Shown piece after piece: positions 1 through 25,809 of a stretch of DNA of 25,809 nt; within the stretch, counting starts at the first letter, position 1, and each line of letters begins with the position of its first letter. The stretch comes from an uncultured Bdellovibrionales bacterium (GTDB lineage Bacteria; Patescibacteriota; Minisyncoccia; Moranbacterales; UBA1568). A program made the translations under genes and the position numbers. The notes beneath the pieces were generated by a model. That model searched no databases and was not told the DNA's origin. It worked only from the letters and a program-made list of their open reading frames with translations. Where the stretch lies: positions 1 to 25,809 of the forward strand of contig CAYYET010000001.1 in NCBI GenBank assembly GCA_964471075.1, written 5' to 3'.

Positions 1-615
1 GAGTACATCTCGGACAATAGCTGGAACTTCGAAGGCAAAGTGCTCTTCGGCCGCATCAATGAAAATTACCGGCAAGGCGACTACGCGAGTCATCGCGAAA
101 TCGACTTCGTTGGTCCGTCGCTTTCGTACAACAACTACGAGAGGCGGGAACGCGGTGAGAAGTGGTTCCCGGAAACGAGAACCTACGCCATGGCTGGGTG
201 GGCAACGGATGTGCGAGCCGGCCATACGTGGCAAGGCAAGCCGATCGACGACACGAAAGAGTTGTCGCAGTTCGATGTTCTGTTCCAAGCCGGTGTCCAT
301 CAGGACGTCTACGATTTCGACAAGCTGACGCTGTGGGGTCGGGCGGGGTATTTCCTCGAAAGCCCGGTCTCGGAAACAGCGAACCTGCGTATCGGTGTTT
401 CAGATCCCAAGCGGATCTGTGGCATCGGTGTCGGAACGGACTTTGATCTCAAGAATGGTGGCGAAGCTTTCGGTTGGGGTTGGTGGTGTGACGTGGTCAA
501 GGGCGCGCAAGTGGCCCGCACGGAATATCGCCTGAATCAAGCGGCCAAGGAACATAACGTATCGTTCCAAGAGGACGGTACGGCCATGGTTCCGGTGCCG
601 CCACCCAATCGCTAA
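1..615 (+). CDS. 5'-truncated hypothetical protein, beta-strand rich (beta-barrel-like pattern), high GC
   Basis: Frame 1 is open from base 1 (EYISDNSWNFEGKVLFG...), so the GTG at 40 is internal. Alternating aromatic/Gly strands (LTLWGRAGYFL, GIGVGTDFDL, AFGWGWW). GC3-rich codons. Confidence 0.75.
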   Translation, partial: EYISDNSWNFEGKVLFGRINENYRQGDYASHREIDFVGPSLSYNNYERRERGEKWFPETRTYAMAGWATDVRAGHTWQGKPIDDTKELSQFDVLFQAGVHQDVYDFDKLTLWGRAGYFLESPVSETANLRIGVSDPKRICGIGVGTDFDLKNGGEAFGWGWWCDVVKGAQVARTEYRLNQAAKEHNVSFQEDGTAMVPVPPPNR

Positions 616-734
616 GCACGCAATTCTTCTCTTTGAACTGTAAGTCGATAAAAAGGGTATGCGCCAATGTGCACTGCACAACGACATACCGGCTTCATAG
701 AAGAGAAGGAACGCAAAGCGACATCGTTCGCACC

Positions 735-776
735 AAGGACAGGAAGTTGAAAAACGGCCTGTCCTTTGTCTTTTTT
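735..776 (+). terminator. Intrinsic terminator
   Basis: AAGGACAGG (735-743) / CCTGTCCTT (758-766) stem followed by TGTCTTTTTT. Confidence 0.75.
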
Positions 777-804
777 ATACCGTAAATAAGCCATATTTTT
801 CATA

Positions 805-833
805 TTGACAAAAAGCGGATTTGGGTGTATAGT
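805..833 (+). promoter_or_regulatory. Sigma70-type promoter
   Basis: TTGACA (805-810), 17 bp spacer, TATAGT (828-833). Confidence 0.85.
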
Positions 834-837
834 GAGA

Positions 838-967
838 TGTTCAGTGAATGTCCGTAAAAAAGATAGGCATTGAACAGGCTCCAAGAGAAGTGCCTGAATT
901 TTCCCAACCTCGGTTGGGCAAGATACACAGGCACGTATCACCCAACCACAACTCCGAGGAGTTTGAC
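838..967 (+). promoter_or_regulatory. Structured 5' leader with alternative pairings over the SD
   Basis: Several mutually exclusive 5-9 bp helices. CCTCGG (908-913) is complementary to CCGAGG (954-959), which overlaps SD GAGGAG (956-961). Confidence 0.5.
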
Positions 968-1609
968 ATGACGTTCTTTCGCAAACTGTTCGCCGCATTG
1001 TTGGCGATGATCTCCGTGCCGGCTCTGGCGCAGTTCTCGACCGACGTGTCGGGCGGCGGCGCCGGTGGCACCAGGATGGTCATCAAGCAAGATGGTCCTG
1101 GCAAGGCCACGCTGAGCCTCATGGGCGTCAAAGTGGTCTACCTGAACCACGATCCGAAGATCAAGGACCTCAAGCCCAAGACGGATGCCTCCGGCAAGGG
1201 CCAGGTCTGGATCGTCGATCCGGAAGTGACCAATCTCGACGGTGCCGAGATCTGCCTGTCCGGCGTCGGTCGCGGTGGCTGGGCTGTCGTCAACGGCAAG
1301 GTCGACAAGACCAAGGTCAAGTGCGCGCCGCTCAGCAACTCGATCCAGCTGCCGGTCACCATCAACAGCAACGGCGGCAACACCTGCATCGGCCTGACCT
1401 GGCTGGTGGTCCAGGGTGACTCCGTGGTGAAGGACGCCTGGGCCTCACATCCCGATGGCGCCACCAACATCATGGCCAAGCGTGCCAGCGGCGCCAACGA
1501 CATGGCCACGGTTCTGTGCGTCGACTCGGCGGGCAACATTGCTCCGCCGACGACCGATCAGGTGACGGCCTACTCGGCCTGGTACACCAAGGTCACGGCC
1601 AGTAACTGA
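968..1609 (+). CDS. Secreted hypothetical protein (213 aa, Sec signal peptide, 4 Cys), high GC
   Basis: ATG at 968 follows SD GAGGAG. MTFFRKLFAALLAMISVPALA|Q is a classic signal peptide. The track start at 848 lies just past the predicted TSS and would bury the signal peptide. Confidence 0.85.
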   Translation: MTFFRKLFAALLAMISVPALAQFSTDVSGGGAGGTRMVIKQDGPGKATLSLMGVKVVYLNHDPKIKDLKPKTDASGKGQVWIVDPEVTNLDGAEICLSGVGRGGWAVVNGKVDKTKVKCAPLSNSIQLPVTINSNGGNTCIGLTWLVVQGDSVVKDAWASHPDGATNIMAKRASGANDMATVLCVDSAGNIAPPTTDQVTAYSAWYTKVTASN

Positions 1610-1628
1610 AGCGGTAACACCGCAACCC

Positions 1629-1665
1629 GAAAGGGCTTCCCATCAGGAAGCCCTTTCTCATTTTC
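1629..1665 (+). terminator. Terminator-like hairpin between convergent genes
   Basis: Perfect 12-bp stem GAAAGGGCTTCC (1629-1640) / GGAAGCCCTTTC (1646-1657), then TCATTTTC. Confidence 0.7.
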
Positions 1666-1686
1666 TCTCGTAATTCAAGCGGGAGA

Positions 1687-3042
1687 TTATTTTTTTTCTG
1701 CCAGAGAAAGAAGTGCCCCGAGAGCGGTAAAGAACAACCACTGAAGGGGTGTATTTTTGAAAATATTGTCTGTAAGAGCCGAGAGCTCAAGAGTAATAAA
1801 GAACAGTATCATAATACCAAAGGCTAGTTGTAAGGCACTTCCTTTTTTGCTTTCTTTGTATCTCTTGACCATGATCCACAGCAAGGAAACGAGATAGAGA
1901 ACAAAAATAATGACTCCTACTACTCCGCCTTCTACAAAGAACTTCACAAAATCATTGTGCGGATCATTGGGACCATGGGTAGTGCCGCGGACACTTTCGG
2001 AAACCTTGGGGAAGGTATCCATACCCGAGCCAAGGAGGGTGCGTTCTTCTTGGATAGAATAGCGTGTTACGTCATGCCATAGTTCCTGTCGCCAGACGAT
2101 GGAGCTATCAGGATCGGGGTTGAAGCTTTCGATTACGCGCTCCTGAAAACTTTGAGAAAAAGTGAAGAGTACAAAAGGAATAAGAATAAGCGGGAAAAGA
2201 AGGAGGCGATAACGGAGTAAAGCACCGAGGAAAATAAAGAGAAACATCGCTATCCAAGCAACTCGAGCAAAGGTCAGCATGAGCATGACAGAAAAAATTC
2301 CTAAAATCCCGAGTGTTACTATTTTTCGTACCCCTCGATCAGCAAATAGCAGAAAATAAAGAGTGCCGAAGACTACCAGAGTGTAGAGGTAGAGACTATA
2401 GACGTTGGGGTGACTAAAGGTGCCAAAAATACGAAGCACAGAGACATTTTCATCGGCTAGTCCAATATGAAAGATGAACTGATAGATACCAAAGAGAATT
2501 GGTAAAATACTGGAGAGAAAAAATGCTTGTAAAAGCTCTTTGAAGTCACGAGTTTTTTGTACAGTGACATACCCGAGAAAACTCAAGGCGAAGAGGTCAA
2601 AAATGCGCAAGAGTTCCTGAAGGGTAGTTTTAGGATAAAGTGAGTAGAAAAGAGTCATGCCACCCCAGAGGAAGAGAAGAAAGAAAGGGAGAAACAAAGG
2701 AAAAGTAGAAAGAGCTCTTCGTTGTAAAATGATGACCATTAAGCCCACGAGAGCAATGCTCACTCCTAAAGCTTGAGAAAGGCTCAAACTAATATTGTAG
2801 AAATTGAGACTGACATATTGTGACGAATAGTCGAGGGACATGCGCACGATGATGAGCCCAAAAAGGAGGAGGAGGGGTTGTCGGAAGAGGAGAATAAGTG
2901 CCAAAATACTGCCACAAAGAAGGAGGGGCAAAAGAGGAGAGAAATGAAGAAGGAAGGCGCCTAAAGTTCCAAAAGCTCCAAGAGCAATGAGAAACATCCA
3001 GAGAGTAGGCTCGCGTAGAGGATTATCGAGAGAAAGTTTCAT
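1687..3042 (-). CDS. O-antigen ligase / Wzy_C family polytopic membrane protein
   Basis: Many TM segments, R-x-x-GTFSHPN, TFAR, a large loop with WRQELW...LLGSG and the PHNDF motif typical of Wzy_C/WaaL/PglL. Confidence 0.85.
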   Translation of the reverse strand: MKLSLDNPLREPTLWMFLIALGAFGTLGAFLLHFSPLLPLLLCGSILALILLFRQPLLLLFGLIIVRMSLDYSSQYVSLNFYNISLSLSQALGVSIALVGLMVIILQRRALSTFPLFLPFFLLFLWGGMTLFYSLYPKTTLQELLRIFDLFALSFLGYVTVQKTRDFKELLQAFFLSSILPILFGIYQFIFHIGLADENVSVLRIFGTFSHPNVYSLYLYTLVVFGTLYFLLFADRGVRKIVTLGILGIFSVMLMLTFARVAWIAMFLFIFLGALLRYRLLLFPLILIPFVLFTFSQSFQERVIESFNPDPDSSIVWRQELWHDVTRYSIQEERTLLGSGMDTFPKVSESVRGTTHGPNDPHNDFVKFFVEGGVVGVIIFVLYLVSLLWIMVKRYKESKKGSALQLAFGIMILFFITLELSALTDNIFKNTPLQWLFFTALGALLSLAEKK

Positions 3043-3045
3043 ATC

Positions 3046-3711
3046 TTAGTGTTTGTGCCAAATTACCGTAAAGGTCATGGGAAGTCCGAGGAATCGATTT
3101 TTGATCAAGGTGTAGTCAGTAATTCCTGCCTGAGCAAAAAGGGTGCGGAGATCTTTTTCTGAAAGAAGGGACATATAACTTCCAGTGGCCCATTCTTTAC
3201 CAATGAGGGTGACAAAGCGATCGAAGTATTTCTTGGAAAGAAGCAGATGGAGCAGGGGCACTCGAGTATGAAGTTCGATAGGAAAGTGGCGATTAGGAGT
3301 AGTCAGGTAGCCGCGAGTGCTCACACGTACCAATTCTTTGAGGAAGCGGTCCTGATCTTCAAAATTGCCTACATGTTCAATAACTGCATTGGAATAGCCA
3401 ATAGCGAAAGCATTGTCAGGAAAGGGAAGAGTACGACCGTCACCTTGAACGACCGTCACCTTTGGATAACGTTTTTGAAACTCACTCATATCCTCTTGAC
3501 CCAAAGCAGTAATTTTTTCTGGAAAAGCGTAGAACTTTTCCAGATAATTATCAGTGTTGGAATACTCGGTCGTGTTGACACCAACATCAATGAGAGCCTC
3601 TTTTTCTTTTGGGGCAACAAGGGTCAGAAATTGATCAAATTTTTGAGCACGGCTTCTGGCGGAAATGCCATAAGCAATCTTTTCAATCAACGTTCCAAGG
3701 GAAAAAGTCAT
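3046..3711 (-). CDS. Class I SAM-dependent methyltransferase
   Basis: LIDVGV motif I, QGDGRTLPFPDNAF, YSNAVIEHV, TTPN. The start at 3711 is preferred over 3747 because a minus-strand promoter overlaps 3738-3766. Confidence 0.8.
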   Translation of the reverse strand: MTFSLGTLIEKIAYGISARSRAQKFDQFLTLVAPKEKEALIDVGVNTTEYSNTDNYLEKFYAFPEKITALGQEDMSEFQKRYPKVTVVQGDGRTLPFPDNAFAIGYSNAVIEHVGNFEDQDRFLKELVRVSTRGYLTTPNRHFPIELHTRVPLLHLLLSKKYFDRFVTLIGKEWATGSYMSLLSEKDLRTLFAQAGITDYTLIKNRFLGLPMTFTVIWHKH

Positions 3712-3713
3712 AT

Positions 3714-3766
3714 TTGTAGAAAGCGAATTCTTCCTGTATAATGCCATTATTAAGCCAAAAAGTCAA
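3714..3766. promoter_or_regulatory. Divergent promoter region between methyltransferase and GT4
   Basis: Plus strand: TTGTAG (3714-3719)-N17-TATAAT (3737-3742). Minus strand: TTGACT (3766-3761)-N17-CATTAT (3743-3738). Confidence 0.5.
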
Positions 3767-5001
3767 TGCGCGTCCTCCTGATTGATAAGTATCATCGCCA
3801 GTATGCCGGGCCTCAGCGTCTGTATTTTGATACGGCCAAATTGCTTCAGGCTGCTGGCCATCAAGTAGCATTTTTTGCTATGGCTCATCCCAAGAATGAA
3901 CCAACAGAGTGGAGTAAATATTTTGTGGAAGAAGTAGATTATGAAGAAGCGAACAATCTTTCTTTGTGGCAGAAGGTGAAAGTGGCGCAAAACATGATTT
4001 TTAACTTCAGTGCCAAACGAAAGATTGAAGCACTGATAAAGGAATTTAAACCAGATGTGGCACATCTTTTTGTTACGTATCATCAGCTTTCGCCTTCTAT
4101 TATTTGGGCGCTGAAAAAGCATCATGTTCCCGTTGTCATGACGCTCTGTGATTATAAATTGGTGTCACCGAACTACAATTTGTTTGTTCGAGGAAAAGTA
4201 TGGGAACATCACTCAGGAATCCGCTGTTTAGCTGATCGTTGCGTCAAAGATTCTTTTGTGAAGAGCTTGGTGTGCGTGATAGAACAGTGGCTACATACTC
4301 TTTTAGGTACCTATGGTAAAGTCGATGCGTATTTGGGATTAAGCCAGTTCTTGATTGACACTTTTCAACGTCTTGGTTTTCATTATCCCATCACGCTCCT
4401 GACTCAGCCACTTTTTCCACTCCCTGATCTTTCAGACCCTCTTTCTGAAAAGCACGGTAAGAATTTCCTCTATTTTGGACGTCTCTCAGTTGAAAAGGGG
4501 ATTGCTACGTTGGTACGATCTTTTACCAAGTTACACGATGGTGAAACGCTCTCTCTCGTCGGTTTTGGCCCAGAAGAAGCAGCACTGAAAGCGTTGGTCA
4601 AAGAACTGAAGCTCGAAGAAAAAGTTTCGTTTTTGGGCCCAGTTTATGGTGATGGTTTAAAGCAGCTTTTGAGTGAGGCTCGGGCGGTAGTAGTACCTTC
4701 TGAATGGTACGAAAATACGCCGTATGCGCTTTTGGAAACGCTCGCTTCTGGCACACCGGTTATTGCTGCTCGTGCCGGGAGTTTACCGGAACGGGTGCAG
4801 GACCAAGTGAATGGCCTGCTCTTTGAGCCAGGCAATGCCGAAGAACTCGCGCAAAAAATACAAAAACTAGCTAACTTTGATCAAAATACCCTGAAAACTT
4901 ACCAAGAAAACGCCCGTAAGAGCATTTTGGATCTTGACGCTCAGTCCTATCTTTCTCGGCTTCTTACCCTCTATTCTTCCCTTATTCAAGCCAAAAAGTA
5001 G
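3766..5001 (+). CDS. Glycosyltransferase family 4 (GT-B)
   Basis: MRVLLI N-terminus, YFGRLSVEKG, VVPSEWYENTPYALLE (E-x7-E), GLLFEPGN. Confidence 0.9.
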   Translation: MRVLLIDKYHRQYAGPQRLYFDTAKLLQAAGHQVAFFAMAHPKNEPTEWSKYFVEEVDYEEANNLSLWQKVKVAQNMIFNFSAKRKIEALIKEFKPDVAHLFVTYHQLSPSIIWALKKHHVPVVMTLCDYKLVSPNYNLFVRGKVWEHHSGIRCLADRCVKDSFVKSLVCVIEQWLHTLLGTYGKVDAYLGLSQFLIDTFQRLGFHYPITLLTQPLFPLPDLSDPLSEKHGKNFLYFGRLSVEKGIATLVRSFTKLHDGETLSLVGFGPEEAALKALVKELKLEEKVSFLGPVYGDGLKQLLSEARAVVVPSEWYENTPYALLETLASGTPVIAARAGSLPERVQDQVNGLLFEPGNAEELAQKIQKLANFDQNTLKTYQENARKSILDLDAQSYLSRLLTLYSSLIQAKK

Positions 5002-5015
5002 GTTTTTTTGGACTC

Positions 5016-5044
5016 TTGACAAAATTGAAAAAGTAGTGTATGAT
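5016..5044 (+). promoter_or_regulatory. Sigma70-type promoter of the epimerase gene
   Basis: TTGACA (5016-5021)-N17-TATGAT (5039-5044). Confidence 0.8.
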
Positions 5045-5079
5045 GGCCTGTTATCAGTGAATGAACAGGTCATTTTGGT

Positions 5080-6081
5080 ATGAAAAAGAAGTGTCTTGTT
5101 ATTGGAGGTGACGGCTTCATTGGAAGCCACGTCGTAGACGATCTTTTGGATCGTGGTTTTGAGGTGCGTGTTTTTGATCGTTTCCACAAAGGTCGCATCA
5201 AAAATCTCAAACACCTCAAGGGAAAAATTGAATTTCACAAAGGAAACTTTTTGAATAAGTGGCATTTGTCTCGGGCTTTGAAAGGCGTGGACTATGTTTT
5301 CCATTTCGTTTCTCTCAGTACCCCGGCTTCTACGGCTCATGACCCCATGGCTGAAATCCGTCTCAATCTAGAAGGAACGCTGCAGCTTCTTGATCTCTGT
5401 GTAAAATACGGAGTAAAGAAAGTAATCTATCCGTCGTCTGGTGGAGCAGTCTATGGCAATGCTTTGGAAGAAGTGGCTAGTGAGACGACTCAGGCTCGTC
5501 CAGTATCTCCGTATGCGGTGACCAAGCTTACCGTGGAAGAGTATCTTCACTTCTATAAGCGTCAGCACGATCTTGATTTCGTGATCTATCGTATCGCTAA
5601 CCCCTATGGTGAACGCCAGGATCCGAATGGTATCCAGGGAGCCATTCCTATTTTCATGAAGCACATGATCAAGGGGGAGGCACTGGATATTTACGGCAAT
5701 ACGGTTCGTGACTATATCTACGTGAAAGACGCTACCCGCTTTATTGTGGAAAGCTTTGATCAGCCCCATAAAAACACGACTTATAACGTCGGTACTGGCA
5801 AGGGAATCTCTCTCTTTGAATTAGTGCTTATGTTGGCTAAGACGACTGAAACTACACCAAAAATTAAGCGTTTGGAACGCCGTCCTTTTGATGTGCAAAA
5901 AATTGTGCTTGATATTGATCGAGCTAAAGAGGAATTTAACTTCTATCCAGAAACCAGTCTGGAAGTGGGTCTGGAAAAGACCTACGCCTATCTGAAAGAA
6001 AAATACGCTCATGAACCAAAAGCGCGCACGCCTTGGTTCGCTTGGGATTTCTCGAAAGTGATCAAATGGGGTAAAGTGTAA
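5080..6081 (+). CDS. NAD-dependent nucleotide-sugar epimerase/dehydratase (extended SDR, GalE-like)
   Basis: GGDGFIG Rossmann motif, SSGGAVYG, YAVTK (YxxxK), NPYG, RDYIYVKD. Confidence 0.9.
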   Translation: MKKKCLVIGGDGFIGSHVVDDLLDRGFEVRVFDRFHKGRIKNLKHLKGKIEFHKGNFLNKWHLSRALKGVDYVFHFVSLSTPASTAHDPMAEIRLNLEGTLQLLDLCVKYGVKKVIYPSSGGAVYGNALEEVASETTQARPVSPYAVTKLTVEEYLHFYKRQHDLDFVIYRIANPYGERQDPNGIQGAIPIFMKHMIKGEALDIYGNTVRDYIYVKDATRFIVESFDQPHKNTTYNVGTGKGISLFELVLMLAKTTETTPKIKRLERRPFDVQKIVLDIDRAKEEFNFYPETSLEVGLEKTYAYLKEKYAHEPKARTPWFAWDFSKVIKWGKV

Positions 6082-6096
6082 AAGCTTTCCCTTTCA

Positions 6097-6139
6097 GTTC
6101 TTTACCAACGTTTCGTAATGAAACACTAACCGAGGAGAT
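6097..6139 (+). promoter_or_regulatory. boxA-like element + small hairpin + SD leader (copy 1)
   Basis: GTTCTTT (6097-6103)-acca-ACGTTTC (6108-6114). GTTTC-gtaat-GAAAC hairpin (6110-6124). CGAGGAGAT (6131-6139). The same blocks recur at 13701-13754. Confidence 0.55.
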
Positions 6140-6145
6140 TTGCTC

Positions 6146-6694
6146 ATGGAGCGCGTTTTTTGTGTGGTCCTCTTGTGTCTTCTGGTCTGCGTGAGAGCGT
6201 GGGCAGGAAACGAAGGGGTTGACGACTCTTTGTCTCCAAGCTTTCTGCAAAGCGACGCTGAGGCCTCGACCTTTGTTCCCAAAAAGGGAGTGATCCCCAG
6301 GGATTTCTCTGTGGAGTTGGTCTTGCCCAAAAAGAACCATGGCTCCGAAAGCAAAGCGAAGAGCAGTGAACTGAAGCAACTGGTCAGGAAGTTTTATCGG
6401 CCTTTGGGTCAACATGACAAGGGCCCGTATCTCGGGAAGTGCACAGTAGAACTGCGGGAGTGGTCGCTGGGGGATGTAATAACGGCTACTTTCCGTGTGG
6501 AATGCTGGTCGGTGCATCAGAAAGGAAAACGTGAAAGTAAAGCGTGGTTTCATCATTTCGACACTCCCGTCGAAGTCATGAACTATGTTGCCCAGGTAGC
6601 TGCTGAGCATGAGGAACGCATGCGGCCGACTCCCAAAGAGCCTGTCGGTTTGCCTGAAGACCTCCTCGAACCTGAGTGGGACGTAGTGACTTAA
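6146..6694 (+). CDS. Secreted hypothetical protein (ORFan, 182 aa)
   Basis: SD GAGGAG then ATG at 6146. Signal-peptide-like MERVFCVVLLCLLVCVRAWA|G. GC about 54% versus about 45% in the flanks. Has its own terminator. Confidence 0.7.
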   Translation: MERVFCVVLLCLLVCVRAWAGNEGVDDSLSPSFLQSDAEASTFVPKKGVIPRDFSVELVLPKKNHGSESKAKSSELKQLVRKFYRPLGQHDKGPYLGKCTVELREWSLGDVITATFRVECWSVHQKGKRESKAWFHHFDTPVEVMNYVAQVAAEHEERMRPTPKEPVGLPEDLLEPEWDVVT

Positions 6695-6705
6695 AGCATC
6701 CCAAC

Positions 6706-6746
6706 AAGCAGTGTCTCAAGATTCTTGAACACTGCTTTTTCTTTTT
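6706..6746 (+). terminator. Intrinsic terminator, probably shared by the convergent genes
   Basis: AAGCAGTGT-c-TCAAG / CTTGA-ACACTGCTT stem (6706-6737) followed by a T-tract that runs into the stop of the acetate-CoA ligase gene. Confidence 0.8.
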
Positions 6747-8853
6747 ACAAAGATTCTTTGAGACGAATACGAGCATCCAAGACACGGAAGCCAGCGCTTT
6801 CTTTGAAAGTGAGAAGAGGGTTGATATCAAGTTCTTCAATTTCTGGAAAATCCTGAACAAGAAGAGATAAACGACCAATAGCTTCAACCAGGGCTTCCAT
6901 ATCGATACCTTCTTTACCCCGCGTTCCCTGAAGCATGGGAAGACCCTTAAGTTCCATGAGCATTTCTTGAGCGTCTTCTTTGGTCAGGGGAGCAAAGCGA
7001 AACGAGACATCTTTGAAGACTTCTACAAAAATTCCTCCTAGGCCAACCATGAGCAGTTTACCGAGTCCTGGTTCATTCTTCAGGCCGAGAATAATCTCTT
7101 TTCCGCCTGTTTGAGCCATTTCTACCATGAGCGCTCCTTCCAGGCGTGCTTCGGGAACTTTTTCTTTGACCCGGCTGAGAAGTTCTTCATACTTTGCTCC
7201 TGCTTCTTCTTTCGTAACATTTAAGAGTACCCCTCCCGCGTCAGACTTGTGCGTGATATCAGGGGAAATAATCTTGAGAGCGCATGGACCAGAAAAACCT
7301 TTGATGGCTTCAGTGGCTTCTTCTGTACTGTGGACCACGGTACTTTTGAGAAAACGAAATCCGTAAGCAGAGAGAATATCCCACACCTCAGTTTCATAGA
7401 GAGTGCTGCGGCCGCGTTCTCGAACGTTCCTCATAACTCTTCGAGCACTTTCTTCATCAATATCATTAAAAGAAAAAGGTGTGGCGAGTTGGGTAGTGCG
7501 CCACTTGGTCAGTGTAGCCATGGCAGCCAAAGCTCGAGCTCCTGCTTCTGGATAGGTGACCGTGGCGACATTTTTTTCCTTGAGTACGGAGAGTCCTGGC
7601 TCCAAAGCTTCTTTTCCTGAGAAAACAGCCAAAAGTGGCTTGCCAAAGTGATTCTTAGTATTGACAATAGCCTCGGCTGTTTCCTTGGCTTCGGTCATGG
7701 CCTGAGGAGTGACAATGACCATCAGCATATCTACCCCAGGATCATGAGCCAGTGTTTCCAAGGCTAGTGTGTAACGATCAGAAAGAGCATCGCCGAGAAC
7801 ATCGACAGGATTACGCTTACTGGCTGCCGCAGGCAAGACCTGTAATTTCTCGACTGATTCGGGAGAGAGTGTAGCAATTTCCAGACCAGCGCTCACTGCT
7901 GCATCCGTGGCCAAAACTCCTAAGCCTCCCGCATTGGTGATAATTCCCAGACGCTTTCCTTGTGGGAGGGGGTTATGAGAAAAAACATGAAGGAGATTCG
8001 TGAGATGTTCAAGATCTTCCGCTCGAAGAATACGAGACTGAGTAAAGAGAGCTTGATAGGCCGCATCACTCCCAGCCAGCGCCCCGGTATGAGAACTTGA
8101 GGCAGCTGTCCCAGCACTGGTTCTTCCTGATTTTAGAGCGATCAAAGGCTTAGGTTCAGGACGAGCTAAGATGGCACGACCGCATTCAATAATTTTTTCT
8201 GCCTTACTGATGCCTTCGCTGTAAAAAGAAATAACATGCGTGTCTTTGTCTTGGGCGAGGAAGCCCAAAAGCTCTTCTTCCCCAACTACGGCCTTATTCC
8301 CATCACTAATGAAGAAAGAAAAGCCGAGGGTATCCGAAGCGAGATCCAGAAGGGCAGTGCAGAGGGCTCCACTTTGTGAGAAGAAAGCGATATTCCCAGG
8401 CTTGGGCATGCTTTTGGCAAAAGAGGCATTCAGGCCCACTTGAGGATGAAGAAAGCCGAGACAGTTTGGTCCGAGAATGGCAATGTCATATTCTTTAGCG
8501 ATTCGGATAATTTCTTGCTCCAAAGCTTTCCCTGCCTCTCCTGTTTCTTTGAACCCGGAAGAAATAATTACCGCTCCCCGCACACCTTTTTCTCCGGCTT
8601 CACGTAAAGCCTCTGGAACAAAAGCAGCGGGAATGATGATGATGGCCAGCTCTACCTCGTCTTTGATATCGGCGATGTTTTTGTAACAGGGCAGCCCAAA
8701 GAGCATATCTGCTTTGGGGTTTACCGGGTATACTTTTCCGGTATAACCATGATGGAGTAGATTCTCTGTGAGGCTATTGCCGACGCTTCCTGGTTTGGTA
8801 GAAGCGCCAATAACAGCTATAGAACGGGGGGAAAAGAGTGACGGAAGATGCAT
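6745..8853 (-). CDS. Acetate--CoA ligase (ADP-forming), fused alpha/beta (NDP-forming acyl-CoA synthetase)
   Basis: CoA-binding SPRSIAVIGAS, GPNCLG, SQSGAL, phospho-His motif SSHTGALAG, NPVD, C-terminal ATP-grasp (HKSDAGGV, ELDINP). No GNAT domain. Confidence 0.9.
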   Translation of the reverse strand: MHLPSLFSPRSIAVIGASTKPGSVGNSLTENLLHHGYTGKVYPVNPKADMLFGLPCYKNIADIKDEVELAIIIIPAAFVPEALREAGEKGVRGAVIISSGFKETGEAGKALEQEIIRIAKEYDIAILGPNCLGFLHPQVGLNASFAKSMPKPGNIAFFSQSGALCTALLDLASDTLGFSFFISDGNKAVVGEEELLGFLAQDKDTHVISFYSEGISKAEKIIECGRAILARPEPKPLIALKSGRTSAGTAASSSHTGALAGSDAAYQALFTQSRILRAEDLEHLTNLLHVFSHNPLPQGKRLGIITNAGGLGVLATDAAVSAGLEIATLSPESVEKLQVLPAAASKRNPVDVLGDALSDRYTLALETLAHDPGVDMLMVIVTPQAMTEAKETAEAIVNTKNHFGKPLLAVFSGKEALEPGLSVLKEKNVATVTYPEAGARALAAMATLTKWRTTQLATPFSFNDIDEESARRVMRNVRERGRSTLYETEVWDILSAYGFRFLKSTVVHSTEEATEAIKGFSGPCALKIISPDITHKSDAGGVLLNVTKEEAGAKYEELLSRVKEKVPEARLEGALMVEMAQTGGKEIILGLKNEPGLGKLLMVGLGGIFVEVFKDVSFRFAPLTKEDAQEMLMELKGLPMLQGTRGKEGIDMEALVEAIGRLSLLVQDFPEIEELDINPLLTFKESAGFRVLDARIRLKESL

Positions 8854-8944
8854 AAAAGAAATTGGATTTTATTTTTTAAAAAGGGCCTCAAAAAATGGCC
8901 AAGATTGAGGGTAAAAAACCACGAAATAGAGCCAAAACATCCCT

Positions 8945-8995
8945 ATTATAAACCAAAATCTTCCCCTTGACAAAAATGCTCAAATTTGCTACGAT
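8945..8995. promoter_or_regulatory. Back-to-back sigma70 promoters with overlapping -35 boxes
   Basis: Plus strand: TTGACA (8967-8972)-N17-TACGAT (8990-8995) with TGn. Minus strand: TTGTCA (8973-8968)-N17-TATAAT (8950-8945). Confidence 0.75.
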
Positions 8996-9026
8996 AGAGG
9001 GTCTAAAAATTCATGAGATAAATCGT

Positions 9027-9983
9027 ATGGACATTCGAAAGTTTTGGCTTTCTCGCGAGGTATTGCTGGGATTAACGCTCAGCGTGTTTATCATTGCTCC
9101 TTTGGTAGCCTTTGGAGGACATGATGATATCTATGTTGATGAAGATGCTGATGGTACCCAAACCGGAAGCGAGCTTCATCCATATCATACCATCTCTGAA
9201 GCTTTGAAACATGCTCACGAAGGTGACTATGTGCACATTGCCAAGGGTAAGTACAATGAAAATATTACTATTCCGGAAGGGGTAAAGCTCTTTGGTCGCA
9301 AGCAAGACAAGGGTGATGTGATTATTCGCTCTGACAATGATGATAAGGCTACGGTGACTATGCATCATCAGAGTGAATTGAACTATTTGACGATTGAAGA
9401 AGGTCGTCATGGTGTTCGTATCGACGAAGATGCCAAAGCCAAACTCTACAAAGTAGTGATCAAGGGCAGTGATCGTGATGGTGTCCATATTGATTCTGCT
9501 CCTCGTGATGAAAAGCACCGTGCGTTACTTGACTCTGTGGAAATTTCAGGAAGCAAGCGTGCTGGTGTGTACTCTGAACGCCGTGACCTGGTAATTATCA
9601 ACAGTGATATCCATAACAATGCCAGTGATGGTGTGGATTTGGCCGCTGGTATGGAGGCTTGGTTTGAACACAACCGCATTAGCAGCAACGGTGGAAGCGG
9701 TATCAAGGCAGTTCTCGACGGTGCTTCTGTGTGGAGTAAGTCTAATAGCATCCGGAGCAACGCTCGTGAAGGAGTGGAAGTAAATGCGTATGGTGCTGCT
9801 GGAAACGTTGGTTTGAAGAAGGCTGATTTGATTGGTAATGGTCGTTATGGAGTGGCTCGTGTTGCTCGTACGGCTAATGCCTGGAACACCTTTGGTGGTA
9901 TCATTTATGGTACCGATGTGAATGCCAATCGTATTGAAGGAAACCATGTCGGAGGAATTTCTCCTGTGATTCGTGGTTTCTAA
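9027..9983 (+). CDS. Exported right-handed parallel beta-helix protein (pectin-lyase-like, DUF1565-type N-terminus)
   Basis: N-terminal hydrophobic segment, IYVD...GSELHPYHTISEAL..A..GD.VHIAKGKY.E, and repeated N/G-rich PbH1-like units. The track's TTG start at 8967 coincides with the -35 box, so ATG 9027 is preferred. Confidence 0.8.
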   Translation: MDIRKFWLSREVLLGLTLSVFIIAPLVAFGGHDDIYVDEDADGTQTGSELHPYHTISEALKHAHEGDYVHIAKGKYNENITIPEGVKLFGRKQDKGDVIIRSDNDDKATVTMHHQSELNYLTIEEGRHGVRIDEDAKAKLYKVVIKGSDRDGVHIDSAPRDEKHRALLDSVEISGSKRAGVYSERRDLVIINSDIHNNASDGVDLAAGMEAWFEHNRISSNGGSGIKAVLDGASVWSKSNSIRSNAREGVEVNAYGAAGNVGLKKADLIGNGRYGVARVARTANAWNTFGGIIYGTDVNANRIEGNHVGGISPVIRGF

Positions 9984-10025
9984 CGAAACTCTTTTCGAGT
10001 TCTCTTAACCTCATCTGCTGTGGCT

Positions 10026-11189
10026 ATGAAAATTGCTTTCATCGGGCAAAAGGGTATTCCTGCTATTGCCGGCGGTGTTGAAAAACACGTCGAGAAGCTT
10101 TCTACTCGTCTGGCAGCAGAGGGACACGAGGTTTTTGTGTATGTGCGATCGCATTACACACCTCGAACGAAAGAATCATTCGAGGGAGTGAAGTTGGTTC
10201 ATGTCCCAACGATTCATACCAAGCACTTGGATGCCATCTCACATACTTTCTTTGCTACGCTTCATGCGTTGTTTCAGCCATATGATGTGATTCATTATCA
10301 GTCTATTGGTCCTAGTATCCTTTCGATTCTTCCTCGTCTCTTAAAGCCAAAAGCTCGAGTAGTAGCGACGTTTCATAGTCGTGACTATACCCATAAGAAG
10401 TGGGGTTTCTTGGCGCGTACCTTTCTGCACATTGCAGAATATATTACTTGTACCGTACCAGAGCGCACGATTGTTTCTAGTGAAACATTGATTGAATATG
10501 CCAAGGAACGTTATAACCGTGATGTAACCTTTATTCCCAGTGGTGCCGAAGTGACCTATGAAAGTGATACTGAAGCACTGGCTCAGTTTGGTTTGCGTCC
10601 GAAGCGTTATCTTTTGGCTGTGCATCGTTTGGTACCTCACAAGGGAACGCACTATTTGATCAAGGCTTTCAAGGAATTGGAAGATACCAATCGTCTCCCG
10701 AACAACTTCAAGTTAGTGATTGTGGGAGCCAATGCCAATACGGAGGAATACGAAGCGTTTTTGAAACACCTGTGTGTCGGTCGGCCAAATATTCTTTTGG
10801 TAGGTGAACAAACAGGAAAAATCTTGGAAACACTCTATTCCCATGCCTATTTGTATGTTCAGCCTTCTGAGCAGGAAGGTTTGTCACTGGCGCTTCTGGA
10901 AGCTATGGGTCATGGACTCTTGCCTTTGGTCAGTGACATTGAACCGCATAAAGAAGCCGTAGCCAATACTGGTGCGTTCTTTCCCGTAAAGAGTGTTGAA
11001 GGATTGAAGAAAGAACTGGCGTACTTCGTGAATCGCAGTGATGAAGTAGCTGCTTTAGGGAAAGCGGCTCAGGAACGGGTACATGAGCACTACAGCTGGG
11101 AAGCCAGTGCCAAAAAAACGCTTGAAGTATATCAGGATGTGATGAATCACAACATGAAAGAACACTATGCCTCTTTCCGCAGCAAGTAA
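10026..11189 (+). CDS. Glycosyltransferase family 4 (GT-B)
   Basis: MKIAFIGQKGIPAIAGGVEKHV, HRLVPHKG, PSEQEGLSLALLEAMG. Confidence 0.9.
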   Translation: MKIAFIGQKGIPAIAGGVEKHVEKLSTRLAAEGHEVFVYVRSHYTPRTKESFEGVKLVHVPTIHTKHLDAISHTFFATLHALFQPYDVIHYQSIGPSILSILPRLLKPKARVVATFHSRDYTHKKWGFLARTFLHIAEYITCTVPERTIVSSETLIEYAKERYNRDVTFIPSGAEVTYESDTEALAQFGLRPKRYLLAVHRLVPHKGTHYLIKAFKELEDTNRLPNNFKLVIVGANANTEEYEAFLKHLCVGRPNILLVGEQTGKILETLYSHAYLYVQPSEQEGLSLALLEAMGHGLLPLVSDIEPHKEAVANTGAFFPVKSVEGLKKELAYFVNRSDEVAALGKAAQERVHEHYSWEASAKKTLEVYQDVMNHNMKEHYASFRSK

Positions 11190-12201
11190 CAATTTTTTTC
11201 CTCGCACGCTGTGGCGCTCCTTTCTGGTGACGCTCGTTTTTGTGATGCTTGCATCCTTTTTGTTTTGGCTAGATTCTTTTCGGGCCTACCAAAGCGAAAT
11301 CCGTGTCTTGGTTTTGGCAAAGTCTCCGACACTAGAAGCGGATCAAGTGGTGGAAAACTTTACTGAACTTTCGAAAACCCTTTCTTTTTATGATCGTGTT
11401 CTTCAGGGAACCGATCTGCTGGATGATGAATTTGAAGGCTATTCGCCTGATCAGCGTCGAGCTCTGTGGAATGACATGGTCAGTGTTGAGCGTAGTGACA
11501 AAAGTGGCGTCCTGATCATTACCGCTCGGAAGGAACGATCAGAACAAGCCAAACTTCTTTCAGAAGAAACAAGTAAGGCATTGCTTTCTGTTGCTTCGTT
11601 TTATTATAATGTGAAGACAGATATCGACTTGCGTATTGTGGAAGGACCGATTGTGAGTACCACGATCACTCATCCATGGCGCTATGCTGCGACCAGCGTG
11701 ATGAGTGCTTTGGGAGTGACAGGTGCCTTCTTTCTGATCTTGTCACTTCTGCCAGCTCTTTTTGGAAAAAAGACTCAGATTCCAAAGCAAACGTTTCATA
11801 TTGGTGAAACGGTGCCCCTCATTGATCCCAAGAAATTTGTTCCTGCTCGTCCTACTAACCTGACTTTTGAGTCAGTACCAGAAGAAACTCCTGAATTGAT
11901 TGAAGAAGAGAAAGCGTCTTCCTTCGAAGAGGAAAAACTAGTTACCAATGAACGAATGCTTCCGGGAATGGATATTACCGAGCTTCCTTTTGAGTTCGAA
12001 GATACTTCTCGCGAAGAATCAGCTGAAGTTCCTGAGGGGGAAATATTTACCGAAACTATAGAGGAACCTGTTATTCTTGAAGAACTTCCGGTAGTTCAAA
12101 TGGAAGAAAAACAAGAACAGACGGCTCCTGAAGAGCCACGTGAGCCAACGATCGAAGAATACAAACGTCGTTTGAATGAACTTTTGGCTGGGGGACGCTA
12201 A
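11167..12201 (+). CDS. Wzz/CpsC-like polysaccharide co-polymerase with long acidic C-terminal tail
   Basis: Two TM segments flank an extracytoplasmic domain (AYQSEIRVLV after TM1, helix, then PIV..P before TM2), followed by a Glu/Pro-rich tail. Confidence 0.6.
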   Translation: MPLSAASNNFFPRTLWRSFLVTLVFVMLASFLFWLDSFRAYQSEIRVLVLAKSPTLEADQVVENFTELSKTLSFYDRVLQGTDLLDDEFEGYSPDQRRALWNDMVSVERSDKSGVLIITARKERSEQAKLLSEETSKALLSVASFYYNVKTDIDLRIVEGPIVSTTITHPWRYAATSVMSALGVTGAFFLILSLLPALFGKKTQIPKQTFHIGETVPLIDPKKFVPARPTNLTFESVPEETPELIEEEKASSFEEEKLVTNERMLPGMDITELPFEFEDTSREESAEVPEGEIFTETIEEPVILEELPVVQMEEKQEQTAPEEPREPTIEEYKRRLNELLAGGR

Positions 12202-12218
12202 TCTCTTATCTCGCCAAT

Positions 12219-13592
12219 ATGAAACAACCTTCAAAGAAACTGTGGTTTGTCTTTATAACAGTCTCTCTCTTGTTTCTGACAGGCTGGTTTATCTTTTGGC
12301 AGGTAAAAACTCATGGCTTAGATAGCTTGAAGCGTTTGTTAGGGCTTCTGCCGGTGAGTGAAGAAACGAGGACCGAACTTGATACGGTAATTTCTCTCGC
12401 TGATTCTCTTCTGTATACGAACGGTGAAGAAAAAGTTTTCCTCATCCTTTTCCAAAACAACATGGAACTCCGACCGGGAGGCGGCTTCATTGGCTCTTTT
12501 GGTATTCTCAAAGTCCGTGATGGTCATATTACTCATTTTGCGACGCATGATACGGGAAACTTTGACGGCCGTATTCCTGATACTGTTGCTCCTCCGTATC
12601 CAATGAAAGAAACGCTCAAGATCCCTTCATGGAAATTCCGTGATTCTAACTATTCTCCTGATTTTTCGGAGAATGCCAAGTGGGCTGAGGACTTTTACCA
12701 CATGGGGCAGGGGCAGGAACAGTTTGATGGCGTCGTGGCGATTACCACGAACGTCCTTTCTTCCTTCTTGCGTATTACGGGTCCCGTAGAAATCGAAGGT
12801 TATCCAGGAACGTATGATGCTGATAATGCTGTGTTGGATCTGGAACAACAGGTAGAGCAAGACTATGTGAAGCAAGGTATTGCCTTTGGTGAACGCAAAT
12901 CCGTGATGGGTCTTTTGGGCTTAGAAATTTTGCACCGAGTGAAAGCCTTGCCTCTAACAAAGCAGTATGAGCTCTTTCAGGCAGCTTTGGAAGATCTGAA
13001 CCGTAAGGATATTCAGCTGCTCTTTAAAGATGAGACACTACAGGATGAGGTAGTGAACGCTGGCTGGGATGGACGACTGGATGGTACCTGGAAAGATGAC
13101 TATCTCCTCCTCGTTGATGCCAACCTCAACTCTTTCAAAAGTGACTACTTCGTGAAGCGCACCTATCACTATACCGTAGATCTGACGAAGGAGGCGCCAG
13201 AAGTAGAGCTGACGGTCAACTATAACCATACAGCCAAGGAAAAAACTTGGTTTACCAAGGATTACCAGTCATATCTGCGGGTCTATGTACCAGAAGGGAG
13301 TTTCCTTACTGAAGTGACGGGAAATACTTCGTTACCTGTAACCTTTGGTCAGTTCCTGAATAAAAAATATTTTGGTGTGCTAGTACAGGTTCCTTTGGGA
13401 ACACAAAAAACAGTGGTGTTTCACTACACATTACCAAAAGGCCTGGAAAAAACATGGTATGATTTGAAGGTAGAAAAACAGCCTGGACTCAATGACGTGC
13501 CAGTAGAGGTGACAGTGATTAAGCCGGATGGTTCGAAAGAAGAAAAGAATTTTATCCTGAATAGAAATACCGTGTTGAGTGAAGTGGAATAA
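12219..13592 (+). CDS. DUF4012 domain membrane-anchored surface protein
   Basis: N-terminal TM, ILFQNNMELRPGGGFIG, FRDSNYSPDF, DGVVAIT, DANL...KSD, YLRVYVP.G, QPG motifs. Confidence 0.8.
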   Translation: MKQPSKKLWFVFITVSLLFLTGWFIFWQVKTHGLDSLKRLLGLLPVSEETRTELDTVISLADSLLYTNGEEKVFLILFQNNMELRPGGGFIGSFGILKVRDGHITHFATHDTGNFDGRIPDTVAPPYPMKETLKIPSWKFRDSNYSPDFSENAKWAEDFYHMGQGQEQFDGVVAITTNVLSSFLRITGPVEIEGYPGTYDADNAVLDLEQQVEQDYVKQGIAFGERKSVMGLLGLEILHRVKALPLTKQYELFQAALEDLNRKDIQLLFKDETLQDEVVNAGWDGRLDGTWKDDYLLLVDANLNSFKSDYFVKRTYHYTVDLTKEAPEVELTVNYNHTAKEKTWFTKDYQSYLRVYVPEGSFLTEVTGNTSLPVTFGQFLNKKYFGVLVQVPLGTQKTVVFHYTLPKGLEKTWYDLKVEKQPGLNDVPVEVTVIKPDGSKEEKNFILNRNTVLSEVE

Positions 13593-13600
13593 AACGCTAG

Positions 13601-13684
13601 CTTCGGAGGCGAATTCTCCGAGGCAGTAGCAAAGGGGTATCAAAGGCATGTGCGTATGTTGGTCTGATGCCCCTTGGCTACTGC
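13601..13684. repeat. Tandem inverted repeats including a 20-bp imperfect stem
   Basis: CTTCGGAG/CTCCGAGG (13601-13623). GCAGTAGCAAAGGGGTATCA (13623-13642) pairs with TGATGCCCCTTGGCTACTGC (13665-13684) with one mismatch and one G.U. No U-tract follows. Confidence 0.8.
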
Positions 13685-13700
13685 TCCTACTGGTGCAGCG

Positions 13701-13754
13701 GTTCTTTGTAAACGTTTCTGTCCCAACCAACGAAAGCGCTATGCGCGAGGAGAT
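13701..13754 (+). promoter_or_regulatory. boxA-like element + SD leader (copy 2)
   Basis: GTTCTTT (13701-13707)-gtaa-ACGTTTC (13712-13718). TTTC/GAAA pairing (13715-13735). CGAGGAGAT (13746-13754). Confidence 0.55.
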
Positions 13755-13758
13755 AGCC

Positions 13759-14208
13759 GTGAGTCAGTATGTTCTCCTATACATTGTTGCCGTCTTTCTG
13801 GCGGTATGTGCTTGCCTGGCCTACCCCATGGGTGAGCGCAAGGACATGAAAGAGCAATTCGAAGGGTCCAGGTCGTACTGCAAACCAAGAATCCTTCGCT
13901 GGCAGTTCCATGCTTACTGCTTCGTTCGAGCGATCCTGGTCCTTGGATTGAATCTCTTGCTCATCAAGGTGGTGGCGCTCGGTAAGCTTTCAGCAGGAAA
14001 CTGTTGGCTGCTTTTTCTGCTTGAAGGCGTGTTGCTCATTGGGCTCTACAACTTCATGCTTTTGAGGTATCGGCGTGATGCAAGGGATCATCTGGCGATG
14101 CACAGAACCTGTCCGAGGGATGAGCTGCCGCCGCCGCGTCCGCGCAGAACTGGAGAGATCCTCTTGGTAGGAGTTGCCGAAGAGATGTATGAAGGCCCTC
14201 GTTCTTAG
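13759..14208 (+). CDS. Membrane hypothetical protein (ORFan, about 3 TM, 149 aa)
   Basis: GTG at 13759 follows SD GAGGAG (13747-13752). The track start at 13648 lies inside the long inverted repeat. Three hydrophobic segments; GC above the flanks. Confidence 0.65.
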   Translation: MSQYVLLYIVAVFLAVCACLAYPMGERKDMKEQFEGSRSYCKPRILRWQFHAYCFVRAILVLGLNLLLIKVVALGKLSAGNCWLLFLLEGVLLIGLYNFMLLRYRRDARDHLAMHRTCPRDELPPPRPRRTGEILLVGVAEEMYEGPRS

Positions 14209-14221
14209 AGGGTGTTAGCAG

Positions 14222-14258
14222 AAGGCTTTAGGAATCATCCTAGAGCCTTTTTTCTTTT
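14222..14258 (+). terminator. Intrinsic terminator
   Basis: AAGGCTTTAGGA-atca-TCCTAGAGCCTT followed by TTTTCTTTT. Confidence 0.85.
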
Positions 14259-14261
14259 GTA

Positions 14262-14270
14262 TGTTAAAAT
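14262..14270 (+). promoter_or_regulatory. Extended -10 promoter for trmD-ftsW-mur genes
   Basis: TGT-TAAAAT (TGn + -10). No recognisable -35. Confidence 0.45.
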
Positions 14271-14291
14271 AGGGTATTGTAATGAAAAATC

Positions 14292-14957
14292 ATGCGTTTT
14301 GATATTATTTCATTGTTTCCAGAGAGTTTCGAGTCTTATTTCAAGGTTTCTATTTTGAAACGGGCTCAGGAAAAAAACTTGATCGAAATCCATACACATC
14401 AACTGCGTGATTTTGCTCATGACAAGCATAAAACAGTGGATGATACTCCCTATGGTGGGGGAGCCGGCATGGTACTGAAAGTGGAGCCGATTGCCGAAGC
14501 TTTGGAGCATGTAAAGAATCTCGTACCAGAAAAGAATACCCGAACCGTTTTGTTTTCTGCCAAGGGAAAGATTTGTACGGAAGATGATATCAAGCGTTTA
14601 GCTGGGTACGAACGACTCATTCTTCTGTGTGGTCGCTATGAAGGTGTAGATGAACGAGTGGCGGAGCATTTGGTAGATGAGGAGCTGTGTATTGGTGAAT
14701 ATGTGCTGACTGGAGGGGAAATTCCCGCTATGGTAGTGGTAGATGCGGTTTCGCGCTTGGTTCCAGAAGTCCTTGGGAATACCGAGAGTGCGGAAACAGA
14801 GTCGCATAGTGTCTTGGGAGAGGTAGAATATCCGCAGTACACCAAGCCAGAAAGTTTTCAGGGTATGACTGTGCCAGAAGTGCTCCTTTCTGGTCATCAT
14901 GGAGAAATAGAGAAGTGGCGTCAGAATGCTTCTCGAAGAAATCGTCCGGTAGCCTAA
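14292..14957 (+). CDS. trmD: tRNA (guanine37-N1)-methyltransferase
   Basis: VDDTPYGGGAGMVLK, CGRYEGVDER, IGEYVLTGGEIPAM, EYPQYTKP, VPEVLLSGHH. Confidence 0.97.
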   Translation: MRFDIISLFPESFESYFKVSILKRAQEKNLIEIHTHQLRDFAHDKHKTVDDTPYGGGAGMVLKVEPIAEALEHVKNLVPEKNTRTVLFSAKGKICTEDDIKRLAGYERLILLCGRYEGVDERVAEHLVDEELCIGEYVLTGGEIPAMVVVDAVSRLVPEVLGNTESAETESHSVLGEVEYPQYTKPESFQGMTVPEVLLSGHHGEIEKWRQNASRRNRPVA

Positions 14958-14976
14958 AATAAAAAACCTTTGCCTC

Positions 14977-16086
14977 ATGAAAGGATCAGCTCGTCATTTT
15001 GATCGTATACTTTTTTTCACCCTGCTTACCTTGCTCGGTATTGGTCTGATCATGATTGCCAGTGCCGGTGTCGTCTATGGCCGAGTACGTTTTGGTGATG
15101 ACTACTATTTCTTGAAACAGCAACTTTTGGGCTTAGGAGTGGGACTCCTTTTTCTCTATATCTTTCAGAAGATTGATTATCATGTGTGGCAGCGATTTGT
15201 GGTGCCTATTTTTATCTTTGCTTTGGTACTTTTGGTACTGGTTTTTATTCCAGGCTTTGGTACGACGGTGTATGGGGCGGCTCGCTGGGTAGAGCTGGGA
15301 CCACTATCGTTTCAGCCATCCGAGGTGATGAAGTTCGCTATTATCCTGTATCTTTCAGCCTGGCTTTCGAATAAAGGACGGGTGAAAACATCAGATTTTT
15401 TTGAGGGCCTCGTGCCATTCTTGGCCCTGCTTTCTATTGTTGGTTTTCTTATTATCAAGCAGCCTGATACAGGAACGCTGGGTCTTATTTTTCTTATTTC
15501 CATGGCTATCTTTTTTGCTTCCGGTGCGAATATTCTTCATATTCTCTCTTTGTTTGGAGGAGGGTTAGTCTTTCTTTTGATCTTGATTAAAATGGCTCCA
15601 TACCGGATGCAGCGTTTTCTCGTCTTTCTCAATCCAGAGCATGATCCGATGGGCTTTGGCTATCAGATGACTCAGGCACTCTTAGCTTTAGGATCTGGAG
15701 GTATTTTTGGAGTAGGTCTGGGACAGAGTCGGCAGAAGTTTAACTATTTGCCCGAACCGGTTACCGATTCTATTTTTGCTGTATTAGGTGAGGAATTAGG
15801 ACTCCTCGGAGCAGTAGTGGTAGTAGGACTCTTCCTTTTCTTGGCCTGGCGCGGTATTCGAGTAGCGCTGCGGGCTCCTGATGAATTTGGTCGGCTTCTT
15901 TCAGTGGGTATTGTTTCCTGGATTGTCTTTCAAGCGTTTATTAATATCTCTGCTATTACGGGCCTGATCCCACTTACTGGAATTCCGCTACCATTTATTA
16001 GCTATGGAGGCACCTCTCTAGCAGTACTCTTGGGTGCCTTTGGAATATTGCTTAATGTCAGTAAACACTCTACACTAAAGGTATAA
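14977..16086 (+). CDS. ftsW: SEDS peptidoglycan polymerase FtsW
   Basis: GAARW, SFQPSE.MK, QPDTGT, GYQ..Q...A..SGG..G.G.GQS.QK..YLPE..TD, TGIPLPFISYGGTS; adjacent to murG. Confidence 0.93.
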   Translation: MKGSARHFDRILFFTLLTLLGIGLIMIASAGVVYGRVRFGDDYYFLKQQLLGLGVGLLFLYIFQKIDYHVWQRFVVPIFIFALVLLVLVFIPGFGTTVYGAARWVELGPLSFQPSEVMKFAIILYLSAWLSNKGRVKTSDFFEGLVPFLALLSIVGFLIIKQPDTGTLGLIFLISMAIFFASGANILHILSLFGGGLVFLLILIKMAPYRMQRFLVFLNPEHDPMGFGYQMTQALLALGSGGIFGVGLGQSRQKFNYLPEPVTDSIFAVLGEELGLLGAVVVVGLFLFLAWRGIRVALRAPDEFGRLLSVGIVSWIVFQAFINISAITGLIPLTGIPLPFISYGGTSLAVLLGAFGILLNVSKHSTLKV

Positions 16087-16098
16087 AAAAGCTTTATT

Positions 16099-17223
16099 AT
16101 GGCCTCTCTTCCTCGTGTGGTACTCTCGGGTGGTGTTTCTGGCGGACATACGTTTCCGCTCATTGCGGTAGCGCGTGCCTTGAAGCAGCAATTTCCTGAA
16201 GGGATAGAATTTCTCTTCATTGGCTCAAAAGGCCAGTTTGAAAGTGAAGCTATGGCTGCCGAAGGTATTTCGGCTCAGTATGTTTTGACGGGAAAACTGC
16301 GTCGCTATTTTTCATGGAAAAATTTTGTTGATCCTTTCAAGGTACCTATTGGCATTATTCAGTCTTTGTGGAAACTCTTCATCTTTATGCCGGATGCGGT
16401 CTTTGCCAAGGGTGGATCAGCTTCTGTACCCGTAGTCATTGCTGCCTGGATCTATCGAATTCCGGTAGTGCTTCATGATTCTGATGCGGTTGCTGGCCGA
16501 GCCAATCGCTTTCTTTCTCGTTTTGCCAGTCGTATTGCTATTGCCTATCCGAGTGCACGCGCTTATTTTCCAGAGGAAATCACAGCCCTGACAGGTAATC
16601 CAGTACGCGAAGAATTGCTCCGAGGTGAAGCAAGTCGTGGAGCAGCGGCTTTAGGTCTGTCCACGGAAAAACCTACTCTTTTAGTGTTGGGAGGAAGTCA
16701 AGGAGCAGTAGCGTTGAATGAAGCAATTCTTCATATTTTGGGAGAGCTGCTTCAGGCTGGTATTCAGGTAGTGCACCAAACCGGACGAGAAAATTATCAA
16801 GATATCATGACTTTGGTTCAGGAAAACGGTATTACTCCTGGAACGAGTGGCTATGTGCCGAAAGATTTTTTTACTGTTTCAGAATTAGCTGATGTCTTGG
16901 CGTTGGCAAATGTAGTAGTTTCTCGAGCGGGGGCTGGTTCTATTGCCGAACTGGCTGCTACAAAAAAAGCAGTTATCCTTGTCCCTTTGGCGAGCGCAGC
17001 CAATGATGAACAACGATTGAATGCCTACGATATTGCCAAAATTGGGGGAGCGATCGTTATTGAAGAACCGAATCTCGGAGATCATATCCTTCTTCAGAAG
17101 ATTCAAGAGCTTTTGGGAGATCAAAACTTACGTCAGGCTATGGGTGAGCGTATTGCTCAATTTCATCATGCTGATGCAGCTCTAGCTATTGCGACAGGTA
17201 TTCGTACGGTTATGAAGCGTTAG
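16099..17223 (+). CDS. murG: Undecaprenyl-PP-MurNAc-pentapeptide GlcNAc transferase
   Basis: SGGVSGGHTFP, KGGSASVP, TGNPVR, LGGSQGA, SRAGAGSIAE, VP...A.NDEQ..NA. Confidence 0.95.
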   Translation: MASLPRVVLSGGVSGGHTFPLIAVARALKQQFPEGIEFLFIGSKGQFESEAMAAEGISAQYVLTGKLRRYFSWKNFVDPFKVPIGIIQSLWKLFIFMPDAVFAKGGSASVPVVIAAWIYRIPVVLHDSDAVAGRANRFLSRFASRIAIAYPSARAYFPEEITALTGNPVREELLRGEASRGAAALGLSTEKPTLLVLGGSQGAVALNEAILHILGELLQAGIQVVHQTGRENYQDIMTLVQENGITPGTSGYVPKDFFTVSELADVLALANVVVSRAGAGSIAELAATKKAVILVPLASAANDEQRLNAYDIAKIGGAIVIEEPNLGDHILLQKIQELLGDQNLRQAMGERIAQFHHADAALAIATGIRTVMKR

Positions 17224-17224
17224 T

Positions 17225-18646
17225 ATGGCTACTCCTAGGATACAGTTGTCACGGTTTAAAAAAATTCATCTGATTGGAATCAAGGGGGCTGGCATGACGG
17301 CTTTAGCAGAGCTTTTGTTACGTCAAGGAGCTCATATTACGGGTTCTGATACTGAGGAAGTATTCTTCACGGATGCTATTTTGAAGAAGCTAAAAATTTC
17401 TGTCCGCACTCCTTTTCAGGAAAAAAATATCCCAAAAGATGTAGAGGTGTGTATTTATTCCACTGCCTATACTCCAGAAAAAAATGAAGAATTGCGAGCT
17501 GCTTTTGAAAAAGGGGTTCCAGTACTCAGTTATCCAGAGGCTCTGGGACTTCTCACTCAAGAGAAAATGACTTTAGCCGTCTGTGGTACGCATGGCAAGA
17601 CTACAACGAGTGCTTTGCTGGCTGATACCCTGAAATCTTGTGGAAAAGATCCACAAGCTGTAGTAGGAAGTAAAATATTAAGCTGGGGTGGGAATGCTCT
17701 TGCTGGAAGAGGGGAGTACCTGGTTATTGAAGCGGATGAGTATCAGAACAAGCTCGCTCTGTATGAGCCGTTTGCTGTCATTCTTACCAGTGTTGATTGG
17801 GATCATCCAGATTTCTTTCCTGATAAAGAAAGCTACATCCGGGTTTTTGAAGATTTTGTAGCTCGGATTCCGGCTCATGGAGTACTAGTGTACTGTGCTG
17901 ATTCGGCCGATGTAGTACGGGTAGCGAGTCGGGCTCGTTGCCGTAAGATTTCTTATGGAACGTTGCCAGAAGCGGATTTTCAGGTGGTAGAGTATCAGCC
18001 AGAAAAGATGGGTTTCGTAGGGGAAAAAGAAGTGTTCCGCCAGTCTTTTTCTGTCAGGCATGAAGGAACATTGATTGATACCTATCGTTTAAAACTGGCT
18101 GGAGTGCACAATGCTCTCAATGCTACGGCTGTTTTGGCACTTCTGAAGACTCTCGGAGAAGAAGGGCAAGGTATTCGTAAGGCTTTCGAAGTCTTTTCAG
18201 GAACAGAGCGCCGTTTTGAATATATTGGTGAAAGATACGGAGCGCTTCTCTATGATGACTATGCCCATCATCCTGAAGAAATTCGCGTCACCCTTCAAGC
18301 GTTTCGTGATCTTTATCCAGAGAAAAAACTTTCAGTTATTTTTCACCCCCATACCTTTACTCGCACCAAGGCGCTCCTGACTGATTTTGCTCAGAGTTTT
18401 GATTTGGTAGATCGCGTTATGATTTTAAATATTTATGGTAGTGCCCGAGAGGTACAAGGAGGAGTTACTTCGCAAGATTTGGTTGATTTGATTAATCGTT
18501 TCTTTCCCGGAAAAGCAGAAGCAGTCACGAATGAAAAATTATTACTTGAAGACCTGGAGAAGACAATGGGTCGCCAAGATGTTATCATTACCTTAGGAGC
18601 TGGTAATGTGTGGGAACTTTCTCACGCGTTAGTAAAACACACATAG
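17225..18646 (+). CDS. murC: UDP-N-acetylmuramate--L-alanine ligase
   Basis: IHLIGIKGAGM, GTHGKTTT, EADE, DHPD, DDYAHHPEEI, FHPHTFTRT, TLGAGNV. Confidence 0.93.
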   Translation: MATPRIQLSRFKKIHLIGIKGAGMTALAELLLRQGAHITGSDTEEVFFTDAILKKLKISVRTPFQEKNIPKDVEVCIYSTAYTPEKNEELRAAFEKGVPVLSYPEALGLLTQEKMTLAVCGTHGKTTTSALLADTLKSCGKDPQAVVGSKILSWGGNALAGRGEYLVIEADEYQNKLALYEPFAVILTSVDWDHPDFFPDKESYIRVFEDFVARIPAHGVLVYCADSADVVRVASRARCRKISYGTLPEADFQVVEYQPEKMGFVGEKEVFRQSFSVRHEGTLIDTYRLKLAGVHNALNATAVLALLKTLGEEGQGIRKAFEVFSGTERRFEYIGERYGALLYDDYAHHPEEIRVTLQAFRDLYPEKKLSVIFHPHTFTRTKALLTDFAQSFDLVDRVMILNIYGSAREVQGGVTSQDLVDLINRFFPGKAEAVTNEKLLLEDLEKTMGRQDVIITLGAGNVWELSHALVKHT

Positions 18647-18675
18647 CTTCATCTTCAAAACAAAAATTATTCTCT

Positions 18676-19605
18676 ATGTTTGCTCTTCGAGAAAACATTT
18701 CTTTGGCACCCTTTACTACTTTTCGTATTGGTGGGGTGGCGCGCTATTACGCTGAAGTTTCAAGTGCGATTGAAATTGCTGAGGTCTTTGAATATGCCGA
18801 GAAACATGGTTTGCCACTGTACGTTTTAGGAGGGGGGAGTAATGTTTTGTTTTCTGATAAAGGCTTCCCTGGCATAGTCATGCGTATTGTCGATGGCGGT
18901 ATTCAGGTCACTCATCAAAAGGTTACTGCTTCTGCGGGCGTGCCACTGTTTGATGTGGTTCGTAAAGCACAAGATGCTGAATTAGAAGGCATTGAGAAAC
19001 TTGCGGGTATTCCTGGATCCTTTGGTGGAGCGGTCCGAGGCAATGCGGGCGCTTTTGGTACAGAGATTGGAGATGTTATTGTTTCTGTGAAGGCACTGGA
19101 TCGTCATACGGGTATGGTACGAGAATATCGTCAAGCAGAATGTGAGTTTAGTTATCGGAGCAGTCTCTTTAAGAAAAATCCAGATCTAGTTATTCTTTCG
19201 GCTGAATTGAAGCTCCTTCCGAGTGAAGGAGGAATGTTGGCGCGAGTGATTAAGGAAACAGTCGCGGCTCGTGAGGCTAAGCATCCGCAAGATGCTCAAT
19301 GCGCCGGTTCCTTTTTTATGAATCCAGTAGTAAAAGACAAGAAACTACTTGAAGAATTTGAAAAAGATAATGGGGTGCCAGCGAGAGAAGGAAAGTTGCC
19401 AGCTGGATGGCTCATCGATCACGTCGGTCTTCGAGGGAAAAAGATTGGTGGTGCTATGGTCAGTATGAAACATCCCAATTACCTCTTAAATACGGGTACG
19501 GCTACGGCTGAAGATATTGTGACGCTGGCTAGTCTTATTAAGATGCGCGTGCGTGATGAACTACGAGTCCAACTCAAAGAAGAAGTACAGTATGTCGGGT
19601 TTTGA
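18676..19605 (+). CDS. murB: UDP-N-acetylenolpyruvoylglucosamine reductase
   Basis: TTFRIGG, LGGGSNVL, GIPGSFGGAVRGNAGAFG, FSYRSS, AGSFFMNP. ATG 18676 is preferred to the track's GTG 18610, which overlaps murC. Confidence 0.95.
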   Translation: MFALRENISLAPFTTFRIGGVARYYAEVSSAIEIAEVFEYAEKHGLPLYVLGGGSNVLFSDKGFPGIVMRIVDGGIQVTHQKVTASAGVPLFDVVRKAQDAELEGIEKLAGIPGSFGGAVRGNAGAFGTEIGDVIVSVKALDRHTGMVREYRQAECEFSYRSSLFKKNPDLVILSAELKLLPSEGGMLARVIKETVAAREAKHPQDAQCAGSFFMNPVVKDKKLLEEFEKDNGVPAREGKLPAGWLIDHVGLRGKKIGGAMVSMKHPNYLLNTGTATAEDIVTLASLIKMRVRDELRVQLKEEVQYVGF

Positions 19606-19644
19606 TGGCTTGACAATTCTTTCTGAAAGGCGAGTTTTCGGGTG

Positions 19645-19720
19645 TATAATAGGGATGTGAAAACACAAAAACAAGATAAGAATAGTTGGTGAGGCGGGCT
19701 AGTTTCCCGTCTTTTTGTTT
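19645..19720 (+). promoter_or_regulatory. Putative -10 box followed by a leader terminator (attenuator or short RNA)
   Basis: TATAAT (19645-19650). AGGCGGG/CCCGTCT hairpin (19692-19712) with TTTTGTTT upstream of the ORF start. Confidence 0.5.
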
Positions 19721-19743
19721 GGTTCTTTCGTATGGAGGTCAAC

Positions 19744-20016
19744 ATGGCGAGGGCGGTGCAATCTCGATGCCCTCATTGTGGAGGGCCTTATGATCCGAGA
19801 GATGGATATCCGGATCTGTACGGAGTTCGACTATGCTCACCAGGCTGTCAGGAGGAATGGCTTATCTTCTATCAGTACTGGAGCTCGCTGCCTGATGAGT
19901 CACTGCCTCAAATGGCGGATAGTACTTCGAGCCGTCAGATGGGGGATCGGACCAGGTCTCAGGGTCAACTCGGGGATCCTTCTCGTTGGGAAGATCCTGG
20001 GAAGCAAATGGAATAA
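19744..20016 (+). CDS. Small Cys4 metal-binding hypothetical protein (CPHC...CSPGC), 90 aa
   Basis: SD GGAGGT (19734-19739) then ATG 19744. CxxC-x18-CSxxC spacing resembles TRASH/treble-clef fingers. Confidence 0.65.
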   Translation: MARAVQSRCPHCGGPYDPRDGYPDLYGVRLCSPGCQEEWLIFYQYWSSLPDESLPQMADSTSSRQMGDRTRSQGQLGDPSRWEDPGKQME

Positions 20017-20027
20017 CTCCAGAGTAT

Positions 20028-20066
20028 GATGGGTGGCTGAGATTGCTCGGCCATCCATTTTCTTTT
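20028..20066 (+). terminator. Intrinsic terminator
   Basis: ATGGGTGGCTGA-gattgc-TCGGCCATCCAT followed by TTTCTTTT. Confidence 0.85.
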
Positions 20067-20067
20067 A

Positions 20068-20076
20068 TGCTATACT
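20068..20076 (+). promoter_or_regulatory. Extended -10 promoter, probably leaderless
   Basis: TGC-TATACT. The ATG begins 7 nt after the -10 hexamer. Confidence 0.55.
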
Positions 20077-20082
20077 GAGCTT

Positions 20083-20280
20083 ATGGAACAAGAAATTCTT
20101 CAAAAACTGGCTGTCCAGGAAGAAAAACTGGACCGAATTTATACCTCAGTAGAAAAAACGAGAAAATATTTTCTCTGGACGCTCATTGCGACACTGGTAA
20201 CGTTCTTTTTGCCGCTTATTGGCTTGGCGTTTGCTATACCTTTTTTTCTCCAAACACTTTCCAATACTCTCAACGTATAG
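20083..20280 (+). CDS. Small membrane protein (coiled N-terminus + hydrophobic hairpin), 65 aa
   Basis: EEKLDRIYTSVEKTRKYFLW...LPLIGL.F.IP pattern. It resembles a small family recalled from Parcubacteria genomes (from memory, not searched). Confidence 0.75.
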   Translation: MEQEILQKLAVQEEKLDRIYTSVEKTRKYFLWTLIATLVTFFLPLIGLAFAIPFFLQTLSNTLNV

Positions 20281-20292
20281 TTTGTGCCAGTG

Positions 20293-20301
20293 TGGTATAC
20301 T
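20293..20301 (+). promoter_or_regulatory. Extended -10 promoter of hpf
   Basis: TGG-TATACT, 34 nt upstream of the ATG. Confidence 0.5.
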
Positions 20302-20335
20302 GAGAGCAGGAATAATTCCTTAACGTAAGAATGCT

Positions 20336-20686
20336 ATGAATGCACGCTTCTTATTCAAGGGAGTAGAATCAGATGATCGGACGAAAGAATACATTTTAAA
20401 ACGAATGGAGCGGATCGCAAAGTTGCTTGATCCCGTTACCGAACTTGAAGTAGAAGTAGAGCAAGACAAAAAAGGAAAATTCAGAGTAGAAATTATGGCA
20501 AAGACGCCTCATAATCTCTACCGCGCAGAGGAAACAACACAGAGCATTGAGGGTTCCACTGATATTGTTATTGATGAGTTGGAAATCCAGATTGATAAAC
20601 GTAAGAATCGCAATCGTGATCTCAAGCTTCGGGGTAGCCGTTCTATAAAGAAAAAACTTATTTTTGATAAAGCCTCTCGTTTTTAG
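20336..20686 (+). CDS. hpf: Ribosome hibernation promoting factor / RaiA (S30AE family, short form)
   Basis: Size and fold pattern (KEYILKRMERIAKLL, FRVEI, YRAEE....IEGS.D.V.DELEIQI.K.K); position upstream of secA. Confidence 0.8.
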   Translation: MNARFLFKGVESDDRTKEYILKRMERIAKLLDPVTELEVEVEQDKKGKFRVEIMAKTPHNLYRAEETTQSIEGSTDIVIDELEIQIDKRKNRNRDLKLRGSRSIKKKLIFDKASRF

Positions 20687-20699
20687 GCTTTAATAAAGC

Positions 20700-20732
20700 A
20701 AAATCTCGTCATTTCGGACGGGATTTTCTTTT
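20700..20732 (+). terminator. Intrinsic terminator of hpf
   Basis: AAAATCTCGTC-atttcg-GACGGGATTTT-CTTTT. The tail overlaps the secA -35. Confidence 0.7.
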
Positions 20733-20759
20733 GACGGGACAAGGTCATTCTGGTAGAAT
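20731..20759 (+). promoter_or_regulatory. Sigma70 promoter of secA
   Basis: TTGACG (20731-20736)-N17-TAGAAT (20754-20759) with TGn. Confidence 0.8.
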
Positions 20760-20785
20760 ACAAGAACGTTATTGATGTTTTTACT

Positions 20786-23440
20786 ATGTCATTTCTTGAA
20801 AAACTTTTTGGTTCTAATGATCGTGAAATTAAGAAGTTGCAGCCGCTGGTAGAGAGGATTAACCAGTTTGAGGCCACCTTACAATCGCTTTCTCTGGAGG
20901 ATCTGAAAGGAAAAACAGAAAGCTTCCGCAAGCGTCTAGCAGAAGGAGAAGAGATAGACGCTTTGTTACCAGAGGCGTACGCTGTGGTGAGAGAAGTAGC
21001 CAAGCGGGTTATTGGAGAACGGCACTACGATGTGCAGATGCTTGGTGGTATTGCTCTCCATCGTGGAAAAATCGCGGAAATGAAAACGGGTGAAGGAAAA
21101 ACCCTGACTTCGACCCTGCCTATCTACTTGAATGCGTTAACAGGGAAGGGCGTACACGTTGTAACCGTCAATGATTATCTGGCGAAGCGTGACTGTAACT
21201 GGATGGGTCGAGTTTATGAAGCTTTAGGTCTGAAGACCGCCTGTATTGTGGGTCAAGGAGTATCGTATGCCTATACTTCTAATGTCGAGGATCGTGACGA
21301 AGTGAGTGTTGAGATGGAAAACTTGGTACCCATCACGCGCAAAGAAGCCTACCAGGCTGATATCACCTACGGCACCAATAATGAATTTGGTTTCGACTAT
21401 CTGCGAGACAACATGGTGCCAACTTTGGAAGACATGGTGCAGCGACCGCTTCACTTTGCTATCGTCGACGAAGTAGACTCTATCTTGATTGATGAGGCTC
21501 GTACGCCACTGATCATCTCTGCTCCAGACAGTGAATCTACCAAGCTCTATGAACGCTTCGCTAAGATTGTTCCTCATTTGAAGCCTGAAAAGGATTATGC
21601 GGTCGATGAAAAGATGAAAGTGGTCACGCTTACCGATGAAGGTATGACGACCGTGGAGCGACTGCTCGGCATGGAGAACATCTATGCTTCCGGAAACGTT
21701 CAGTATGTCCATCATCTTGAGCAATCTCTCAAAGCACATATCATTTTCAATCTTGATCGTGACTATGTTGTCAAAGATGATCAAGTAATCATTGTTGATG
21801 ACTTCACGGGCCGTCTTATGCCGGGGCGCCGCTATAGCGAAGGGTTACATCAAGCTATTGAAGCCAAAGAAGGCGTCACGGTGCAACGTGAATCTCGTAC
21901 ACTAGCCACGATTACCTTTCAGAACTATTTCCGTCTCTATGAGAAATTGGCTGGTATGACCGGTACAGCCACAACCTCAGCAGAAGAATTAGCCAAAGTG
22001 TATAAACTTGATGTTTTGGAGATTCCTACCAATCGAGCACTGGTTCGTAAGGATCTGGCCGATATCATTTACAAAATTGAGGAGGCCAAGTTTCGCGCTA
22101 TTGTCGAACATGTCAAAGAAATACACGCTACCGGACAACCGGTACTCATCGGTACGGTGGCGATCGAGAAATCTGAATACTTGAGTGAGCTTTTGAAACG
22201 AGAAGGTATTCCTCATGAAGTGCTGAACGCCAAGAATCATGAACGCGAAGCACATATTATTGCTGCTGCTGGCCAAAAAGGAGCGATTACTATTGCTACC
22301 AATATGGCGGGGCGTGGTACGGACATTAAACTTGGTGAAGGGGTGCGCGAATTAGGGGGTCTAGTGATTATTGGTACGGAACGTCATGAGGCTCGTCGTA
22401 TTGATAACCAGCTTCGTGGTCGTGCGGGTCGTCAGGGTGATCCAGGAGCGTCACAGTTCTTTGTCTCGCTCGAAGATGAACTGATGCGTCGATTCGGAGG
22501 GGATAAAATGAAAAGCATGATGACTACGCTTGGCTTACCGGATGACGAGCCAATTCAAAATGCTATTATTTCCAAAACTATTGAAAGTGCCCAGTCTAAA
22601 ATTGAGGGTTTCAACTTTGATATTCGTAAACACGTGCTTGATTATGACGATGTCATGAACAAGCAACGCGAGGTCGTGTATCGAAAACGTCGTACCGTAC
22701 TCGAGATTTCTGATTTTGAAAGTGAAACCATGAGACTGCTTTCTGAAGAACTAGATCACGTCATTGGTTTTCATACTGCAGTCGAAGAAGGAGAGTGGCA
22801 GGTAGCCGAGATTGTGAATGAAGCGAATGCTATGTTCTCTAGTCTCAACGAGAAAGAAGCCTTGAAGAAATTAGAAAGTATTCGAGATGACCGATCGAAA
22901 GATGAGGTAGAGAAGCGCGGATTGATGCTCGAATATCTCCTTGGGGAGGCAAAGAAACTGTACAATGCCAAAGAGCAGGCTCTGGGGAAAGAAGTGTGGC
23001 ATCATTTGCAAAAGGCTTTGTATCTGCGTTCGCTTGATACGTTGTGGATGAACCATCTCGATGAGATTGATTATCTCAGGCAGGGTATTGGACTGCGCGG
23101 CTATGGACAGCGCGATCCGCTTATCGAATACAAGCGCGAAGCCTTTGATCTTTTCCTAGGACTCATGGACACGGTACGAAAAACCTATCTCATGACTATT
23201 TTGAAAGTGGAACAAGGAAGTCCGCTAGAACAAGCTACTCCTCGGGAAATGCGTTTTCAGGGAGCCAGTGAGAATATCGAGTCTTTTGCCACACTTCATG
23301 AAGGAGCTCAAGCTGGTGGGGGCAGTGCCCAAGGCGAAGCTCCGAAACAGACTCCTATTGTGAACGAAGAAATAATTGGGCGTAACGATCCTTGTCCTTG
23401 TGGTTCGGGCAAGAAATACAAGAAATGTCATGGAAAGTAA
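20786..23440 (+). CDS. secA: Preprotein translocase ATPase SecA
   Basis: MKTGEGKTL, VVTVNDYLA.RD, DEVDSILIDEARTPLII, TNMAGRGTDI, QLRGRAGRQGD, C-terminal SEC-C GRNDPCPCGSGKKYKKCHG. Confidence 0.99.
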   Translation: MSFLEKLFGSNDREIKKLQPLVERINQFEATLQSLSLEDLKGKTESFRKRLAEGEEIDALLPEAYAVVREVAKRVIGERHYDVQMLGGIALHRGKIAEMKTGEGKTLTSTLPIYLNALTGKGVHVVTVNDYLAKRDCNWMGRVYEALGLKTACIVGQGVSYAYTSNVEDRDEVSVEMENLVPITRKEAYQADITYGTNNEFGFDYLRDNMVPTLEDMVQRPLHFAIVDEVDSILIDEARTPLIISAPDSESTKLYERFAKIVPHLKPEKDYAVDEKMKVVTLTDEGMTTVERLLGMENIYASGNVQYVHHLEQSLKAHIIFNLDRDYVVKDDQVIIVDDFTGRLMPGRRYSEGLHQAIEAKEGVTVQRESRTLATITFQNYFRLYEKLAGMTGTATTSAEELAKVYKLDVLEIPTNRALVRKDLADIIYKIEEAKFRAIVEHVKEIHATGQPVLIGTVAIEKSEYLSELLKREGIPHEVLNAKNHEREAHIIAAAGQKGAITIATNMAGRGTDIKLGEGVRELGGLVIIGTERHEARRIDNQLRGRAGRQGDPGASQFFVSLEDELMRRFGGDKMKSMMTTLGLPDDEPIQNAIISKTIESAQSKIEGFNFDIRKHVLDYDDVMNKQREVVYRKRRTVLEISDFESETMRLLSEELDHVIGFHTAVEEGEWQVAEIVNEANAMFSSLNEKEALKKLESIRDDRSKDEVEKRGLMLEYLLGEAKKLYNAKEQALGKEVWHHLQKALYLRSLDTLWMNHLDEIDYLRQGIGLRGYGQRDPLIEYKREAFDLFLGLMDTVRKTYLMTILKVEQGSPLEQATPREMRFQGASENIESFATLHEGAQAGGGSAQGEAPKQTPIVNEEIIGRNDPCPCGSGKKYKKCHGK

Positions 23441-23624
23441 TCATTCTTCTACTAACTGTCGTGATGAAGATGGTGTTACCGTAGGTCTTATTGATGCCTT
23501 GATGAGTATTGCGCGTATTTTGGCCAAACGTGACATGAATCCCGATTCAGTTCAAGAAGCTCTGAAAGATTTGGCCTCCGATGAAGATATTGCAAAAGTG
23601 CTCGATGAAGCAAGAAGAATATAG
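23430..23624 (+). CDS. Small helical hypothetical protein (64 aa)
   Basis: ATG at 23430 overlaps the secA stop by 11 nt and the ORF ends 2 nt before the next gene, filling the gap exactly. Confidence 0.5.
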   Translation: MESNHSSTNCRDEDGVTVGLIDALMSIARILAKRDMNPDSVQEALKDLASDEDIAKVLDEARRI

Positions 23625-23626
23625 AT

Positions 23627-23896
23627 ATGGCGATAGTAAAGAAAAAGCTCTGGAAAGAGTATTTCCATCAGTACACTGAAGGAAAAAAGTATGAACTTCG
23701 ATTAAATGATTTTGATATTCAACCAGGGGATACGCTTATTCTTGAGGAATGGGACAAGGAAAAAGAAAAATACACTGGTAGAACTCTTGAAAGAAAGGTA
23801 ACGCGTGTAAATAGATTTAAACTGGACTGGATCTATGAGGTTTGGTCAAGAGAGGAAGTAGAAGAAAAAGGGATTCAAATTATTTCCATAGAGTAG
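23627..23896 (+). CDS. ASCH/PUA-like domain protein (DUF3850 type)
   Basis: K.W.EYF.....GKKYELRLNDFDIQPGD.LILEEWD....YTGR pattern of DUF3850/ASCH proteins. Confidence 0.8.
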   Translation: MAIVKKKLWKEYFHQYTEGKKYELRLNDFDIQPGDTLILEEWDKEKEKYTGRTLERKVTRVNRFKLDWIYEVWSREEVEEKGIQIISIE

Positions 23897-23900
23897 TTCT

Positions 23901-24314
23901 ATGCGTATTGGAATTGTGGGAAGTATGCAGTATACAGAGAAGATGCTGGAGGTTCGTGAGGAGCTTCAGAAGCTTGGGCATGAAGCGTTTGTGACAGACT
24001 TGCATGATGCTTTTGTTGGGAAAAGCGATGAAGAAAAAGAACGCATTAAAATTGAACAAAAACAGAATCAAGATGCTATTCGTGAATTTTGGCGAGTTAT
24101 GCAAGGAGCAGATGGAATATTAGTGCTTAATTTGGATAAACATGGAATAAAGAACTATATTGGTGGTAACACATTTTTGGAAATGGGCTTTGCACATGTG
24201 CTTGATCAAAAAATCTTCCTGTGGAATTCAATCCCAGAAATTTCTTACTATCAATCAGAAATCGAAGCGATGAAACCGATAGTGATTAACGGAGATCTGC
24301 ATAAAATAGTTTAG
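23901..24314 (+). CDS. Nucleoside 2-deoxyribosyltransferase-like (NDT/N-glycosidase fold) protein
   Basis: Flavodoxin-like order: IGIVGS, ADGILVLN, YIGGNTFLEMGFA (catalytic-type Glu), KIFLWN. Confidence 0.65.
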   Translation: MRIGIVGSMQYTEKMLEVREELQKLGHEAFVTDLHDAFVGKSDEEKERIKIEQKQNQDAIREFWRVMQGADGILVLNLDKHGIKNYIGGNTFLEMGFAHVLDQKIFLWNSIPEISYYQSEIEAMKPIVINGDLHKIV

Positions 24315-24316
24315 AT

Positions 24317-24859
24317 ATGGCGTACTATTACAGTCCGTTCCGAAAGGACTATCATCGAAACTTAGCAGAAAAGGAAAAAAGTTGCCCTTTTTGTCAGCCT
24401 GATTATGAGACGCAGGTAGTCAAAAATGATTCAAGGATAGCTGTTGAAGATGAGAACTATTTCTGGATCGTGAATCTTTTTCCGCGTTTTGAAGGGCATA
24501 CTATGATTGTTCCCAAGAGGCATTTGAAATCTTTGGAAGAAGAGAAACCAGAAGAAATTCTTTCCCGACAAAAACTTCTTTTGTTTGCTATACGTCAATT
24601 AGAAAAAGTCTACCCGGAAAGTGGTTTCGAAGTTTTTCTTCAATCAGGCGCGGGCTCATTGCAAACAGTAGAGCATCTTCATTGGCATATCATTCCTGCT
24701 CAAAAAGATGATCCGCTCCGAGGCTTTGAAAAAATGGGTCATTTTAATACCAGCGAAGAAGGCCAAGAAAAAGTTCTTATTTTTCCTATTCCTATTAAAC
24801 TCGCTCGCCAAGATCTCTTAGAAGCTCTGCAAAAAGCCATAGGAGACGAAGCCTTATGA
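24317..24859 (+). CDS. HIT family nucleotide hydrolase
   Basis: CPFC, NLFPRFEGHTMIVPKRH, histidine triad HLHWHII. Confidence 0.9.
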   Translation: MAYYYSPFRKDYHRNLAEKEKSCPFCQPDYETQVVKNDSRIAVEDENYFWIVNLFPRFEGHTMIVPKRHLKSLEEEKPEEILSRQKLLLFAIRQLEKVYPESGFEVFLQSGAGSLQTVEHLHWHIIPAQKDDPLRGFEKMGHFNTSEEGQEKVLIFPIPIKLARQDLLEALQKAIGDEAL

Positions 24860-24871
24860 ACTGAATTTTCT

Positions 24872-25312
24872 ATGGAAAATAAAAATGGAGTGCCAAAACT
24901 TTTTATTGCTACGAAGGCTTTAATTCTTCATCAAGGGAGGGTACTCCTTCTCCGGGAATCAGGATCTTATCAGGATGGTACTAATAAAGGAAGATACGAT
25001 GTACCTGGCGGTCGCCTAAATCCTGGAGAAGCGTTTTCTGAAGCATTGAAACGAGAAGTGAAGGAGGAAACCGGCCTCTCAGTGACCCTAGGTGATCCAA
25101 TCAGTGTGGGAGAATGGCGGCCGGTGGTACGAGGCGAAGTCTGGCAGATTGTGGGAATATTTTTTGAGTGTACATCAGAAAGTGAGGATGTTGTATTGAG
25201 TACTGATCATGATGCTTTTGAATGGATAGCGTTGGAGAAAATTGATCAGTATCCTGTTATAGAAAATTTGAAGCCTGTCTTTGAAAAATTAAGAAAGAAA
25301 TATTTATTGTGA
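24872..25312 (+). CDS. Nudix hydrolase
   Basis: Nudix box GGRLNPGEAFSEALKREVKEETGL. Confidence 0.92.
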   Translation: MENKNGVPKLFIATKALILHQGRVLLLRESGSYQDGTNKGRYDVPGGRLNPGEAFSEALKREVKEETGLSVTLGDPISVGEWRPVVRGEVWQIVGIFFECTSESEDVVLSTDHDAFEWIALEKIDQYPVIENLKPVFEKLRKKYLL

Positions 25313-25773
25313 CTATGGCTAAAAAATCTTTTGATTTACGGAAAGGAGTGGACTTTATTGGGGTGACCTGTGTTTTTTTGTGTCATGACGGCAAGGGAAA
25401 CTTTCTCATGCACAAACGCAGTAAAAATTGTCGAGATGAAGTTGGTCGCTGGGATACCGGCTCTGGATCGCTTGAATTTGGAGAAACGCCTGAACAGGGG
25501 GTGGTGCGGGAAATACAGGAAGAGTATTGTGTGAAAGCAAAGAAACTACAGTTTTGTGGCATGAGAAACGCTCTACGTAAGAATGGTCAGACAAAAACTC
25601 ATTGGATAGCACTTTTATTTGTTGCACAAGTGGACCCCAAAAAAGTAAAAATTGGCGAACCAGACAAGATGGAAGAGCTCGGCTGGTTTCGCATGAATAA
25701 GTTGCCAAAACCACTTCATTCAGCCTTTCGTGATCAACTAAAGATCATTCGTGCTGCGGGGGTAACTTTTTAG
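25309..25773 (+). CDS. Nudix hydrolase
   Basis: Nudix box GSLEFGETPEQGVVREIQEEY. GTG start overlaps the previous stop (GTGA); ATG at 25315 is an alternative. Confidence 0.88.
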   Translation: MTMAKKSFDLRKGVDFIGVTCVFLCHDGKGNFLMHKRSKNCRDEVGRWDTGSGSLEFGETPEQGVVREIQEEYCVKAKKLQFCGMRNALRKNGQTKTHWIALLFVAQVDPKKVKIGEPDKMEELGWFRMNKLPKPLHSAFRDQLKIIRAAGVTF

Positions 25774-25778
25774 AATAT

Positions 25779-25809
25779 ATGCTAGAAAGACTCTTACAAT
25801 TTTCCAAAC
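25779..25809 (+). CDS. Probable start of the next gene in the cluster (3'-truncated)
   Basis: ATG 5 nt after the Nudix stop and open to the window edge (MLERLLQFSK). Too short to assign. Confidence 0.35.
   Translation, partial: MLERLLQFSK

What the first reader, a model, noticed from the sequence alone, without database searches (positions are those of the whole stretch)
6097..13761. Shared boxA/boxB-like leader in front of two unrelated ORFans
Seen: upstream of the non-homologous genes at 6146 and 13759 the same three blocks occur in order: GTTCTTT-N4-ACGTTTC (6097-6114; 13701-13718), a TTTC/GAAA stem with different loop lengths, then CGAGGAGAT with the SD (6131-6139; 13746-13754). That is 23 identical positions. 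Partial echoes: GTTCTTT at 19722 before the Cys4 ORF, and CCCAACCA plus CGAGGAG shared with the 968 leader (941, 955; compare 13722). Known: GTTCTTT.. resembles rrn/lambda boxA (E. coli GCTCTTTAACA), bound by NusB-NusE, and lambda nut sites place a 5-bp boxB hairpin after boxA. Inference: a portable leader providing Nus-type antitermination or Rho protection plus strong initiation for newly acquired genes, or the remnant of an undescribed cassette-insertion mechanism.
Basis: partly seen in the sequence, partly recalled or inferred. Interest (0 to 1): 0.75.

Follow-up and report, generated by a model that had tools for sequence, protein, structure and literature searches.

The report
rRNA-type boxA on mRNA leaders
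Two small-protein genes in this tiny Moranbacteria (CPR) genome are preceded by a short RNA signal that matches the one in front of the genus's ribosomal RNA genes, and similar leaders precede a handful of other, mostly unannotated small genes across the genus, which has no detectable Rho terminator protein.

Summary
The three-block identity ranks 12th of 300,700 upstream-region pairs in this genome, and shuffles give 1-8 such pairs.

Comparative data rescue part of it. Block 1 (GTTCTTT plus the next 5 nt) sits where orthologous leaders in the genus carry a motif matching the genus's own rrn-leader boxA (TTCTTTAACAAT). With a matrix built only from 19 rrn leaders, 7 of 16 leader-2 orthologues score at least 9 bits; no count from 2000 permuted matrices reached this. 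Window leader 1 scores at the 99th percentile. Window leader 2 is a decayed copy.

The same layout (promoter, sometimes a hairpin, boxA, SD, small ORF) recurs in this genome and genus, mostly before genes without Pfam hits: 18 of 23, against 8 of 20 controls.

Block 2 and the 'boxB-like' stems are not supported. Block 3 is a strong SD. The two genes are syntenic, fast-evolving genus-specific families, not inserted cassettes.

NusB, NusA, NusG and S10 are present. Rho was not found in 50 of 50 genus genomes, and SuhB was not found in this genome.

Most likely this is a NusB-S10 binding site on mRNA leaders. Its effect (translation control or read-through of hairpin terminators) is inferred, not shown.

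The parts
6097..6109 (+). boxA-like element of leader 1 (GTTCTTTACCAAC), 36 nt before the start codon
   Evidence: Scores 9.9 bits with the rrn-derived matrix, the 99th percentile of G000 upstream regions. Matches 10 of 11 positions of the gamma-proteobacterial consensus GYTCTTTAANA (PMC5725501). Orthologous leaders carry GTTGTTTAACA, GTTGTTTGACAAT, GCTGTTTAACA and GACTTACCAAT at the same place. 3 of 10 orthologues score at least 6 bits, p = 0.0035 against permuted matrices.
   Evidence: Kept in G011 with a different loop (AAAC) but not in nine other orthologous leaders. The whole leader folds no better than shuffles (z = 0.0).
6131..6148 (+). Shine-Dalgarno block CGAGGAGAT and ATG start of the family-1 gene
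   Evidence: GAGGAG is 7 nt before the ATG at 6146. Only 3 of the 10 genomic copies of the 9-mer are real SDs.
6146..6694 (+). family-1 gene: 182-aa protein with an N-terminal signal peptide, no Pfam family
   Evidence: No Pfam hit. Hydrophobic N-terminus. phmmer-detectable homologues at the syntenic site in 7 other genus species (E 7e-45 to 2e-5). 50% identity in G011.
13600..13624 (+). first hairpin after the DUF4012 gene stop
   Evidence: Predicted stem 13600-13609 / 13615-13624. A hairpin of different sequence is present at the same place in relatives.
13624..13683 (+). long conserved hairpin with invariant loop GCATGTG. In most relatives a T-tract follows (terminator-like); the window and G011 have lost it
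   Evidence: The 13593-13700 region folds at -54.3 kcal/mol, z = -5.1. 21 consensus pairs, 9 with compensatory double changes in 16 species. No Rfam family.
13701..13713 (+). decayed boxA-like element of leader 2 (GTTCTTTGTAAAC)
   Evidence: Scores only -0.1 bits with the rrn matrix. It lies at the position (about 57 nt before the start) where 9 of 16 orthologous leaders score at least 6 bits and 7 of 16 at least 9 bits. No count from 2000 permuted matrices reached these.
13736..13746 (+). GCGC-TAT-GCGC mini-hairpin abutting the SD
   Evidence: GCGC(C)-NNN-(G)GCGC next to AGGAGA is present in 8 or more leader-2 orthologues.
13746..13761 (+). SD block CGAGGAGAT and GTG start of the family-2 gene
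   Evidence: CGAGGAGATAGCCGTG is also the SD-start string of G021 leader 1, and C81:1482 differs at one base.
13759..14208 (+). family-2 gene: 149-aa protein with 2-3 predicted TM segments, no Pfam family
   Evidence: No Pfam hit. Hydrophobic segments at 1-19, 50-68 and 77-95. 31% identity in G011. Positional homologues in about 16 genus species.
14220..14260 (+). intrinsic-terminator-like hairpin plus T-tract after the family-2 gene, before trmD
   Evidence: 14-pair stem followed by TTCTTTTGTA.
19685..19747 (+). partial echo: hairpin, TTTTTGTTTGG, GTTCTTTCGTA, SD GGAGG, ATG of a 94-aa Cys-rich ORF
   Evidence: Same order of parts as the leader-2 family, but the boxA match is poor. No Pfam hit for the ORF.

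Best explanation
Block 1 is a boxA-type RNA element, the short single-stranded signal that NusB-S10 (NusE) binds in rRNA leaders, placed here in the 5' leaders of protein-coding genes.

In this Moranbacteria genus a handful of genes per genome carry it. Most encode small, fast-evolving secreted, membrane or unannotated proteins. The element sits either a few nucleotides after a sigma-70-type promoter or after a hairpin, and 2-45 nt before the SD.

The window's leader 1 is a good copy. Leader 2 is a decayed copy of a leader that in relatives has a covarying hairpin, a T-tract and a near-consensus boxA.

Shown: the sequence match to the genus rrn boxA; sense orientation; conservation at three independent orthologous loci; presence of NusB, NusA, NusG and S10; no detectable Rho.

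Inferred: NusB-S10 binds these leaders. The consequence is one of two things. Either translation of these genes is tuned to the free NusB/S10 pool, as at E. coli suhB, where boxA lies 6 nt from the SD. Or RNA polymerase is modified to read through the hairpin terminators that flank these genes.

The ACGTTTC block and the small stems are lineage-specific or chance. The CGAGGAGAT block is simply a strong SD.
For: (1) 19 genus rrn leaders carry nnYCTTTAACAAYTGAG after a promoter and hairpin. This is close to E. coli UGCUCUUUAACA and arranged like B. subtilis rrn, hairpin then boxA (PMC13753749).

(2) A matrix built only from those rrn sites finds sense-strand matches 26-58 nt before the start in the leader-2 family. 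9 of 16 score at least 6 bits and 7 of 16 at least 9 bits. No count from 2000 permuted matrices reached these, and reverse-complement scores are all 5.7 bits or lower. TTCTTT is the most widely shared hexamer in these leaders.

(3) In the leader-1 family, 3 of 10 orthologues score at least 6 bits (p = 0.0035). The window site scores 9.9 bits, the 99th percentile.

(4) Third locus: orthologues of the C11 gene share only 28-30% protein identity in G016 and G002, yet keep the promoter, the TGAGGCAAC spacer and a boxA variant.

(5) The layout promoter TTGACA-N17-TAnnnT, then boxA, then SD, then ORF is seen at C27, C79, C36, C59, C94, C78 and C11 in G000 and in about half of 30 sampled sites in other species.

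(6) G000 leaders hold 15 sense against 8 antisense sites of at least 9 bits. The permuted-matrix null is 6.0 +/- 3.7, p about 0.03. The 12-mer TTCYTTAMCAAY occurs 163 times against 86 for the backwards control in 50 genomes (summed by hand).

(7) NusB, NusA, NusG and S10 are encoded.

(8) Precedent: boxA within 50 nt of start codons regulates suhB and a ParE toxin gene (PMC5725501).
Against: - No binding or expression data exist, and no RNA run was listed.
- The window's own leader-2 site scores -0.1 bits.
- Several leader-1 orthologues have G where E. coli needs C4 (GTTGTTT), so they may not bind NusB.
- Genome-wide enrichment is modest (about 2-fold).
- The 7-nt core alone is no more frequent than reversed controls.
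- Related species are not independent samples.
- In the leader-2 family the boxA lies after the terminator-like hairpin, so it cannot prevent termination there.
- SuhB, part of the E. coli complex, was not found in this genome.
- G000's own rrn leader is not assembled.
Confidence: 0.6

Rival explanations
1. Chance plus shared SD. The two leaders resemble each other only because T-rich words and strong SDs are common upstream of genes. The boxA resemblance has no function at these two genes.
For: The three-block match ranks 12th of 300,700 pairs, and shuffles give 1-8 equal or better pairs. GTTCTTT occurs 349 times in the genome and is not enriched in leaders against reversed controls. Window leader 2 scores -0.1 bits.
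Against: Orthologous leaders of both genes match an independently derived rrn matrix far more often than permuted matrices do. A third locus shows the same. Window leader 1 is at the 99th percentile.
Confidence: 0.15
2. A Nus-independent RNA element. The pyrimidine-rich word could be an S1-type translational enhancer, an anti-SD-like tract that pairs with the GAGGAG SD, or the distal part of a terminator T-tract.
For: UUCUUU can pair with GAGGAG through G-U pairs, and the lowest-energy fold of leader 2 pairs them. The motif often follows a hairpin and T-tract. It lies 2-45 nt from the SD.
Against: The specific and best conserved part is the AACAA half, which cannot pair with the SD. The folds are no better than shuffles. 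At C11, C78 and C81 the word is 2 nt from the SD, too close to pair. The same word stands in rrn leaders 170-350 nt from the 16S, where no SD exists. 16S rRNA has no complement to it.
Confidence: 0.15
3. A binding site for an unknown lineage-specific RNA- or DNA-binding regulator that also acts at rrn leaders.
For: In this genus the invariant part of the rrn motif is TTAACAA rather than the 8-nt 5' half that NusB-NusE contact in Aquifex and E. coli (PMC3177189). SuhB was not found.
Against: The motif equals canonical boxA at 10 of 12 positions. NusB and S10 are present. No candidate regulator was identified.
Confidence: 0.1

Closest known systems
boxA elements in mRNA 5' UTRs of gamma-proteobacteria (suhB, rpsJ, prsA, ParE-like toxin; Baniulyte et al. 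2017, PMC5725501) and upstream of CRISPR arrays (mentioned in PMC13753749)
   Same: An rrn-type boxA word on the sense strand within about 50 nt of a start codon, often a few nt from the SD, a few instances per genome, conserved at orthologous loci.
   Different: - The lineage is CPR / Moranbacteria.
- No Rho was detected, so the Rho-dependent half of the suhB mechanism cannot apply. SuhB was not found either.
- The targets are mostly small unannotated secreted or membrane proteins, not Nus or translation genes.
- No boxA lies before nusB, and S10 has only a degenerate look-alike.
- ACC variants are common on mRNAs but absent from the 19 rrn leaders examined.
rrn leader antitermination signal (boxB-boxA-boxC in E. 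coli; 5' hairpin then boxA in B. subtilis, PMC13753749)
   Same: The same boxA word. In the leader-2 family, in some leader-1 orthologues and at C94, a hairpin precedes boxA, as in the genus rrn leaders.
   Different: It precedes protein-coding genes. The hairpins are unrelated in sequence to the rrn leader hairpin. boxC was not examined.
lambda nut sites (boxA, spacer, boxB hairpin bound by N)
   Same: A boxA-like word followed by a short stem-loop in window leader 1 and in G011.
   Different: The stem is not conserved beyond G011, the loops differ (GTAAT, AAAC, a 13-nt loop), and the fold is not better than shuffles. No N-like protein was sought or found.
Processive antitermination RNAs of polysaccharide operons (EAR element, LoaP leader; from my own knowledge and PMC12691694)
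   Same: A conserved structured RNA inside a glycan-type gene cluster (epimerase, GT4, DUF4012), next to terminator-like hairpins.
   Different: No sequence or Rfam match. Only one NusG-domain gene was detected, and it was not checked for LoaP or RfaH features. This is an analogy only.

Membership tests
boxA (NusB-NusE binding RNA element) | Sequence matches the boxA consensus of the organism's own rrn leaders | tested here: met
   Leader 1 scores 9.9 bits with the matrix built from 19 genus rrn leaders, the 99th percentile of upstream regions. It matches 10 of 11 positions of GYTCTTTAANA. G000's own rrn is unassembled, so the genus consensus was used.
boxA (NusB-NusE binding RNA element) | The same, for leader 2 in the window | tested here: not met
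   Scores -0.1 bits. It keeps GTTCTTT but its 3' half is TTTGTAAAC. Orthologous leaders at the same position do match, so it looks like a decayed copy.
boxA (NusB-NusE binding RNA element) | Lies on the transcribed sense strand of a leader | tested here: met
   Both sites are on the coding strand, 36 and 45 nt before the start codons. In relatives all matches are sense-strand.
boxA (NusB-NusE binding RNA element) | Conserved at orthologous loci while the flanks diverge | tested here: met
   Leader-2 family: 7 of 16 at 9 bits or more. Leader-1 family: 3 of 10 at 6 bits or more. C11 locus: boxA kept at 28-30% protein identity.
boxA (NusB-NusE binding RNA element) | NusB and S10 (NusE) encoded, with NusA and NusG | tested here: met
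   PF01029 on C36, PF00338 on C69, PF08529 on C34, PF02357 on C10. SuhB (PF00459) was not found.
boxA (NusB-NusE binding RNA element) | NusB-NusE binds the RNA, and mutating boxA or nusB changes expression | not testable with these tools
   No RNA runs were listed. This needs biochemistry or reporters.
lambda-type nut site (boxA + boxB) | Conserved boxB stem-loop downstream of boxA | tested here: not met
   The stem is present only in the window and G011 for leader 1. Loops differ, and folding z-scores are 0.0 and +0.5.
Rho-antagonising leader | The organism encodes Rho | tested here: not met
   Rho_RNA_bind was found in 0 of 50 genus genomes, 38 of them high quality. TIGR00767 gave only a 41-bit ATPase-like hit against a cut-off of 509.
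Mobile gene cassette / insertion remnant | Variable presence at a conserved site with target duplications or recombination sites; gene foreign to its neighbourhood | tested here: not met
   The locus is collinear with G011, and both genes have positional homologues across the genus. About 7 species lack the family-2 gene and its leader, but no flanking repeats were seen by eye and no dedicated repeat search was run. GCATGTG is kept in both filled and empty forms.

The most novel reading that the evidence does not exclude
Moranbacteria (CPR), which show no detectable Rho and apparently no SuhB, have extended the rRNA boxA / NusB-S10 signal into a general leader module. The module is a promoter or hairpin, then boxA, then a strong SD. 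It is used for a class of small, rapidly evolving secreted, membrane or unannotated genes. It would tie their expression to ribosome-synthesis status, or allow read-through of the hairpin terminators that insulate them. This would be a use of Nus factors independent of Rho and aimed at accessory surface proteins.
Probability: 0.35. Interest if true: 0.65.

Novelty: new variant of a known kind. Interest (0 to 1): 0.55.

Why it matters
BoxA-mediated control of protein-coding genes has been shown only in gamma-proteobacteria, where it works together with Rho. Finding conserved rrn-type boxA words on mRNA leaders in a CPR genus with no detectable Rho would show that NusB-S10 has Rho-independent regulatory targets. 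It would also give a first handle on gene regulation in Patescibacteria, whose small surface proteins are thought to matter for their epibiotic life. And it offers a simple sequence tag for finding co-regulated unannotated genes in these genomes.

Tried and rejected
- Exact-pattern search for GTTCTTT-N4-ACGTTTC in 60 relatives gave no hits. The 18-nt pattern is not a family signature.
- Rfam at gathering threshold on the window and on six other contig regions, and at permissive threshold on 13560-13800, gave only chance miRNA-like hairpin hits.
- The base-pairing enhancer idea fails: no complement of the motif exists in the 16S of three genus members.
- The idea that boxA-led genes form a paralogous family fails: no BLASTP hits among them.
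- The -10-like / sigma-pause idea is rejected. Many mRNA copies end in C (AACAAC), and the motif also lies far from promoters, in rrn leaders, in leader 2 and after a tRNA at C37.
- Autoregulation of nus genes: no boxA lies before nusB, and S10 has only GTTCTCTTGAAAAAA after a hairpin.
- The loop word GCATGTGC is not enriched genome-wide: 9 copies against about 19 expected.
- Transcript evidence: no RNA runs were listed, only wastewater DNA metagenomes.
- One alignment used wrong strands for some loci and was redone.
- My gene calls are a crude ORF heuristic. Start sites and 'intergenic' labels are approximate, which weakens the genome-wide counts.


Full report
**Observation**

The 18-nt pattern occurs twice in the 830-kb, 104-contig assembly and in none of 60 relatives.

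Taken as a pairwise similarity it is near chance. I compared all 300,700 pairs of 70-nt upstream regions in the genome for collinear exact blocks of at least 7 nt. Twelve pairs reach a total of 24 nt, and this pair ranks 12th. Twenty shuffles that kept the SD region gave 1-8 such pairs. Within one window of about 26 genes the chance is about 1%. The match alone therefore proves little.

**Organism and setting**

Close relatives are labelled Candidatus Moranbacteria / Moraniibacteriota, a CPR / Patescibacteria group. The MAG is 94.7% complete.

The finding spans a glycan-type cluster:
- an NAD-dependent epimerase (5080-6081);
- the 6146 gene;
- an ADP-forming acyl-CoA synthetase on the minus strand;
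- a beta-helix protein, a GT4 glycosyltransferase and a DUF4012 protein (12219-13592);
- the 13759 gene;
- trmD and ftsW.

The locus is collinear with species G011 of the same genus at about 74% nt identity.

**The two genes are not ORFans in the strict sense**

Gene 6146 encodes a signal-peptide protein. It has phmmer-detectable homologues at the same site in seven other species. Gene 13759 encodes a small protein with 2-3 TM segments. It has detectable homologues in two species and positional homologues in about 16. Both lack Pfam families. They are fast-evolving, genus-restricted genes, not recent insertions.

**What block 1 is**

Nineteen genus genomes with an assembled 16S show the same rrn leader:
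- a TTGACA-N17-TATACT promoter;
- a hairpin followed by TTTTGTTTCT;
- (T)TTCTTTAACAATTGAG, with variants CCTTAACAAT and ACTTAACAAT, 170-350 nt before the 16S.

This is canonical boxA. The E. coli form is UGCUCUUUAACA. B. subtilis has a 5' hairpin and then AUGAUCUUUGAAA (PMC13753749).

I built a 12-column matrix from these rrn sites only and scored the leaders.
- In G000 upstream regions the 95th percentile is 6.3 bits and the 99th is 10.0.
- Window leader 1 (GTTCTTTACCAAC) scores 9.9 bits.
- Of 16 orthologous leader-2 sequences, 9 score at least 6 bits and 7 at least 9 bits. All are on the sense strand, 26-58 nt before the start. No count from 2000 column-permuted matrices reached these.
- Examples are G021 GTTTCTTTAACAATTT, G070 TTTCTTTACCAATTGA and G018 GTTTCTTTACCAAC.
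- TTCTTT is the most widely shared hexamer in these leaders, ahead of the SD.
- In the leader-1 family, 3 of 10 orthologues score at least 6 bits (p = 0.0035).
- The window's leader-2 site scores only -0.1 bits. It stands at the homologous position but has lost the AACAA half. The window and G011 have also lost the T-tract after the upstream hairpin.

**A wider leader type**

In G000, sites of at least 9 bits number 36 in the 13% of the genome I called intergenic. The coding sequence holds 28 sense and 74 antisense sites.

The strongest sites share one layout: a sigma-70-type promoter, sometimes a hairpin, then boxA, then the SD, then a small ORF. This is seen at C27, C11, C78, C79, C36, C59 and C94. 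At C37 the boxA directly follows a tRNA.

About half of 30 sites sampled in other species have the same layout, and two of the 30 are rrn leaders.

A third orthologous locus confirms selection. Homologues of the C11 gene share 66%, 30% and 28% protein identity. All of them keep the promoter, the TGAGGCAAC spacer and a boxA variant: TTCCTTAACAAC, TTCCTCAACAAC, CTCTTTACCAAC or TTCTTTACCAAC.

The genome-wide excess is modest:
- 15 sense against 8 antisense leaders at 9 bits or more, with a permuted null of 6.0 +/- 3.7, p about 0.03.
- 163 against 86 occurrences of the 12-mer and its backwards control in 50 genomes (summed by hand).

That amounts to a few sites per genome, as in gamma-proteobacteria, where 0-7 per genome were reported (PMC5725501).

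**Association with unannotated genes**

- Of the 11 G000 genes with the strongest leaders, 1 has a Pfam hit, a weak Trypsin_2.
- Of 20 length-matched controls, 12 have one (Fisher p = 0.008).
- In other species, 8 of 12 boxA-led genes have none. The four with hits are a DHODH, a radical-SAM/BATS protein, a THDPS-like protein and a DksA/TraR zinc finger.
- Combined: 18 of 23 without a hit against 8 of 20, p = 0.014.
- The proteins are unrelated to each other. One of them, the C78 gene, was found in no other genus genome.

**Blocks 2 and 3 and the stems**

ACGTTTC and the GTTTC/GAAAC stem are kept only in G011, and other boxA leaders lack them. Leader 1 and the 3' part of leader 2 fold no better than shuffles (z = 0.0 and +0.5).

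CGAGGAGAT is a strong SD. Only three of its ten copies are real SDs: 6131, 13746 and C81:1482. All three have GTTCTTT upstream and precede small membrane or secreted proteins. C81 is a weak independent hint (p about 0.03) that the pairing of blocks 1 and 3 is not accidental.

The 7-mer GTTCTTT by itself is not enriched against reversed controls.

**Nus and Rho**

NusB, NusA, NusG and S10 are encoded. SuhB was not found in G000. No Rho RNA-binding domain was found in any of 50 genus genomes, and the rho model gives only a 41-bit hit against a cut-off of 509. Protection from Rho is therefore not a credible function.

**Mechanism**

NusB-NusE recognise about 8 nt of boxA (PMC3177189). At E. coli suhB a boxA 6 nt from the SD represses translation through the full Nus complex (PMC5725501). 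The rrn complex also interferes with hairpin-dependent termination (statement in PMC13753749).

Here boxA often lies 2-10 nt from the SD, for example at C11, C78 and C76. The boxA-led genes in this window are flanked by terminator-like hairpins.

I favour NusB-S10 binding that modulates translation. Read-through of downstream intrinsic terminators is the main alternative effect. Neither is shown.

The boxA of the leader-2 family lies after its hairpin and T-tract. It cannot prevent termination there. This matches the rrn order of hairpin then boxA.

**Side finding**

The hairpin at 13624-13683 is a strongly covarying RNA structure. It has 21 pairs, 9 with compensatory changes, and an invariant loop GCATGTG. 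The surrounding region folds with z = -5.1, and there is no Rfam match. Species that lack the family-2 gene still keep TTGCATGTGCAC after the DUF4012 stop.

**Verdict**

The boxB, Rho and cassette ideas are not supported. This is a new variant of a known kind of element. It is of moderate interest, and it is untested experimentally.

Noticed in passing
window 13624-13683 (and L024-L047 in relatives): Long covarying hairpin downstream of the DUF4012 gene with an invariant loop GCATGTG. It has 21 pairs, 9 with compensatory changes, and no Rfam match. Species lacking the family-2 gene still keep TTGCATGTGCAC before a plain terminator. Function unknown; possibly a protein-binding or processing site at the 3' end of the glycan operon.
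   Followed up: partly
L050-L073 (genus rrn leaders): rrn leaders in the genus begin with a promoter, then a conserved hairpin (AAGCAATC...GATTGC) followed by a U-rich tract that looks like an intrinsic terminator, then boxA, then a conserved CACAATTTTTTGTGGTTAGTCC hairpin.
   Followed up: partly
G000 contig C33:3467 (minus strand; L080): A consensus promoter (TTGACT-N17-TATAAT) and a 16-bit boxA (TTCCTTAACAAC) are followed by about 110 nt with no SD-preceded ORF of 30 aa or more and no Rfam hit. It contains a CACAAT...ATTGTG stem like the rrn leaders. It could be this MAG's own rrn leader fragment or an unknown RNA gene.
   Followed up: partly
G000 contig C94 (2.6 kb): Three boxA-like leaders lie on one short contig that also encodes an HNH endonuclease-like protein and an M15 peptidase. 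This gene content looks phage-like and may link boxA leaders to mobile DNA.
   Followed up: no
G000 contig C81:1440-1500: A third leader combines GTTCTTT, CCGAGGAGAT and a GTG start (CGAGGAGATATCCGTG, one base different from window 13746-13761). It precedes a 78-aa protein with an N-terminal TM segment.
   Followed up: partly
L019 (G021, leader of the family-1 gene): The SD-to-start string CGAGGAGATAGCCGTG is identical over 16 nt to the window's leader 2, although it precedes the other gene family in another species.
   Followed up: no
G000 contig C69, upstream of rpsJ (S10): After tuf, a hairpin is followed by GTTCTCTTGAAAAAA about 45 nt before the S10 start. This is a degenerate boxA look-alike that might reflect S10 autoregulation.
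   Followed up: no
window 6058-6081 versus L011 (G011): The last 24 coding bases of the window's epimerase gene are conserved in G011. There they seem to lie after an earlier stop codon and a terminator-like hairpin, so the same DNA may be coding in one species and leader in the other.
   Followed up: no
whole genus (50 genomes): No Rho RNA-binding domain in any genome of the genus, and no SuhB/inositol monophosphatase domain in G000.
   Followed up: partly
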